A DNA stretch of 54,672 nucleotides, from positions 1-54,672 of IMG/VR virus record IMGVR_UViG_3300046780_001084; one strand, 5' to 3'. Source of the stretch: a virus. Its lineage: Duplodnaviria; Caudoviricetes. How positions within the stretch are numbered: the stretch's first letter is position 1; each line of letters begins with the position of its first letter. Shown here piece after piece: positions 1 through 54,672 of the stretch. The notes beneath the pieces were generated by a model. It searched no databases and was not told the origin of the DNA. It was given only the letters and a program-made list of their open reading frames with translations. Made by a program: the position numbers and the translations under genes.

Positions 1-210
1 CTTGGCGTACGCCTCGTTCACCTGCGAAGCTTCGCGGAACTTCTTCCACATGTTGTCGTAGTTGTTCTGGTTCTCCGAGTACTGGGCCTTGATGCCCGCT
101 TCCGCCTTGATGCAGTCGGAACGGAAGCCGAAGGCGCAGCCCGCGTACGAGAAGCCGCTGATGAGGACGAGCGCGAGAGCGCCCAGAAGACCGATGGACT
201 TGATGGACAT
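1..210 (-). CDS. N-terminally anchored protein, LemA-like (partial, runs off the window edge)
   Basis: ATG at 210 with AGGAG RBS; MSIKSIGLLGALALVLISGFSYAGC...AEAGIKAQYSENQNNYDNMWKKFRE: TM helix then helical region. Confidence 0.65.
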   Translation of the reverse strand, partial: MSIKSIGLLGALALVLISGFSYAGCAFGFRSDCIKAEAGIKAQYSENQNNYDNMWKKFREASQVNEAYAK

Positions 211-230
211 GAGAAACTCCTGTTGGTTGG

Positions 231-1367
231 TTAGCGATAGTAGCTGGAACGGAAGCCGTTGTCAAACGGATCGTTCAGCCAGAAGAAGATGGACATCCCC
301 AAATTGAGGAGGAAGGTGATGATCCCCAGCCAGAGCTTGAATGTGCCGGAGGGGGTAATACTGGCGTTGAGGTACTCGAAGTCGGAGATGCGGCGGTGCT
401 GGTACTTGCTGGACACCTGGTACTCGACGATGTCGAGAAGCTCACGGTACCGGAAGTCCTCCGAAGCCCCCGCGGGCGGCGCCAGCGTGCGTAGGTCGTA
501 GACGGCGTTGCGCAGGTCAATCTTGACCTGCTCGCTCTTGGTCCAGGAGATGACGCCGGCCCAAGCGATCGTGGCGCCATCGGCAGGGTTGATGCCGACC
601 ACCACCACGATGTCGTTTATCTTGCCACCGATCCAGGCCTCGCGCAGCGCCTCCAGGTACATCTCGTCCGCCTCGGCCACGACGATGACCAAGATGTCTA
701 CCTTGCGGGGCGCGCCCCACTTGGCGTTGATCTCGGACAATCTCTCGTTCAGGCCCACGGCGTTCGGAAGCTTGACACCGACCGTCAGGAACCGCTGCGC
801 GCGGTAGTAGTCGTAGACCTCAGGGTACGGCGGGATCTTGTTCTTGAACCGCTCGACCTGGCCCGACCGGCGCACGAGCGTGTCGGGGTTGCCCTTGATG
901 TAGTTCTTGTACGAGTGCTCGACGGCGGTGGGCTCACCGATCTGGATGGCCGTCCAGCGCTGCGGCTCCGACGTGTAGGGCGAGTTGCAGCCGTTGGAGT
1001 AGACGTTCTCGCTGTTCGAGGACCAGGCGTCCCAGGCGACGTCGTGCGAGTGCTCGTAGCAGGTCTGGCAGCAGTAGGAGTGGCAGGTCGTGTTGCCCTT
1101 GGAGTCCGTGCTGCACGACTCGCAAGTCTGGCAGCAGTACGGGTGGCAGCAGCTCACGTTCGACTTCTGCTTGCCCGCGATGACGCCATTCCAGATCTCA
1201 GTGTCCGCGGTCCGATTGTGGAGCGCGATGGCGTAGGGGACGATGACGATCAGCAGTGTCACCACGACCTGGACGCCCAGCTCTCGGATGTCGACCTTCC
1301 CCTTGCTGAGGAGGAAGCTGGCGAACGCCAAGCAGATTGGGATCAGGAGCAGGAAGAAGAGGGCCAT
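231..1367 (-). CDS. Membrane protein with Cys-rich region and possible TPM-like domain
   Basis: 378 aa; two N-terminal and one C-terminal TM; CCHPYCCQTC...CCQTCYEH cluster; LREAWIGGKINDIVVVVG segment. Confidence 0.85.
   Translation of the reverse strand: MALFFLLLIPICLAFASFLLSKGKVDIRELGVQVVVTLLIVIVPYAIALHNRTADTEIWNGVIAGKQKSNVSCCHPYCCQTCESCSTDSKGNTTCHSYCCQTCYEHSHDVAWDAWSSNSENVYSNGCNSPYTSEPQRWTAIQIGEPTAVEHSYKNYIKGNPDTLVRRSGQVERFKNKIPPYPEVYDYYRAQRFLTVGVKLPNAVGLNERLSEINAKWGAPRKVDILVIVVAEADEMYLEALREAWIGGKINDIVVVVGINPADGATIAWAGVISWTKSEQVKIDLRNAVYDLRTLAPPAGASEDFRYRELLDIVEYQVSSKYQHRRISDFEYLNASITPSGTFKLWLGIITFLLNLGMSIFFWLNDPFDNGFRSSYYR
237..265 (-). promoter_or_regulatory. Sigma70-type promoter TTGACA-17-TACTAT
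   Basis: Near-consensus boxes with 17-nt spacer, inside the 3' end of 231..1367, upstream of ATG 210. Confidence 0.7.
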
Positions 1368-1375
1368 GTAGGTGC

Positions 1376-1404
1376 AGCCTACCCGATTAGCCGTTCTTCG
1401 TCAA
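1376..1404 (-). promoter_or_regulatory. Sigma70-type promoter TTGACG-17-TAGGCT (near-leaderless mRNA)
   Basis: 17-nt spacer; -10 box ends 8 nt before ATG 1367; no RBS. Confidence 0.6.
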
Positions 1405-1767
1405 GTACTCTTTCGCCGCGCGCAGCGGGAGGCTCGGGGACAGCTTACGGCCGGTGTCGGTCTCGACACGCACGGCGCGATCGTCCCAAAGTTCGATCAT
1501 CCCTAGGTCCTTCTCGTTCGTTACCTGGAGCCGTTGCCCGAGGTGAATCAGGCACCAGTTCTCGACCAGCTTGCGCTGCGCCTCGTGGTCCCAGCCGGGC
1601 ATGCGGTTCACCCGGGCGGTCATGATGCGGACCTCGCGGCCCTGCTTCAGCCAGCCCTTCACGCGCCGGAGCATGCGAGGCACGGGCTTGCCGATCTGGT
1701 TGAGCCCGGCCATGCCGGACTCGTAGAGGGCCAACGTGTGGTCCAAGTCGACGCCGATCCAGCCCAT
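1387..1767 (-). CDS. HAD-superfamily phosphatase-like protein
   Basis: Start ATG 1767 (MGWIGVDLDHTL, DxDxT motif I), IMTAR motif II, K...WDD motifs III/IV. Confidence 0.85.
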   Translation of the reverse strand: MGWIGVDLDHTLALYESGMAGLNQIGKPVPRMLRRVKGWLKQGREVRIMTARVNRMPGWDHEAQRKLVENWCLIHLGQRLQVTNEKDLGMIELWDDRAVRVETDTGRKLSPSLPLRAAKEYLTKNG

Positions 1768-2303
1768 TACTCGATGCCTCCCATCTTCAGCTTCATCGTG
1801 TTGATCATCGTGAGCAGAGCTTCGGCGTTGCCGCGGGCGTCGTCCACCGGGTTGTGCGTGTGGCGGGTGACCCGCAGGTGCTTGAAGTTCTCGCGCGTCG
1901 TCCGCACGAGGCCCTTGTAGAGGCTCCCCAGGTTCATCGAGCTGTGGCCGAAGGGGTTGCGGCCGAGGAAGTGGTGGAAGTACCAAGCCACGAACATCGC
2001 ATCGAAGCCGTTGTTGTCGGAGACCAGCATCGGGTTGTTGCCGCGGTTGTTCTCCTTGATGAACCGATCGAGTTGCTCCATCTCGCCCAGCGGGTCGCGG
2101 AAGGTCATGGCGTGCGCGTGTTCGTACTTGACGACCAGGTACGCGTTGGGGTCCCAGTTGGCGCCCGGCAGCGGCTGGAACTTGCCGTGGAACCACGGCG
2201 CGTGCTCCAGGTCCTTGTCCATCCGGATGACGCCGATCTCGGTCATCGAGTAGTCGCCCGGGATCGGCCCGTTCGCCTCGACGTCCACCATGAACCAGCT
2301 CAT
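1767..2303 (-). CDS. DEDDh 3'-5' exonuclease (RNase T/RNase AS-like)
   Basis: Start ATG 2303 MSWFMVDVEANG (DxE), NNGFD, HNPVDDA. Confidence 0.9.
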   Translation of the reverse strand: MSWFMVDVEANGPIPGDYSMTEIGVIRMDKDLEHAPWFHGKFQPLPGANWDPNAYLVVKYEHAHAMTFRDPLGEMEQLDRFIKENNRGNNPMLVSDNNGFDAMFVAWYFHHFLGRNPFGHSSMNLGSLYKGLVRTTRENFKHLRVTRHTHNPVDDARGNAEALLTMINTMKLKMGGIE

Positions 2304-3169
2304 TCGGGCCCCCTCATGAGAACGCCCGCGGCGGCGAACAGCTCCTTGGAAATCTCGGCACTCACCTTCCACCGAGACTGGTCCCCGATCGTCTCGTAGA
2401 TAACCTCTTTGACGCCAGCTTGAATAATGGCCTTTGCGCAATCCTTGCACGGCGCCATGGGGGTGACGTAGATGGTGGTTCCTGCCGTGGAGACTCCAAA
2501 CCGAGCTGCTGTTAGCAGTGCATTTTCCTCGGCATGAATGGTCCAGTCATACTTCGCGGGACGCTCGTATCGCTCAGGTAGGTTGTCGTTCACCCCACGG
2601 GGGAATCCGTTGTACCCGGTCGAAATGATATTGCGATCACGCACCAAGACCGAGCCAACCTGAGTCGACGGGTCCTTCGACCGTGTTGCGACGTGTTCTG
2701 CGATTTGAATGAAGTATCGATCCCAGCTGCGACGCGGGTCATGCCGCATGAGGTACGCCATGGCAGACCGCAGGCTGAGAGTCGAGTCTTGAAAGATCCC
2801 AATGGCTCTGTTACAGCCCTGGCAGAGCAGTCCTCGAACTTTCCCAGTCTTGTGGTCGTGGTCAACAGCCAGACGCTCCCCCTCCGGAGGAGGGTTGTGA
2901 CAGATGGCGCACGTGCCACCCTGAAGTTCATTCAGTGCAGTGTGCTGCTCGGGAGAGAGATCGTAATAATTCTTCATTCGCCATTCCCACGCTTTCGCCT
3001 TGTACTCGGGACGCAGGTGGTACTTTGCATCCCGAGCGCGTGCGTTGGCGTCCTTTCGCTTACACTCGCCACAGCGGGGACCGCCCGGATCGATAGACTT
3101 CTTCCCCAGGTCAAATGACGTCCCGCACTTACAAAGGTGCGGGACGCGTTTGTTAGGCTTCCTCGCCAC
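2300..3169 (-). CDS. Endonuclease VII-type HNH domain fused to dCMP deaminase
   Basis: CAIC...LAVDHDHKTGKVRGLLCQGCNRAIG (EndoVII), then WDRYF..RSKDPSTQVG..GYNGFPRG..HAEENA..PCKDC (dCMP deaminase). Confidence 0.92.
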   Translation of the reverse strand: MARKPNKRVPHLCKCGTSFDLGKKSIDPGGPRCGECKRKDANARARDAKYHLRPEYKAKAWEWRMKNYYDLSPEQHTALNELQGGTCAICHNPPPEGERLAVDHDHKTGKVRGLLCQGCNRAIGIFQDSTLSLRSAMAYLMRHDPRRSWDRYFIQIAEHVATRSKDPSTQVGSVLVRDRNIISTGYNGFPRGVNDNLPERYERPAKYDWTIHAEENALLTAARFGVSTAGTTIYVTPMAPCKDCAKAIIQAGVKEVIYETIGDQSRWKVSAEISKELFAAAGVLMRGPE

Positions 3170-3172
3170 CCT

Positions 3173-3409
3173 CTACTTCGTCCTGACAGGACAGTCGAGA
3201 TCGTACCCGAAGGCCAGGATGGGGGCGAAGACCGTCTCGAAGAAAATGATCCCGAGAACGATGTTCCGCGTGCTGGCGCGGTAGACCACCTTCGGATTCT
3301 TCTGGTCCTCCGAGAACAGCCCCTGACACTCACCCAGCTCATTGCTGCTTCTGCAAGCAGTCGAGGAGAGGGTGAGGGCCAAGAGCGCCGCTGCGATGAG
3401 CTTCTTCAT
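3173..3409 (-). CDS. Small lipoprotein
   Basis: MKKLIAAALLALTLSSTAC lipobox; second hydrophobic segment; 78 aa. Confidence 0.8.
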   Translation of the reverse strand: MKKLIAAALLALTLSSTACRSSNELGECQGLFSEDQKNPKVVYRASTRNIVLGIIFFETVFAPILAFGYDLDCPVRTK

Positions 3410-3419
3410 GGCGCCCGCC

Positions 3420-4709
3420 TTACTGGAGCGAGAGGGGCCAGTGAACCACCCGGGTGCCGCGGACGAGCTTGCGGTTGACCGAGGTGCTCTGGACGTACAG
3501 GTCGAAGTTGCCGTGGTTGCCGGGCTTGACCTTGCAGTCGACGCCCGACGGCAGCCCGAGGAGGGTGCGTGCCTGGTTGCCGGCGAAGATCGCACGGGTG
3601 CTCTTCTCCTGGATGAGCAGCTTCTTGGTGTCCTGGACCAGCTCCGGCTTCGTCAGCGCGTAGAAGACCGACCCGGCCTCGTAGGGCAGGCCCGTCTGCG
3701 ACTCGACGAACGGACGGATCTCGGTCTCGGCGGTGACGGTGAAGTGCTTCACCTTGCTCTGGATGTCGACGAGGTTCTTCCGCAGATCGGAACCGTCGAG
3801 GCCCGACAAGTCCGTGTAGAACGTGTTGAGCGAGTGAATGCCCTTCGCGCGGCTGGTCGTGTAGTTCTGGATGGCGCTGGTGCGGAGGACGGTCGTCTCG
3901 CGAAGGCCGCGGGCCGACAGCTCCCACTCCACGCAGTTGCCCGGCGAGATGCCGTAGCGGTTGCAGAACGCGAACTTCTTGCCCGGGGGCATCTGGAACG
4001 TGATCGTCCAGCGGTCCGTCGGGACGACGCGGTCGAACAGCCGCTTCATCGTGTTGCCGGAGCTGTCACGGGACTCGTTGTCCTCGCCGTCCGTGATGAC
4101 CATGAGGAGATAGGCCACGTCCTCGTCTGCGCGCTCGGGCTGGAGGTGGTCCGTGATCGCGTCCTCGACCGCCGAGAAGAGCGGGGTGCCACCCGACGGA
4201 TAGCGGACGGGCTGGTTCTTGACCTCCTTGACGTCGAGGTTCCGGAACTCCACCTTCGAGCGCCAATTCGCGAAGTAGTACAGGCTCATGTCGATGGCCT
4301 GACCCGAGCGGTACGCCTCAGCCTTGAGGTCGGCGATGGTCTTGTTGATCGACTCGGCCATCTCGTGGCGGTACGCCTGGACGGAGGTCGAGTCGTCGAC
4401 CACCAAGATCGCCTTGGTGCGGAGCTTGCGGGCGGGCTGCGCGGCGGCGACAGCCTGCCTGTAGCTGCCCGGGGCGGCGGGAGCCGGCGCGAGAGTCGGG
4501 GCCGGAGGCGTGAACGAAGGCTTGGCGGCGGTCTTCGAGGCCAGCGACCAGGTGCCGTTCGCGTTCTCGACGACCGTGCCCCTGCGGGACAGCCGGCGGA
4601 GGCTGGTGTGGACCGCGGCGTAGGACTTGCCGAGGAGCGCGATCAGATCTTCGGTCGACATGAAGGCCGACCGAGCGAGAATGGTGAGGACGTCGTCTTT
4701 CGTTGCCAT
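3420..4709 (-). CDS. VWA-domain protein with N-terminal winged-HTH
   Basis: Start ATG 4709; N-terminal MSTEDLIALLGKSYAAVHTSLRRL HTH; Pro/Ala linker; VDDSTS, GGTPL, ITDGEDNES MIDAS motifs. Confidence 0.85.
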   Translation of the reverse strand: MATKDDVLTILARSAFMSTEDLIALLGKSYAAVHTSLRRLSRRGTVVENANGTWSLASKTAAKPSFTPPAPTLAPAPAAPGSYRQAVAAAQPARKLRTKAILVVDDSTSVQAYRHEMAESINKTIADLKAEAYRSGQAIDMSLYYFANWRSKVEFRNLDVKEVKNQPVRYPSGGTPLFSAVEDAITDHLQPERADEDVAYLLMVITDGEDNESRDSSGNTMKRLFDRVVPTDRWTITFQMPPGKKFAFCNRYGISPGNCVEWELSARGLRETTVLRTSAIQNYTTSRAKGIHSLNTFYTDLSGLDGSDLRKNLVDIQSKVKHFTVTAETEIRPFVESQTGLPYEAGSVFYALTKPELVQDTKKLLIQEKSTRAIFAGNQARTLLGLPSGVDCKVKPGNHGNFDLYVQSTSVNRKLVRGTRVVHWPLSLQ

Positions 4710-4746
4710 GCGTGTGTTCTCCCGTGTGTGCGTGAATCGAAAACCA

Positions 4747-4760
4747 ATTTCTACGGAATC
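4747..4760 (-). promoter_or_regulatory. Phage motif GATTCCGTAGAAAT (putative middle promoter)
   Basis: One of 7 copies found upstream of gene starts. Confidence 0.6.
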
Positions 4761-4930
4761 TTGTGCTCCGCGGCGAGGCGATCGAGAGCTTTTTTCGCTT
4801 CTTCTTCGCGCTCGTTCTTCTGGATGACCAACATCTCGTCGTAGACCTCCTGTGCCTCCTTCACGTGGTTGGTGCACGGGTCCTTCTGGCCGCACAGAAA
4901 CGCTGCGAGTCTGCCTGGGATGCTGCTCAT
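4751..4930 (-). CDS. Hypothetical protein, 59 aa
   Basis: MSSIPGRLAAFLCGQKDPC...EHKIP; ATGA overlap with upstream gene. Confidence 0.7.
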   Translation of the reverse strand: MSSIPGRLAAFLCGQKDPCTNHVKEAQEVYDEMLVIQKNEREEEAKKALDRLAAEHKIP

Positions 4931-5145
4931 TTGGCGGGTACCTTACCAGGTTCGCGGGGTTTGTCAACCTTTTTCTTCGGGGCGCAGATGCAGGTAGCGG
5001 GCGTGCAGCAGCACTCCTTCCGCTTGTCGGGGAGGACTGCGATCGGAAGGCGGGAGACGAGAGAGTGAAGTCCGTCGCCAGCGACCGTGCAGGGTCTCTT
5101 GCGGGCCGAGTTCTCGCCCACGCCACAGAACCTACACTCGCTCAC
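4927..5145 (-). CDS. Small Cys-rich hypothetical protein
   Basis: GTG start with GAG/GAGG RBS, GTGA overlap; CRFC, CCC, CIC. Confidence 0.65.
   Translation of the reverse strand: MSECRFCGVGENSARKRPCTVAGDGLHSLVSRLPIAVLPDKRKECCCTPATCICAPKKKVDKPREPGKVPAK
4940..4967 (-). promoter_or_regulatory. Possible sigma70 promoter TTGACA-16-TAAGGT with extended -10 TG
   Basis: Perfect -35; -10 ends 9 nt before ATG 4930. Confidence 0.45.
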
Positions 5146-5579
5146 CTCTTCCTCCACATCCGGATGCCGTAGCGCCGGCCGTCGCCGTCCGCCGTCCACC
5201 AGTGCATCAGCTGGTGCTTGGACATCACTGAGACACCGTTCTCCTGGGCGTTCCACTTCGCCATCCATGAGTCGAAGATGACCACGCGCTTCCCCATGGT
5301 CCCGATCAACGTCACCCAGTGCCGCCCGTCCTCGACGTTCAGGATGACCGGGTCGCCAGCGAAGAGCTTCTCGAAGGCCGCTTCCTTGCCGTACTTGAAC
5401 TCCTCGTAGTCGAACCCGAGCTTCTCCAAGGCATTCATGATGCCGTGCTCGTTGGTCCCCGACTCGTCCGTGTCGGCGTGTTTGCGGATGCGCGCGACCG
5501 GGATCGAGAGCCCAAGCGCCCGCGCCGCGTTCAGGATCGAGTAGACCCCGCAGTCGTAGGGCTCTTTCTGGAGCTTCAT
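5142..5579 (-). CDS. Standalone C39-like cysteine peptidase
   Basis: MKLQKEPYDCGV (Q-x5-C), GTN, RHWVTL, IFDS catalytic pattern. Confidence 0.85.
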   Translation of the reverse strand: MKLQKEPYDCGVYSILNAARALGLSIPVARIRKHADTDESGTNEHGIMNALEKLGFDYEEFKYGKEAAFEKLFAGDPVILNVEDGRHWVTLIGTMGKRVVIFDSWMAKWNAQENGVSVMSKHQLMHWWTADGDGRRYGIRMWRKR

Positions 5580-5719
5580 GGTCGCAGCATGTACGACGAC
5601 CACCCCGTGATCGCCGCGTCCAGCAGCCAGAACATCCCGAACCGCCAGTCGCGGCGGTAGAAGGCCTCGCCTGACGCGCAGAGCATGAGGATGCAGATCG
5701 CCATCGGGAACCAGCGCAT
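5576..5719 (-). CDS. Small membrane protein, 47 aa
   Basis: [40 protein letters not shown]; overlaps both neighbours. Confidence 0.6.
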   Translation of the reverse strand: MRWFPMAICILMLCASGEAFYRRDWRFGMFWLLDAAITGWSSYMLRP

Positions 5720-6729
5720 CAGTCCGCCTCCGATACAATCTCGACATCGTGGGGGTAGGATTCGCGGAGTCCCGCGGAGGTGATGCGGATCAGCTGCGGG
5801 TCCTCCCGGAGCTTCCAGAGGTTCGTGGCGTTCTGGTACGAGCAGCCCGAGCGGATTCCCTCCAGCAGGCGGTTGAGGACCTTGGCGTACGGCCCGGCCT
5901 TGGGCACTCGGGCTCGCACCCCCTCGACGTGGCTGGTCTTGTGGGTGGACGAGCCCCGATAGATCCGGTACCCGCCGCCCGCGAAGCCCGCCGCTTCATC
6001 GCAGCCCGCGAAGAGGTTGCCGACCATGACCATGTCCGCGAAGCACAGCGCCTTGACGCAGTCCCCGCCGTTCTTGATGCCGCCGTCAGCGATGATTCCG
6101 TTGCCGGGGAAGAACCCCTCCCGCAACTCGGCGACGTCCATCAGTGCCGTGAGCTGAGGCACGCCGCAGCCGGTCTCGATGCGGGTCGTGCAGAGGCTGC
6201 CCGGTCCGATCCCTACCTTGACGATGTCCGCCCCGGCCTGCCACAGCCGCTTGGCCCCGCCCGCGGTCGCCACGTTGCCGGCGATGATGGTGAGTCCCGG
6301 GATGCGCAGCGCGGTCCCCTTGAGGTACTCGACCATGCGCTGAGCGAGAAGCGAGTCGCCGTGGGCGATGTCCACGCAGATGACACTGACACCCGCGTCG
6401 ACCAGCTTCTTGGCGCGCTCGACCTCGTTCTTGACACCGATCGAAGCGCCGACCAGGGGATCCTCGCCGAGCGCCGTGAACTGAGCGATCTGCTCTTCGA
6501 CGGTCTGGAAGCGGTGGATGAGCGCGAGCCCACCCGACACGACCTGAGCCTTGAGCAGCTGGAGGCCGGCGACGTCCTCCATGTTGGCCGGGATGAGCGG
6601 GTGCTCGAACACGCGGTCGTCGAATCCAACGCGCAGATCGACGTCCTCCTCGCGGCTGTTGACGGTGGAGTTGTACACCGGTTCGAGAAGCACGTCGTCG
6701 TACGACAGCCCCTCACGAATGGCGGCCAT
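5719..6729 (-). CDS. guaB: IMP dehydrogenase / GMP reductase family protein (no CBS domains)
   Basis: [32 protein letters not shown] catalytic Cys loop, IIADGGI, VEGV; GuaB versus GuaC not resolvable by eye. Confidence 0.9.
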
Positions 6730-6730
6730 A

Positions 6731-7081
6731 CTACTTGCCCCCGAGAGCCTTGAGTTCGGACTCGACCTCGGCCAGCTCGGCCTTGAGCGTCGTGCGGCGG
6801 CTGCTCAAGATCGCGCGCTGCTGGAGCGCCGCGCGGTCGACCTTGAGGATGTTGACCTCCACGATGTCCCCGCCGCCGCCCCAGCTGAAGAATCCCGACA
6901 GCTCCAGTGCGTACTCCACGGCGTCACCGTAGGTGCCCTGGACCGTGGCCAGGGTCGGCTGGTGGTGAGAGCCACCGAGGTCGCAGTTGGGGTCCTCGCC
7001 CAAGATCTTCCAGACCCCGACCTTGCCCGCGAGCTGGTTTTCGAGCAGCCGCGCGCGGGCACCGTGAATTTGTGCGTTCAC
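6731..7081 (-). CDS. Hypothetical phage protein
   Basis: GTG start with GGAGG RBS, GTGA overlap; GEDPNCDLGGSHHQP...FFSWGGGG; C-terminal coiled coil. Confidence 0.75.
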   Translation of the reverse strand: MNAQIHGARARLLENQLAGKVGVWKILGEDPNCDLGGSHHQPTLATVQGTYGDAVEYALELSGFFSWGGGGDIVEVNILKVDRAALQQRAILSSRRTTLKAELAEVESELKALGGK

Positions 7082-7713
7082 TTCTCGTCCTCCAGGAGCG
7101 CGTTGTTGCACGTCCCGCAGTTGATGGCGAGGCCGTCCTTCGAGCTGAAGACGTTGAAATCACAGGCCGCGCAGTGGTACTTGCTGCGCTTTTTGGCGAT
7201 GGTGACGGGCGTCGCCCCTTCGAGGCTGCCCTTCCAGGGCAGAAGGAACTCCTGCGGCATGTCCTTGAACGAGCGATCGAACGCACCGTCCTCCACGATG
7301 TAGTGGGTCATGCGGAACCCAGTCTCGGGCCCGCCCTTCTCGCCGGTCGAGCTGGGGTAGAGGCCCACGGCCTTCATGAGCCCGCCCCACTCCTTGTTGT
7401 GGTAGCCCTTCTTGGAGAGGTGCTCGCCGTTCTCGTGATGGTCGAGATGGCACATCTCGTGGACCAAGGTGCTGTACAGCTCCTTGGCGTCGCGCTCCAT
7501 CATCATGGGGTTGAGGCTGATCTCGTGCGTGACGACCGGGCTGTCGCCCTGAGTCTTCCAGCGCTCGGGGGCGAAGAACCCGTAGGCCTTCGCGCGCCGG
7601 CTGAAGTTCAGGATGATCTCGGGAAGACGGCTCCCGAACAGCTTCTCGTTGAAGTACCTGAACGAGGACTGGTAGGCGTCGAACTGCTCTTTGGTGGGCT
7701 GAAGTGTGGGCAT
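7078..7713 (-). CDS. SprT-like zinc metalloprotease
   Basis: FNEKLFGSRLP, TLVHEMCH (HExxH), GYHNKEW, C-terminal CxxC..CxxC. Confidence 0.88.
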   Translation of the reverse strand: MPTLQPTKEQFDAYQSSFRYFNEKLFGSRLPEIILNFSRRAKAYGFFAPERWKTQGDSPVVTHEISLNPMMMERDAKELYSTLVHEMCHLDHHENGEHLSKKGYHNKEWGGLMKAVGLYPSSTGEKGGPETGFRMTHYIVEDGAFDRSFKDMPQEFLLPWKGSLEGATPVTIAKKRSKYHCAACDFNVFSSKDGLAINCGTCNNALLEDEK

Positions 7714-7719
7714 GCTTTG

Positions 7720-7748
7720 AAGGTACCCCAAATGCGTTTCATTGTCAA
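7720..7748 (-). promoter_or_regulatory. Sigma70-type promoter TTGACA-17-TACCTT, leaderless SprT mRNA
   Basis: -10 box ends 6 nt before ATG 7713. Confidence 0.75.
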
Positions 7749-7873
7749 GCACCCATTTTCCGCCAGAGCCACTTGACCAGCTCCCACAGCAAAACGATGA
7801 CGACCGCCTGGAAGATGTTGAATCCCCAGAGCAGGTAGATGGACCAGATCGTCAGGTTCGGAGGGCAGGTCAT
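7745..7873 (-). CDS. Small membrane peptide, 42 aa
   Basis: MTCPPNLTIWSIYLLWGFNIFQAVVIVLLWELVKWLWRKMGA. Confidence 0.55.
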   Translation of the reverse strand: MTCPPNLTIWSIYLLWGFNIFQAVVIVLLWELVKWLWRKMGA

Positions 7874-7941
7874 CCTATCAAGAAGTAGATTACCAGCCCC
7901 AGGACGATTCCCAGTGCCCAGGTGATGAGGCGCTTCTTCAT
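7870..7941 (-). CDS. Small membrane peptide, 23 aa
   Basis: MKKRLITWALGIVLGLVIYFLIG; ATGA-coupled to next ORF; follows promoter motif. Confidence 0.5.
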   Translation of the reverse strand: MKKRLITWALGIVLGLVIYFLIG

Positions 7942-7947
7942 CGCCCT

Positions 7948-7961
7948 ATTTCTACTGAATC
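7948..7961 (-). promoter_or_regulatory. Phage motif GATTCAGTAGAAAT
   Basis: Repeated motif directly upstream of ATG 7941. Confidence 0.6.
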
Positions 7962-8565
7962 AGTGCCCGTAGTTGCAGCCGACCAGGAATCGCCGGCCAC
8001 CGACCGTCACCTCGGTCTCGAACGAGCCGCAGCACCCCGTCTCGGCCTGCTTGCGGAACCTGCGGACGTCCTTGCGGATCTTGACGTCGGCGAAGCGGAA
8101 ATTGTCGACGTAGTCCAGGTCGTTCGTCTTGATGATCTGCTCCAGCTCGCGGGTCAAATAGAGCTGAAGCTCACCGTAGTCGTTCGCCTGCGGAGGCTTC
8201 ATCCGGCGCCGGTAGCGCTCCTGCTTGATGACCACCGTGAGGTCGCCCTGGGCCCAGTCCGGACGCGTGGGGATGAGGATCGAAGTCGGGTCGTTGACGT
8301 CCGGGTCCACGAACACGAAGTGCTGGGACCGCTGGCCGCGGGGCTCCGCCTTGAAGTAGAACACCCGCTGCTCCTCCGCGTCTTTGAAGATCCCCTTCCA
8401 GTACTGCGCGTTGGTCTGGTGCCAGTACAGGTTGCGGAACCACTCGCCGAACTCGGGCCGGCCGCACACCTTGCAGTCGTACCTGCGCTCGATGCGCTCC
8501 AGGCCCCAGTGGTTGCAGGCGACCTTGTAGTCGCTGTGGTCGAGATTCGTGCATTCTGCGGTCAT
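7960..8565 (-). CDS. Hypothetical protein
   Basis: 201 aa, TGATG-coupled to integrase; C-terminal DNFRFA...GCCGSF...GCNYGH. Confidence 0.8.
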   Translation of the reverse strand: MTAECTNLDHSDYKVACNHWGLERIERRYDCKVCGRPEFGEWFRNLYWHQTNAQYWKGIFKDAEEQRVFYFKAEPRGQRSQHFVFVDPDVNDPTSILIPTRPDWAQGDLTVVIKQERYRRRMKPPQANDYGELQLYLTRELEQIIKTNDLDYVDNFRFADVKIRKDVRRFRKQAETGCCGSFETEVTVGGRRFLVGCNYGH

Positions 8566-9704
8566 CAGTTCACGTAGTCCGCGATGTGGACGTCCGGCAC
8601 CAGCTCAATCTGGACGCGGGCGCGGTCGGCGTCCGAGTAGTTGCCGGGGATCAAGTGGGCGTACCGCTCGGTCACCGTGACCGAGGAGTGACCCATCATT
8701 TCGCGCAGGGTCTCCAGGGTGCCTCCGTTGAGCACCCACTGCGAGGCGAAGGTGTGGCGGGTCGCCTCGTACCAGCGCATCGAGGGCAGCTCCAGTTCCG
8801 TCAGCGCCTGCGCGTACAGCTCGCCCATGCGGTGGTCGCTGAGCACGGTCTTGCCGTCGAACGAGCAAACCAGACCGTCGCGCACGTCCGGGTAGAAGAC
8901 CGGCATCTTGCCGCGCAGGAACCAGTAGAGCGAGTCCGAGATCGGGACCAGCCGGGACTCGCCGTCCTTCAGCTTCCGGAAGCCGGTGCCGTGGCGCGCG
9001 GTCTGCTGGCGCACGTGGATGAGCCGGCCTTCCAGATCGACGTCCGCCCAGCGCAGCGCGCGGACCTCGCCCGTGCGGAGCCCGGCCAGCGCACCTACAA
9101 TGTAGGCAAGAGCAACCCAGCCGTCGTAGGTGGCGAGCTTGTCGTGGATGCGGACGATGTCCCGCGGGTCCCGCAGGAACGGAGTCTTCTTCCAGTCCGT
9201 GTTCGGCGTCAGCTCGTTCCGTCGGGTCTTCCGCGACAGCATCTTGACCGGGTTGACGACTGCCACGCCATCCTCCACCAGGTCGCCGTAGAACGACGAC
9301 AGCAAGGCGATCTGGAGCCCGACGGTACCAGGGGCCAGACCCTTGGTGCGCAGGTCCTGGATGAGGCGCTTGAGCACGGGGACGGTCACCTCGTCGGGGG
9401 TCAGGTGGGCGACCGCGGGCGCCAGGTGGTTCTTCCACCGGTTGCGCTCGTCGTAGTTGGAGGCCATCCCGGCCCGGGAGTCGAGCCAGGTCTGGGCCAG
9501 CTCCCCGAGCGAGTTCGAGGCCTTCTTTTCTTGGGGTACCTCCAAGCCGGCGTTGGCGCGCGCGAGGAAGGCTTGGACCTCCGCCAAGTCGACGGTCTTG
9601 GTGCCGCGGGTGCCGTTCGGGTTGGTCCACTGGACCTGGGCGCGGCCGGCCCGGAGACGGACCGATCCAGTTCCGTGTGGCCGCTTACGCTTTTTCCTGG
9701 CCAC
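8565..9704 (-). CDS. int: Tyrosine recombinase / integrase
   Basis: AGLRTGEVRALRWADVD, RHTFAS, MMGHSSVTVTERYAH (R, R, H, Y catalytic residues); N-terminal arm-binding-like region. Confidence 0.95.
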   Translation of the reverse strand: MARKKRKRPHGTGSVRLRAGRAQVQWTNPNGTRGTKTVDLAEVQAFLARANAGLEVPQEKKASNSLGELAQTWLDSRAGMASNYDERNRWKNHLAPAVAHLTPDEVTVPVLKRLIQDLRTKGLAPGTVGLQIALLSSFYGDLVEDGVAVVNPVKMLSRKTRRNELTPNTDWKKTPFLRDPRDIVRIHDKLATYDGWVALAYIVGALAGLRTGEVRALRWADVDLEGRLIHVRQQTARHGTGFRKLKDGESRLVPISDSLYWFLRGKMPVFYPDVRDGLVCSFDGKTVLSDHRMGELYAQALTELELPSMRWYEATRHTFASQWVLNGGTLETLREMMGHSSVTVTERYAHLIPGNYSDADRARVQIELVPDVHIADYVN

Positions 9705-9861
9705 GAAGCTCCTCCTGGACGGCGTCGTAGGCCGCCTCGGCCTGGGCGCGGGTGGTGACGATGTTCTCGCGCGCCTGGGTGGCGATGATGACGTCGACGA
9801 ACAGCTCCCGCCGCAGCGCGGGGGTGCTCAAGATCCGAAGGAGGTCAACTCGGCGGCCCAT
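9685..9861 (-). CDS. Small hypothetical protein upstream of integrase
   Basis: ATG 9861, 58 aa MGRRVDLLRILSTPALRRELFVDVIIATQARE. Confidence 0.65.
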   Translation of the reverse strand: MGRRVDLLRILSTPALRRELFVDVIIATQARENIVTTRAQAEAAYDAVQEELRGQEKA

Positions 9862-9869
9862 TTCAGACC

Positions 9870-9898
9870 AGCCTACCACCCGAACCCGCAGATGTCCA
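9870..9898 (-). promoter_or_regulatory. Sigma70-type promoter TGGACA-17-TAGGCT
   Basis: -10 ends 8 nt before ATG 9861, same geometry as the 1376-1404 promoter. Confidence 0.55.
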
Positions 9899-9986
9899 GC
9901 CTTTTGTTTCGTCCGGCCCCGAATCTTCCCGGTAGCAACCCGGGTTTTCTGGGACCGCGCCCTAGTATACGGAAGGAACCTCACAC

Positions 9987-10538
9987 ATGGCATTTTCAAA
10001 GAACTGGAAGCAGTGGATCGTCTCGAAGGGTGAGCCCTTCCAGATCGAGTACTTGGACCGCAAGTTTCGCGGTCGCTCGCGCGTCGTCTTCAAGATCGAC
10101 GACACGACCGGCCTCCTGACCGTCAACGGCAAGGAACTGGTCGGCACGCAGAACATCGTGGGCGACCTGTCGACCACGGGCAACGCGGACTTCGGCGGCA
10201 ACCTCGGCGTCGACGGCAACCTCGTCCTCGACGGCAACGAGACTGTCGGTGGCACCCTCGGTGTCACTGGCGTCGCGACCTTCGCGGGCGTGACCCACCT
10301 CCCCGCAGCCACGATCAAGACCAAGATCGTCGCGGGCGCAGACGCCTCGGTCACCCCGGTCCAGACCACGTTTGCCGGCGCTGTCATCGGCAACAAGGTC
10401 GTGTCGGTCATCGACCTGAACAACGACGCCGACGTCTCCGCCGACTTCGAGGCCACCATCTCGGTCACCGGCAAGATCGTCCAGACCACCACGGACCTGT
10501 CGGCCGTGACGCACATCCTCGTCCAGCTCCTGAGCTAA
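9987..10538 (+). CDS. Putative virion structural protein
   Basis: 183 aa, GGAAGGA RBS, short G-x-L-x-V beta repeats; first gene of the plus-strand block. Confidence 0.8.
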   Translation: MAFSKNWKQWIVSKGEPFQIEYLDRKFRGRSRVVFKIDDTTGLLTVNGKELVGTQNIVGDLSTTGNADFGGNLGVDGNLVLDGNETVGGTLGVTGVATFAGVTHLPAATIKTKIVAGADASVTPVQTTFAGAVIGNKVVSVIDLNNDADVSADFEATISVTGKIVQTTTDLSAVTHILVQLLS

Positions 10539-10562
10539 GACCTCCTCCCTTAGCTTACACCG

Positions 10563-10597
10563 AGCCTCGCACCCCAAAAGGGTCGCGGGGCTTTCGT
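10563..10597 (+). terminator. Probable intrinsic terminator hairpin
   Basis: agcctcgc-accc/gggt-gcggggct stem followed by ttcgtgt, just after stop 10538. Confidence 0.55.
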
Positions 10598-10608
10598 GTA
10601 TCTGGCGG

Positions 10609-10615
10609 CAATCTT
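10609..10615 (+). promoter_or_regulatory. Putative late promoter motif CAATCTT (also 13152, 19957, 23669, 30208, 33380, 34698; TAATCTT 29942; GAATCTT 9921; minus strand 53541)
   Basis: AT-rich heptamer 6-11 nt before start codons of structural genes in a GC-rich genome. Confidence 0.75.
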
Positions 10616-10621
10616 TGAAGC

Positions 10622-13135
10622 ATGCCGTTCGAGCCAGGGGTCCTCTCATCCGCGCTCTCCGCGGGGGACTGGGCCCTCGCCAACAAACCTGCGCCCGCGC
10701 AGACCACCGACAAGACCTGGTTCCGCAACGAGGCCGTCACGGGCGGGAACTGGAATCAGCTCTTCCCGTACCAGCTGATCATCGTCGAGCAGACCGGTGA
10801 CGGCCGCTACACGCGCCCCCAGCCGGGCCTCACGATGGGCGGCCAGTCGGCGTTCCAGTACACGCTGCCGATGCCTCCGGAGTCGTTTCAGATCTCGATG
10901 CCGTTCGCCATCAACAACTCGGTGACGCTCGGCGGCCACATCGAAGAGCACAACGGCGCGCCGACACGCATGATCACGATGACCGGCACCACGGGTGTGT
11001 TCGCCGGCCGCGGGCAGGCCATCCAGCCGCAGGCCTTCCAGTGGCGCGACGCCGTGTTCGCCGGCACCGTCACGGCAGCTCGCGCTACCGCCACGGCCGC
11101 CAAGAGCATCGTCAACCCGAAGTTCACCGACAACACGGTCCCGCAAAGTGATTTCAACGGCACGACCGAGGGCTCCGGGGCGCTGACGGGCTGGTACCAG
11201 TTCCGCTTGCTCCAGCTCTTCTTCGAGTCGTACGTCGAGATGAAGAAGAACAAGGAGAAGCGCAACACCCGCCTCGCGCTCGCGACGTGGAAGGACGAGG
11301 CCGTGTACCTCGTCTCGCCGATGCAATTCGTCGTCGACAAAAACTCCGGCTCGCCTCTGGAGTACCACTACAACCTCACCTTCAAGGCGTACAAGCGCGT
11401 GAAGCTCGACCGCGGCCTCGCCGACAAGGTGAAGCCGTACCGCCCCATCGACGTCAGCCCCGGGGCATTGTCGAAGACGCTCAACACCCTCACGGCTGCG
11501 CGTCTGGTGCTCCAAGGCGCGAAGAAGACACTGATGGCCGTCGGTGGCGACGTGGATCGAACCATCTTCGAGCCGATCCGCCAGCTCACTCTACTTTGCA
11601 AGGACACGCTGTCGCTGCCGCTGTCTGTCTCCGACCTCTCCGACTCCATCGCGCAGAACACGAAGACCGCGGTCCTTCAGATCGTATCGGTCCGCAAGGA
11701 CAAGGACGACTGGTTGCAGAACGTGAAGCGCGTGGGCCGCCACGTCTCCGCCAACGCCCAGGCCATCCACGACGCCATCAAGTCCCTCGGCACCGAGAAG
11801 GCCGACAACACGGACGTCAGTACGATCTCACAGGCTCTCGTCGACTCGCACCCGGCCAACTCCGCGTTCGACAAGCCCAGCGACAACTACGACTACTTCT
11901 CCAACGTCCCCGTCGGTGATTTGAAGCTCTCGCCGTCGATGCAGAACGCCATCGCGGCCGAGCGTCGCCGCGTGCACAACCTCACCCGCCTCGACTACCA
12001 GAATATGGCGAACGGGATCCAGTCGTCGGCAGACGCGTACGCTGCCGCCATCGGCGCCGGCCACCCGACGTACAACGCCATCTACGGCCTCCAGGCCCCG
12101 ACGTCCACGATCATCGACAACCCCACGGACGACGATTTCAACACGCTCTTCTACCTGAACCAGCTGGCATTGGAGATGCGTCGTTTCGCGGTCGCGAACA
12201 CCGACGACGCGAAGCTCACCTCCATCGCAGCGGTGGCTGGTCTTGCCACCCGCTCGGGCATCGCCTTCACCCAGCCGCGCTCGAAGTTCGCGGTGCCGTT
12301 CCCGTACGGCGGATCGCTGGAGCAGCTCGCGTTCCAGTACCTCAAAGATCCTGACCGCTGGATCGAAATCGCGTCGCTCAACGGCCTCCAGACTCCGTAC
12401 GTCGACGAGGTGGGCTTCCAGCTCACGCTGCTCGTCAACGGCGCGAACAACACGCTGTTCGTGTCGAGCGCCGACCACCTCTTCGTCGGACAGCCAGTGT
12501 TCATCAGCTCTGACACCACGGTTCGCACTCCCCGCACCATCACCAAGATCGACATCCTGGCGCTCAACCAGGTCCTCGTCACCGTGGATGGCGAGGCGAA
12601 CATGGACCAGTTCATCACCCTGGCGCACGCGAAGCTGGAGGCCTTCCTCCCGAACACCGTCAACAGCCAGCAGGTCATCTACATCCCGTCCGACTTGGCA
12701 CCGAAGGACCGAGACTTCACCACCAAGAGCATCCCGGGCGTCGATGAGCACGACAGCTTCATCGCTGTCGGCGGCGTCGATCTGCTCCTGACCCCCGCCA
12801 ACGACCTCGTCATCACCCCCGACGGCGACAGCCGCTGGTCGGTGGGGTTGACCAACATCATCCAGAAGGTCCGCCTCGCGATGTCGACCGTCCAAGGCAC
12901 GCTCAGCCGCCATCCGGACTACGGCCTCCCCATCGAGGTTGGCATGAGTCTCGCGGACTTGAACGCGGCGCAGATCGTGCGCGCGGTCGAGGGCATGTTC
13001 GCTGGCGACCCGACGTTCACGGACATCAAAGCCGCGCACATCGACGTCACCGGTCCGCTCGCCGCGCTGAACATCGCTGTCGAGGTGGCCGGCGTCAGCC
13101 AGATCATCCCGATTTCAGCGCAAGTCGCGCCGTAA
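10622..13135 (+). CDS. Baseplate protein with LysM-like and C-terminal gp25-like domains
   Basis: GSLEQLAFQYLKDPDRWIEIASLNGL (LysM-like); NIIQKVRLAMSTVQGTLSRHPDYGL (gp25/W-like); precedes baseplate J. Confidence 0.8.
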   Translation: MPFEPGVLSSALSAGDWALANKPAPAQTTDKTWFRNEAVTGGNWNQLFPYQLIIVEQTGDGRYTRPQPGLTMGGQSAFQYTLPMPPESFQISMPFAINNSVTLGGHIEEHNGAPTRMITMTGTTGVFAGRGQAIQPQAFQWRDAVFAGTVTAARATATAAKSIVNPKFTDNTVPQSDFNGTTEGSGALTGWYQFRLLQLFFESYVEMKKNKEKRNTRLALATWKDEAVYLVSPMQFVVDKNSGSPLEYHYNLTFKAYKRVKLDRGLADKVKPYRPIDVSPGALSKTLNTLTAARLVLQGAKKTLMAVGGDVDRTIFEPIRQLTLLCKDTLSLPLSVSDLSDSIAQNTKTAVLQIVSVRKDKDDWLQNVKRVGRHVSANAQAIHDAIKSLGTEKADNTDVSTISQALVDSHPANSAFDKPSDNYDYFSNVPVGDLKLSPSMQNAIAAERRRVHNLTRLDYQNMANGIQSSADAYAAAIGAGHPTYNAIYGLQAPTSTIIDNPTDDDFNTLFYLNQLALEMRRFAVANTDDAKLTSIAAVAGLATRSGIAFTQPRSKFAVPFPYGGSLEQLAFQYLKDPDRWIEIASLNGLQTPYVDEVGFQLTLLVNGANNTLFVSSADHLFVGQPVFISSDTTVRTPRTITKIDILALNQVLVTVDGEANMDQFITLAHAKLEAFLPNTVNSQQVIYIPSDLAPKDRDFTTKSIPGVDEHDSFIAVGGVDLLLTPANDLVITPDGDSRWSVGLTNIIQKVRLAMSTVQGTLSRHPDYGLPIEVGMSLADLNAAQIVRAVEGMFAGDPTFTDIKAAHIDVTGPLAALNIAVEVAGVSQIIPISAQVAP

Positions 13136-13168
13136 CAAGCACTTACGACCACAATCTTCTGGGGGACC

Positions 13169-16100
13169 ATGGCTGACACGCCCACTCCGCGCTCGTACCC
13201 GCAGACCCTCGGCGATATGTTCGATGCCTTCCTGTCGAAGCAGGGCATCCGGTCGCTGCGTGTCGGTGGTCCGATCGTGTCCTTGCTCGAAGCCGCCGCC
13301 CAGAGCGACATGCGGAACGCGCAGGACATCTTCAACCTGCTGACGAGCGCGGACCTCGACAACGCCACCGGCCTCGCGCTCTCGCGCATCGGCCGCGCCG
13401 AAGGCATCCCCAAGCTGGAGATCACGCCGTCCGCGGGCGTCGTGACCCTCTCGGACACGAGCTTCACCAAGAAGGCGACGAGGCTGTTCCAGGGCGCGCC
13501 GGCTCCGATCGTGGGCACGGGCGTCGTGACCCCCATCAACGTCGTCGACGCCAGCTCCTTCCCGGCGCCTGGCCCGACCACCAAGATCTACATCGGCCGC
13601 GGCACGAACAACTACGAAGGCCCCATCCGCTACACGGCTATCGTCAACGCCGGAAACCACTGGGAGATCACACTCGCCACTGCGACGACGAGGTTCCACA
13701 ACACGACCGAGACGGTCATCCTCGCCCAGGGCGACAACCGCACCATCGGCCCCAACACGGTCGTGCGCACGCCGCAGGCGAGCGTGGCGAGCGCCATCGA
13801 CTTCCGCACGCTGTACTCGGTGACCCTGCCCGACGGTGAGACTGAGGTCTCGAACATCCAGGTCGTGGCCCAGCTCGGGGGATTGATCGGAAACGTCATC
13901 GCGGGCGCCATCAGCGAGTTCTCGACCGCGCCCTTCAACGGCGCGAAGGTGTCCAACACGCGTCCGTTCACCAACGGGCGTGAGACGGAGTCGGACGACG
14001 ACTACCGCGAGCGCATCCGCAACGTGCGCGCGAGCCGCCAGCTCGGCACGGCGCTTGCGATCACGACCGCGGTCACCGGCATCACCGCCTTCGACGAGAA
14101 CAAGCGCATCAACTCCGCCAGCCTCGTGAAGCGCTTCGGCTTCCCGGCCACGCTCTACATCGACGATGGCACCGGCTACGAGGAGCGCACTTCCGCTGTC
14201 GCCGTCGAGAGTCTGATCGATGACGCCACGGGCGGCGAGACCCACTTCGAGACCACCCAGCGCCCGATCGCTCGTGCGTTCGCCATCACCACCAACGTCG
14301 CCCCGTTCGTGCTCCGCTCGACCGACCAGCTCTCGGTCAAGGTCGGTGGCACGACCTACACGCACTCGTTCAACGCGGACGACTTCCACTCGATCTCCAA
14401 CGCCAGCGCGTTCGAGGTCGTGGCGTCGATCAACTCGAACCCGGACATCGCCTTCGTCGCTCGCACCGCAGAACAAGGATCCAAGGTCGTTGTGTTCGCG
14501 AACGCGGACACCAACGAGGATGTCGAGATCATCGAGAACCAGGGTGGGACCAACGCCAACGCCGGCCTCGCGTTCCCAGCCGGCGTGAACTACACGATGC
14601 GCCTCTACAAGAACGACCGCCTGCTCGTGAAGGACGGCGTCATCGCTGTGCTCCGCAGCCAGCCGTTCGCAACGTGGAACACCGTCTCGGGACCGCAGAC
14701 CCTCACCGTCGCTGTCGACAGCACGCCCTCGATCACGTACACGTTCGAGGACCAAGATTTCATCGATGCCAACACCGGCTACGCAACTCTTGGCCGGAAC
14801 TCACCCGCGGCCTGGGCTGCGGTGGTTAATGCCAAGATCCCGGGTCTCACCGCAACGGTGGACGCGGGCAAGCTCGTGCTCACCTCCAACGCCGGCCCCG
14901 TGTCACGGGCTGCGGTGGAGATCTCGGGTGGTTCCCTGGTGGCGGCGCACTTCTTCGAGAGTGGTGTCGCCCTGGGCGCTCGCCGTGACTACGTCCTCGA
15001 CCGCAACGAGGCCCAGATCGTTCTCAGCCAGATCTTGGAGGCGGGTGACCGTCTCACTGCCGGCTCGTTCGCGACCCGCGCTTTCGTCGAGTCCGAGGAC
15101 ATGACGACGGTCTCCCTTGCCAGCGACGCCCACCTCTGGTGGCTGGTCGATGGGACCGCCAACATCATCGAGCACGGAGTGACCCCCACCACCAGCCTGG
15201 ACATCGCGGTCGCAAAGACCGAGGACTTCGGGAATTTGGTGACCATCACCGCCGGCTCGGCCGTGTTCGCGAACGTCCAGCCCCAGGACTGGATGATCCT
15301 CTGGGACAGCTCCGTTCCCACCACCCTCCGCGGCGTGCACCGTGTGGCCGACGCGAACTCGACCACGGTCACGATCGAACGCCACACCTCGCTCACCTCG
15401 CGCTACGGCCACCGCTCGGTCCGCATCCCGGGCATCGGAACCGCCATCGGCCAGATCTTCACTTGCGGTGGCGCCATCAAGCCGCGCAGCACCATCGCTT
15501 TGACCGACGTCCCTGACGGCGTCATCGGAACCGCCGAGCTGTACGACCCCAACACCAAGATCACCACCCCCGCCGCGCCGATGAACACCTCGCGCGCCTT
15601 CCACACGGCGACAGTGTTGGCAAACGGCAAGGTGGTCGTGGTCGGCGGCGTGAACGGGTTCGGCGTCCACACGGGATCTATCGAGACGTACGACCCCGTC
15701 GCCGACACCTGGACGACCTCGGCCGTGTCCACCACGACCCAGCGCAAGAACCACACGGCCACGCTGCTCACCGACGGTCGTATTTTGATCGCGGGCGGCG
15801 ACAACGGCGGCGCGGCGAACGACAAGTTCCAAGTCTACGACCCCTCGGGCGACACCATCACCGTCGAGGGTACGATGGTGAAAGCCCGTTCGCACCACTG
15901 CGCAGTGAAGCTGCCGGACGACACGGTGCTGATCGCGGGCGGCTACGATGCCGGCGGAGTCGACCTCGTGGACGCCGAACGCTTCACGCCGGGTCCCGAC
16001 ACTACCGTTGCAACGGGCAGCATGAGCGTCCCCCGTTCGTGCTTCGGCATGTCCGACGTCGAGGTGACCCCGACGAAGGTGATTGCAGCCGGCGGCAAGC

Positions 16101-19100
16101 TGGGCGGCATCGGCGCAGACAGCTGGGAGCTGTACGACATCGCTGGCGGCACCTGGGGCGGCGGGAGCACGATGTTCGTCAACTTCGAGCACAAGCCTCT
16201 CATCAAGCTCAAGAACGGCCACGTCGTCGGCCTCAACGCCTATACCAGCGACAACCCTCCGGAGTACGCCGCGTTCACCTACGACGGCACCACGTTCACC
16301 GAGCTGCACACGCCGATCCCGCCGTCGTGCATCGATCAGAACAACCCGCGCTGGGACAGCGAGTACGTCGAGCTTCTCTCAGGCGACGGCACGACCGTCA
16401 AGAACCAGGTCGCCAGCATCGGCGGCTCCTTCGTCCTGGGCGGATCGTTCGGCTACCAGGCCTCGTCGGTGCTGAACGTCTACGACGAGCCCGGCAACAC
16501 CTGGAACGCTCCCGAACCGGCCGCGACCACCAACCTGCTCCTGGGCGACGCCGGCATCGCCTTCGTTCGCTCGGACGCATTCGTGCAGGACACCCTGATC
16601 CCGAGCGGTGGCAGCTACACCGCCAACTCGCTCGCAGACGCGTTCAATGCCGACCTGGTCGGCGCAACGGCGTCCGTCTACAAAACCACCAAGCTCCGCG
16701 TCAACACCAACACCTTCGACGATACGGGCGACATCGCCATGGTCACCCGCGACGTGACCGCCGAAGCGATCCTGCTCGACCCGGCGCCGGCCACCGAGAA
16801 CCTGGTCCCGCACCTCGGAGCGGTGATGAGCGCCAACAGCGACCTCGGCACCCCGTCCTTCGAGGACGTGCGCGTGGTCAGTCAAGAGGCGGGGGTGCCG
16901 CACGCCAAGCCGGTCGTCACCAGCACCGTCATCGGACACGACTACGCCATCGTCGGCCTCAAGAACCTGGCCCGCGGCACCGACGGCGGCAGCCCGTTCA
17001 GCCTCGGTGTTCCCTTCACGAACCTGCGCGCCAACAGCAACTTCAAGTTCGCCACCCGCCTGAAGACTCGCGTGGTCGACGGAAACCTCGTCTCCACCCT
17101 CGAAACCCGCGATGCTCCGCCCCAGGTCTGGGGACCGTGGGACCGCGTTGTCGCTGCGGCTCCGTTCGCAATCAGCCCGAACGGAAACCTGGACGTTCTC
17201 GTCGACAACGACAACGACAAGCGCTACCCGATCAATCTGTGGCGCACGCTCCAGACCGTCGGATCTACGTACGGTTCGTCGAACGACTTCCGTGACGGCG
17301 ACGACGCTGGTGCAAGCCTGGCCGCCACTTTCGGTCTCGACTACGACTTCAACGACATGGCCGTCTACATGGCGTCGCGCGCGGTGGCCTTCCCGGCCGA
17401 CGCCGCTCGCCGCATGGTCTTCCGCTACTTCCGCCTCGGCCCCGATGGCGACGGCGTGCGTCTGCGCTTCGGCAATCCCGACGCCCCCAGCACCAATCTG
17501 AAGGTCGCCACCTTCATGGACGACGGCAATCTGACCAACGTCACGATCAAGCTGAAGTCCGGAGCACCCCGCACCCCCACGATCCACAACACGACCCGTG
17601 TCGGACAAGGTATCACCGCGATCACGGCTGGCGGCACCGCTACGTTCGTCGAGGTGCTGAACCTCGCCATCTCGTCGGCGTCGCGTACCACGAGCGTCGT
17701 CACCGCGACCGTGACTCTGCCGGCCGGCATCACCGACCACGGCTTCGCCATCAACGACCGCGTCTGGGTGCAGTCGACCGACGTGAACTTCTCGTCGGGT
17801 CTGAAGTCGATCTCGGGCGTCACCGCGACCACCTTCGACTACTCCGAGTCCGCGGGTGACATCGGCGCCACCGCCAACATCGGCACGGTTTCGTTCGACG
17901 GCCAGGGCGAGTCCTCGTTCACGGGCTCGGGCACGGTCGCGCTGGACTTCTACCGCCTCAACGACCCGACGAATCTCGTCTCCTACGGGAACGCCACGTT
18001 CCAGGTCAGCTCGGTTCCCGCGGGCGGTCACCACATCTACGTCCTTTCAGGCGATCAAATCGACGGCGCCAGCCAGTTCGTGGCCACCACGCTCACGTGG
18101 GTCCCCATCGTCAGCACCGCCTACCTCCAGGTCTTCGCGAACAGCCCGCAGACGGCCGGCGCCATCGCCACCGCCATCCAGGCTCTGCGCGACGCGAGCG
18201 GCTCGACCAATCCGATCTCGGCGAAGGAGACGGGCACGGGCCTTAACAACATCTCCCAGAACACCTGCGACGAGCTGGACGCATCCGAGTTCTGGTACGT
18301 CCTGCACGACGGCGTGAACTGGGTCAAGACCACCACGCTGCCGCTACTCATCTCGGACGACTACACTCTGGAGTTCAAGGCCCCCATCACGGGAGCGTTG
18401 GCCACCAACTCCGACTGGGAGAACGAAGAAGTCCGCATCGTACCCATCACGACCAAGAACATCGTGGACTGGCTGAACACGCCGACGGTGACGGGTCTGT
18501 GGACCGTGGCTGATATCGAAGCTGCCGGCGCGGGACACCACGTCCAGCTCTCGACCCTGACCGCAGGCTCGGATGGCGGCGTCAAGGTTCAGGGCGGGCT
18601 CGCGAACAGCGTCACCGCTCCGATCGTGGGCTCGCCTGTTTTGACGGGTGGCTCGTCGGCTGTCTCGACCGTTGCACTGCTCGACGCTGACGGCTTCACG
18701 AGCGGCATGTGGTTCCGCATCCAGAACGAGAACCAGCTCCCGAAGCCGACCATCATCGCTCCGGGTCTCGTTCTCAACTCCTGGGACTCCGCGGGCTTGA
18801 TGACCTTCGCTTCCCCGATCTACACCCAGAATGCTGGTCCCAGCCAGCTCCGTGTCCAGTTCGAGCGCCAGGGTCGATTCGTGGCGATCTCCGACACCGG
18901 CTCGACGGATGCCCCTTTCTTCGGATCCATTCCCCACGGGTCCTGGTTGCGCGTCTCTCCGGCGACCTCACCGACCATCGGCCAGGTCCAGGCCGCGAAC
19001 CAGGGCATCTTCCGCATCCTCCGCTCCACGGCGGGCGTCGGCGGAACCTCGGGCACGATCTACATCGAGAACCCGATCTGCGTCGAGGAAATCTCGGAGT

Positions 19101-19951
19101 GCTTGATCACCGTCTTCATCCCCGACTCCGTCATGCCGGGAGACCAGCTTGCCGTGCTCGACCCCACCTGGGGCGTGAACAACATGGGCGTCTGGACCGT
19201 GAAGGCGGTGGGAGAAGACGTGGCTGGCGACGGAAACGTGTTCAACGACAGCGCCACCGTCACCGTCGACGTCTCCTCGCGCACCCCGGCTCCGCAAGGC
19301 GCTTCGGCAGCCCTCACTTCCGCGGGAATCATCTACCTTCGCGAAGGTATCCCGGGCGTGTTTGTCATGCGTGCGGACGGCATCTCCCTCAACCAGGACG
19401 ACGGAAACTTCGTCAACATCCGCTGGGACATTGGCATCGACTCGTCTTCGATCTCGGAGTCGGCTGGCTCGGTCATCACGGTGCTCGACAAGCTCGACTT
19501 CCCGCAGGACTTCTCCGCGGGCTCGGACGGCTACCGCTACGACGTGGGCCTGCTCCGCGAGGCCAACAAGGTGGTGTACGGCGACCCAGGCAACCCGGTG
19601 ACCTACCCGGGCGTGGCCGCAGCCGACTCGCAGATCAACATCCAGGGTCCGCTCGTGAAGCGTATCCAGGTGGGTCTGTCGGTCCGTGTGAAGACGGGCC
19701 TCAACACCCAGGACATCGCCAACCGCGTCCGCTCGGCAGTCGCCACGGTCGTCAACCAGACCACCATCGGCAAGTCCATCGCCTTCAGCGACATCATCGA
19801 TGCCGCCCGGGAGGTCGTGGGCGTGGTCTCGGTTGCCATCGTGTCGCCGCTGTTCTCGGTCGAGCACGACCAGATCAAGATCCAGCCGTACGAGAAGCCG
19901 TTCGTCCTCGATCTGACCCAGGACGTCCAGGTCAGCTTCCTGGGCACCTAA
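13169..19951 (+). CDS. Giant baseplate wedge protein (baseplate J/gp6-like) with internal Kelch repeats
   Basis: N-terminal LDNATGLALSRIG, GNV.AGAI, FTNGRETESDDDYRERI; C-terminal IGKSIAFSDII; central HTATVLANGKVVVVGG / HTATLLTDGRILIAGG. Confidence 0.9.
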   Translation: MADTPTPRSYPQTLGDMFDAFLSKQGIRSLRVGGPIVSLLEAAAQSDMRNAQDIFNLLTSADLDNATGLALSRIGRAEGIPKLEITPSAGVVTLSDTSFTKKATRLFQGAPAPIVGTGVVTPINVVDASSFPAPGPTTKIYIGRGTNNYEGPIRYTAIVNAGNHWEITLATATTRFHNTTETVILAQGDNRTIGPNTVVRTPQASVASAIDFRTLYSVTLPDGETEVSNIQVVAQLGGLIGNVIAGAISEFSTAPFNGAKVSNTRPFTNGRETESDDDYRERIRNVRASRQLGTALAITTAVTGITAFDENKRINSASLVKRFGFPATLYIDDGTGYEERTSAVAVESLIDDATGGETHFETTQRPIARAFAITTNVAPFVLRSTDQLSVKVGGTTYTHSFNADDFHSISNASAFEVVASINSNPDIAFVARTAEQGSKVVVFANADTNEDVEIIENQGGTNANAGLAFPAGVNYTMRLYKNDRLLVKDGVIAVLRSQPFATWNTVSGPQTLTVAVDSTPSITYTFEDQDFIDANTGYATLGRNSPAAWAAVVNAKIPGLTATVDAGKLVLTSNAGPVSRAAVEISGGSLVAAHFFESGVALGARRDYVLDRNEAQIVLSQILEAGDRLTAGSFATRAFVESEDMTTVSLASDAHLWWLVDGTANIIEHGVTPTTSLDIAVAKTEDFGNLVTITAGSAVFANVQPQDWMILWDSSVPTTLRGVHRVADANSTTVTIERHTSLTSRYGHRSVRIPGIGTAIGQIFTCGGAIKPRSTIALTDVPDGVIGTAELYDPNTKITTPAAPMNTSRAFHTATVLANGKVVVVGGVNGFGVHTGSIETYDPVADTWTTSAVSTTTQRKNHTATLLTDGRILIAGGDNGGAANDKFQVYDPSGDTITVEGTMVKARSHHCAVKLPDDTVLIAGGYDAGGVDLVDAERFTPGPDTTVATGSMSVPRSCFGMSDVEVTPTKVIAAGGKLGGIGADSWELYDIAGGTWGGGSTMFVNFEHKPLIKLKNGHVVGLNAYTSDNPPEYAAFTYDGTTFTELHTPIPPSCIDQNNPRWDSEYVELLSGDGTTVKNQVASIGGSFVLGGSFGYQASSVLNVYDEPGNTWNAPEPAATTNLLLGDAGIAFVRSDAFVQDTLIPSGGSYTANSLADAFNADLVGATASVYKTTKLRVNTNTFDDTGDIAMVTRDVTAEAILLDPAPATENLVPHLGAVMSANSDLGTPSFEDVRVVSQEAGVPHAKPVVTSTVIGHDYAIVGLKNLARGTDGGSPFSLGVPFTNLRANSNFKFATRLKTRVVDGNLVSTLETRDAPPQVWGPWDRVVAAAPFAISPNGNLDVLVDNDNDKRYPINLWRTLQTVGSTYGSSNDFRDGDDAGASLAATFGLDYDFNDMAVYMASRAVAFPADAARRMVFRYFRLGPDGDGVRLRFGNPDAPSTNLKVATFMDDGNLTNVTIKLKSGAPRTPTIHNTTRVGQGITAITAGGTATFVEVLNLAISSASRTTSVVTATVTLPAGITDHGFAINDRVWVQSTDVNFSSGLKSISGVTATTFDYSESAGDIGATANIGTVSFDGQGESSFTGSGTVALDFYRLNDPTNLVSYGNATFQVSSVPAGGHHIYVLSGDQIDGASQFVATTLTWVPIVSTAYLQVFANSPQTAGAIATAIQALRDASGSTNPISAKETGTGLNNISQNTCDELDASEFWYVLHDGVNWVKTTTLPLLISDDYTLEFKAPITGALATNSDWENEEVRIVPITTKNIVDWLNTPTVTGLWTVADIEAAGAGHHVQLSTLTAGSDGGVKVQGGLANSVTAPIVGSPVLTGGSSAVSTVALLDADGFTSGMWFRIQNENQLPKPTIIAPGLVLNSWDSAGLMTFASPIYTQNAGPSQLRVQFERQGRFVAISDTGSTDAPFFGSIPHGSWLRVSPATSPTIGQVQAANQGIFRILRSTAGVGGTSGTIYIENPICVEEISECLITVFIPDSVMPGDQLAVLDPTWGVNNMGVWTVKAVGEDVAGDGNVFNDSATVTVDVSSRTPAPQGASAALTSAGIIYLREGIPGVFVMRADGISLNQDDGNFVNIRWDIGIDSSSISESAGSVITVLDKLDFPQDFSAGSDGYRYDVGLLREANKVVYGDPGNPVTYPGVAAADSQINIQGPLVKRIQVGLSVRVKTGLNTQDIANRVRSAVATVVNQTTIGKSIAFSDIIDAAREVVGVVSVAIVSPLFSVEHDQIKIQPYEKPFVLDLTQDVQVSFLGT

Positions 19952-19972
19952 AGCCCCAATCTTAGAGGGGAG

Positions 19973-20968
19973 ATGGCGCTTCCCACCAAATTGAAGACCT
20001 GGCAGCACGCCACGAACCTGAACCCCGGGTTCAACGGGACCGACAAGGCCGATTTCGATACGCTGTTCATCGTCATCAAGAACGCTCTCAAGGCGTTCCC
20101 ACTGAGCGCGTGGACCTGCGCCGGCTCGTCAGACTCCCTGACGGCCGGCATGGATGCCGTGGATCGCCTCGCGGTCCACACCGACGTCGTCCACTCGGGC
20201 GGCGCGCACGCTTGGATGGTCCTGGAGCAGAGCGCCATCGACACGCACACGCAGCTCTGCTTCGACTTCAACACCGACGTCCACCAGGTCAACGTCTACT
20301 TCTCGCCGAGCGCGGGCTTCACGGGCGGAGACACTTCCAACCGCCCCACGGCCGTCGACGAGCTGGTCGTCCAGGCCCCGTTCCAGCCCATCAGCCTGTT
20401 CACGTCGTTCGGCCAGGGCTTGAGCATGCGCGCTCACGTCATGATGTCGACCGACGGACACAGCACGCGCATCGTCACCTGCGGCGGCAACGTCGCCCGT
20501 GGGTTCATCTGCGTGGACGTGCCCATCGATCCTCCGGCAGGCTGGACCAATCCCGTGATCGCGGCGGCGACCTGGAGCGAAAACGCTCCTCCGGCTGACG
20601 CCCTCGGCTTCGTCTTCTGGAAGCAGGGTACGTTCACCTTCAAGTCGCAAGGCCCGATCACCACGATGCCGTTGTACATGGTCCTCCAGGGCTATGCGAC
20701 AAACGGCACGGCCAACGGAACCCTCCTCGGCTACTCTCCGTGGCCGAACGCTGACGAGCTGTCGGGCGAGTTTCCGCTCGGCGGCGTCGGGATCGCCCAC
20801 ACCACCACGGTCGGCCAGCGCGGGCGCCACGGCTACCTCGCGGACTGGTACTTCACTGCACTGAGTGTCCTCCAGGGCAACAGCTTCCCCGGCGACGGGT
20901 CGAAGTCCTGGGTCGTCTTCGGGAACTCTGTGTTCCCGTGGGACGGCGGAAACGTGGAGATGGGCTAA
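19973..20968 (+). CDS. Virion/tail protein, paralog A
   Basis: 331 aa; shares KTWQ, KNALKAF..WTCAGS, GR.GYL.DW, FPGD.SK, PWDG with next gene. Confidence 0.85.
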   Translation: MALPTKLKTWQHATNLNPGFNGTDKADFDTLFIVIKNALKAFPLSAWTCAGSSDSLTAGMDAVDRLAVHTDVVHSGGAHAWMVLEQSAIDTHTQLCFDFNTDVHQVNVYFSPSAGFTGGDTSNRPTAVDELVVQAPFQPISLFTSFGQGLSMRAHVMMSTDGHSTRIVTCGGNVARGFICVDVPIDPPAGWTNPVIAAATWSENAPPADALGFVFWKQGTFTFKSQGPITTMPLYMVLQGYATNGTANGTLLGYSPWPNADELSGEFPLGGVGIAHTTTVGQRGRHGYLADWYFTALSVLQGNSFPGDGSKSWVVFGNSVFPWDGGNVEMG

Positions 20969-21948
20969 TGGGAACTCTTCCGACCCCCGAAAAGACTTGG
21001 CAGTACGCCCACGTCGTTGCCGGCTCGACGGGCACGGCGCACGGCGACCTCGCTGACCTCATCTACCAGACCAAGAACGCGCTCAAGGCCTTCGGTCTCC
21101 AGCCGTGGACCTGCGCCGGATCAAACGACGGCAGCACCGCGGCCATGGACGGCGTCGACCGCTGGACGAGCGGAAGCGTCATCACCTTCACGGGCACTAC
21201 GGGCGCGACCTGGATCGTCATGCAAGCTCCAGCAGGCTGGGGTCACGGCCAGATGCTCATGTACTGCGACAACGGCGGCTCGTTCGGAGCCAACGTCCAC
21301 GTGAAGTGGTCCCTCGGCGGGCTCTTCACGGGCGGCACGACCACCACGATTCCGACCGCGACCGACGAAGACGGGCACACCAACCAGAACCTCATCAACT
21401 TCTCCACCCTCCCGACCGGAGGCGTGGTCACGTGCAACATCCTGCACTCCAGCGACGGCCAGCACACGCGCATGTTCTTCTCCACGCAGAATGTCCCCGC
21501 GGGCTTCATCTGTACCGAGACGGCCGGCTCGCCGGGCTCGCTCTGGACCGATCCCAGGTTCTACGCGCGCGGACCCAACGGCGACCTGAACCCGCTCATT
21601 CCACCGTGGGTCTTCAACACCATCCAGGTCGCTTTCCGCGGCAAGACTCCGGCCGGCAACTTCGGCCCCATCAACGTCCTCCGTGACGAGGTGAACGAGT
21701 CGCTTATCAACGAGGTGTTCTTCGTTCCGAACGAAATCAGCGGTGACGTTCCGCTCTTCACCGTAGGACTGTACTCGCCCGACGTCGTGGGCTTCCGTGG
21801 GCGCATGGGGTATTTGAAGGATTGGTGGTACACGGTCAACTCTGTGAACCCCGGAGACGGATTCCCCGGAGACGCCTCGAAGCAGTTCATCGCCATCCAC
21901 ACTGGCGTCGTCGTTCCCTGGGACGGTACGACCATCGTATTGGGGTAA
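20968..21948 (+). CDS. Virion/tail protein, paralog B
   Basis: ATG at 20968 (TAATG coupling); tandem paralog of 19973..20968. Confidence 0.85.
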   Translation: MGTLPTPEKTWQYAHVVAGSTGTAHGDLADLIYQTKNALKAFGLQPWTCAGSNDGSTAAMDGVDRWTSGSVITFTGTTGATWIVMQAPAGWGHGQMLMYCDNGGSFGANVHVKWSLGGLFTGGTTTTIPTATDEDGHTNQNLINFSTLPTGGVVTCNILHSSDGQHTRMFFSTQNVPAGFICTETAGSPGSLWTDPRFYARGPNGDLNPLIPPWVFNTIQVAFRGKTPAGNFGPINVLRDEVNESLINEVFFVPNEISGDVPLFTVGLYSPDVVGFRGRMGYLKDWWYTVNSVNPGDGFPGDASKQFIAIHTGVVVPWDGTTIVLG

Positions 21949-21951
21949 ACC

Positions 21952-22653
21952 GTGGCAGATCTTGATGCAGATCTGCAACTGGGCAACTCCAAGGTTGCCC
22001 CGAGTGCAGCCCTCTTTCGAGAGGACCACCTCCAGTACGACGCGGACATCCAGCTCCCACCGACGGGCGGGTTCGAATCGCTGCGCAGCTACTGCACGTG
22101 CGAGGCTGGCACGGCCACGATCCACACGACCGGTGTCACCGCGTTCCTGGACCACCTGGAAGTCACGTTCAACGCCAACGTCGTGCTCTCGGGCCCTGCG
22201 CTCGTGCCCGCGAACTGGTACATCTCCGTCACCGGTCCTGGCCGCGCGGTGCAGGTCGGCAGCGTCGAGGTCGTCAGCTCGGACACCGTTCGCCTCGGCG
22301 TGACCGCGCAGACGCTGGACGCGGCGTACACGCTCAACCTCCCCTCGCTCGGAATCACGAGCGACGCGTTCGGGATCTTCACGGGTCTCTATAGTCTCGA
22401 CTTTCTGGGCGTGCCCACGCCGGTCAATGTCCAGATGATCCGCGCCGTCGATGCTCACCACATCGACGTAATCTTTGCCATTGCCGTCGACGAGACCAGC
22501 GCCTCAGATCCCACCAACTACACACTCAGCAACGGCCTCACCGTCACCGGGTCCCACAAGATCACCGACTACTGGTACAGGCTCACCAACCAACCTCGTC
22601 AGGTCGACGGCACCAGCTACACCCTGACCGTCTCCAACGTGGACCCCAAGTAA
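21952..22653 (+). CDS. Ig-like (SbsA/Big_5-like) domain virion protein
   Basis: IDVIF..VDETSASDPTNYTL..YTLTVSNV pattern, present twice. Confidence 0.75.
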   Translation: MADLDADLQLGNSKVAPSAALFREDHLQYDADIQLPPTGGFESLRSYCTCEAGTATIHTTGVTAFLDHLEVTFNANVVLSGPALVPANWYISVTGPGRAVQVGSVEVVSSDTVRLGVTAQTLDAAYTLNLPSLGITSDAFGIFTGLYSLDFLGVPTPVNVQMIRAVDAHHIDVIFAIAVDETSASDPTNYTLSNGLTVTGSHKITDYWYRLTNQPRQVDGTSYTLTVSNVDPK

Positions 22654-23664
22654 ATGTCGTTCCCAGCAGCAACATTCTCCCTCGAATCGGTTCGGCAGAT
22701 CTCCGTCGCCGCGCTGAGGGCGACGTTTACCCAGTACCCGCGCGCGCTGGACGCGGGAAACACCGACGACGCACTCAACCCCAGCAACTACACGCTCACG
22801 GGGCCGGACGCCAACTACGTCACCAGCTGCGCGACTGTCGATGGTGACCGCCAGTCGATCGACCTCTACCTGGCAGCTCCTCTCGACATCGGCGAGTGGA
22901 CCTTGTCGGTCGAGAACATTGTCGAGGACGCGTCGGAATCCCTCGTCCCTCCGATCACCCTTCCGTTCCAAGTCACGTTCACGCTGACGACCGACCCGCT
23001 CGGTCACGGCGCGGTCAACGAGGAGCACGAGAACATCATCCGCAAGTTCCTGAACCCGGCCCTCAAGGGCAAGGGCTGGGACTCCATGGTCGCAGCGCTC
23101 GCCGCGGGCGACCAGCGCAATGCGGACAACGCGCGTCTGGCCTTCGACCAGCTGTTCTTGTCCTCGGCTTCCGGTCTCTACCTCGATCGCCGCGCGAGCG
23201 ACGAGGGCATCGACCGCCCCAGGGGCGTGAACATGTCAGACGACCTGTTCCGCCGCCTCGCCATGACCGAGCGCAACGAGAAGCTCACCCAGAAGTCGCT
23301 GCTCGACGTGTTGGAGATCTTCTACGGCCGTGACGCCGTCCGCGCCTTCTCCGATACCGGCGTGTCCGAACCCTACACGCTTCAGGACGGAGACACGCTG
23401 GCCATCCTCTTCGAGGAACGCAACACCGTCACCGTCACCTTCGAGCGTTCACACTTCTCCCGCATCGGCGCAGCTCTAGCCAAAGAGGTTGCCGCCGCCA
23501 TCACCCGCGCCTGCCGCGATGCCGGCAACTCCGGGTTCGCCATCGAGTACCGCAACACGGTTCGCATCTACTCCGGCACGCTTGGATTGACTTCAAGCAT
23601 TCGCATCGTCGGCGGTCGCGCCAACACGGTTCTCATCTTCCCGGACCCCATCTTCACCCCCTAA
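22654..23664 (+). CDS. Baseplate wedge-associated protein with N-terminal Ig-like domain
   Basis: ALNPSNYTL Ig motif; LFLSSASGLYLDRRA..GIDRP..MSDDLFR, typical of wedge subunits following baseplate J. Confidence 0.75.
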   Translation: MSFPAATFSLESVRQISVAALRATFTQYPRALDAGNTDDALNPSNYTLTGPDANYVTSCATVDGDRQSIDLYLAAPLDIGEWTLSVENIVEDASESLVPPITLPFQVTFTLTTDPLGHGAVNEEHENIIRKFLNPALKGKGWDSMVAALAAGDQRNADNARLAFDQLFLSSASGLYLDRRASDEGIDRPRGVNMSDDLFRRLAMTERNEKLTQKSLLDVLEIFYGRDAVRAFSDTGVSEPYTLQDGDTLAILFEERNTVTVTFERSHFSRIGAALAKEVAAAITRACRDAGNSGFAIEYRNTVRIYSGTLGLTSSIRIVGGRANTVLIFPDPIFTP

Positions 23665-23682
23665 GCCACAATCTTCTAGTCG

Positions 23683-25035
23683 ATGTCCATCTACAATCCC
23701 GTCACCGCCACCCCACTTGCAGATGCCGACGTCACGGTCGATCCGAACGCCGACGTCGCCAGCGAGTACGTCTGCCCGAGCGGGACTCTGTCCACGAGCC
23801 GCACCGTCACGCTCGACGGCACCAGCCTCGGTGACAAGTACGTCGTCCGTGTGATCTTGGAGAGCGGCAACCCCTTCGGCAGCCTCATCGTCAAGAACAC
23901 CGCAGGCGCCACCCTCGCGACGCTCGGAGGTGGTGGGCCGCCCCAGACCGCTTCGTTCTTCGTCAGCTCCGGCCTCTTCCTGCTGTTGAGCACCTACGCC
24001 GCCAGCGTGATCGACTCGGCGACCACGACGACCCCAGGCCTGCTCTCGGCCGCGGACAAGGTTCGCCTGAACGACGCCTTCTTGCAGTTGACCGGAAGAG
24101 CTGGCGGGCAGACGGCGACGGGCGGTACCGCGGCCAGCGAGATCCTCACGCTGGTCTCCACCGCTCACGGCACCAAGGGCAGGATCCTCTTCGGCTCCTC
24201 GGCCAACTTCTTCGACGAGACCGCGCCGAACACCACTTCGTGGTTCACGATGGGCAACAGCTCGACGTCGCCTCCCGGCTCGATCGCGCAGTTCAACCGC
24301 AACGTGAACAGCGCGAACTTCCTCAACATCAGCAATCCGAACACCGGCACCGCTGCCGAGGCCGGCCTGATCCTGTCCCAGAGCGCGACGACGTACACGA
24401 GCTATCTGTATGTCTCGCAGCTCAGCACGGGCTTCACCACGAACGGACCGTTCATCGCTGGCGCAGCCGCCTACGAGCACACCTCGCTCACCGGCTCCCA
24501 CATGTTCTTCTCGGCCTTCGGCACGCAGGACATCGATTTCTACACGACGGCATCCAGGACCCTGCGCCTCAAGATCGCAACGGGCGGCGCTGTCAGTATC
24601 GCAGACCTCGGCACCCCGGGCGGCTACGTCAAAGCAGCCGGCACGAGCGGCTTGCTCTCCTCGGTCGCCACGGTCGCGGTCGCTGACGTCGGCAACCTCT
24701 CGAAGGTGTACCGCCCGCTCCAGGGCACGGCGCTCACCAACGCCGACCAAACCCTCCAGCCCTTCACGGACAAGGTAAGCGAATACGTCCAGACCGCCGC
24801 GCTCACGGTCAGCCGCACCAAGACCCTCGGCACGACCACGGTCGTCACCGGGACGCTGGTCCGGATCGTGCGTGAGGACACCGCGGCCTTCACCCTCGTC
24901 GTCGCCAACGGCGGTGGCGCGGGCGGCACGCTCTTCACGTTCGCCGCTTCCCCGACCGAGAAGCAGGCCGCGACGTTCTTCTACAACGGAACCGACTGGG
25001 TCCTCGTCGGATTCGAATACCTGACGGTGGTGTAA
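23683..25035 (+). CDS. Tail fibre-like protein
   Basis: Thr/Gly-rich; ATTTTPGLLSAADKVRL fibre motif; own CAATCTT motif. Confidence 0.75.
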   Translation: MSIYNPVTATPLADADVTVDPNADVASEYVCPSGTLSTSRTVTLDGTSLGDKYVVRVILESGNPFGSLIVKNTAGATLATLGGGGPPQTASFFVSSGLFLLLSTYAASVIDSATTTTPGLLSAADKVRLNDAFLQLTGRAGGQTATGGTAASEILTLVSTAHGTKGRILFGSSANFFDETAPNTTSWFTMGNSSTSPPGSIAQFNRNVNSANFLNISNPNTGTAAEAGLILSQSATTYTSYLYVSQLSTGFTTNGPFIAGAAAYEHTSLTGSHMFFSAFGTQDIDFYTTASRTLRLKIATGGAVSIADLGTPGGYVKAAGTSGLLSSVATVAVADVGNLSKVYRPLQGTALTNADQTLQPFTDKVSEYVQTAALTVSRTKTLGTTTVVTGTLVRIVREDTAAFTLVVANGGGAGGTLFTFAASPTEKQAATFFYNGTDWVLVGFEYLTVV

Positions 25036-25036
25036 C

Positions 25037-25768
25037 ATGCCCGGCCTTGCGCACGGGTTCCAGCCGAACATGTTCGACCACCTGGTCCTTGACCTGGATG
25101 CGGACAACGTTTCGGGCAACGATGGCGACTCGATCGCCACGTGGCCGAATGCTGCGCCCACGGGCAGCGGAAACAACGCCACCCAGGGCACTGGAGCTAA
25201 CCAGCCGCTCCTGAAGAAGACCAGCAACGGCATCAACGGTCACAGCGTCCTTCGTTTCGACGGTTCCGCCTCGTACATGAGCGGAAGCTACGCCCTGGGC
25301 TCCACGGGCGTGACCGTTTTCTTCGTGGCCCGTACCGGAGGGTCGCTCAATCTCTACGGGACCGTCATTCACCACTCCGACAATCCCACGCACGCCGACT
25401 GGGCCCTCGCTCTCGGTAACGGCGCCGACACCTTCCAAAACGGTTGGGTTGGACCCAGTGCCAGCCTTGGCCTCGGGAACAACACGAGGACGATCAACAC
25501 CATCTACCGCGGCACCGCATTGTACGACAAGGTTAACTGGACCCTCTCGGGCACCTGGGCGACCAACACCGTAGCCGACACCAGCTTCCCCACGGCCAGC
25601 CCGGTCAACTACCACGTGGGAGTTTGGTTCTCGGGCGGATCACCGGGCGTCGCTGGCGTTCACCTCATCGGTGACATCGCGAAGATCCTTGTTTTCAACG
25701 TCGCCCTCACCGCCGCCCAGATCGCGGCAGTAGAGCAGTTCCTCAAAACCAAGTACGCCATCTCGTAA
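25037..25768 (+). CDS. LamG/concanavalin A-like lectin domain protein (putative receptor binding)
   Basis: LDLDA..G..IATW..GNNATQ..NQP..INGHSVLRFDG...GDIAKILVFNVALT..VEQFLKTKY. Confidence 0.8.
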   Translation: MPGLAHGFQPNMFDHLVLDLDADNVSGNDGDSIATWPNAAPTGSGNNATQGTGANQPLLKKTSNGINGHSVLRFDGSASYMSGSYALGSTGVTVFFVARTGGSLNLYGTVIHHSDNPTHADWALALGNGADTFQNGWVGPSASLGLGNNTRTINTIYRGTALYDKVNWTLSGTWATNTVADTSFPTASPVNYHVGVWFSGGSPGVAGVHLIGDIAKILVFNVALTAAQIAAVEQFLKTKYAIS

Positions 25769-25774
25769 AGCACC

Positions 25775-27346
25775 ATGTTCGGCTTTGACGGTCCATTCGG
25801 CGCATCCACCCCTCTGGCCATCTCGCCGGCATCATCGCCGCGCGTGGTTGGACACGGGTTCACCTTCTCCGCGTCAGGCGGTACGGGCTCGGGGTACGTC
25901 TTCAGTTTCGTCGCGAACAACAGCGGCGGCACCCTCAATACCAGCACCGGGGCGTACGTCGCGGGCAGCACCCCGAACGTCACCGACACGATCCGCGTAA
26001 CGGACAGCGGAGCGAACACGGCCGACGCCACGGTCGCCGTCAAAGCCGCGATCGTAATCAGCCCCTCGTCCATCACGCTGCCGCCGCTCGGGACCCACAC
26101 GTTCACCGCAACCGGCGGCGTCAACCCCGGCGGCCCCGCCTTCCAGTTCGTCTTCGGCTGGAACAACTCCGGCGGCACGATCAACAGCACCACCGGTTTG
26201 TACACTGCCGGCTCGACTCCCAGCGTGACTGACAAGGTTCGCGCTACCGACGTCCAGAATAACGAGGACATCGCGGTCATCACGGTCGGGCCGAGTGTCA
26301 GCATCTCGCCGACCACTCCGACCGTCATCGCTCTGAATACGCAATCGTTCACGCCGAGCGGCGGAAGCGGCACCGGATACGTCTGGTCGCTGACAGTCAA
26401 CAACTCTGGCGGCTCGATCAACGCCAGCACCGGTCTCTACACCGCTGGATCTACCGGCAGCGTCAGCGACACGGTCCACCTGGTCGACTCACTCGGCAAC
26501 TCCGCCAATACCGTCGTCAGCGTTGTCCCCGGCGTCAGCCTCAGCCCGTCCAACCCGACCAAGGCTCCTCTGGAGTCTCAGACGTTCGTCGCCAGCGGCG
26601 GCACTGGCACGGGATACGTCTACTCGATCTCCGTCAACAACAGCGGTGGCGGCATCAACCCAATTTCGGGCACCTACGCCGCCGGTCCCACGGGCAGCGT
26701 CACCGACACGGTGCGGGCAGTCGACTCGGGCGGCAACATCGGGACGACCAACGTCACCGTCACCGCCGCGCTCAGCATCGCTCCTGCGAACCCGAACGTA
26801 CACTTCAACGGGACCCAAGCCTTCACCGCAATGGGTGGCAGCGGCATGGGCCTCGTCTGGTCCCTCTCCGTCAACAACTCCGGTGGGTCCATCAATGCCA
26901 GCACGGGCCTGTACACCGCCGGCTCCGCCTTCGGCGTCAGCGACACGATCCACGTGGTCGACTCACTCGGAGCTGTCGCCAACACGACGGCGAACGTCAC
27001 CCGACTGATCGCAACGTGGGACATCGAGCCGTCCGTGGACACCCAGGGGAATTTGCGCTTCACCTTGGTCAGCAGCGATATTTTCGACATGTTCCTGGTT
27101 CACGACGGAGACTTGGCGTACATCTACGGAGACGAGTTCCAGCCCACGAACACCAACGGCACGTTCACGATCAAGGTCGTCTTCGTCACGGACTCGGAAA
27201 AGTGGTTCGAGATCGAGAACCCTCTCGGCATCGAAATGCTCGGCATCGAACAGATCAACTTCCAGGACTTGATGTTCTTCCGCCCGAAGCGCCGCACCAT
27301 CTACGACAACCCCCGCCGCGTCATCGTCTGCGAGAACGAACAATGA
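25775..27346 (+). CDS. Protein with five tandem Ig-like repeats and a baseplate-like C-terminus
   Basis: Repeated ISP..FTASGG.GTGYVWSL.VNNSGG.IN.STGLYTAG..V.DT....DS.G units. Confidence 0.85.
   Translation: MFGFDGPFGASTPLAISPASSPRVVGHGFTFSASGGTGSGYVFSFVANNSGGTLNTSTGAYVAGSTPNVTDTIRVTDSGANTADATVAVKAAIVISPSSITLPPLGTHTFTATGGVNPGGPAFQFVFGWNNSGGTINSTTGLYTAGSTPSVTDKVRATDVQNNEDIAVITVGPSVSISPTTPTVIALNTQSFTPSGGSGTGYVWSLTVNNSGGSINASTGLYTAGSTGSVSDTVHLVDSLGNSANTVVSVVPGVSLSPSNPTKAPLESQTFVASGGTGTGYVYSISVNNSGGGINPISGTYAAGPTGSVTDTVRAVDSGGNIGTTNVTVTAALSIAPANPNVHFNGTQAFTAMGGSGMGLVWSLSVNNSGGSINASTGLYTAGSAFGVSDTIHVVDSLGAVANTTANVTRLIATWDIEPSVDTQGNLRFTLVSSDIFDMFLVHDGDLAYIYGDEFQPTNTNGTFTIKVVFVTDSEKWFEIENPLGIEMLGIEQINFQDLMFFRPKRRTIYDNPRRVIVCENEQ
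25811..27000 (+). repeat. Five approximately 240-nt coding repeats (Ig-like domains)
   Basis: Recurring aacaac(tc/ag)..ggcggc..atcaac...tacaccgccgg blocks. Confidence 0.85.
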
Positions 27347-29505
27347 AATTCCTAGACATCGTCATCCCGGCGACTACCGAGGTTGTCGGTCGTGGACCCG
27401 GCCTCGCCGCGTACCTGAAGGGCCTCGCTGCGCTCGCGGGCGAGAACTTCTCGCTGATCCGCACGGGCGATGGCGTCGTCACGGTCGACGTCGACGCGTC
27501 ACACGGTCTCTCGGTCGGAGATCAGATTTTCATCGACGGCGTGTTGCCCACGGGCGAAGTGCCGGCCACCGACTCCGGAACCCCGAGCGGCAACTTTGCG
27601 AGCCCGAACGATACTCAGTCAGGCATCACCGCGGCCTCGATCCACTCGACCAACAGCCAGGCCGGCACGTACGAAGGCGTGTTCAGCCGCGCGATTCGCA
27701 ACCCCGAGGGGAGACTGATCATCATCGGCGGAGCCACCACTTCCGACGGCCTCACCTTCACCCCGAAGGACAACTTCACCGTGCTGGAAGTGACCGGCGA
27801 GACCGTGTCTGGCAGCGGCGGACGTGCGGTCGACTACCTCTGGACCCAGATCGCCCCGGACGGAGCACACGGCTTCAACCTCCCGAACTTCGGGTACCGC
27901 AACTTCGCCGCGTCCCTCCTGACCGACGGCCGTATTCTCTGCACGGGCGGAGCGATCGGCGACGATCTCACTGGCACCCCGGTGCTCGGCTACGACCTGC
28001 TCACCTTCATTCCCCCGGACTCCGTCTCACAGCAACAGGGGATGTTCGACAGCCGAGTCGCGCACGGACAGTGCGCACTGAGCGATGGCGGAGCGCTGGC
28101 CTCCGGCGGCTGGGCGGTCGCCGGCACCCCGCTCGCCACGTCCGAGCGCTTCGACGTGACGACCGAGAGCTGGGCCAACGACGCGGTCATGAAGGTCGCC
28201 CGCATGCACCACGAGCTGGTCGCACTCGACGACGGACGCGTGCTCGCGATCGGAGGTCAGAAGAACTCCGCTGCCACCAACCTCATCAACCGTTGCGAGA
28301 TCTGGAACAGTATCACCTGGGAGCTGACGGGCAACATGACGTACGCCCGCACCCAGTTTGGAGTACTGAAGCTCCCCGACGGCCGCGTGCTCGTCATCGG
28401 CGGTAACGGCTACAACCCGAGCCGCGCACACTCACCTGGAGCACTCAGCTCCTGCGAAATCTTCGACCCGAAAACGGGACTGTGGAGCACGATCGCTTCC
28501 ATGCGCAACGGGCGCTCGCATCCGGCCATCGCGTACCTCCCGACGGAGAACGCCGTGTACGTGACCGGCGGCGCGAACGGCGTGTTCAACGTCGAGGTCC
28601 TGGACTTGGACACCATGCGCTGGCACGTCTCCATGGCCCAGATCCAGACTCCCCACCTCGACCCCACGGGCGGCCTGGTGGGCACCGACGTGTTCGCCAT
28701 GGTTGGCGGCTGGGACCACGCCATCTCCACCGAGAAGACCAACCAGATCGTCGTCCCGGGCGAAGACCGCGTGTGGGAAGGCGCCGGCATCAACGGCATG
28801 CACCGGGTGGCCGAGGTTCCGGACGGTACCCATGTCATCGTCCACACCCGCGAGTACGACTACAGCCACTCCTACACCGTGGCCCGCGCGGGCGCTGACG
28901 TGACCCCGATGCGCGCCGAGGCTGCGCCTTCGACGGTTCCGGGCCCGTTCTCGTACGACGTCAAGACCGGGCTCGCGATCACCGCAACGGCTGGTACCAC
29001 CGACACGGCCTTCAACCGCGGCGTCCACTACTCGTCCGTGCACCTCACGGGCTTGGACCCGGCACTCGACTTCCCCGATGAGGAGGGGTGGCTGGTGTTC
29101 AACTTCGGCTACCACAACATGGTCGGTCCCGTCCGCTACCTGGGACGCCTGAGCGACGAGGACTTGATCCTCGATGCCGACGTACCATTCAGCGCGACCC
29201 TCCCGGCCGGTGCAACCGTGCGATTGCTGTCCGGACGTGTCCCGTTCGAGCCGGCGGCAGACCACCTGGTGGGCAACTTCTACGTCACCGGCACGGCCGC
29301 GGGCCGCGAAGCAGCCCGCCAGATCATCAACGACATCGTGGCCGCCGGCAAGCAGGTGTTGGTGACCGTGATCTACCCGGGCGACCGCGGCCTGGGCGGC
29401 GAGGGCTTCCCGCAAGGCGGCAGCTACAAGCTCTCCGACAAGGTCTCCGTGTGGGGCGGCGACGAGCTGGACAGCGAACTTCCGGCAGCCAGGAAGGGTC
29501 CGTAA
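27343..29505 (+). CDS. Kelch-repeat baseplate/tail protein
   Basis: ATG 27343 (ATGA overlap) MKFLDIVIPATT; Kelch repeats RMHHELVALDDGRVLAIGG, LPDGRVLVIGG. Confidence 0.85.
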   Translation: MKFLDIVIPATTEVVGRGPGLAAYLKGLAALAGENFSLIRTGDGVVTVDVDASHGLSVGDQIFIDGVLPTGEVPATDSGTPSGNFASPNDTQSGITAASIHSTNSQAGTYEGVFSRAIRNPEGRLIIIGGATTSDGLTFTPKDNFTVLEVTGETVSGSGGRAVDYLWTQIAPDGAHGFNLPNFGYRNFAASLLTDGRILCTGGAIGDDLTGTPVLGYDLLTFIPPDSVSQQQGMFDSRVAHGQCALSDGGALASGGWAVAGTPLATSERFDVTTESWANDAVMKVARMHHELVALDDGRVLAIGGQKNSAATNLINRCEIWNSITWELTGNMTYARTQFGVLKLPDGRVLVIGGNGYNPSRAHSPGALSSCEIFDPKTGLWSTIASMRNGRSHPAIAYLPTENAVYVTGGANGVFNVEVLDLDTMRWHVSMAQIQTPHLDPTGGLVGTDVFAMVGGWDHAISTEKTNQIVVPGEDRVWEGAGINGMHRVAEVPDGTHVIVHTREYDYSHSYTVARAGADVTPMRAEAAPSTVPGPFSYDVKTGLAITATAGTTDTAFNRGVHYSSVHLTGLDPALDFPDEEGWLVFNFGYHNMVGPVRYLGRLSDEDLILDADVPFSATLPAGATVRLLSGRVPFEPAADHLVGNFYVTGTAAGREAARQIINDIVAAGKQVLVTVIYPGDRGLGGEGFPQGGSYKLSDKVSVWGGDELDSELPAARKGP

Positions 29506-29930
29506 TGCCTTCGATCGTACTTGCATCAGCACAGGTCATCCTGTTTGTCAACGGAAACCCGTTCGGTCGGGTCAACCGCTTCAGCTACAGCATCGACACC
29601 CCGCGCCGCAAGATCCACACCGTCGACTCGGTGCTGCCGTTCGAGCTGGCCACGGGCGTGACCAACGTGTCAGGCTCGATGGGGCTCTACCGTACCCACC
29701 TCGACGGCGCCGTGGAGGGGCCGGGCATGGTGGCGCCCCTGGAGGAGCTGCCGCGCGAGAAGTACTTCAACATCCTGCTGATCGACCTGGTCTCTCAGAC
29801 CGTGATTTTTCAAGCTGATTTCTGCTCGGTCGAGAGCCAGTCCTGGTCGTTCGAAGCCAAGAGCCTGGTCTCGGGCGCGGTGAACTTTTCTGCACTTTCG
29901 TACAACAATGAGGTGCGTCCGCTCGGGTGA
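29505..29930 (+). CDS. Tail tube-like / tube initiator protein
   Basis: ATG 29505; 141 aa beta-rich, ILFVNG..FSYSI..I..VDS..PFEL..VSGS...CSVESQSWS. Confidence 0.65.
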   Translation: MPSIVLASAQVILFVNGNPFGRVNRFSYSIDTPRRKIHTVDSVLPFELATGVTNVSGSMGLYRTHLDGAVEGPGMVAPLEELPREKYFNILLIDLVSQTVIFQADFCSVESQSWSFEAKSLVSGAVNFSALSYNNEVRPLG

Positions 29931-29948
29931 TTCAGTAGACTTAATCTT
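29929..29948 (+). promoter_or_regulatory. Tandem GATTCAGTAG and TAATCTT motifs upstream of the leader/tRNA unit
   Basis: Both phage motifs adjacent and in sense orientation. Confidence 0.65.
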
Positions 29949-29957
29949 GAGATCACC

Positions 29958-30005
29958 GTGAAGCACCTGTCATCGTCCAGTAGCTCTTCTTCGTCGAGTC
30001 GCTAA
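29958..30005 (+). CDS. Poly-serine leader peptide MKHLSSSSSSSSSSR
   Basis: GTG AAG CAC CTG TCA TCG TCC AGT AGC TCT TCT TCG TCG AGT CGC TAA; GTG 9 nt after AATCTT, same spacing as neighbouring genes. Confidence 0.75.
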   Translation: MKHLSSSSSSSSSSR

Positions 30006-30012
30006 GCGACTC
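29996..30012 (+). promoter_or_regulatory. Hairpin GAGTCGC-TAA-GCGACTC with the leader stop codon as loop
   Basis: Perfect 7-bp inverted repeat; no U tail. Confidence 0.75.
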
Positions 30013-30015
30013 CGT

Positions 30016-30101
30016 GGAAAGTTCTGGGCCGTGGGGTCCGATCCGCCTCGAAAGCGGACATAGCTACCTTCGGGTAGGGGGTTCGACTCCTCAGCTTTCC
30101 T
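30016..30101 (+). tRNA. tRNA-Ser(CGA), 8/4-type cloverleaf
   Basis: Acceptor GGAAAGTT/AGCTTTCC (8 bp), anticodon arm TCCGC-CTCGAAA-GCGGA, variable arm CTACC-TTCG-GGTAG, T arm GGGG-TTCGACT-CCTC (4 bp); no encoded CCA. Confidence 0.85.
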
Positions 30102-30106
30102 CCTTC

Positions 30107-30196
30107 GGAAACGACGTCGCATGTCGGTTTTGCGCAGCAGGTTGCTAACTTGCCGGGCCCGCAAGGGCCCCGAGAGTTCGACTCTCTCCGTTTCCT
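30107..30196 (+). tRNA. tRNA-Ser(GCT)
   Basis: Acceptor GGAAACG/CGTTTCC, D stem CGCA/TGCG, anticodon arm GCAGG-TTGCTAA-CTTGC, variable arm GGGCCC-GCAA-GGGCCC, T arm GAGAG-TTCGACT-CTCTC. Confidence 0.9.
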
Positions 30197-30224
30197 CTGG
30201 CGACACGCAATCTTAAGGGTAACC

Positions 30225-31937
30225 ATGGCCGTTCTCCGCCAAGCTAACCTCCTGGGCAATCAGCGCGTCGACATCCCGCACCTGCGCTCGATCGAGTCGG
30301 CGGTGGCCGGCGACATCGACCTTCTCGCTGGCGTCATGATCGCCGGCAAGGCGCCGCTCATCACCGAGGGCTTCTACGTGCTCTCGACGGGCATCACCAT
30401 CGCGACCGGACTCAAGATCCGCGTCGCCGACAGCAGCCTCATTCACTTCCTTGCGTCCGAGTCCGGATCGATCTTCCACGTGCCGTCCGATCGCCCCGAC
30501 GAACAACTGAACTCGGTCAACCCGCGCATCATCGGCAGCTTCACTTCGGGCATGGTCAACTACGTCGGCCTCGACTTCGTTCGCGAAGCGGACGATACGA
30601 CGGTCGACCTCGTCGAGTTCATCGACTCGGACTCGGAGCTGGAGACGCCGGTCCAGGTGCCGCTCGGGCGCACGCTCGACTACCGCATCGTCATCACGAC
30701 GCTGGACTTCGACAACAACCCCGGTATCTGCCCGATCGCGAAGGTCACGCTCGACGACGCCAACAACGTCACCGTGCTGGAGGATGCGCGTCGTTTCGCA
30801 TTCCGCCTCGGCTCGGGCGGCACGATCCCGAACATCAAGAACTCCTATGCGTGGCCGGCCGGCCGCGCGGAGAACACGAGTGGTGACGTGTTCGTCGGCG
30901 CCGACAAAGCCATCGGCAATTTCAAGGACTGGATGGACGCGATCATGTCGCGTATGTGGGAGGTAGGCGGCGGCGAGTACTGGTACTCACCCACCAACCC
31001 GATCAACGAACGCCTCGCGCGTACGGGCTCTCCGTTCGTCTCGAACGGCGAGTACTTCGAGTGGGACGGAGCGAACATTCACTGGAAGGGCCTGGTCTGG
31101 ATCTTCGCGAACTCGACCGGCGTCGTCAACCCGGTCCAGGACCAAGCTTCCGACTCGGCGGGCCTCACCGACCTCGCTGACGGCGAGTGTATCTACGTCG
31201 ACGTCGACCGCACGCAGGACACCACGATCATCGCCGCCAAGGCTGCCCTCGCGACGCTGGGGTCGCCAGAGATCCCGGGCTCCCGCTACGTCATCGCGTG
31301 GCGCCACAGCAACGACATCTACACGCGTGACCAGTCGTACGCGGTCAACTCTGCGTTCAAGAACGCGACCACCGCGGCGGGTGGCATGGTCAAGCTTTCG
31401 GCCACGAACGGCACCACCTCGTATCCCGCTCAGGTCGCGACCGTCGACGACATCAACTACTTCGCGTTCGCAGGAGGTCTGAGCCGCAGCGGTGACTTCT
31501 TCGGCGGCGCAGGCGATCTCCAGATCGGTGGTTGGGGTCCGGAAGACAACAACGTCCTCATCAGGACCACCGAGACGCAGTACCAGACAGTGATCGACGG
31601 CGATAACAACTGGAGCATCAACGCAACGTCGGCACTCTGCGTTCGCCAGATGCACCCGTTCACGTCAAGCACCTTCTACCGCATCCTGACTCTCCAGGGT
31701 TTCGACGGCAATGACGCGCTCAACAAGGACAGCTTCTCGTTCGAGGCTGCCGGCACGATGCAGTGGAGGATGATCGAGGGCACTCCGGGACCGCCGGCCC
31801 ACACCTTGACGAGCCCTCTCCAATTCAAGACCTACTTCCGTACAAACGGCTTCACCACGCCCAATATTCGCGACCAGCAATGCATCATGGACCGTGACGG
31901 CAACATTACCGTCACGTGGGAAGGACCGGCTTACTAA
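30225..31937 (+). CDS. Baseplate/tail-fibre attachment structural protein
   Basis: True start ATG 30225 (MAVLRQANLLGNQRVD) after CAATCTT; NATTAAGGMVKLS fibre-like motif. Confidence 0.8.
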   Translation: MAVLRQANLLGNQRVDIPHLRSIESAVAGDIDLLAGVMIAGKAPLITEGFYVLSTGITIATGLKIRVADSSLIHFLASESGSIFHVPSDRPDEQLNSVNPRIIGSFTSGMVNYVGLDFVREADDTTVDLVEFIDSDSELETPVQVPLGRTLDYRIVITTLDFDNNPGICPIAKVTLDDANNVTVLEDARRFAFRLGSGGTIPNIKNSYAWPAGRAENTSGDVFVGADKAIGNFKDWMDAIMSRMWEVGGGEYWYSPTNPINERLARTGSPFVSNGEYFEWDGANIHWKGLVWIFANSTGVVNPVQDQASDSAGLTDLADGECIYVDVDRTQDTTIIAAKAALATLGSPEIPGSRYVIAWRHSNDIYTRDQSYAVNSAFKNATTAAGGMVKLSATNGTTSYPAQVATVDDINYFAFAGGLSRSGDFFGGAGDLQIGGWGPEDNNVLIRTTETQYQTVIDGDNNWSINATSALCVRQMHPFTSSTFYRILTLQGFDGNDALNKDSFSFEAAGTMQWRMIEGTPGPPAHTLTSPLQFKTYFRTNGFTTPNIRDQQCIMDRDGNITVTWEGPAY

Positions 31938-32887
31938 TGGCACTTCGCGGACTCGGCGGGATCGACCCGTTTCTCTTCGGCAACGGCATCGCGGGCGACA
32001 TCTCGCACACGACCGACTTCACGCAACTGTTCGACGCCGTCACCAGGAACTGGAAAGCGGTGAAGGCCTCGGGCGGTGACCCGAACTTCACGGTGACCGC
32101 TCCCGGTTGGCGCATCTTCGCCACCCGCGAGATCCACATCGGCGGCGGCGTGACGCTCTCTGCGCGCGGCACCATCGGCGGCACCAACTCGGGCGGGGCG
32201 GCGGCGGGTGGAGCCGGCGCAACGGCCGGCACCATGGGTTCCGGCACCGCAGGCGGGAGCGTGTCCTTGAACGTCGGCCTCACTCCCGGCGCCGGGGGCG
32301 GCGGTGTCGACAACACGCGCAGCATCGGTGGTTCCGGTGGTGCGGGCGGCACGGCCGGCGGCGGGATTGGCGGCCCTGGCGGCGTCGCGGACGCGGACGA
32401 CCTGCTCGGCACAGACAACCAGTGGAACCACCTGCTGAACGGAGCGGGCGTCGTCAACGGCAGCCTCTTGACGTTCCGTGGCGGGTGCGGCGGCGGTGCC
32501 GGCGGGGCGGCTGGCAGCGCGGGTGGCACGAACCACCCCGGGGCCGGCGGCGGTGGTGGTGGCATCATCATCCTCGCGGCGCCCCTCATCACGATCGATA
32601 TCGGAGCACTGGTCACGGTCAAAGGTGGCGACGGCGGGGACCAATCCGGTACTACCTGGGACTCCGGCGGCGGCGGCGGCGCTGGTGGCGGTGGCGGTGC
32701 CATCATCCTGATCTACGGCCGCCTCAACCTGAACGGAGAACTCAACGCCGACGGCGGCGACGGCGGCAGCGGCAGCTCGGCTGGCAAGGGCGGCTTCGGC
32801 GGTGCGGGCGGACACATCTACCACTTCGGCGGCACGGATGACACCATCTTCCGCGAATCCGGCAGCGCGGGCGCGAACGCATCGTAA
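31937..32887 (+). CDS. Glycine-rich virion protein (polyglycine-II type, adhesin-like)
   Basis: ATG 31937 (TAATG); GAGGGGGGIIIL, GGGGGAIILIY repeats. Confidence 0.8.
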   Translation: MALRGLGGIDPFLFGNGIAGDISHTTDFTQLFDAVTRNWKAVKASGGDPNFTVTAPGWRIFATREIHIGGGVTLSARGTIGGTNSGGAAAGGAGATAGTMGSGTAGGSVSLNVGLTPGAGGGGVDNTRSIGGSGGAGGTAGGGIGGPGGVADADDLLGTDNQWNHLLNGAGVVNGSLLTFRGGCGGGAGGAAGSAGGTNHPGAGGGGGGIIILAAPLITIDIGALVTVKGGDGGDQSGTTWDSGGGGGAGGGGGAIILIYGRLNLNGELNADGGDGGSGSSAGKGGFGGAGGHIYHFGGTDDTIFRESGSAGANAS

Positions 32888-33375
32888 TGCCCACGCTCGC
32901 GGAACTCGCCATCCAGATCGCGCTGTCGTACGACGGCGTGCGTGAGCATGGCGGCAACAACTGCGGTCCCGAGGTCGAGATGTTCCAGAAGAGCATCGGC
33001 CTCGAACCGGGCGATCCCTGGTGCGCGGCCTTCGTGTGCTTCTGCATCAAGGAGGCGGCCAAGCGTCTTGGAGTTACTCCAAGTTTCCAGTACGGCGGGT
33101 CCGTCAACAAGCTCTGGATCCGCAACCCAAGCCTCCAGATGGCCCAGCCGGTCTACAACGGCCTGTTCTTGATCGACCACGGCCTCTCCAAGCTCGGCAC
33201 GCGCATCGGACACACGGGCTTCTGCATCGGCCCCTTCCAGGCCAACAACGACACGCTGGAGACCGTGGAGGGTAACACCAACGCCGCGGGGTCGCGCGAT
33301 GGCGACGGCGTCTACCACAAGGACCGGGCCGTGATCGAGATGGCCCGCGGGTACGGGTTCCTGCGCATCGAGTAA
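32887..33375 (+). CDS. CHAP-domain peptidoglycan hydrolase (endolysin)
   Basis: GVREHGGNNCGPEV, PWCAAFV (Cys), GHTG (His), TVEGNTN. Confidence 0.9.
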   Translation: MPTLAELAIQIALSYDGVREHGGNNCGPEVEMFQKSIGLEPGDPWCAAFVCFCIKEAAKRLGVTPSFQYGGSVNKLWIRNPSLQMAQPVYNGLFLIDHGLSKLGTRIGHTGFCIGPFQANNDTLETVEGNTNAAGSRDGDGVYHKDRAVIEMARGYGFLRIE

Positions 33376-33392
33376 GAGGCAATCTTAGAGTC

Positions 33393-34046
33393 ATGTCAAC
33401 CACCCTCGCAGACCTGACCAGGGCGATTCAAGCTGCACAAGATGCAGCCAAGAAGGCCGGGGCGTACGCGTCCCAGGCCAGCGCCGTCGCCTCACAGGTC
33501 CGGACCCTCTACAACCAGTTCGGGTTCACCACGACGTGGCGTGGGGCGTGGGGGTCGCTCGCGGCGTACAAGATCAATGACATCGTGTCGTTCTTGGGTT
33601 CGTCGTATATCGCCATCCAGGCGAACAAGAACAAGCAGCCCGACGAGAACGCTCTGGACTGGGGAATCATGATCGGCGCAGTTCCATCCGCTGGCGCCAG
33701 CCTGGTTCTGACCGGGGGAGTTGGCACTGGCACGAACAGCTACGTCCCGCTCCTGGCGGAAATCCCGTCCGGCATTTTTACCGGAAACGTCACGATCCGC
33801 ATCATCTTCAACGTGACCCCCGCCGAAGCCTGCACGGTCGAGACTGCGATTTACGGCAACACCTTTGGGGAGTCGAACACGCTGCTGGACAGTTCCCAAG
33901 CCGTGACGGACGGTCACGTTCTATTCGACTTTACCACCGCCCCCTTCGACCCGACGGTCAACACTCCCTTCGAGGTCGACATCTCTTCCAACGGACCCAA
34001 CTTCAACATCTCCAACCCCATCGTGCTGATCAGCGCGGCACCGTAA
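33393..34046 (+). CDS. Virion protein with CBM5/12-like carbohydrate-binding module
   Basis: WRGAWGSLAAYKINDIVSFLGSSYIA..N...P....W. Confidence 0.75.
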   Translation: MSTTLADLTRAIQAAQDAAKKAGAYASQASAVASQVRTLYNQFGFTTTWRGAWGSLAAYKINDIVSFLGSSYIAIQANKNKQPDENALDWGIMIGAVPSAGASLVLTGGVGTGTNSYVPLLAEIPSGIFTGNVTIRIIFNVTPAEACTVETAIYGNTFGESNTLLDSSQAVTDGHVLFDFTTAPFDPTVNTPFEVDISSNGPNFNISNPIVLISAAP

Positions 34047-34066
34047 CCTCCAACCGAGCCTATATT

Positions 34067-34693
34067 ATGCCCACCATTCAAGGAACCGACGGCGACACCA
34101 CTGGGGCGCTGATCACGACGGCGACCACGGCGACGGAGCTGACGGCCCTCATCGAGGCCGCCACGCACACCACGTCGGGCGCGATGTCGACGGCCGAGTA
34201 CGACAAGCTCGCGGCCATCACGCAGGCGCAGCTGGACTCCCTGGCGGCCCTCACGACGTCCCAGCTGGACCAGCTCGCGGCTCAGATCCGTGCCGACGGA
34301 ATCATCATTGAGTCGTACAAGACTCCCGTGGTCGACCTCATGACGACGAGCACCACCGACGTCATCATGCCCGCGGTCTCCGGGAAGTACTTCCACATGC
34401 TAGCCGCGCGCGTCGAGGTGTTCACCCGCGATGCCGCCCTCGTTACCGGCCTCACCTACGACATCACCCAGGATGGCACGAGCATCATCGATGCCGCCCA
34501 GGTTGTGGCTGCCGCAACCATCAACACTCTCACGGCTCCCGCCACATTCGCCTCGACCGCCCGCGTGGCTGGCATCAAGGAGGTCGTCACAGACCCCCAC
34601 TGCCACCAGTTCAAGATCACTGTCCCCGTCGCAGGAGTCGGCCTCACCGACTGCACGGGTAGCATGATCATCTACGGCTGGTTCGACGTATAA
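34067..34693 (+). CDS. Putative virion/fibre protein
   Basis: 208 aa; ATHTTSGAMSTAEYDKL fibre motif similar to that in 23683..25035. Confidence 0.75.
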   Translation: MPTIQGTDGDTTGALITTATTATELTALIEAATHTTSGAMSTAEYDKLAAITQAQLDSLAALTTSQLDQLAAQIRADGIIIESYKTPVVDLMTTSTTDVIMPAVSGKYFHMLAARVEVFTRDAALVTGLTYDITQDGTSIIDAAQVVAAATINTLTAPATFASTARVAGIKEVVTDPHCHQFKITVPVAGVGLTDCTGSMIIYGWFDV

Positions 34694-34715
34694 GCCCCAA
34701 TCTTAGAGGTAGAAC

Positions 34716-35078
34716 ATGCCCTCCATCGCCGTCCAAGCAGCCAAGGTTTCCATCACCGCCGCAAACGCCCACGGGCGCCTGACGGTGACGAGCAACGGGT
34801 ACCTCTACCCGGGTACCTACGCATGGGCCGTGAAGGATGACCAGAGCGTCCAGTATCGCGTTCAGATCCTGGCCTGCATCGGCACGGACACCGTCGTCGT
34901 GCGCCGCTGCCACACCAAGAAGGAGCCGGACGGCACTTCGCACGACCAGGAGAACTTCGGCCCCCCGAACTACGCCCTGAGTGACGTGAGTGCTCTCAAC
35001 GGCGGCAGCGCCCACCTCTCCGTCGAAGCTCAGACCGCGCCCGTCGACCCGCACTTTCTCAAGCGCGTCCTGCCGTAA
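34716..35078 (+). CDS. Hypothetical late protein
   Basis: 120 aa after CAATCTTAGAGG; last gene of the plus-strand block. Confidence 0.75.
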   Translation: MPSIAVQAAKVSITAANAHGRLTVTSNGYLYPGTYAWAVKDDQSVQYRVQILACIGTDTVVVRRCHTKKEPDGTSHDQENFGPPNYALSDVSALNGGSAHLSVEAQTAPVDPHFLKRVLP

Positions 35079-35082
35079 GGAT

Positions 35083-35355
35083 CTAGTTCTTCAGGTCCTC
35101 GTACGAGAACGGCTGGATGAAGCTCTTGTGGCGGCCGTCCGGAGCGCCCAGCTCGACGTTGCAGGCCCAGCCGTAGCTGGGGATGTTGGCGCAGCCGTGC
35201 AGCTGCATGGTGGCGCCGGGGAACTGGGCTGTGATCAGGTCGAAGTCGCTCTGGATCTTGTTCTCGGTCATGCGTCGGTTGACGAATCGGGAGAAGTCGA
35301 ATCCTGCGTTGACGATGAGCATCAGGCCGAGAATGGACAACACGATCTTTTTCAC
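35083..35355 (-). CDS. Small exported protein
   Basis: GTG with AAGGAGG RBS; signal-like N-terminus; two Cys. Confidence 0.75.
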   Translation of the reverse strand: MKKIVLSILGLMLIVNAGFDFSRFVNRRMTENKIQSDFDLITAQFPGATMQLHGCANIPSYGWACNVELGAPDGRHKSFIQPFSYEDLKN

Positions 35356-35368
35356 GAAATCCTCCTTG

Positions 35369-35791
35369 TCAAAGCTTACGGGTCAAACCTTTGATAACGC
35401 CCTCACGGTCCTGGGCGCTGAGTAGATCTGAAGTCAGCTCGGCCGCGAGCGCGCGGTTGCGCTTCTCCAGCGACGCGTTTTCTTCGACGAGCTTGGAGGA
35501 CCGGATCAGCGTGCTCCCCAGCTCCCAGCCGACCTTGAACAGCTTCTTGCGGAGATCAGCATTCTTGCGCTGCTGGGCCTTCAGGGCGCGCTCCATATTC
35601 TTGCGGCGCGCGTTGGCGCCCCGGAGCCAGCTCCACTTCTCGTAGTTGCGCTCCTCCAGCTCGGCCAAGTCCTCCTGGCACCACTGGTCGTAGAGCTGCA
35701 TCCCCACGTCGTGCCCCCATCGGTACGCGAGGAGGATGAACACCGCGGCGGCGACGCACAGAAAGATGAAGAACCCGATCACGACCGGCAC
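35369..35791 (-). CDS. Membrane-anchored coiled-coil protein
   Basis: N-terminal TM, helical charged C-terminus. Confidence 0.7.
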   Translation of the reverse strand: MPVVIGFFIFLCVAAAVFILLAYRWGHDVGMQLYDQWCQEDLAELEERNYEKWSWLRGANARRKNMERALKAQQRKNADLRKKLFKVGWELGSTLIRSSKLVEENASLEKRNRALAAELTSDLLSAQDREGVIKGLTRKL

Positions 35792-36255
35792 TCCCCGAGG
35801 GCCTTCAGGCTCTCCAGCTCGATGCGGAGCTTGTCGCGGTCGGCCTCGGCCTCGACGCGCAGCTGGTGCGGCGTCTTACCGCCGGGGCGCTGGACGGTGA
35901 CGTAGATCGGCTTGTTGTCTCCGCCCTCCAGCGTGACCTCCAGGTAGTTGGGTGCCTCGGGGTGGTTGCTGAGATAGTGCGCGAAGGCCCAGCCCATGCA
36001 CTCAGACGCGCGCGAGCCGACCTCCAGGCCCTCCTTGGCCGCTTCCAGCACCAACGCAGCCAGGAGCAGGCCAGGGTTGTTACGGCCACGCTCCAGCATG
36101 TCCTCGACGAGCGCGTACGCCTGCTGTAGCTCCACCATCTCCTTGACGATCATCCCGCGGCAGCGGCGCGCGAAGCCCTTCCAGGCCCCAGCCCACTTAT
36201 GGGCGACCTCCAGCTCCCGGTGCAGGGAATCGATGTACAGCTCGTCCCACGGCAT
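35779..36255 (-). CDS. Hypothetical phage protein
   Basis: True start ATG 36255 MPWDELYID; APNYLE..VTVQRPGGKTPHQLR motif. Confidence 0.75.
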   Translation of the reverse strand: MPWDELYIDSLHRELEVAHKWAGAWKGFARRCRGMIVKEMVELQQAYALVEDMLERGRNNPGLLLAALVLEAAKEGLEVGSRASECMGWAFAHYLSNHPEAPNYLEVTLEGGDNKPIYVTVQRPGGKTPHQLRVEAEADRDKLRIELESLKALGECRS

Positions 36256-36434
36256 CAGTATCGGTCCCTGTCGTCGGCGCGGGTGCTGCGCAAAAACTCC
36301 AGCTCGTCCTGAAGACGGCCGATCTCTTGCTTGGACTCCCGGAGAGCGCGCTCCAGGTAGGCGACAGACTCCCGGAGCTGCTCCACCTCGGACGGCGGGT
36401 TGATGCCCGCCATGTACTCGGTCGCGTTGTCCAT
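36255..36434 (-). CDS. Small coiled-coil protein, 59 aa
   Basis: MDNATEYMAGINPPSEVEQLRESVAYLERALRESKQEIGRLQDELEFL; fills the gap, TGATG coupling. Confidence 0.65.
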   Translation of the reverse strand: MDNATEYMAGINPPSEVEQLRESVAYLERALRESKQEIGRLQDELEFLRSTRADDRDRY

Positions 36435-36437
36435 CTT

Positions 36438-37193
36438 CTACTCGAACTTCTTGAACTCGGTGCGCGAGCGCGCCTGACGCTCGTTCAGCCAGTCCCTGAC
36501 GTTCCCCTCGCCCAGCGGGGCTTCGTGGTCGGGGATGGCGAAGTACACGATCGAGTGCTGCGCCGTCTCGGACGCGAGGACCTCGTGCGGCGTGGCCGGG
36601 CCGAGACCGATGGCCTCGCCGAGCTGGCCGAGGTGTGCTTGTGCGTTGAGCAGGCGGATCTTCCTGATCGCCTCTCCCACGGGCCTGGTCCGGGACACGC
36701 TGCCGTCCGGATGCAACGCCACGATGCGGCTGGGCTCGACGTGCCCCGGATCGAGCGCGCCCGGAGGCCATCGTGTCGGGGAGCTGCCGCCCAGCTGCGG
36801 CTCGTCGTGTGAGACGAACCGGTCGGGCTGGTCGCGGTAGATCATGAGCGTGAACAAGTCGAAGTCCTCGTGCAGGTTGCTCGCGGCGCCCGGCGGGTAG
36901 TCGAGGATGCGGAGCGCGCCGTAGCGAATGTCCGGCAGGTACGCGGACGGGATCTTCGCCAAATCCGCTGCCGCGCGGGCGAGGTTGAAGGCCTTCTCCA
37001 GGTAGGGCGTCAAAGCTTCGCGCTGGGCGTCGGTCTTGAAGTACTTCGGCGCGACGTGCGCGTAGAGCTTCTCGGCGTCGACCTTGCCGTCGCCGTTCGG
37101 GATCTCCTTGACCTCGGGCTTGTACCCGGAGTAGTCGGGGACGAACACCAACGCGTGCAGGGCGTCGTACTCCTCTTTCGTGAACAGGCTCAT
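36438..37193 (-). CDS. 2-oxoglutarate/Fe(II)-dependent oxygenase (IPNS-like fold)
   Basis: LRILDYP..HEDFDLFTL (HxD)...PHEV...SIVYF. Confidence 0.8.
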   Translation of the reverse strand: MSLFTKEEYDALHALVFVPDYSGYKPEVKEIPNGDGKVDAEKLYAHVAPKYFKTDAQREALTPYLEKAFNLARAAADLAKIPSAYLPDIRYGALRILDYPPGAASNLHEDFDLFTLMIYRDQPDRFVSHDEPQLGGSSPTRWPPGALDPGHVEPSRIVALHPDGSVSRTRPVGEAIRKIRLLNAQAHLGQLGEAIGLGPATPHEVLASETAQHSIVYFAIPDHEAPLGEGNVRDWLNERQARSRTEFKKFE

Positions 37194-37507
37194 GCCTTCC
37201 CTTTTCGCGTGAAGACGATGGAGAGCGGCAGCAGCGCGACCGCACCCGAGAGGATGGAGAGCGCGAACACGTGCACGAAGAGCCCGTAGATCGCGAGGCC
37301 TGAGGTGATGGCAGCGAGACAGATGTATCCGTGGAGATACACTCCGTTCAGCGGCTGGTCCGCGGTCTTGACGTTGAAGAACGCCAGCAGCCCGGTGATG
37401 ACCAGCGCCTTAGGTGCGTGCGTGATGGCGAACGCGGCCACGCCCAGCGCCATGCAGATGAGCACGGGCAGGTACTTCAGCTGGAACGGGTTCTTCAGGA
37501 AGTCCAT
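37190..37507 (-). CDS. Small integral membrane protein
   Basis: 105 aa, about four hydrophobic segments, GGAG RBS. Confidence 0.75.
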   Translation of the reverse strand: MDFLKNPFQLKYLPVLICMALGVAAFAITHAPKALVITGLLAFFNVKTADQPLNGVYLHGYICLAAITSGLAIYGLFVHVFALSILSGAVALLPLSIVFTRKGKA

Positions 37508-37510
37508 GTT

Positions 37511-38041
37511 CTACTCCATCGGCTTGAACAGCGGGTTGTGGCGCAGAGCCTTCTTGATCTTGCGGCGAACGATGTCCTTCTTCACGGGGCCCCATCCGTC
37601 CGAGAACATCTTCCCGTCCAGGTGGTCCATCTCGTGCTGGGCGCACTGGGCCTCGATGCCGTCCAGGTCCCAGAGCTTGCGCTCGCCCGACTCGATGTCG
37701 AGCGCGCTGACGATGACACCGGTCCGGCGGAGCACCTGCTGGGTCCATCCCGGGATCGAAAGGCAACCCTCGTCCAGCGCGACGTAGTCGCCATCGTAGG
37801 AATCGATCTCGGGGTTGACGAAGTGCTGGACACCACCGGTCTTCGTCCGCATCGAGAACACCCGGTCAGCGTTCCCCGTCTGAATCGCCGAGATGCCGAC
37901 GCCGCGGTACCACGTCAGGGTCTCTCCCAGGTCCTTCAGGAAGCTCTGGAAGGCCTCCGAGCGGGCCATGTCCGGGTCCACAGGCTCCGAGACCTCACGG
38001 AGTCTCGCATTGGGGTAGAGCAGTAGGGGCAAACGCGCCAT
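37511..38041 (-). CDS. def: Peptide deformylase
   Basis: GVGISAIQ, EGCLSIPG, QHEMDHLDG motifs. Confidence 0.97.
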   Translation of the reverse strand: MARLPLLLYPNARLREVSEPVDPDMARSEAFQSFLKDLGETLTWYRGVGISAIQTGNADRVFSMRTKTGGVQHFVNPEIDSYDGDYVALDEGCLSIPGWTQQVLRRTGVIVSALDIESGERKLWDLDGIEAQCAQHEMDHLDGKMFSDGWGPVKKDIVRRKIKKALRHNPLFKPME

Positions 38042-38046
38042 ACCCT

Positions 38047-38060
38047 ACTTCTACGGAATC
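38047..38060 (-). promoter_or_regulatory. Phage motif GATTCCGTAGAAGT
   Basis: Ends 5 nt before the def ATG. Confidence 0.65.
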
Positions 38061-38254
38061 TAGGCCTTGGGGACCTCGTCTTCGATCGTGACGAAGGCGC
38101 GGGGCATCCGGACGTTGTAGATGCCGGTGCCGGCGTCGTCCTTGGCCCAGAACTTCCCCACAACGAAATCGCCCTCTTCCAAGAGCAGCCACCCGCGGAG
38201 ACCCAGCCACGCGCTGGGGCCCGACTTGACCGTGACGATCTTCCTTAGGCTCAT
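38060..38254 (-). CDS. Hypothetical protein, 64 aa
   Basis: ATG 38254 with GGAGG RBS, ATGA overlap. Confidence 0.7.
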   Translation of the reverse strand: MSLRKIVTVKSGPSAWLGLRGWLLLEEGDFVVGKFWAKDDAGTGIYNVRMPRAFVTIEDEVPKA

Positions 38255-38466
38255 CGGCGCCTCCGTTTGGGGCCCTTGGACACCATCGAAGTGGCGTCCA
38301 CGTCGGCCTTGATTTTGTCGATCATTGCCCGCAGAATCACGCTGACGTCCGGCCGCCCACCGCCCTTGTCCATGACGCCCTTGAGCGCCTCCGCCCGCAA
38401 CCACAGATACTGGTCGGGGCGCAGGTACATCGTGAGCTTGTAGAGGCCGTTGGAGGCTGTACTCAT
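38251..38466 (-). CDS. Ribbon-helix-helix-like DNA-binding protein
   Basis: KLTMYLRPDQYLWLRAEA...VSVILRAMID pattern. Confidence 0.65.
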   Translation of the reverse strand: MSTASNGLYKLTMYLRPDQYLWLRAEALKGVMDKGGGRPDVSVILRAMIDKIKADVDATSMVSKGPKRRRR

Positions 38467-38660
38467 TTGTTGCGTCGAATCCTGTTCTGCTGGTTGGAGG
38501 TCGACTTGGGCTTCTCGATGTGGATCATCGGGATCGGGTCCTTCTTGGTGGTTGGCACCTTAGACTCGAAACCGCAATTCTGGCAATACCCTTCCTCCCA
38601 TGTACCGTTGGCGAATGTGCTGTAGAGACCGACATGATAGCAGGCGGGGCACTGGCGCAA
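38463..38660 (-). CDS. Small zinc-ribbon protein
   Basis: TTG start with AAGGAGG; CPAC...CQNCG. Confidence 0.65.
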   Translation of the reverse strand: MRQCPACYHVGLYSTFANGTWEEGYCQNCGFESKVPTTKKDPIPMIHIEKPKSTSNQQNRIRRNK

Positions 38661-38719
38661 GTCAGAGTCCTCCTTCTGTTTAGATTGCTACCCTCCCGAC
38701 ACGAAGCCCGGGAACAGAA

Positions 38720-39211
38720 TCAGGTGTTCTGGCAGTCGCCGTGCGCGCCTTCGATCGGCGAGCCGCAGTCGAGGCAGGAGTCCTCGATCTCTTCGGCCGG
38801 CAGCGCGCCCATGACGATCTCGTCCAGCTCGGGCTCGCTGAAGAAGAAGCTCATCTCGCGCAGAGCGCTCGCGATCGAGTCGGAGCCGTGGACCGCGTTG
38901 CGCTCCGAGAAGTTCGGGTCGGCCTCCACCTTGCGGATGCCCTTCATGACCTCGCGCCACACCTCGTAGGTCTTCTCCTCGGTGCCGCGCAGCACAGCCA
39001 CCACGCACGGGCCCGACGACATGAACTTCACGAGCTTGTCGTAGAAGGGCTTGCCGAAGTGCTCCATGTAGAAGGCACCGGCCACAGCCTCCGTCATGCG
39101 GATCCACTTCAGCTGCTCGATGCGGAGTCCCTGGACCTCGGCCATCTGAAGGCAGAATCCGACCGCGCCCTTGGCGACGGCGTCGGGCTTGATGATTGCG
39201 AGAGTCCTCAT
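38720..39211 (-). CDS. ndk: Nucleoside diphosphate kinase
   Basis: RTLAIIKPDAV, FY.EH.GKPF, SSGP, RNAVHGSDS; extra C-terminal CxxC..HxxC tail. Confidence 0.95.
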   Translation of the reverse strand: MRTLAIIKPDAVAKGAVGFCLQMAEVQGLRIEQLKWIRMTEAVAGAFYMEHFGKPFYDKLVKFMSSGPCVVAVLRGTEEKTYEVWREVMKGIRKVEADPNFSERNAVHGSDSIASALREMSFFFSEPELDEIVMGALPAEEIEDSCLDCGSPIEGAHGDCQNT

Positions 39212-39456
39212 GCGTTCTCCTGTTCCGCCTCGGCCGCGACGATCCAGCGTGAGCCGTCGTGGTAGATGGCCATCTTCTCGGGGAAGCCGGGGCCGCAGCG
39301 AAGCAGCGCCGGCTGGTCCACGAACTCCTGGAGGAGCCGGTGGAGCGCCCGGTCCTTGGTGCCGTCGTCTGCGCTCGAAGGGTCATGGTACAGCCGGAAG
39401 CTGTGCCGGAACCGCTTCTCGCTGATCTGAACCGGCTTGTCGACCACCTTGTTCAT
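39208..39456 (-). CDS. Hypothetical protein
   Basis: 82 aa, coupled to ndk. Confidence 0.75.
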   Translation of the reverse strand: MNKVVDKPVQISEKRFRHSFRLYHDPSSADDGTKDRALHRLLQEFVDQPALLRCGPGFPEKMAIYHDGSRWIVAAEAEQENA

Positions 39457-39459
39457 GGC

Positions 39460-39642
39460 CTATTCCTCTTCCGACCCCGGGCCGCCCTCTTCGTCGTCGT
39501 CATCGACGAGCGACGGAACTTCGTCCACGAGCTTTTCGAGGACGAGGTCGGCGATCTCGTCCTCCTCCTCCGGCGTGAGGGCGTCGATGTTGACGTCCTG
39601 GATTGCGTCGATGACGATGTCGCGGATGCTCTTACGGGTCAT
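39460..39642 (-). CDS. Small highly acidic protein
   Basis: ATG 39642; 60 aa with 22 D/E. Confidence 0.7.
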   Translation of the reverse strand: MTRKSIRDIVIDAIQDVNIDALTPEEEDEIADLVLEKLVDEVPSLVDDDDEEGGPGSEEE

Positions 39643-39649
39643 GAAAGCC

Positions 39650-40240
39650 TCAGATTCTGTAGTTGGTGGGGACCTGCTGCGAGTAGAACTCGAAGAGGGA
39701 CAGGTTGAGCGGTGCCTCCAGCGCAAGCTGGTGGGTCGCCCAGTCGCGCCAGTACCCGAGGATCACGAGCGGGTCCTTGGTGGAGGTGGGCTTGATCTCC
39801 AGCTCCAGGAACTTCTTCGCGGTGGCGAGGTCGTCGGCTCGGCGCACGCTGTAGAGCGCAGACTCCATCTCGTATCCGTCCCGATCGTAGACGAAGAGGT
39901 CGATGTAGTCCTTCACGAGCGTGAAGAGCGGCTTGTACCCGGTCCCGCTCATGAACACCTCGACGTCGCTCACGGTCGCGCTTGGAGACAGGCCAAGGTT
40001 CACCTCGGAGCGTTCGACGAGCGTTTCCTGGCTCTTGCGCTTCTTGACGGTCAGCTCCATCGAGCCGTCGCCCTTGATCCGATGGCGCACGACGTGCGTC
40101 CCGCGCTGCCAGAACGTGTCCTGGTGCTTGAAGTTGGAGAACTTCGTGGGCCTCGCCTCCATCATAAGGCGTCGGAACTCCTGCTCGTCGACGTGATCCG
40201 CCGCGAACTTGTACTCCCGCTCCATGTGTGCTTCGTTCAT
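39650..40240 (-). CDS. CYTH (triphosphate tunnel metalloenzyme) family protein
   Basis: N-terminal EREYKF (ExExK), VRHR, LTVK, RSEVN, FLELEI. Confidence 0.85.
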   Translation of the reverse strand: MNEAHMEREYKFAADHVDEQEFRRLMMEARPTKFSNFKHQDTFWQRGTHVVRHRIKGDGSMELTVKKRKSQETLVERSEVNLGLSPSATVSDVEVFMSGTGYKPLFTLVKDYIDLFVYDRDGYEMESALYSVRRADDLATAKKFLELEIKPTSTKDPLVILGYWRDWATHQLALEAPLNLSLFEFYSQQVPTNYRI

Positions 40241-40860
40241 CAGAACTCCAGTGTCAGGGTCAGCCCGCCCATGCCGTGGCTGTTGGCCCAGACGCCTCCC
40301 ATCACAGGTCCGAAGATCCGGTGCTCGACGTTCAAGCCCAACACCGTGTACTTTACCAGATCTGAGTTGAAAGGCAAGAGGGAATACGGCTCGCTCTTGT
40401 GCAAGAGCGCGGCCATGTCGAATCCCGTGTTGACGCTGAGGCGCCAGTCGGAGTGGACATTGTTGATGACGGTCTTGGTGACCTCGTGCTCCTCGATCTT
40501 GACGTCATGCACCACCTCGGTGGACTTCGTCTTGTCCTTCTCGTCGACCTTGTTCTGCTCCTCGGTGTTGGTCTTCGTCTTGTCGTCCGTCGTCACCGTC
40601 GTAGTGACCGTGCCGTCCTTCGCCTTGACGGTGGTCTTGACCTTGTGCACGTCCTTCTGCTGCTGGATCGCGATGTTCTGGAGGGCCGCGATGACCTTGT
40701 CCGTTTCCACTTCCTTGACGATCTGGACGTCGTGAACCACGACAGTCTTCTCGGTCACCACCACCTTGGCTGGTTGTGCGTAACGCCCCGTGGCGTATCC
40801 GCCCGCGACCAGCGCCAGCGCGATGCCGGCCAGAATGCTGTACTTCTTCAGTCCGCTCAT
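40240..40860 (-). CDS. Membrane-anchored protein (possibly spanin-like)
   Basis: ATG 40860 with GGAGG; N-terminal TM, K/T/E-rich extended region, C-terminal beta strands ending in F. Confidence 0.7.
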   Translation of the reverse strand: MSGLKKYSILAGIALALVAGGYATGRYAQPAKVVVTEKTVVVHDVQIVKEVETDKVIAALQNIAIQQQKDVHKVKTTVKAKDGTVTTTVTTDDKTKTNTEEQNKVDEKDKTKSTEVVHDVKIEEHEVTKTVINNVHSDWRLSVNTGFDMAALLHKSEPYSLLPFNSDLVKYTVLGLNVEHRIFGPVMGGVWANSHGMGGLTLTLEF

Positions 40861-40883
40861 TCTCGTACCCTCCGTCTCATTGA

Positions 40884-40893
40884 CTACTGAATC
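40884..40893 (-). promoter_or_regulatory. Phage motif GATTCAGTAG
   Basis: Upstream of ATG 40860, back-to-back with a sigma70 promoter. Confidence 0.55.
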
Positions 40894-40898
40894 TTCCC

Positions 40899-40927
40899 TT
40901 GACAAAGCAAGTCCCGTGCCATAGACT
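40899..40927 (+). promoter_or_regulatory. Sigma70-type promoter TTGACA-17-TAGACT
   Basis: Near consensus; upstream of 40979 (GAGGAG RBS). Confidence 0.75.
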
Positions 40928-40978
40928 CAGCGCATCAGAGTCTAGCAAGACCTGTACCACCCACGAAAGAGGAGCACT

Positions 40979-42151
40979 ATGGTCTCGAAATTTGAAACGC
41001 GCATTACAAATCAGCTCAAGTCCTGGCTCGCAGCGGTCGGCATCGGCTTCGAGGATAGCACGAACGGGCTGGTCGTCACCAGCAAAGAAGGGTCGAAGGT
41101 ACCGGTCACCGTGGTGATGAAGGGTACGGTCCCCGCCACGGGCCTTTCCATCCAGGCCAAGGACGTGGGCGCCAGGGACCTCAGGAAGGCCCTGAAGGCC
41201 TTCGGCGGGCTCCAGGAGGCCCTGGGGTACACGCCCCCAAAGGTCCCCGTAGATCGAGGCCCCGTGCCCACCCGCAAGGCCCACTTCTCGGACGACTTCG
41301 AGCTGGTGGCCCTGCGCCACAACGACTTCCGCCGCTCGCCGAACCCGACGAACGCGGAGCTGATGTCGTTCAAGACCGTGATCGACAAGGCGGTTTGGTG
41401 GTTCTTCAAGAAGAACATCCAGAACTGCGCCGACCACGGCATGGAGGTCGATGACCTGCGCTCCTACGCCATGGCCTGGACGTGCAGCTACCTCGCCCTC
41501 TACCGGACCGAGGAGAGCCGCGAGGTCAACGAGAAGCACCTCTGCCAGTCGCTGAAGCAGCGGTTCATGGACTTCCGCGACTACCTCGACAAGAAGGCCC
41601 GCAACGTGCTGCCGATGCTGGACGATGCCTACATCGCCCTCCACGGGCGGCCGTACGAGTACAGCAACAAGAGCGAGTGGTACGCCACCGAGGCCGACCA
41701 GGACAACGACTGGGAGATCCCGCCCGGCGGCGAGGACAAGGAATCCGAGGCCGCCAAGCACAGCCGCAAGGACGCCACCGTCGCCCTGGACGAGGCCCTG
41801 GCCGCGCTGCCGCACGAGCGCCTGGTGGAGGTGCTGTCGGACGCCGTGAAGAACGACCGCATCCACCTGGATGCGCGCCGCGCGGCTTCCCGGAAGCTCC
41901 AGATGCACGCCCGGAAGTGCACCGAGTGCTCGGGGGCAGACCTGCCCCGCGCGCCCGGGGACGGCTCCGTGCCGAACAACCTGCCGATCCAGGACGAGAA
42001 GGGCACCGTGTTCCAGAGCGCCAAGGAGGCGGCCCAGGCCCACAAGGTCTACCCGAGCAACGTCCGCGCCGTCCTCAGCGGCCGGTACAGTCACACGGGC
42101 GGTCACCGCTTCAGCTACGTCCGGCCGGTATCCGCCACGGCGCAAGCCTAA
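40979..42151 (+). CDS. Putative phage transcription factor (sigma region-2-like core, C-terminal NUMOD1-like HTH)
   Basis: Lone plus-strand gene in this block; VIDKAVWWF..HGMEVDDLRSYA; FQSAKEAAQAHKVYPSNVRAVLSGRYSHTGGHRFSY. Confidence 0.6.
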   Translation: MVSKFETRITNQLKSWLAAVGIGFEDSTNGLVVTSKEGSKVPVTVVMKGTVPATGLSIQAKDVGARDLRKALKAFGGLQEALGYTPPKVPVDRGPVPTRKAHFSDDFELVALRHNDFRRSPNPTNAELMSFKTVIDKAVWWFFKKNIQNCADHGMEVDDLRSYAMAWTCSYLALYRTEESREVNEKHLCQSLKQRFMDFRDYLDKKARNVLPMLDDAYIALHGRPYEYSNKSEWYATEADQDNDWEIPPGGEDKESEAAKHSRKDATVALDEALAALPHERLVEVLSDAVKNDRIHLDARRAASRKLQMHARKCTECSGADLPRAPGDGSVPNNLPIQDEKGTVFQSAKEAAQAHKVYPSNVRAVLSGRYSHTGGHRFSYVRPVSATAQA

Positions 42152-43185
42152 CGGATACTGATGAACAGCTTCCCCGCGCCGACCGGCTTGGCGGCGCGGA
42201 AGAGGTCGTGGACCTCCTGGAAGCTCATCTCGCCGAGGTCGTGGTAGGGCTTCGGCGGGACCATCACGTAGGTCTCCATGTCCGAGAACTCGCGCACGAG
42301 CCTCGACGTCTCCTTGGCGGCGTCGGGGTCGAGCGCGAGGTAGATGCGCTTGATGCCCGAGCCCCAGATGGCGCTGACCTGCTCGCGCGTGAGTCGCGAG
42401 GGGTCCCGCAGCGTTCGGATCTGGCCGGGTCCGATGGCCTTGCCCATCGTGGCCACGTTGCCTCCGCAGGCGTCGGCCTTGATGGCATCGATCGGACCTT
42501 CGCAAACGACCGCGTGCTCCGAGTCGACGAGGTTGTTGGCGAACATCACGACGTGCGCGGTGGGCACGTCCTTGCTCGAAAGCATCTTCGCCGCGGTCTG
42601 GACCCGCTCCTCCTCATCGCTCCACACCTCGTGCGGAACGATGAGACGCTTCTGCCAGCCTACCAGTCGGTCCCCCAGCTCGACCGGAAAGACGACCCGG
42701 CGCTCGGTCGGGGCGTACCTGAGATGGTAGCGCTTCGCCATCTCCAGATCGATGCCACGGCCGGCGAGGTACTCGACGCCTTTGACCGCGTGCTTGTGCG
42801 TGATCGGAAAATAGTCCAAGGGATAGGCCATCGTCGGGATGTCCACGGCGTCAACGTCGATGATGTCGTCGTCCCCGAAGAACTCGCCGAGCTGGATGTC
42901 CAGCTCGATGGCAGTGCCGGAGAAGTTCGAGCCGTAGAGGAAGGTGCGAACCTCCTTCAGCGGGGTCAGGGCCAGATCGGCGAGCGCGAACTCCGGGCGG
43001 CCCTGGAACCGGAACTCACCGGTCGCGCACTTGAAGCACTTGAACTTGCCGTTCCGCTTCTCCATGTAGAGCTTCTGCACCCCGCGGCACCGGGGGCAGT
43101 CGAAGACGTAGCTTCGGGAGTTTTGCTTGTACGAGAGGCCGTGGCCCTCGACGAACTCCCGCAGCTTTTCGCCGTCGCAGATCAC
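42148..43185 (-). CDS. DNA primase (Zn finger + TOPRIM)
   Basis: GTG 43185; CPRC..CFKC, YLAGRGI, RVVFP, VCEGPIDA, LALDPDA. Confidence 0.9.
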   Translation of the reverse strand: MICDGEKLREFVEGHGLSYKQNSRSYVFDCPRCRGVQKLYMEKRNGKFKCFKCATGEFRFQGRPEFALADLALTPLKEVRTFLYGSNFSGTAIELDIQLGEFFGDDDIIDVDAVDIPTMAYPLDYFPITHKHAVKGVEYLAGRGIDLEMAKRYHLRYAPTERRVVFPVELGDRLVGWQKRLIVPHEVWSDEEERVQTAAKMLSSKDVPTAHVVMFANNLVDSEHAVVCEGPIDAIKADACGGNVATMGKAIGPGQIRTLRDPSRLTREQVSAIWGSGIKRIYLALDPDAAKETSRLVREFSDMETYVMVPPKPYHDLGEMSFQEVHDLFRAAKPVGAGKLFISIR

Positions 43186-43577
43186 TTGCGCGGGGGAGCG
43201 CCGTGCTGCTCCATGCAGTTGACGGCGATGCCCGCAACCTTGCGCACGAATTCGAGAGCGCGCTGCTCCGGCTTCTTCTCGGTCGACCACTCGTGCTTGG
43301 CTCGGTCGGTGTACTCCGACAGCAGCAGGATGAACTCTCCGATCGTCAACTTGTTGCCCTGCCACAGGTCATCCTGGTACGCCCGCTCGGTATCGATGGC
43401 GGCGTAGACCTCGGCCCTGGTTGCCACCGGAACCTTCGGCTGGACGTAGTCGCATCTTCCTCCCGCGGTCCGCTCCGCGCGCGTGTTGTCGAAAGGCTTG
43501 TGATAGTAGTGCCCCTCTGAGCCGCACGCTCCCGGAGAGTTCGTGCAGCGCTGACCTGGCTTCAAGTTCTTGCTCAT
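43182..43577 (-). CDS. Hypothetical protein with MazG-like all-alpha domain
   Basis: ATG 43577; AIDTERAYQD..W..LLSEY...RKVAGIAV. Confidence 0.6.
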   Translation of the reverse strand: MSKNLKPGQRCTNSPGACGSEGHYYHKPFDNTRAERTAGGRCDYVQPKVPVATRAEVYAAIDTERAYQDDLWQGNKLTIGEFILLLSEYTDRAKHEWSTEKKPEQRALEFVRKVAGIAVNCMEQHGAPPRK

Positions 43578-43581
43578 GGCT

Positions 43582-44694
43582 TTACTCGTCGTCTGCTGAG
43601 TTCTTGGCGTCTTCCGCGTCGAACACGCCACGCGTGTCGCGAGCGAACAGCTCCGCCACGATCTCGTCGCACAGAGCCTGGTCCTTCTTCAGGTCTTCCC
43701 AGACCTTCTCCTTGCCGCGCCACTCGTGCGCGCCGAACTTGTACTGGCTCAGGCTCGGACGCTCGATGATGCCACGGTTGACGCCGAGGGTGAAGACCTC
43801 TTCCCAGGCGTTAACGAGCCCCGTGCGGTGACCCAGCGTGAACTCGCCGACGCGACCCTTAGGACCGCAGGACGAGTCCTTCATCGTCACCTTGATCTTG
43901 TGCGCCGTCTTCTCGCCCTTGGAGTTCTTGTCCATGTCCGTGGCGTCGGTGTCACGGAACTCCTTGCCGTCCAGAGACACGCGGCCTTCGACGTTGCGGT
44001 TCGGCTCGACGTACACGAAGTACTCACCGAAGTGCTGGAGCGCGAACGGGAGGGCCATGCGGACCTTGTTGCCGCGCTTCTGCTCCAGAGCGTCCATCTC
44101 CACGCGGACCTGGCAGACGACCAGCAGCGCGATCTTGTGATCGCGGATGGGCTTGAGGATGCGCTTGAACCCGCGGCCGAGCGTACGTGCCTCGTCGGCG
44201 ACGAACTGCTTTTCGAGCGTGGTGGCCTCGTTGGCCGACATGCCCTGGATGCTGTTCGCCGAGTCGATGATGATCGCCGCGATGTTCAGCCCGTCCTTGC
44301 ACATGGCCGGGATGTCGTTGCTGATGCGGTCGAAGATCTCGACGGGGTCGTTCGTCTGCCAGACGATGAACCTCTTCGGGTCGATGCCGAAGTCCTTCGC
44401 CAGCTCTTCCGGCGTGGCCTGCACCTGCGCGCGGAACTCGGCGTCGACCTTGATGACGAACGCCGTGGGATCGTTCTGGTGAATCCAGCCAGCGCACATG
44501 TTCGAGATGAGCGACTTGCCGCCCTTCGGGGGTCCGCCGAGGATGACGGAGTAGCCGCGCGGGAGACCGTGGCCCTTGCCGAAGATGAAGTCCACCGATG
44601 GGCTGGAGGTGCGGATGACGTTCTGGTGCGGGTCGAGCCATTCGGTGACCGCGTCGTCGTACTTCGTGAGTGCTGCGAACCAATCTTTTGCCAT
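43582..44694 (-). CDS. RecA/UvsX-like recombinase
   Basis: GPPKGGKS Walker A, VDAE, IIIDS, EAR...VCQVR. Confidence 0.9.
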   Translation of the reverse strand: MAKDWFAALTKYDDAVTEWLDPHQNVIRTSSPSVDFIFGKGHGLPRGYSVILGGPPKGGKSLISNMCAGWIHQNDPTAFVIKVDAEFRAQVQATPEELAKDFGIDPKRFIVWQTNDPVEIFDRISNDIPAMCKDGLNIAAIIIDSANSIQGMSANEATTLEKQFVADEARTLGRGFKRILKPIRDHKIALLVVCQVRVEMDALEQKRGNKVRMALPFALQHFGEYFVYVEPNRNVEGRVSLDGKEFRDTDATDMDKNSKGEKTAHKIKVTMKDSSCGPKGRVGEFTLGHRTGLVNAWEEVFTLGVNRGIIERPSLSQYKFGAHEWRGKEKVWEDLKKDQALCDEIVAELFARDTRGVFDAEDAKNSADDE

Positions 44695-44706
44695 TGTGAT
44701 TCTCCG

Positions 44707-45342
44707 TTACCTGTCGTAGCGAGGTTTTCCGTAGCCCGTCTTGGGCGGGTTTGTGGTTGGTGCTGGGGTTGGGGTTGTGGTTGGCGCTGGGGTGGACTGT
44801 GGTGGACGTGGTTGCGAGAACGGCTTCTGACTGCCGCCACCGCTGAGGTTGGGGTTGTTGATGCGCGTGGACATGTCGTAAGCGTCCTCGCCCATGATCT
44901 TCTTGACCGACGAGTAGGAGTTCTCGAAGGACTTCATCTTGCCCTTGAGCCACTCCTGCGCCGCGAAGATCTGGTCGACGCGATCCTGGAGGGTCTCGTA
45001 CTCGGGGTCGAGGACGATGACGGCGTCGCGCGAGTCCTTCGTCGAAGCGACGTTGCGGGTTTTGAGGAAGTCTTCGGCCTCGTAGAGCAGGATGCGCGCC
45101 TTGCGCTTCTCGACCTGGGCCTTCGCCTTGACGAGGTCGGCCGCGAGGCCCTTGACGAGCTTGTCCGTTTCGAGCCACGCGTAGTTGAACGTGTACAGCA
45201 ACTCCGGCGCCTTCACCGGAGTGACCATGGCGACCTCGCGCTGGCGCGCTTCGGCGGTCAGAATCTCTCCGAGGTTGAGGATCCGGTCGGGCAGGTCCTT
45301 CGTCGCACTCGGAAGCGAAAGTGTCGTACCTTCGATGAGCAT
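44707..45342 (-). CDS. Helical protein, possible UvsY-like recombination mediator
   Basis: Coiled coil, STKDSRDAVIVLDPEY; located between SSB and RecA. Confidence 0.6.
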   Translation of the reverse strand: MLIEGTTLSLPSATKDLPDRILNLGEILTAEARQREVAMVTPVKAPELLYTFNYAWLETDKLVKGLAADLVKAKAQVEKRKARILLYEAEDFLKTRNVASTKDSRDAVIVLDPEYETLQDRVDQIFAAQEWLKGKMKSFENSYSSVKKIMGEDAYDMSTRINNPNLSGGGSQKPFSQPRPPQSTPAPTTTPTPAPTTNPPKTGYGKPRYDR

Positions 45343-45447
45343 GTGTCCCCTGTTGAAAGGGGTCGGGTGTTTAACTATGACAGATCCTCCCTGCGAGGAT
45401 CACATCGTCCGGAGACATCCTCCGGCACTATGCCCCGACCGGAGGTG

Positions 45448-46647
45448 TTAGGCGGGCTGCTGTGAGTTGAAGAACTTGAGGAAGTCCTCGTCGTTCATGT
45501 CGAGCGGGTTCTGCGCGGGAGCAGCATCCGCCGCCGGGGCGGGAGCCACCTCGGCCTTCTCCGCCGCCTTCGCCGCCGTGACGGCCGCAGCCGCGCGGCG
45601 TGCCGCCTCTTCCGCCTTGGCCTTCGCCTCGGCCACGACCTTGGCCTTCGCCTCGTCCGCCTTCTTGGCGAAGATCGCCTCGGCCTTGGCCCTCATCTCC
45701 GGCGTGATGGTCGGAGCCGACACGGTGCCGGTGGCAGCGATGCCCTGGGGAGCCGTGCGAGCGGCAGGCGGCGCATCGCCGACCTCCCCCTCTTCACGGT
45801 CGGAGGCCTGGACCTGGCGCGAGACCTGCTGCTCGCGCGCACCGAAGATCTTGTCGACCGCCTCGGGCGAAGCGTCGCTCTGGACGAGGGCGTAGATCTG
45901 CTCCTCGCTCAGCAGCGTGCCGCCGAGAGTCGCCAGGTCGCGGCACTCCTTGAGGCCGCGGGCCTGCTCTTCGGGGGTGAGAGGCGCCAGCTCGATGTCG
46001 AGCGAGCCCTTGCGCTCGCCCGGCCGCATGACGACCTCGACGACGTCGGGGACGCTGAAGCCGTCACCCAGGCGCTTGATGTTGAACCACACGCCCTGGT
46101 CGAGATCGAGAGCGTCGATCTGCTGGTTGTCCAGCAGCTCGGCGATCTTGGAGTCGATGCCCTTCTTGTGCGTCTTGTGGTTGATCTTGTAGTCGCCGAA
46201 CGAGCGGTCCTTGTACATCACGTTGATGTACCACTTGCGCTCCGGCGCGTGCTGCTGGAGCCAGAGGTCGAAGGCCTTCATGTCGGGGTCGGCCTTGACC
46301 GCCTTATCGTCCATGCCCTTCGCCTTCAGCACGGCCTCGTAGGCGGTGGCTTCCTTCTCCTTGGCGCGGAAGTTGTCGCACTCCGGGCACGCCTGGCGGA
46401 CCATGCCGCTGCGGCGATCCTTGTCCTCGATGCAGCGGAACGGCCGCACCGTGGTCTTCGTGGCGTCGCTGCGCGAGATGCCAGCGTAGCCCCAGTGGGT
46501 CGTGTAGTAGACCGCCCACTTGCCCTCGTCTCCCAGGGAGTGCATCGGGGGCATGATGCGGATCACGTTGTCCCCCGGCCCCTTGCCCGGCTTCCCGGTC
46601 TTCTGAAACTTCTGATCGCTGCCGTACTTCGCTTTGCCGTATCCCAT
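45448..46647 (-). CDS. Single-stranded DNA-binding protein (gp32-like)
   Basis: GDNVIRIMPP, HW, C...CPEC, WYINV, D.DQGVWFNIKR.G, acidic/Phe C-terminus DMNDEDFLKFF. Confidence 0.8.
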   Translation of the reverse strand: MGYGKAKYGSDQKFQKTGKPGKGPGDNVIRIMPPMHSLGDEGKWAVYYTTHWGYAGISRSDATKTTVRPFRCIEDKDRRSGMVRQACPECDNFRAKEKEATAYEAVLKAKGMDDKAVKADPDMKAFDLWLQQHAPERKWYINVMYKDRSFGDYKINHKTHKKGIDSKIAELLDNQQIDALDLDQGVWFNIKRLGDGFSVPDVVEVVMRPGERKGSLDIELAPLTPEEQARGLKECRDLATLGGTLLSEEQIYALVQSDASPEAVDKIFGAREQQVSRQVQASDREEGEVGDAPPAARTAPQGIAATGTVSAPTITPEMRAKAEAIFAKKADEAKAKVVAEAKAKAEEAARRAAAAVTAAKAAEKAEVAPAPAADAAPAQNPLDMNDEDFLKFFNSQQPA

Positions 46648-46736
46648 GGCGTACTCCTGATTTTGGTTCTTGCTTACTGCTTTGGCCGAGGAACCATTCC
46701 CCGGCCTCCCTGTTGGTGGGAGCTTGTTACTCCCAC

Positions 46737-46750
46737 AGTTCTACTGAATC
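46737..46750 (-). promoter_or_regulatory. Phage motif GATTCAGTAGAACT
   Basis: Heads the structured leader of the SSB gene. Confidence 0.65.
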
Positions 46751-47491
46751 TCAGGCTGAAGCTTTGATGCCCAACCCGTCCCGAAAGATTGTGGCTGCCG
46801 TTTCCTCATTCACGGTATCGATCGAGTCGAGGTCGACGTTGGTGACCTTCGTGAACAGGCCCGCGAGCGGAGCGCGGGTGGTGGCGGAGGCGTTCTTCAC
46901 GACCACCACCAAACGCTTGCCGTTGAAGTCCTTCGCGAGAGCCTGGGTCACGATGTCGGACTGGGCCGAGACCGTCACCGGGACGCTGCCGTTCGAGCGC
47001 GCGACCAGCTCGCGGATGTAGTCCACCAGCTTCTCGCGGTTCTTGACGACGCGCAGCTCGCTGATCTGGGTGCGGTTCAGCGACCCGTCGTAGCCGGTCT
47101 TCTCGACCAGCTCGCGCAAGGCGTGGTCCATCAGGCCGATCTGGGTGATGGAGAACTCCTTGTTGGGGCCGATGCTGTACTGGACGGCATCCGCCAGCTT
47201 CCGGAAGATCTCCTCCGCGTCCACCAGCACCGCGCCGTTGTCCATCGCGATGTTGACGAACTGCTGGCCCTTCGCCTCGTCGCCCTCCAGGAAGAATCCG
47301 TACGACGAGCGCAGGATGCGCGTGAGGTACTCCAGGCGGAGCTTGGGAAGCTTCACCTTGGCCTGGGCGATCCGCACCTCGATGCCCGGTCGACCCGGCA
47401 GCGGGAACTCCTCGGCGCTCTGCTTCGAGAACTTCTCCGTCTTCCTGTAGTCCTTCAGAATCTCATCCAACGTTCGCGGCAGGTTGTTCAT
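46751..47491 (-). CDS. Hypothetical replication-region protein
   Basis: ATG 47491 MNNLPRTLDE with GAGG RBS; overlaps the dnaE end. Confidence 0.8.
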   Translation of the reverse strand: MNNLPRTLDEILKDYRKTEKFSKQSAEEFPLPGRPGIEVRIAQAKVKLPKLRLEYLTRILRSSYGFFLEGDEAKGQQFVNIAMDNGAVLVDAEEIFRKLADAVQYSIGPNKEFSITQIGLMDHALRELVEKTGYDGSLNRTQISELRVVKNREKLVDYIRELVARSNGSVPVTVSAQSDIVTQALAKDFNGKRLVVVVKNASATTRAPLAGLFTKVTNVDLDSIDTVNEETAATIFRDGLGIKASA

Positions 47492-50400
47492 CTTCCTCTT
47501 CCTCTTCTTTTTCTTTGCCCTTCGGTGGTTCCACAACGATCAGGTCCGACAGACCGAAGGGCTTGTCGTCCTTCCAGCGGTTCAAGACTGCGATCACGAC
47601 CGCGCCCTTGAGGGGTTGGCGGTACACGTCCGCGACCTTGTCCGTATCCTTCTTCGGCCACGCCACGAACTCGTAGCGGCTGCCGTCAACATCGAGCTGG
47701 AGCTTGCACATCTCCTTCTCTTTGTTCTCTCCGTACGCGCGCATCTCGTACGTCTCGACGTACGCAGCGACACCGGCCGTGATCGACTGGTTCTCTCCCA
47801 GACGCTGGACCTGGAGTTGCTCCAGCTGGTCGGCGCTCACGACGCCGATGGTGAGGTTCCGGTGCGTCTTCGAGTTGGGCGGCGTCCAGCCCATGTAGTG
47901 GTTGCCGGCGTCGTCCGTCTCGAAGAAGGTGTTGCCGTGCTGGACCTCGATGAGCTTCGCGAGGTCCTCGCCGTACGTGGGCAGGATCTGCTTGCGCGTC
48001 TGGTAGCGCGGGATGGGGCCGATGTCCCAGAGCTTCGGGTCGACCGGCTGAGGCTTCTTCTTGCCCGTCGCCTTCGCCAGCTCCGCCTCGAACATCTCGA
48101 ACTGCTCGCCGACGTGCATGCCCTGGGGGAAGAGCGAGTCCATCGCGCCCGTCAAAATACACGCGCGCACAACCTTGCGGTTGAGGGCGTTGGTGCCGCG
48201 CTTGAGCACGCGCTCGTTGACGGTCGTGGTCTCGGTGAGCTTCTTCTTCGGGTTCGCGGGGTCCGGGACCTTGGTCTTCTTCGTCTTCTCCTTGAAGATC
48301 CACGTGCCGGTGTTGCGCTGGTGCAGGTCGATCTTCTGGCAGAAGTCGGCGATGTCGACGTACGGTGCGTAGAGCTTAAGCTGGTCGCTCGCGGCGTCGC
48401 CAACGCCCTGGAGCTGCGACAGCGGCATGCGGATGCGCTCGCCCTGGATCTCGTAGTTCTCGCCCGAGAGCTTCACGTCCGGCAGGTCGATGATGCGGTT
48501 GATGTGGCGCCAGAACTTGTCCGACACCTCGTTCTTCGAGGCGTTGCGGAGAACCGCGCACCACCACTGGAGCGGGAAGTGGTGCTTCAGGTACGCGCAC
48601 GCGTAGCTGACGGTCACGTAGGCGACCGAGTGGGACTTGTTGAACCCGTACTTGGCCCAGCTGATGAAGAACTTCCACGCCTCTTCGGCCAGCTCGCGGC
48701 TGCCGAGGATCTTGGCGCCGTCGACGAGGAAGGGCTCGTAGAGCTTCTGGATCTTGTCGTACTTCTTCTTGGCGACCAGCTTTCGGAAGTTCTCCGCCTC
48801 GGACAGCGTGCAGTTCGTGATCTGCTGGTACATGAACTGGAGCTGCTCTTGGTACACCATGACCCCGTACGTCTCGGGGATGAGGTCGTTGAACACCTGC
48901 AAGATGTCCGGCGTGGGCTTGTCACCCCGAGCGCGGCGCGCGAACTCGACGAGGGCGTTGTGGGTCTTGTCGAGCTGGTCCGGGTCACGCAGTTCGACCT
49001 TGAGGGCGCCGGGGCGATCGAGCGCGGTGAAGGCCGCCATGTCCTCGATCGAGCTGATGGCGTAGTGTCCGTCCGGCTTGCGGTGGGCAAAGTGACGCAG
49101 CCACTGAACGGCGCCGGGCGTGTTGAACTGGAACACCGTCTCGGTGCGGCCGAGCGCGACGTCCGTGAACACGTCCTGGTCGTCCGGGAGGTCCCAGATG
49201 TCAGCGAACCGCGGGCTGTCCTCGATGATCGGGAGCGGGACGAGGTGGTGCGCCGGCACGAACTTGCCGTTGAGCTGCTGATCCTCGAACGTGAGGCGGT
49301 CCTTGTAGGTCTCGTGGATGAGGCGGATGCAGTCGGTGATGTCGTCGAGCGCGCCGAGGCCGAGGAAGTCCATCTTCAGCCCGCCGACTGCTTCGACCGA
49401 GCCCGCGGTGTAGGCGGTGACGCGGCCGTCGGTGACGGTGGTGAGCGGGATGAACTCGTTGATGGGCTTGTTCGCGATGACGAACGCACATGCGTGCTTG
49501 CCCTTGTGGCGCGTGAGGCCGAGGCATTTCTGGACGATGTCCCAGTCGCCTGGGAACGCCCTGATGTACGCCATCAGCGCGGGATCGTACTCGACCGACC
49601 CCTGGATGTGCTGCTCGCCTTCCTTGTCGTTGCCCATGACGAACTCATGGTCCGTCATGCCCTGCGGCGGCATGATCATCCGGCCGGTGAACGAGTAGAT
49701 CTCCTTGGGAACGTGACCTCGGCGCTCGCGCGAGACGTCCTGGATGGCCTGGCGCACGCGCAGCGTGGAGTCGACTGAGATCTGGGCGTAGTGGTCCCCG
49801 AAGCGCTTCTTGAGCCATCCGGTCTGGTCGTCGATGAGCAGCCCGCGGCGGAGCTTCGGCAAGTCCTGGTCGATGTCGGGGAGACCGCCGGACGCGATAC
49901 GGTCGAGGGTGATGAAACGCTCGACCGAGAGCTTGTACTTCAGCGGGTCGACGTGGGTGATGCCCAGGAGGTACGCCAAGATGAGGCCGGCGGCCGAACC
50001 ACGGCCCGGACCCGTGAGAAGCTTCTGCTCCTCGAAGAAGCTGCACACCTCTTCGTCGACCATGAGGTACGGCAGCAGGTCGATGGTGCCGTTGTTGTGG
50101 AGCAGCTCAATCTCGATCTTCAGCCGCGCGACCATGGCCGGGTTCTGCCAGTCCATTCTCCCGTGCTTCGCGATGAGGTCCATCGTGTAGCGGAGAGAGT
50201 CGTGCTTGTCGCCCTTGAACCAAGTCTGGAGGGCGTACTTCTCCTCGTAGAACTTGGTGGGCAAGCTCGGGGGCGTGTTGAACTCGAAGGCCTTGAACTG
50301 CTCGGCCCACGCGTGGGAGTTGTCGACCCAGCTCTCGAACTCGCCGGGGCGGAGCGCGAGCTTGTGTTCGATCACGGTCTGAGCTTCCGCGCTGCTCATG

Positions 50401-51449
50401 CGGTGGTAGCTGCCGTAGAAGCGCCACGGGCCGCTCTGCGCGAGGCGGACGTCCTGGACAACCTTCTCGTCCGGGGTCGCGTAGTGGCTGTCGTCGCCAA
50501 CCAAGATCGGAACGTTGTAGCGCTGCGCGAGGATGCGCATGGCCTTGTTCAGCCCAGCTTGGATGTCGCCGTCCGGCGCCCAGGGGCGGCACTCGTTGGG
50601 GAGGTAGTCGCGGATCTCCTCGCATCGTTCGATCTCGACCGGCGGCAGCTCTTCCCACACGCGGTTGTTCTTGACCGCCAGCAGGACCTTGTGCTCGCCG
50701 CTCTTCCACTGCTTCGCCAGCTCACCGGCCTTGATCTCGCCGACGTTGGTGCGGAGGGTCTTGCCGTCGTACCAGCGGAGCTTGGTGCCGTCCTTCATCG
50801 TGAGGAAGATGCCCTGGACCCAGTTCATGCTGGTGTCGTGCGGGTTCAGCTCGACGTAGAGGTTGCCGGGCTTCACGATCGACTTCAGCTTCTCGAAGTA
50901 CGCCGTGGCCGTGGCCATGTCGTCGTTGTCCTTCAAATGGCGCTGGACGACGCCGATCATGCAGCCGGTGGTCATCGTGACGTTGTGAGAGCCCAGCTCT
51001 TCCAGGTCGCGCCACGTGAAGAGCGGCTTGCGCTCCTTGCCGTGCTTGCGATCGTCCGGCTCCATCTTCTCCAGGCGAGATTCGAGGGCCGCGTCGGCCG
51101 CCGAGAGCAGGCGGATCGCGCACTCGTACGCGGTTTGGTCCTTGAAGTGGACGCAGAAGTGCATGTACTTGGGGGCGTTCATGAACGCGCCGCGGTCGTT
51201 CTTGCGGTACCCGTGCTTGGTCAGAATCGGGCAGTCGTCGTCACGGAGGTAGCCTTCCATGCCGAGGACTGGCGTGAGGCTGTTGGCCTTGGCCAGATCG
51301 TAGATCTCGCGGCACGCCGCGAGCGACCCGTGGTCGGTGGCGGTCAGTACCCCGGTGCCCAGCTCCACCTCGCGCGCGGCGAAAGCCTCCGGAGTGGAGC
51401 CAGAGTCGAGACTCTGGGGGTGGGAATGGCAGGTCGCGAAATTCTTCAC
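47463..51449 (-). CDS. dnaE: DNA polymerase III alpha subunit (family C)
   Basis: PHP H.H..SLD, TDHG, GPGRGSAAG..YLLGIT.VDP, LPDIDQD, GKHA, KMDFLGL, VFQF, VYQEQ, YGFNKSHS, C-terminal OB fold. Confidence 0.97.
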   Translation of the reverse strand: MKNFATCHSHPQSLDSGSTPEAFAAREVELGTGVLTATDHGSLAACREIYDLAKANSLTPVLGMEGYLRDDDCPILTKHGYRKNDRGAFMNAPKYMHFCVHFKDQTAYECAIRLLSAADAALESRLEKMEPDDRKHGKERKPLFTWRDLEELGSHNVTMTTGCMIGVVQRHLKDNDDMATATAYFEKLKSIVKPGNLYVELNPHDTSMNWVQGIFLTMKDGTKLRWYDGKTLRTNVGEIKAGELAKQWKSGEHKVLLAVKNNRVWEELPPVEIERCEEIRDYLPNECRPWAPDGDIQAGLNKAMRILAQRYNVPILVGDDSHYATPDEKVVQDVRLAQSGPWRFYGSYHRMSSAEAQTVIEHKLALRPGEFESWVDNSHAWAEQFKAFEFNTPPSLPTKFYEEKYALQTWFKGDKHDSLRYTMDLIAKHGRMDWQNPAMVARLKIEIELLHNNGTIDLLPYLMVDEEVCSFFEEQKLLTGPGRGSAAGLILAYLLGITHVDPLKYKLSVERFITLDRIASGGLPDIDQDLPKLRRGLLIDDQTGWLKKRFGDHYAQISVDSTLRVRQAIQDVSRERRGHVPKEIYSFTGRMIMPPQGMTDHEFVMGNDKEGEQHIQGSVEYDPALMAYIRAFPGDWDIVQKCLGLTRHKGKHACAFVIANKPINEFIPLTTVTDGRVTAYTAGSVEAVGGLKMDFLGLGALDDITDCIRLIHETYKDRLTFEDQQLNGKFVPAHHLVPLPIIEDSPRFADIWDLPDDQDVFTDVALGRTETVFQFNTPGAVQWLRHFAHRKPDGHYAISSIEDMAAFTALDRPGALKVELRDPDQLDKTHNALVEFARRARGDKPTPDILQVFNDLIPETYGVMVYQEQLQFMYQQITNCTLSEAENFRKLVAKKKYDKIQKLYEPFLVDGAKILGSRELAEEAWKFFISWAKYGFNKSHSVAYVTVSYACAYLKHHFPLQWWCAVLRNASKNEVSDKFWRHINRIIDLPDVKLSGENYEIQGERIRMPLSQLQGVGDAASDQLKLYAPYVDIADFCQKIDLHQRNTGTWIFKEKTKKTKVPDPANPKKKLTETTTVNERVLKRGTNALNRKVVRACILTGAMDSLFPQGMHVGEQFEMFEAELAKATGKKKPQPVDPKLWDIGPIPRYQTRKQILPTYGEDLAKLIEVQHGNTFFETDDAGNHYMGWTPPNSKTHRNLTIGVVSADQLEQLQVQRLGENQSITAGVAAYVETYEMRAYGENKEKEMCKLQLDVDGSRYEFVAWPKKDTDKVADVYRQPLKGAVVIAVLNRWKDDKPFGLSDLIVVEPPKGKEKEEEEEDEQPAANVG

Positions 51450-51455
51450 TAACCT

Positions 51456-51469
51456 ACTTCTACGGAATT
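51456..51469 (-). promoter_or_regulatory. Phage motif AATTCCGTAGAAGT
   Basis: Ends 6 nt before the dnaE GTG. Confidence 0.6.
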
Positions 51470-51770
51470 ACTTCTTGGACTTCTCCGGCTTCTTCGGAAC
51501 CGGTGCAATCCTGGGCGCTTCGCTGGGGGAGTGCCGGAACTCGGTGTCGAGGACATCGGGGTTCCAGTAGCCGGCGTCCGAGATGTTGAACTCCTGCCCA
51601 TTCACCTTGAGGCCGGCGATCCAGTGACGCTTGCAGTCCACGCAGCGCAGACGGTGGGCGAAGTTCTGGAAGTGGAGGTGAGGGTGCTTGCACTTCTTCG
51701 CCTCCTCCTCAGCCTTGCGCAGCTCCTCGCGCTTGACGGCCGCTGCCAGCGGGTCCTTCTTCTTCTTCAC
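51468..51770 (-). CDS. Hypothetical protein with CxH...CxxC
   Basis: GTG 51770, GTGA overlap. Confidence 0.7.
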   Translation of the reverse strand: MKKKKDPLAAAVKREELRKAEEEAKKCKHPHLHFQNFAHRLRCVDCKRHWIAGLKVNGQEFNISDAGYWNPDVLDTEFRHSPSEAPRIAPVPKKPEKSKK

Positions 51771-51988
51771 GGCTCTTCGACGCCCATCTTCTCGCGGAGC
51801 TTGACGACGACCTTGTCGAACTCGGGCTCGACCTCTTCCTCTTCGATCATCAGCGCGTTGGCGATGACGTTGTTGGGGGCGCCATCCGGATAGCGCTCTT
51901 CCAGCTTCTTGAGGGAGTAGTCGTATCGCTTCGTGTTGACGAAATCGGGCTCCTCGTGGACCTTCTTGCGAGTCTCTTCTTCGTTCAT
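51767..51988 (-). CDS. Small HTH protein (sigma region-4-like)
   Basis: GAPNNVIANALMIEEEEVE..FDKVVVKLREKM. Confidence 0.65.
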   Translation of the reverse strand: MNEEETRKKVHEEPDFVNTKRYDYSLKKLEERYPDGAPNNVIANALMIEEEEVEPEFDKVVVKLREKMGVEEP

Positions 51989-52377
51989 TTCGTCCTCCGG
52001 AATTCCAAGACCTCACCCATGCTCGCCAAGGCGTCCTTCGCGCGCGCGATCTCAGCCAGGCGGCCGTCCACCTGCTTGCGGAGAATCAGCACGGTCTTGC
52101 TCAACCCGTGCACCTTCGTCGCGGCCTCGTTGAACTTCTCCTTCGCATCCTTCAGGAGCTGGAGCACCCCGCGGTACTCCTTGACGTCGACGATCGTGGC
52201 CTTGAACTGCATGAACTTGTGGTTGGTCTTGTGGTGCGCCCAGTCGACACGCTTCTCTTCCATGTCCTCCTGGGCGTGCGTAAGTGCGATCTCCTTCTGC
52301 TTCAGGACGACCTGGTCATCCTTGAGACCCTTCTGCACGTCGCAGATGTGGGTCTCCAGATCCGTCTTCTTGGACAC
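51985..52377 (-). CDS. Coiled-coil hypothetical protein
   Basis: 130 aa with heptad pattern. Confidence 0.75.
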   Translation of the reverse strand: MSKKTDLETHICDVQKGLKDDQVVLKQKEIALTHAQEDMEEKRVDWAHHKTNHKFMQFKATIVDVKEYRGVLQLLKDAKEKFNEAATKVHGLSKTVLILRKQVDGRLAEIARAKDALASMGEVLEFRRTK

Positions 52378-52380
52378 GGG

Positions 52381-53520
52381 TCACTTCTTTCGCAGAGGTG
52401 ACTCCGTCTCGAATCCGAGGTAGGGCTTCACGATCTTGTCGAGCGACGAATCCTTGTCCGTGCTCTGGTCCACGTTCAGGAACCGGCGGTCACCGCAGAT
52501 GTGACCGGGAACCGACTCCCAGAGCTGCTGGCCGCACTTCTGCTTCAGGATGCCGCGGGACACCGCGTACCCGTCCGGAGGAATGAGGCAGCCGTTGCTC
52601 ATGAACGTGGGACCCGACGGAATCTCCACGACCGAGCCGCAGTGCACGTGGCCGATGAGGAAGAAGTCCGAGTCCTTCGCCGAGCCGGAGTTCAGCTCGT
52701 TGATGTGGTTGCGGATCTTCTTGATGTCGATGGTGCTCGACGGGAAGCCCGCCTCCAGGACGGTGTCGCCGTGCGTGACGAAGCCCTGCTGGTCGAACGC
52801 CTGATACGTGTAGTAGGGCGTGTAGGGAATCTCGACCTTCACGTTGGGCAACGTGGCGACAGCCATCTTGAGCGCGAAGTAGATCATGTTCTCGAACGAG
52901 TCCCACTTCTGCGTGGTGGCTCGCTCGGGGTGACGACGCTTGTTGCGGCCGTGGTTGCCGGGGACGCAGCGCGCCGTGACTCGCTTGTACGTGGAGGACC
53001 ACGCGGTGAGCGCCTGAGTCAGCAGGAACACCGCGGCTGAGAACTGCTCCGTGATGGTCGCTGCGTCACGAGGGTCGTGCAGGTCGCCCTGGATGATGTC
53101 GCCGAAGATGTGGACGAACAGCTCCGTGTCGTCGCGGTACTGCGGCTTGTACGACGAGACCTCCTCGACGATCTGTGCCGTGCGACGTGCCTCTTCCAGC
53201 GGGCCGTATTCGAACGGCAGCTCGCGCGGATCGAGCAGCGAGTGGTAGTGCAGGTCGGACAGCGCGATGTTGACGATGCGCTTCTTCTTGTTCGTGTCGA
53301 GCGTCTTCTTTGCGTAGCCGCTCGGAGCAGCCACCCCGCCCTTGAACGCGTCCTTGAGAACGTCCGTCAAACGATCCAGAAACACACCCTCGCGGGCCAT
53401 CGCGATCGTGTTGCGCCGTCCGCGCGTGACATCGAAATCGCTTCGCTCGTCGTCAACCCGTCCCTTGAGGTACGAGAGGACGCTTGCCTCATTCCTGAGG
53501 CGTTCGTCGCGCTTGCTCAT
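52381..53520 (-). CDS. Calcineurin-like metallophosphoesterase
   Basis: SDLH, GDIIQG, GNHGR, THGD, GHVH motifs. Confidence 0.9.
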   Translation of the reverse strand: MSKRDERLRNEASVLSYLKGRVDDERSDFDVTRGRRNTIAMAREGVFLDRLTDVLKDAFKGGVAAPSGYAKKTLDTNKKKRIVNIALSDLHYHSLLDPRELPFEYGPLEEARRTAQIVEEVSSYKPQYRDDTELFVHIFGDIIQGDLHDPRDAATITEQFSAAVFLLTQALTAWSSTYKRVTARCVPGNHGRNKRRHPERATTQKWDSFENMIYFALKMAVATLPNVKVEIPYTPYYTYQAFDQQGFVTHGDTVLEAGFPSSTIDIKKIRNHINELNSGSAKDSDFFLIGHVHCGSVVEIPSGPTFMSNGCLIPPDGYAVSRGILKQKCGQQLWESVPGHICGDRRFLNVDQSTDKDSSLDKIVKPYLGFETESPLRKK

Positions 53521-53550
53521 GCAGCAGCTCCTTGTGGTTTAAGATTGCCG

Positions 53551-54279
53551 TTACGCGGGCGACTTCTCTGCTTCTTGAGCGAGATCCTCCACGAGTTGAT
53601 CCTCGACCGCGGCGGCTTGCGACGCGATTTGTTCCGCTGCGTTCGAAAGCTGGTCCAGGACCGCAGCTTCCGCTTCATCGCTGAGCGGCTGACCCTCGAC
53701 CGGCGGCGTGCCAACCGGCAGCGGCTCGGACGAAACCTGCTGGCCGGCGGGCGGAGGCGCCTGCGGCAGGATGTCGTAGATGGCCAGGACCGTGAACTTG
53801 GACTCGAAGGGAGTCACGATCACGTCGCCGACCTTGCTGCCGCGGAGCTTCTCCTGGTACTCCGGACGCAGGGTCGCGAACAGGAGCTGGGCGCGCGAGG
53901 GGTAGAGCTGGTTGCCGTCCTTGTCCACCTCGGAGCCGACCACGACCGACATGTCGCCGACGATCTCGGACACCACGAGCTTGCCCGCCTTGATCCCAGC
54001 TTCGAGGGCCCTGCCCTCCAGCACGGACTTGGCTTCGGCGCGCTCGATGTAGAGGCGCTTGACCTCCTCCTCGACCGCCTCGCGGCCGGCCAGGTTGACG
54101 AGGGCCTCGTTGACCTCCTCGGCGCTGCGCATGCGCTGCTCGACCTCGTTGAAGGTCTTGCGCACGGCGCGAAGGATCTCATCGCGGAACTGTTCGAGGG
54201 CCTTCAGACGCTCCAGAGAGCCGGGACCTTGGGTGCCCTTGGGGGGAACGGGACCTTTGCCTGCACGACCGAATTTCAT
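53551..54279 (-). CDS. Hypothetical protein; coiled coil plus GreA-C/FKBP-like segment
   Basis: GGAG RBS; LRGSKVGDVIVTP...FTVLAIY. Confidence 0.75.
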   Translation of the reverse strand: MKFGRAGKGPVPPKGTQGPGSLERLKALEQFRDEILRAVRKTFNEVEQRMRSAEEVNEALVNLAGREAVEEEVKRLYIERAEAKSVLEGRALEAGIKAGKLVVSEIVGDMSVVVGSEVDKDGNQLYPSRAQLLFATLRPEYQEKLRGSKVGDVIVTPFESKFTVLAIYDILPQAPPPAGQQVSSEPLPVGTPPVEGQPLSDEAEAAVLDQLSNAAEQIASQAAAVEDQLVEDLAQEAEKSPA

Positions 54280-54288
54280 CTGATCTCC

Positions 54289-54672
54289 TTAGACGGGGTT
54301 CTTGAGGCCTTCGAAAGCCTTCTGGACGTTGGGATTCATTTCGAGCGTCTGTGCGCGCTGGGTGGCCTGCACGGCCGTCACCTGCGCCATCTGGGCCTCG
54401 TTGGGGAACGGCAGCCTTCCAGCCGCTTGCTGGGGACGCTTGGGGAGGAGCTTGACCATCCGCGGAGACCCGTCCTTGTGGAACAGGGGCTCTTCGGAGC
54501 CGTCGGGATGCTTCCGGATGGCCTGAACCATCTCGGGCTCGTCCTTCGGCTTGTTCTTCGAACCCGGGGGACGCCCAGGGCCGCGCGGCCGTTGTTCTTC
54601 GATCGGAGCCGCAGCTGGCTGTGTCGAAGCGGGGGCCGGCGCTGGGGGCGCACGGCGAGGGCCTACGGGGGC
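54289..54672 (-). CDS. Partial gene (start outside window) with AT-hook
   Basis: Frame open to the window edge: ...RPRGPGRPPGSKNKPK... Confidence 0.7.
   Translation of the reverse strand, partial: APVGPRRAPPAPAPASTQPAAAPIEEQRPRGPGRPPGSKNKPKDEPEMVQAIRKHPDGSEEPLFHKDGSPRMVKLLPKRPQQAAGRLPFPNEAQMAQVTAVQATQRAQTLEMNPNVQKAFEGLKNPV

Follow-up and report, generated by a model that had tools for sequence, protein, structure and literature searches.

The locus lies in a 54,672-nt stretch of DNA (the window, meaning the whole stretch that was analysed), a piece of the genome of an uncultured soil myovirus whose nearest cultured relative is Myxococcus phage Mx1; no similarity to cultured phages was found at the DNA level. 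Two structural genes on the plus strand frame a small cassette. The upstream gene (29505..29930) encodes a 141-aa protein with a weak match to the virion structural protein phrog_985, and the downstream gene (30225..31937) encodes 570 aa. The cassette itself, also on the plus strand, consists of promoter-like motifs, a 15-codon leader open reading frame (ORF) dominated by serine codons, a hairpin that spans its stop codon, and two type II tRNA-Ser genes. In distant relatives the 570-aa gene comes directly after the 141-aa gene.

The two tRNA-Ser genes each fold into a cloverleaf of five arms that includes a long variable arm and carries a serine anticodon, and both match Rfam with scores below gathering. 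The first, with anticodon CGA (30016..30103), is also called by ARAGORN and begins 10 nt past the leader stop codon; the second, with anticodon GCU (30107..30196), follows it, so that the gene order read in the initial annotation is borne out. ARAGORN does not call the second gene in the window, where it scores 31.1 bits against the Rfam tRNA-Sec model, below gathering; its identity comes from the cloverleaf fold and from homologues that ARAGORN names tRNA-Ser(gct) in L001/L006, L007, L018, L019, and L022. Relative to six homologues, the window gene has an additional U in its D stem. ARAGORN skips one or both tRNA-Ser genes in the window, L007, L020, and L021. In the complete genome of one relative (G001), the cassette holds the sole tRNA-Ser genes.

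The leader ORF (29958..30005, plus strand) reads Met-Lys-His-Leu-Ser10-Arg from a GTG start to a TAA stop, and direct reading of the sequence confirms it as first annotated. After GTG, AAG, CAC, and CTG, the ten serine codons (29970..29999) run TCA, TCG, TCC, AGT, AGC, TCT, TCT, TCG, TCG, and AGT, drawing on both serine codon boxes, and are followed by CGC and TAA. The six different serine codons do fill the first six serine positions, as had been remarked, an order found in the window and in L006 only and not kept in the other leaders. The ten serines are the longest single-residue run across the six frames of the window, and among its 346 small ORFs only the leader itself reaches this serine fraction. 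Serine makes up 1/13 and 1/12 of the residues when this DNA is read in its two alternative frames.

Related loci were located with the 141-aa upstream protein as query. The leader and tRNA-Ser cassette is present in all seven relatives in which this neighbouring protein is at least 67% identical, and these carry six distinct leader sequences; relatives L023-L025 (49% identity; L023 and L024 on contigs equal in length to those of L008 and L009, L025 on a 4,614-base contig) lie outside the compared set. All six leaders end in TAA and start in frame, four with GTG and two with ATG. The ORF measures 45 or 48 nt and thus steps in multiples of three, whereas the distances outside it, 18-21 nt from motif to start and 9-12 nt from stop to tRNA, differ by 1-3 nt. 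Conservation of the serine run at homologous loci had been named beforehand as a test of the initial proposal, and the run is kept: serine occupies 53 of 58 run codons (8-10 per leader), exchanges of TCN for AGY codons and the reverse among them, with P, Y, or R as the interruptions. Residues 2-4 vary freely (KHL, KLL, KRT, KFL, MLR, FLL), and no ORF is consistently open in the alternative frames or on the antisense strand. The L006 leader matches that of the window exactly, while its tRNA-Ser(CGA) gene has diverged. These comparisons support an ORF that behaves as a translated leader, with its serine codons as the sole property that appears to be conserved.

The sequence ahead of the leader resembles a promoter. 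The box GATTCAGTAGA (29929..29939, plus strand) is the window version of the G001 box GATTCGATAG, which occurs in G001 in 26 exact copies against 1 for a reversed-pattern control, every copy sitting immediately ahead of a gene start or a tRNA. The form GATTC[A/C]GTAGA has five copies in the window; with two mismatches allowed, the box count does not exceed chance. A second motif, TTAATCTT (29941..29948, plus strand), is kept as CTTAATCT in all cassette loci and belongs to the same family as the CAATCTT ahead of late genes, a copy of which (30208..30214, plus strand) lies 10 nt ahead of the next gene. Its AATCTT core (29943-29948) places the GTG 9 nt downstream, and this spacing is indeed typical of real genes, as first noted, with AATCTT found 6-11 nt before seven other plus-strand starts and occurring 18 times against 7.7 expected. 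AATCTT more probably serves as a −10-like promoter element than for ribosome binding. In two further relatives, G002 and G003, TAATCT lies 17 nt past TTGACA and 7 nt ahead of the leader ATG when read by eye; the promoter scan made no call for this pair. The promoter-like motifs of the window stop 10-16 nt ahead of the leader GTG.

Similar leaders head other tRNA units. G001 has four such units, each opening with a TAATCT motif and a short ORF, and their tRNA sets are Ser, Leu, N/V/A/K/M/G/W/E, and T/I/R/Y/P/H/Q/D/F. The four leader peptides, re-derived from coordinates, are cognate to their own sets at fractions of 0.62, 0.82, 0.46, and 0.71, against at most 0.36 for other pairings, and the true pairing ranks first of 24, with P values for the A, B1, and B2 leaders that are optimistic because these leaders came from a scan selecting cognate-rich ORFs and the tRNA sets were delimited afterwards. 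In G002 and G003 the serine pair lies inside a Tyr-Phe-Pro-Leu-Ser cluster, and the leader is rich in just these residues (25/34 and 23/32, where the other frames have 11-14 of about 31-33); a 6-nt in-frame indel separates one leader from the other. Background small ORFs, 346 and 351 in number, reach each leader's cognate fraction in 0-2 cases, and in all five leader types the enrichment is confined to the ORF frame. The leader units comprise 14-46 codons plus the motif. The Ser and Leu leaders of G001 have a common layout and length, with 14 codons and the TAA in a hairpin loop, and unit A of G001 is purine-rich and still matches its own tRNAs.

Leader composition co-varies with the tRNA set, and these cases support a leader that tracks its downstream tRNAs and recurs across the tRNA units of related phages. 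The sensor appears to have been re-tuned when tRNAs moved, with a Y/F/P/L/S leader in the cluster and Leu-only and Ser-only leaders when the units are split. The expectation that cognate ORFs would lie upstream of tRNA genes elsewhere holds in part: it is borne out in the units of G001 and of G002/G003 and fails in Mx1, where no cognate leader ORF appeared in a scan of a phage with 37 tRNAs, and at the solitary tRNAs of G002, G003, and G005. The Leu-type pattern GATTCGATAGTAATCT matched 17 loci, of which G001 only is real; the mixed pattern ATGGTCACCCGGTTCTCAGCC matched G002 and G003 only; and the gapped pattern TAATCT...ATGKTCACCCG matched 26 loci, with G001, G002, and G003 as the only real ones. 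The arrangement in these related phages suggests a ribosome-based sensor that adjusts tRNA supply. We give just under an even chance to the general form of this proposal, in which each tRNA unit of the soil Mx1-like lineage is headed by a near-leaderless cognate ORF and ribosomes serve as decoding sensors, unit by unit.

The same comparisons bear on two other readings. In one, the region is an untranslated element that combines a promoter with a structured 5′ leader of the pre-tRNA, and a pyrimidine-rich tract merely happens to read as an ORF; the element would act as a processing signal or, once RNase P has cut, would stabilise the 3′ end of the upstream mRNA. At the nucleotide level, both the upstream box and the 3′ block TCTTC[G/A]TCGAGTCGCTAA are invariant, the hairpin is conserved, and a CU-rich tract tends toward S, L, P, and F codons. 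We nevertheless find it improbable, given frame-specific enrichment in five of five leader types, indels that stay in frame while the flanks drift, a start codon retained despite altered sequence and spacing, a pyrimidine tract broken by AGY codons, and the match of the purine-rich unit A to its tRNAs. In the other, the 14-15-residue serine-rich peptide is itself functional and sits beside tRNA-Ser genes by coincidence. Conservation of the ORF would fit such a peptide, but the free variation of residues 2-4 and of the run interruptions, together with paralogous units that encode unrelated peptides tracking their own tRNAs, makes it very improbable.

The leader is joined to the first tRNA by potential RNA structure. 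A hairpin, GAGTCGC-TAA-GCGACTC (29996..30012, plus strand), places the stop codon in the loop; five of its seven pairs are invariant and the other two alternate between G-C and G-U only. RNAalifold predicts an extended helix (29977..30027, plus strand) in seven of seven sequences, in which the 3′ half of the serine run would pair with the spacer and nucleotides 1-11 of tRNA-Ser(CGA). Across the alignment 99.2% of helix cells are paired, against 42-62% after sliding the partner; 11 of 17 helix pairs are without any variation, and one covaries (G-C in four, A-U in three), possibly through a single event. With 12 nt of tRNA attached, the leader has folding energies of −19.1 to −22.6 kcal/mol across the seven sequences, and the predicted helix and cloverleaf states are at most 4.3 kcal/mol apart. 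The other leader types, too, all become more stable with 12 nt of tRNA attached, an uncontrolled comparison that is given no weight here. The pairing is specific to tRNA-Ser(CGA): when the 5′ ends of 73 other phage tRNAs are put in its place, only 0-7 do equally well. Random synonymous recoding of the serine codons gives equal or better pairing in 14, 82, 365, 217, 160, and 71 of 500 cases for the six leaders, and by itself the leader shows no unusual degree of structure (z = −0.10). The predicted helix and the coding cannot be disentangled, and any poly-Ser coding would pair about equally.

A scan of 29400-30400 found no intrinsic terminator in the Ser unit, the nearby match being the T arm of the second tRNA, and a his/trp-type attenuator, the analogy drawn in the initial annotation, is therefore not present. 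No terminator-like site was found in the G002 leader or in unit A either, and the G001 Leu leader has a terminator-like hairpin across its stop codon with a T run after it. Rfam at E ≤ 1 over 29000-31000 returned two tRNA-like matches and one chance plastid match and no T-box, and none of its leader families matched the Ser unit.

Codon choice in the leader departs from that of the phage. Rare serine codons are preferred: TCT, TCA, and AGT account for 30 of 53 serine codons in the six pooled leaders, against 11% of 585 in 16 structural genes. The commonest serine codons of the phage, TCG (34%) and AGC (30%), are both matched by its two tRNA-Ser. Of the leader serine codons, 29/53 are readable by these two tRNAs (TCG, AGY), so the sensor cannot be a pure read-out of the two phage isoacceptors; the remaining 24/53 are beyond their reach, and a stall on these would be left unrelieved by extra phage tRNA.

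We tentatively propose, at somewhat less than even confidence, that the mini-ORF is a translated cognate-codon leader and that a folding competition sets tRNA-Ser output. The leader would open the tRNA-Ser precursor transcript or lie close to its 5′ end and would be translated, with the transit time of the ribosome through the serine run set by the quality of serine-codon decoding. When no ribosome is present, the 3′ half of the run and the stop hairpin would zip onto the first 11 nt of tRNA-Ser(CGA), and this extended helix would block the acceptor and D stems and with them RNase P processing of the precursor. A ribosome slowed on serine codons would instead hold the strand, let the cloverleaf fold, and release mature tRNA-Ser, and the net loop would be more tRNA-Ser when serine decoding is poor. 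The GTG start and very short 5′ UTR make a weak start, which counts against this model. Of the seryl-tRNA-sensing switch as originally put forward, the idea of a coding leader linked to its tRNAs gains from the coding-type conservation and from the link between composition and tRNA set, and the part that falls away is the analogy with his/trp-type attenuation.

The same translated sensor could have a different output, on transcription or RNA stability and not on tRNA folding. A stalled ribosome might keep Rho off the C-rich, unstructured leader, prevent a terminator hairpin from forming, or shield the 5′ end from decay, and tnaC and pyrBI operate in comparable ways. The terminator-like hairpin and T run of the paralogous G001 Leu leader, the likeness of the Ser and Leu leaders in layout and length, and the pyrimidine-rich, weakly structured serine run all point in this direction. 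We regard it as unlikely, as the Ser unit, the G002 leader, and unit A are without a terminator-like site and only 10 nt separate stop codon and tRNA.

The leader could also act as a licence of opposite sign, in which passage of the ribosome melts the leader:tRNA helix and tRNA-Ser matures only during working serine decoding and translation, as feed-forward or quality control and not homeostasis. Given the size of a ribosome footprint, a ribosome terminating at the leader stop codon, 10 nt short of the tRNA, would extend to the 5′ end of that tRNA, the spacing of stop and tRNA in Ser leaders is held at 9-12 nt, and the anatomy is identical to that of the folding-competition model. A licence leaves unexplained both the preference for cognate over other codons and the preference for rare serine codons, and we think it improbable.

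The folding-competition model has relatives among known systems. With the trp, his, leu, thr, and pheA attenuators it shares a short leader ORF, a run of cognate codons, and rare synonymous codons, the last known from the leu leader. Classical attenuators control biosynthetic operons through an intrinsic terminator and antiterminator, unlike the Ser unit, which has no terminator and no match to an Rfam leader family. T-box riboswitches are likewise cis elements that read the state of a specific tRNA and regulate genes of the same amino acid, but they bind uncharged tRNA directly without translation and control synthetase or biosynthesis genes; the Ser unit would work through translation and has no T-box match. 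A tested precedent for the logic comes from mycobacterial leaderless poly-Cys small ORFs, very short 5′ ORFs with a codon run for one amino acid, in which stalled ribosomes are reported to block an RNA duplex that sequesters a downstream element (Canestrari et al., bioRxiv 10.1101/834739). In mycobacteria the duplex covers the ribosome binding site of a Cys-metabolism gene; in the predicted phage counterpart it would cover the 5′ strand of a tRNA, and the genes under control would be tRNA genes. In Bacillus subtilis sinR, the TCN serine codons are described as a serine sensor (PMC3862929), so that serine decoding speed is a physiological signal there too, with TCN and AGY handled differently; the sinR codons are scattered in a regulator coding sequence, without a leader or a link to tRNA genes. 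Phage-encoded tRNA clusters have been presented as codon supplements or as counter-defence (PMC10264068).

Our searches of the literature on phage tRNA arrays found no description of leader ORFs or of decoding sensed in cis, and, in line with the initial annotation, no precedent for a leader-peptide attenuator of tRNA genes. The usual view of phage tRNA genes is that they passively supplement codons or serve as decoys for defences that cut tRNA. If the proposal is correct, phages would, during infection, gauge decoding capacity and adapt the supply of their tRNAs. Leader peptides would then be seen to control tRNA genes for the first time, attenuation of this kind would reach beyond amino-acid biosynthesis to tRNAs, and a new type of output would be added, a tRNA fold that competes with its leader. 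The small modular units should allow direct reporter tests and possibly reuse as codon-specific translation sensors.

Further Ser cassettes were sought by DNA pattern with TCTTCGTCGAGTCGCTAA, GACTTAATCTTGAGATC, and TCRTCGAGTCGCTAA. The first matched solely the two viral contigs already known; the second added two contigs that are AT-rich and unrelated and were rejected. The third matched 106 viral and at least 120 genome stretches, and among the 226 matches listed the real ones are the two known contigs. Four DNA runs yielded short low-depth contigs only, one of which, in X12, carries a leader variant: its loose end reads ...ATCACCG ATG TTC CAG and joins in frame at 29967, a weak hint of a further leader that may start with ATG.

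The short ORF at the head of the cassette runs on the plus strand from a GTG at 29958 to a TAA at 30003–30005. Its initial annotation as a GTG followed by AAG CAC CTG, ten Ser codons, CGC and TAA, with tRNA-Ser genes downstream, agrees exactly with the window sequence. The ten Ser codons (29970–29999, plus strand), read directly in the sequence, make a single-residue run longer than any other in the window's six frames. Of the 346 small ORFs there, none but the leader matches its Ser fraction, and reading this stretch in either of the other two frames gives a single Ser. Across 585 Ser codons in 16 structural genes, TCG (34%), AGC (30%) and TCC (24%) dominate, while TCT, TCA and AGT make up 11%, compared with 30 of 53 in the six leaders described below. 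Downstream, ARAGORN calls a tRNA-Ser(cga) at 30016–30103 (plus strand) and makes no call in the window at 30107–30196 (plus strand). We assign the latter as a tRNA-Ser with anticodon GCU based on its five-arm type II cloverleaf fold, a 31.1-bit Rfam match to tRNA-Sec (below gathering), and homologues in five related loci that ARAGORN calls as tRNA-Ser(gct). Relative to six homologues, the window copy carries an additional U in its D stem. The discriminator is U in both window genes and G in the first tRNA of locus L019, and the CCA end is not encoded.

Homologous loci were sought with the neighboring 141-aa protein (29505–29930) as the query, in a viral collection and in metagenomes. The viral collection yielded six loci, with the cassette in both close ones (L006, 92% identity; L007, 84%) and no tRNA detected by ARAGORN in the four at 47–49%. 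In loci L008, L010 and L002 the flanking genes are only about 65 nt apart. Eight loci came from the metagenome scan, and the cassette is present in five of the five examined, at 67–71% identity; the remaining three are at 49%. Six distinct leaders occur: MKHLSSSSSSSSSSR (window and L006), MKLLSSSSSSSSSSR, MKRTSSSSPSSSSR, MKFLSPYSSSSSSSR (L018 and L022), MMLRSRSSSSSSSSR and MFLLSSSSPSSSSR. All six begin in frame (GTG in four, ATG in two) and end at the same TAA. The ORF is 48 or 45 nt long, unlike the distances on either side, which vary (18–21 nt from CTTAATCT to the start, 9–12 nt from the stop to the tRNA). Ser occupies 53 of 58 run positions, with changes between TCN and AGY included, and neither the other frames nor the opposite strand is consistently open across the relatives. 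L006 shares the window's leader exactly, although its tRNA-Ser(CGA) has diverged and carries compensatory changes. A translated leader would be expected to show such conservation if codon class alone matters.

The complete relative G001 encodes about 29 tRNAs in two clusters, both lacking Ser; its only tRNA-Ser genes are those of the leader cassette, in the tail module. Every G001 tRNA unit that has a TAATCT motif opens with a short ORF. The unit B1 leader, MFTRLLSRLSLLLA, precedes tRNA-Leu(gag), (cag) and (caa) and has Leu at 6 of 13 residues, written with five different Leu codons. In unit B2, a 46-aa ORF (T/I/R/Y/P/H/Q/D/F at 32 of 45 residues) is followed by tRNAs for Phe, Asp, Pro, His, Tyr, Thr, Thr, Gln, Ile, Arg, Arg and Gln, whose anticodons can decode 30 of the 45 codons in the ORF. 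The 39-aa ORF of unit A, where N/V/A/K/M/G/W/E/R make up 31 of 38 residues, precedes tRNAs for Asn, Val, Val, Ala, Lys, Met, Gly and the remaining members of that cluster. The leader ORFs of the other tRNA units in G001 and G002 (L026 2644–2688, 1611–1751, minus strand; L032 1601–1720, minus strand; L324 585–692) are enriched in the amino acids of their own tRNAs. When the four G001 leaders are compared with the four tRNA sets, matched pairs score 0.62, 0.82, 0.46 and 0.71 and all mismatched pairs at most 0.36, units A and B1 having surfaced through a scan selecting cognate-rich ORFs. Of the 24 possible assignments the true one comes first, with set limits drawn after leader discovery and an internal box preceding tRNA-Met in unit A. 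In the relatives G002 and G003, Ser(cga)-Ser(gct) lies within a cluster ordered Tyr, Phe, Pro, Leu, Ser, Ser, and Y/F/P/L/S account for 25 of 34 and 23 of 32 leader residues, against 11–14 of about 31–33 in other frames. What separates these two leaders is an in-frame indel of 6 nt together with swaps among S, P and L. Over this sample of four units of one genome plus G002 and G003, leader composition thus follows its tRNA set through tRNA rearrangements.

Not every tRNA has such a leader. The scan found no cognate leader ORF in Myxococcus phage Mx1, where ARAGORN detects 37 tRNAs (L355, 42800–64500). This is more than the record annotates, for example Tyr, Ala(tgc), two Pro, Cys, three Arg, two Met and two Ser. 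Solitary tRNAs of G002, G003 and the relative G005 directly follow protein genes with no leader ORF, and the G001 tRNA-Met has the box and no ORF. In G001, on the minus strand of L026 (1890–1800), about 70 nt of sequence ending in a strong terminator-like hairpin come after a box; this segment may be a small RNA between units B1 and B2.

The window contains 18 copies of AATCTT where 7.7 would be expected, and the motif lies 6–11 nt upstream of seven other plus-strand gene starts, the spacing that the initial annotation gave for real genes. CAATCTT is found 6–11 nt before structural-gene starts at 10609–10615, 13152–13158, 19957–19963, 23669–23675, 30208–30214, 33380–33386 and 34698–34704, and looks like a late-promoter -10-type element giving very short 5′ UTRs. 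It often directly follows the stop codon of the preceding gene; a minus-strand copy at 53546 lies 20 nt before a gene with its own AAGGAG. Directly upstream of the leader's AATCTT is GATTCAGTAGA. The equivalent GATTCGATAG has 26 exact copies in G001 (182 kb, terminal repeats) against one for the reversed control, each just upstream of a gene start or tRNA and often 6–9 nt from the ATG. The window's own version, GATTC[A/C]GTAGA, has five similarly positioned copies (minus strand 4760, 7961, 38060 and 46750; plus strand 29929), 6–40 nt before gene starts. A TAGAAN-to-ATG spacing of 6–7 nt suggests leaderless early mRNAs. By eye, TAATCT in G002 and G003 is separated by 17 nt from an upstream TTGACA and by 7 nt from the leader ATG downstream, an arrangement that the promoter scan did not call. 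Given the location of these motifs upstream of starts, we infer that they are putative promoter elements, which would place the leaders at or near transcript 5′ ends.

The initial annotation proposed that the leader senses decoding of Ser codons on behalf of the tRNA-Ser genes. The observation itself is confirmed and is strengthened by the relatives. The proposal is the best-supported reading, with the whole functional chain being what we infer; the classical attenuator mechanism is absent. The terminator scan found no intrinsic terminator in the Ser unit, which also has no Rfam leader or T-box family match. A conserved 7-bp hairpin (29996–30012, plus strand) instead holds the stop codon in its loop. 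In the B1 Leu leader the TAA also lies in a hairpin loop, and the scan calls this hairpin over the stop codon terminator-like. RNAalifold extends the Ser hairpin by pairing the last Ser codons (CAG..C.TCTTCG) with the spacer and nucleotides 1–11 of tRNA-Ser(CGA). Over seven sequences, 99.2% of cells in this predicted helix pair, compared with 42–62% after sliding the partner; covariation is seen at one pair (G-C in four, A-U in three) and 11 of 17 are invariant. With 12 nt of the tRNA appended, the leader has a folding energy of -19.1 to -22.6 kcal/mol in all seven. The complementarity is specific to tRNA-Ser(CGA): among 73 other phage tRNA 5′ ends, only 0–7 match its pairing with the leader. 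Synonymous Ser recoding pairs as well or better in 14, 82, 365, 217, 160 and 71 of 500 trials for the six leaders, which counts against independent selection of the helix; it may be a mere consequence of a UCN-rich tract beside a purine-only acceptor strand.

For the full precursor, the minimum is the helix state in three of seven sequences and the cloverleaf in four, with a gap never above 4.3 kcal/mol. Our preferred model, held tentatively, is that a ribosome slowed on Ser codons would keep the leader strand occupied, allowing the tRNA cloverleaf to form and be processed. An output through transcription or RNA stability is less likely, and a response of the opposite sign less likely still. 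The preferred model has the logic reported for poly-Cys leaderless sORFs in mycobacteria (10.1101/834739). Full-text searches of literature outside subscription journals turned up neither a leader peptide controlling tRNA genes nor cognate leader ORFs before phage tRNA arrays.

The window (64% G+C) is the full extent of the contig, and its DNA is present in soil and rhizosphere metagenomes. The ORF lies within a plus-strand series of genes for myovirus baseplate and tail components (baseplate J, kelch-repeat proteins, tail fibre, endolysin-like protein), and Mx1 is the sole cultured relative found, at 33–38% protein identity. Kelch repeats occur in two large virion-module proteins of 2260 aa (13169–19951), which also has a baseplate J-like part, and 720 aa (27343–29505); the Mx1 annotation has a kelch-repeat protein at the same position. 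The 141-aa protein carries a C-terminal extension of ~20–30 residues before the cassette in L018 (698–780) and L019 (1888–1985). In G001 (L007 3730–3800), the cassette is followed by a Cys-rich ORF, which may be an HNH-type endonuclease, and not by the homologue of the downstream 570-aa protein (30225–31937); L004 has an endonuclease-like ORF upstream of its own 570-aa homologue. The junction appears to be an insertion hot spot.

Follow-up and report, generated by a model that had tools for sequence, protein, structure and literature searches.

A serine-codon leader and stop-codon hairpin before two phage tRNA-Ser genes: a candidate ribosome-gated sequestor of the RNase P site

It is an open question what leads phages to carry tRNA genes and by what means these genes are controlled. 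The window analysed here (54,672 nucleotides, a complete 54.7 kb genome of a soil phage present in soil and rhizosphere samples) bears, within the late structural operon, a very short ORF with ten consecutive serine codons followed by two tRNA-Ser genes, and the locus raises the question of whether the decoding of serine could regulate the supply of the tRNAs that decode it. An initial annotation proposed that the serine codons of this leader pair with the 5' end of the first tRNA, and that a ribosome stalled on these codons sets the tRNA free. To investigate this proposal, the locus was compared with homologous loci in related phages, and the predicted folds of leader and tRNA were weighed against several chance models.

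The serine cassette and its relatives

The features of the locus are as follows:

29088..29930, plus strand: upstream structural gene (ORF list and sequence), stop codon TGA at 29928..29930; a homologous gene is present in relatives
29943..29948, plus strand: AATCTT gene-start motif, 9 nt 5' of the mini-ORF start codon
29958..30005, plus strand: mini-ORF with GTG start, 15 sense codons and TAA, reading MKHL, then ten Ser, then R
29970..29999, plus strand: run of ten consecutive Ser codons (codon table and six-frame scan)
29975..30029, plus strand: long interrupted stem of 23 bp (predicted minimum free energy fold in the window), pairing Ser codons 2-10 with the spacer, the acceptor 5' strand, U8 and the D-stem 5' strand
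29987..30019, plus strand: conserved core of the predicted alternative fold, consisting of the hairpin and a short extension (alignment of seven sequences)
29996..30012, plus strand: conserved 7-bp hairpin (RNAfold and alignment of cassettes)
30016..30103, plus strand: tRNA-Ser(CGA), type II, with long variable arm and CCA not encoded (ARAGORN, Rfam)
30107..30196, plus strand: tRNA-Ser(GCU), type II (Rfam, RNAfold cloverleaf, relatives)
30209..31937, plus strand: downstream 570-aa structural gene with AATCTT, SD-like AAGGG, and ATG at 30225

The mini-ORF looks like a gene and is putatively translated, because it has the AATCTT start motif, keeps its start, frame and serines among relatives, and contains the strongest Ser run of the genome. 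The motif occurs at 15 sites on the plus strand, and at 8 of them an ATG or GTG follows after 6-11 nt. Six of these starts belong to long structural-module ORFs (10622, 13169, 19973, 23683, 30225, and 33393), and the remaining two are that of the mini-ORF itself and an ATG at 34716. The run is the sole one with 10/10 Ser in a six-frame scan of 109,286 ten-codon windows (the next unrelated best has 8/10), and no other of 90 tRNA upstream regions compared exceeds 6/10 cognate codons. All six Ser codons are used, and six of the ten positions are occupied by UCG, AGC, or AGU, the codons read by the two phage tRNAs.

Relatives were retrieved via the downstream 570-aa structural gene, with 80 of 161 relatives taken in. 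Of 90 homologous loci, 6 combine the Ser run with the tRNA pair, a combination that none of the remaining 84 shows. There are at least seven cassettes including that of the window (six in relatives), with six distinct leaders, and all seven share one layout: gene-start motif, Ser ORF, 7-bp hairpin, tRNA-Ser(CGA), and then tRNA-Ser(GCU). AATCT is present in 7/7 cassettes, and each distinct leader contains the mini-ORF, with 14-16 sense codons of which 7-10 are Ser. The six leaders retain a start codon (GTG or ATG) and the frame, Ser is preserved despite AGY/UCN codon-box changes or 3-nt indels, and the 3' end, UCG AGU CGC UAA, is invariant; its last Ser codons, UCG and AGU, which are read by the encoded tRNAs, adjoin and enter the hairpin arm. 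On the strength of the cassettes, the six-frame scan and the 90 loci, the serine leader noticed in the initial annotation is a conserved element that moves together with the tRNA pair. Read-through of the upstream gene's stop into the Ser run, which is in frame in the window, was also considered and was rejected because L008 and L009 have a different frame or an in-frame stop between.

The hairpin pairs 29996-30002 with 30006-30012, and its loop (30003-30005) is the TAA of the mini-ORF. The 5' arm is made of the last Ser and the Arg codons, with the loop beginning at the stop codon. Predicted stabilities are -10.3 to -10.6 kcal/mol for the hairpin alone in the window and -8.8 to -11.5 kcal/mol in the seven cassettes, where the loop is 3-6 nt long and the stem is preserved, changing from G-C to G.U only. 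In all seven the hairpin ends 1-3 nt 5' of tRNA +1, and the stop codon lies 12-15 nt from tRNA +1. No U-tract follows the hairpin. No intrinsic terminator and no sigma-70 promoter were detected in scans of the leader; between 29500 and 30500 the terminator scan lists only 29788-29802 and the T arm of the second tRNA. Sequence and scan agree in this respect with the initial annotation, which had considered intrinsic termination unlikely.

The first tRNA is, from the covariation in its alignment, a bacterial-type type II tRNA-Ser with a long variable arm: in the seven sequences, 15 of the 30 pairs of the cloverleaf show compensatory changes, among them acceptor pairs 4, 5, 7, and 8. It is called by ARAGORN and scores 32.3 bits with the Rfam tRNA-Sec model, below the gathering score. 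tRNA-Ser(GCU) scores 31.1 bits in Rfam, also below the gathering score, and was missed by ARAGORN in the window, where its anticodon was read by eye; ARAGORN finds a tRNA-Ser(gct) homologue in L001, L008, L009, L010, L016, L020, and L190. These low scores mark both as divergent phage tRNAs.

Wider searches added little to this set. A blastn search of 50,697 phage records gave no match. With a 22-mer from the leader, viral_contigs yielded the L001 contig alone and genome_contigs gave no match. A degenerate 15-mer taken at the end of the ORF matched 104 and at least 120 stretches; among 225 matches in the loci examined a possible 3' arm lay nearby in 19, of which a single one, L190, proved to be a true cassette. 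For the 3' end of the second tRNA, a pattern search matched 3 + 1 loci, none of them a new cassette. A survey of 24 runs showed none of RNA, and four DNA-contig runs covered the locus in part and contained no informative variants. A 163-nt contig in X10 hints at a further leader whose start codon, ATG, occupies the equivalent position of the frame.

Pairing between the leader and the first tRNA

All of the pairs drawn in the initial annotation are present in the window. Beyond the hairpin, CG at 29992-93 pairs with CG at 30013-14, 29987-90 and 29982-85 with 30016-23, and 29975-80 with 30024-29, giving a stem of 23 pairs that includes 3 G.U pairs and is interrupted by single-base bulges. The RNAfold minimum free energy (MFE) structure of 29975-30029 is exactly this stem (-26.2 kcal/mol, 66% of the ensemble), with a z-score of -5.04 and none of 200 dinucleotide shuffles as good, much of the z-score stemming from the 7-bp hairpin by itself. 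The suggested mimicry of the tRNA 3' strand AGCTTTCC by the leader's AGCTCTTC amounts to a match at 6 of 8 positions, and one detail needs correction, as 30016-23 had been taken for the whole acceptor 5' strand, which is 30016-30022, with 30023 being U8.

When the leader is folded together with the whole tRNA, the MFE structure includes the long stem (-55.1, against -50.8 for hairpin plus cloverleaf, i.e., 4.3 kcal/mol better), and the two mutually exclusive folds that had been proposed are indeed predicted for the window. In the modelled ensemble without a ribosome, tRNA nucleotides 1-7 are leader-paired with a probability of 0.97 and the acceptor stem has a probability of 0.00. Dominance of the cloverleaf regardless of the leader had been named as an outcome that would speak against the proposal; the window's predicted ensemble is the reverse of this. 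Refolding barriers estimated by findpath were 14.5-23 kcal/mol, values that are upper bounds and on which no conclusion is based here.

To judge how far such pairing could arise by chance, the hairpin and tRNA were held fixed and only the 38 nt upstream were varied. The window then falls in the tail formed by 3% of dinucleotide shuffles, 0.7% of synonymous recodings, 5.5-9% of random 38-mers from the same phage, and about 7% of a set of 67 unrelated tRNA genes, each left with its own upstream sequence. For the seven loci, window first, the fractions of dinucleotide shuffles at or below the native E(alt)-E(cloverleaf) are 0.03, 0.285, 0.425, 0.04, 0.04, 0.06, and 0.525, which places the window, L009, L010, and L020 in the 3-6% tail of composition-matched nulls, and the p values from synonymous recoding are 0.007, 0.18, 0.42, 0.06, 0.003, 0.19, and 0.76. 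Native combinations of leader and tRNA average -9.7, compared with -7.8 for swapped ones. Overall, the nulls are beaten moderately, and clearly in 2-4 of the 7 loci. Shuffled or random leaders themselves yield predicted interactions of -5 to -9 kcal/mol, and E(alt) is below E(cloverleaf) in 36% of the 67 unrelated tRNA genes under a crude model that ignores tRNA tertiary structure.

The long stem as drawn is not conserved. Only 13-18 of its 23 pairs are able to form in the six relatives, and the outermost 3 bp are confined to the window. Across the alignment 79.2% of long-stem cells are paired, compared with a mean of 79.9% in between-sequence shuffles, and hence there is no co-adaptation signal; covariation in homologues is absent beyond one pair. 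Acceptor positions 4, 5, 7, and 8 of the tRNA covary with their own 3' partners and not with the leader, and L001 has the same leader as the window although its first tRNA differs. The probability of leader pairing in the full-length ensemble differs among the seven cassettes (0.97, 0.69, 0.42, 0.85, 0.82, 0.89, and 0.00, with the window first and L190 last), L190 having no predicted competition at all. When the RNA is truncated as in co-transcriptional folding, the hairpin is prolonged onto the 5' end of the tRNA in the MFE structures of 7/7 cassettes, weakly so in L190 (-4.1); the window, L009, L010, and L020 have an extension that covers the whole acceptor 5' strand and reaches the D arm. 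Mutually exclusive folds appear in the MFE structures of 4 of 6 loci folded.

In the aligned sequences, the conserved part is smaller than the long stem and consists of the hairpin plus about 5 bp over positions -1 to +4, in which the last UCU UCR codons pair with position -1 and tRNA +1 to +4. Within this core (hairpin + 5 bp) 96.4% of cells are paired across the 7 sequences, compared with 38-59% after a shift of the 3' partners by 1-3 columns; an equally high score is reached by 68 of 500 shuffles. One core pair changes on both sides (G:C in four sequences, A:U in two, and G.U in one), so that a leader UCG faces C(-1) or a leader UCA faces U(-1), and this single compensatory pair may represent one evolutionary event. 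The pairing between leader and tRNA may also be a by-product, since U-rich codons pair with any purine-rich acceptor strand. Each of the two strands has grounds of its own for being conserved, as Ser codons on one side and as the 5' end of tRNA-Ser on the other.

Ribosome gating and competing explanations

The further claim, that a ribosome on the Ser codons frees the tRNA 5' end, was borne out in silico, in that masking flips the predicted fold. In a scan run on 3 of the 7 loci, a ribosome-sized mask on any Ser codon brought the acceptor stem to 0.88-0.99. Without a ribosome, the probability that positions -1 to -6 are unpaired was 0.02, 0.06, and 0.00 in the three loci scanned. A mask on the last four Ser codons is predicted to open the hairpin too, so that about 10 nt 5' of the cleavage site lie single-stranded outside the ribosome. 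According to a study of engineered switches, positions -1 to -4 should be single-stranded for RNase P, and a synthetic sequestor hairpin directly 5' of a tRNA blocks E. coli RNase P in vitro as well as in vivo (PMC7897497). By analogy, the leader fold may inhibit RNase P cleavage here, to the regulatory benefit of the phage.

We therefore put forward, tentatively but as quite possible, that the leader is a ribosome-gated sequestor of the RNase P site, acting as an attenuator-like serine sensor before the tRNA-Ser pair. In this proposal, the late polycistronic transcript would carry a translated mini-ORF rich in Ser codons. As long as no ribosome is present, both the cleavage site and the 5' strand of the tRNA would be buried and the cloverleaf out-competed or delayed. 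When Ser-tRNA decoding capacity is short, a ribosome would dwell on the Ser codons and mask the leader strand, allowing the acceptor stem to form; a stall on the last four Ser codons would open the hairpin too, exposing the roughly 10 nt single strand 5' of the site, and RNase P could then release the tRNAs. The output would be tRNA maturation, and possibly transcript survival, rather than intrinsic termination. We infer both the translation of the mini-ORF and the stalling of ribosomes on it. The fuller version, in which the phage senses serine decoding through the leader peptide and both hairpin and pairing gate the maturation of the late-operon tRNA-Ser genes, is possible but somewhat doubtful. 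A pure folding switch of this kind would probably be leaky, because each later ribosome would re-open the trap, unless an irreversible step (Rho termination or decay) followed.

The explanation that competes best, doubtful in our estimate, is that the hairpin punctuates the transcript, either by protecting the 3' end of the upstream late mRNA after the RNase P cut or by marking the processing site. The pairing would then be incidental, and the Ser mini-ORF would have a different output or merely keep ribosomes on the transcript. Consistent with this, cleavage would leave an overhang of 1-3 nt after the hairpin in 7/7 cassettes, and in an unrelated phage family a hairpin with covarying arms lies 3 nt before the first tRNA of an array without any run of cognate codons, suggesting that such hairpins may have a more general role. 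The interaction energies already reached by shuffled or random leaders, the missing co-adaptation signal, and the lineage-specific distal helices also suit this explanation. It does not account for a Ser ORF with a proper start signal tied to tRNA-Ser genes, nor for a stop codon that always lies in the loop, where translation would melt a purely protective hairpin, nor for the four loci in the tail of the composition-matched nulls. We retain the ribosome-gated sequestor as the preferred reading.

Leader ORFs that control the access of Rho exist in other operons, and Rho-dependent attenuation is an unlikely explanation of the present locus. An untranslated, C-rich leader would load Rho, the position of the ribosome on the Ser codons would set the exposure of the loading site, and transcription would stop before or within the tRNA genes. 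C exceeds G in 7/7 leaders (11-14 C and 5-8 G in 35-41 nt), the intrinsic terminator is absent, and Rho termination might provide the irreversible step that the pure folding switch is missing. Against this, the C-rich stretch is short (~40 nt), and the ribosome-free leader is predicted to be base-paired and would hence be hidden from Rho.

That the locus has no regulatory function, the Ser run being an untranslated pyrimidine tract or relic and the window's stem a chance fold, appears quite unlikely. The SD-like sequence of the window's mini-ORF is weak (GAGAT), and rare Ser codons make up 5/10 of the run (UCU, UCA, and AGU together account for 10.8% of the phage's Ser codons), as expected of non-coding DNA. 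Identity between the leaders of the window and L001 is likewise unexceptional, and special conservation between the two was rejected, the 76-nt identical run being one of six identical runs of at least 75 nt within 6.9 kb. The start, frame, stop position, and Ser richness are nevertheless preserved in six leaders despite codon-box changes, and the AATCTT motif, the top Ser run of the genome, and the strict co-occurrence with the tRNA pair all argue for function. A small Ser-rich product with a function of its own is highly improbable. The ORF is conserved and has a start signal, but its N-terminal residues differ in each leader (MKHL, MKFL, MKLVR, MFTR, MFLL, and MKRT), P, Y, T, or A interrupt the Ser run at varying places, and only the hairpin-arm codons are invariant.

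Related systems and significance

Leader-peptide attenuation is textbook knowledge for biosynthetic and synthetase operons, and to our knowledge it is not known for tRNA genes; no precedent for such a sensor on tRNA genes was found in the literature searched. The leu leader also has rare cognate codons. With the known attenuators of amino-acid operons and pheST (trpL, hisL, leuL, pheL, and pheM; see also PMC1183508 and PMC3082878), the serine leader has in common a short ORF that possesses a start of its own and a run of cognate codons. As in these attenuators, the leader codons may serve as one strand of mutually exclusive helices, and the position of the ribosome would then select the fold. 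It differs in having no U-tract terminator, in standing before tRNA genes instead of enzyme genes, and in its place inside a phage late structural operon; its 'on' structure would be the cloverleaf and its presumed output RNase P access. A Trp-Trp-stop frame before a tRNA array in another phage family was considered as a trp-type leader and rejected, because neither its start codon nor its frame is conserved and the covariation of the Trp codons is that of a hairpin arm.

A further likeness is to the synthetic RNase P riboswitch, in which the proximal 5' leader of a tRNA is covered by a hairpin immediately before it, as predicted for the cassette, and opening of that hairpin restores processing (PMC7897497). 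That device is engineered and opened by a theophylline aptamer, whereas the present hairpin is natural and conserved and its proposed opener is the ribosome. Bacterial RNase P is also inhibited by pairing that extends the acceptor stem, extra pairs at the junction of leader and acceptor slowing productive binding; in that case the leader pairs with the 3' RCCA, whereas here it pairs with the tRNA 5' strand and with itself (PMC9433436). Mycobacterial poly-cysteine leaderless short ORFs, reported to act as Cys-responsive attenuators, resemble the mini-ORF as tiny ORFs rich in a single amino acid that sense its supply, but their targets are cysteine-metabolism operons, with neither tRNA genes nor a tRNA 5' end (bioRxiv 10.1101/834739).

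If the proposed sequestor is real, it would be the first ribosome-mediated attenuator found in nature to act on tRNA genes, as well as the first RNase P sequestor switch that is not engineered, extending attenuation to tRNA supply and providing a natural counterpart of the engineered RNase P switches. It would feed decoding capacity back to tRNA production, possibly in answer to depletion of host tRNA-Ser during infection, and would constitute a small, portable device for sensing the capacity to decode serine. Should the long pairing turn out to be incidental, the conserved combination of Ser mini-ORF, stop-codon hairpin, and tRNA-Ser pair would still need explaining.

T-box riboswitches sense the state of a specific tRNA and control the same amino-acid decoding system, binding the tRNA directly and without a ribosome. 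The cassette would share with them the sensing on behalf of genes of the same amino-acid decoding system, with the ribosome as the proposed sensor. An Rfam scan of the locus at E up to 1 detected no T-box or other cis-regulatory family; it returned two tRNAs, and a decayed third tRNA under the leader was rejected on this basis. The same scan also gave a weak match on the minus strand to a plastid 3'-UTR family, which we take as chance.

Gene context and distribution of the cassette

The window is a complete virus record of 54,672 bases with a G+C content of 61-66%. A structural block on the + strand includes matches to baseplate and tail-fibre proteins, and there is a RecA-like match that is weak, falling under Pfam's cut-off. 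Between two structural genes lie a Ser-codon mini-ORF, a hairpin and two tRNA genes, with 3 bases separating the hairpin from the first tRNA and 3 bases separating the tRNAs.

Features of the window (mini-ORF, Ser run and hairpin read from the sequence)
5719-6729, - strand, IMPDH/GMP-reductase-like protein encoded by the phage
8565-9704, - strand, tyrosine integrase encoded by the phage
10610, 13153, 19958, 23670, 29943, 30209, 33381, 34699, + strand, AATCTT before structural-module start codons
29928-30, + strand, TGA stop of the upstream structural gene
29943-48, + strand, AATCTT motif
29958 (GTG) to 30003-05 (TAA), + strand, mini-ORF
29970-29999, + strand, ten consecutive Ser codons, then Arg
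29996-30002 with 30006-30012, + strand, 7-bp hairpin with the stop codon as loop
30016-30103, + strand, tRNA-Ser(CGA) (ARAGORN)
30107-30196, + strand, second type II tRNA, tRNA-Ser(GCU) in relatives (Rfam; ARAGORN on homologues)
30225, + strand, start of the next gene, again behind AATCTT
47463-51449, - strand, DnaE-type polymerase III alpha encoded by the phage

Both tRNAs fall below the gathering score of the Rfam tRNA-Sec model (32.3 bits for the first, 31.1 bits for the second), and ARAGORN misses the second in the window, its homologues in relatives being tRNA-Ser(GCU); automatic annotation of the window would give one tRNA or none. No tRNA genes beyond these two were found in the genome. 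An attP site at the tRNAs next to the integrase was ruled out, as the integrase is 20 kb away.

With the downstream 570-aa protein as query, relatives were found at 5 viral, 6 genome and 161 metagenome loci, 80 of the 161 being taken in. The tRNA-Ser(CGA)/tRNA-Ser(GCU) pair stands immediately 5' of the 570-aa gene in one viral locus (L001) and five metagenome loci (L008, L009, L010, L016 and L020, with L016 identical to L008 across the cassette), and these are, among the relatives taken in, every one with at least 70% protein identity; in relatives of ~50% identity a short intergenic spacer takes the place of the cassette. When 450 nt upstream of 90 homologous loci were scanned, at least 7 Ser in 10 codons occurred in precisely the six loci with the tRNA pair and in 0 of the 84 others. 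On this strict co-occurrence, sequence comparison indicates that leader and tRNAs are one cassette. A pattern search added a further locus, L190, where the cassette stands in front of a different gene and therefore appears to move as a unit. This brings the cassettes to seven and, since the window and L001 have the same leader, the distinct leaders to six. The L190 cassette lies at ~779-921 on the - strand, and ARAGORN finds only its GCU tRNA.

Between the window (30000-30199) and its closest relative (L001/L006), the tRNA genes are 61% and 71% identical per 100-nt bin and the flanks 88-99%, with the tRNA differences compensatory in stems. This suggests either that tRNA alleles have been swapped between conserved flanks or that the tRNAs have undergone fast, compensated evolution.

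Conservation of the Ser mini-ORF

All seven cassettes have AATCT(T/A), a Shine-Dalgarno-like purine stretch, a GTG or ATG start and between 14 and 16 sense codons, 7-10 of them for Ser, and all end in UCR UCG AGU CGC UAA, so that UCG and AGU are invariant final Ser codons. In the window, six long structural ORFs and the mini-ORF alike have AATCTT 6-11 nt 5' of their start codon; the mini-ORF therefore bears the phage's ordinary gene-start signal. Most of the AATCTT sites listed above lie a few bases past the preceding stop codon, and the motif looks like a candidate phage-specific intercistronic or translation-start signal; it is not known to be complementary to the usual anti-Shine-Dalgarno sequence. 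That the TGA of the upstream gene is in frame with the mini-ORF (29928-29958) in the window and L001, and not in L008 or L009, is probably a coincidence.

A scan of every ten-codon stretch in all six frames (109,286 in total) finds 10/10 Ser only at 29970. Ser is maintained where AGY and UCN codons swap or 3-nt indels compensate, and N-terminal residues vary across all distinct leaders; the persistence of Ser richness despite these changes points to selection on codon identity, not on peptide or pairing. In the phage's structural genes UCG (34.7%), AGC (30.5%) and UCC (24.0%) lead Ser codon use, and the two tRNAs therefore read the two commonest Ser codons. A 163-nt contig (run X10) over window 29967-30005 carries a variant leader with a different upstream part and ATG in the frame position of the window's GTG, a hint that soil holds another allele of the leader.

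Leader-tRNA pairing in the window and in relatives

The initial annotation had drawn by hand a long stem between leader Ser codons and the 5' end of the first tRNA, and proposed two mutually exclusive folds. All 23 of its pairs are present, and for 29975-30029 RNAfold gives the identical structure as its minimum free energy (MFE) fold. The energy is -26.2 kcal/mol (z -5.04), a value that none of 200 dinucleotide shuffles attained. With leader and whole tRNA, the MFE fold (-55.1) retains the stem and lacks the cloverleaf, the best acceptor-enforced fold reaches -50.8, and the ensemble probability that the leader holds tRNA nt 1-7 is 0.97, so that two competing folds are predicted; as tRNA tertiary structure is left out of the model, these energies overstate the leader-paired fold.

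When folding is limited to the leader and the initial 16 nt of the tRNA, the MFE fold in 7/7 cassettes prolongs the hairpin into the tRNA 5' end. For the full tRNA, the energy of the leader-paired fold minus that of the cloverleaf is -4.3 kcal/mol in the window, +0.6 in L001, +0.2 in L008, -6.9 in L009, -7.0 in L010, -1.8 in L020 and +3.9 in L190; against dinucleotide shuffles of their upstream 35-41 nt, four of the seven rank in the lowest 3-6%. For 67 unrelated tRNA genes, each folded with the 58 nt that naturally precede it, the mean is +1.1 (sd 4.3) and 7% reach -4.3. Interactions of -3.5 to -9 kcal/mol are reached even with shuffled or synonymously recoded leaders, or with random phage sequence in their place. 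Synonymous recoding is clearly beaten only by the window (p = 0.007) and L010 (p = 0.003), and swapping leaders between tRNAs costs little (-7.8, against -9.7 for the native pairs).

Conservation of the long stem as drawn did not hold up: by alignment projection 13-18 of the 23 pairs are possible in relatives, and the outermost three are found only in the window. Its cells are paired in 79.2% of cases, compared with 35-53% after a shift of the partners by 1-3 columns; co-adaptation is absent, between-sequence shuffling of the 3' letters giving 79.9%. RNAalifold on the seven sequences returns the cloverleaf, with compensatory changes at 15/30 pairs, including acceptor pairs 4, 5, 7 and 8, and the leader has not followed these changes; L001 has the window's leader though its first tRNA is only ~61-71% identical, between flanks of 88-99%. 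Since a U-rich leader can pair with either A or G on the tRNA side (U-A, U.G), missing covariation is weak evidence either way, and the evidence for selection on leader-tRNA pairing is mixed.

The hairpin occurs in 7/7 cassettes, with energies of -8.8 to -11.5 kcal/mol and a loop of 3-6 nt, and stops 1-3 nt short of the tRNA 5' end (+1). With a five-pair extension, in which the final UCU UCR codons meet positions -1 to +4, it makes up a smaller conserved core. In this core 96.4% of cells are paired and a single pair differs on both sides (four sequences with G:C, two with A:U, one with G.U); this is not significant, 68 of 500 shuffles scoring equally high. The long stem is a window- and lineage-specific elaboration, or chance reinforcement, of this core. 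The original interpretation is partly supported: it keeps its predicted alternative folds and gains a conserved Ser mini-ORF, and loses the conserved long stem; the cassette of Ser mini-ORF, stop-codon hairpin and tRNA-Ser genes is both more robust and more novel.

A possible mechanism and its alternatives

The likeliest reading, still tentative, is that the element sequesters the RNase P site (-1/+1) under the control of a translating ribosome. A ribosome-sized mask, from -15 to +10 nt of the A-site codon, was placed at each codon in turn. In the window, with the ribosome absent or on codons 1-3, leader-tRNA pairing is 0.90-0.96 and the acceptor stem at most 0.06; the fold would then bury the RNase P site and the tRNA 5' strand. 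As initially proposed, masking the leader frees the tRNA in the prediction: with the A site on any Ser codon the acceptor stem reaches 0.88-0.99. For an A site at one of the last four Ser codons, the hairpin is predicted to be open (P = 0.49 at the first, 0.00 at the remaining three), and most of positions -1 to -6 are unpaired and clear of the ribosome, so that a stall there would expose the site. With the A site on the stop codon, which lies 12-15 nt from +1 in all cassettes, four of these six nucleotides fall within the ribosome. L001 behaves like the window; L190 shows the hairpin tier only.

The RNase P step is plausible because E. coli RNase P is blocked, in vitro as well as in vivo, by a synthetic sequestor hairpin set directly 5' of a tRNA (PMC7897497). 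We infer translation, stalling, RNase P inhibition and a benefit of the element. Later ribosomes would re-open the trap, and a lasting decision therefore needs an irreversible step (Rho termination, decay); alternatively, only the timing of the first, RNAP-coupled ribosome may matter.

The hairpin could instead be punctuation, or protect the 3' end of the upstream mRNA after tRNA excision, with the pairing a by-product. An unrelated phage family has a hairpin with covarying arms 3 nt before its array's first tRNA and no cognate-codon run, but the Ser ORF would be left without explanation, and we consider this account rather unlikely. Rho-dependent attenuation via the leader, which has more C than G and no terminator, is improbable. 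Rare codons (UCU, UCA, AGU) make up half of the window's ten Ser codons, which fits either a sensitive sensor or mere non-coding composition; that the element has no function at all seems a shade less probable still. A functional peptide is very improbable, the Ser run being interrupted by P, Y, T or A at differing positions with Ser richness kept.

The element would act in the manner of a leader-peptide attenuator and shares with that family an ORF of its own and a run of cognate codons, but its alternative folds are predicted in silico only and an intrinsic terminator is missing, and we therefore do not assign it to that family. Full-text literature searches, judged from titles and abstracts, turned up no leader peptide or cognate-codon ORF governing tRNA genes; the nearest systems among the results are the synthetic RNase P riboswitch (PMC7897497) and poly-Cys sORF attenuators.

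In viral contigs of another family (L111, L098, L121, L128 and L135), an array of Ser, Trp, Ser and Leu tRNAs is headed by a ~100-nt leader with two hairpins, the second ending 3 nt before the first tRNA. Trp-Trp-stop in the first-hairpin arm of some members was rejected as a trp-type leader, since the RNA covaries and the frame is not conserved. At ~1640-1700 of L111 and in its homologues, a 17-codon ORF with 7 Ser, possibly a chance occurrence, lies ~60 nt 5' of tRNA-Ser(GCU); its start codon is not conserved in L098.
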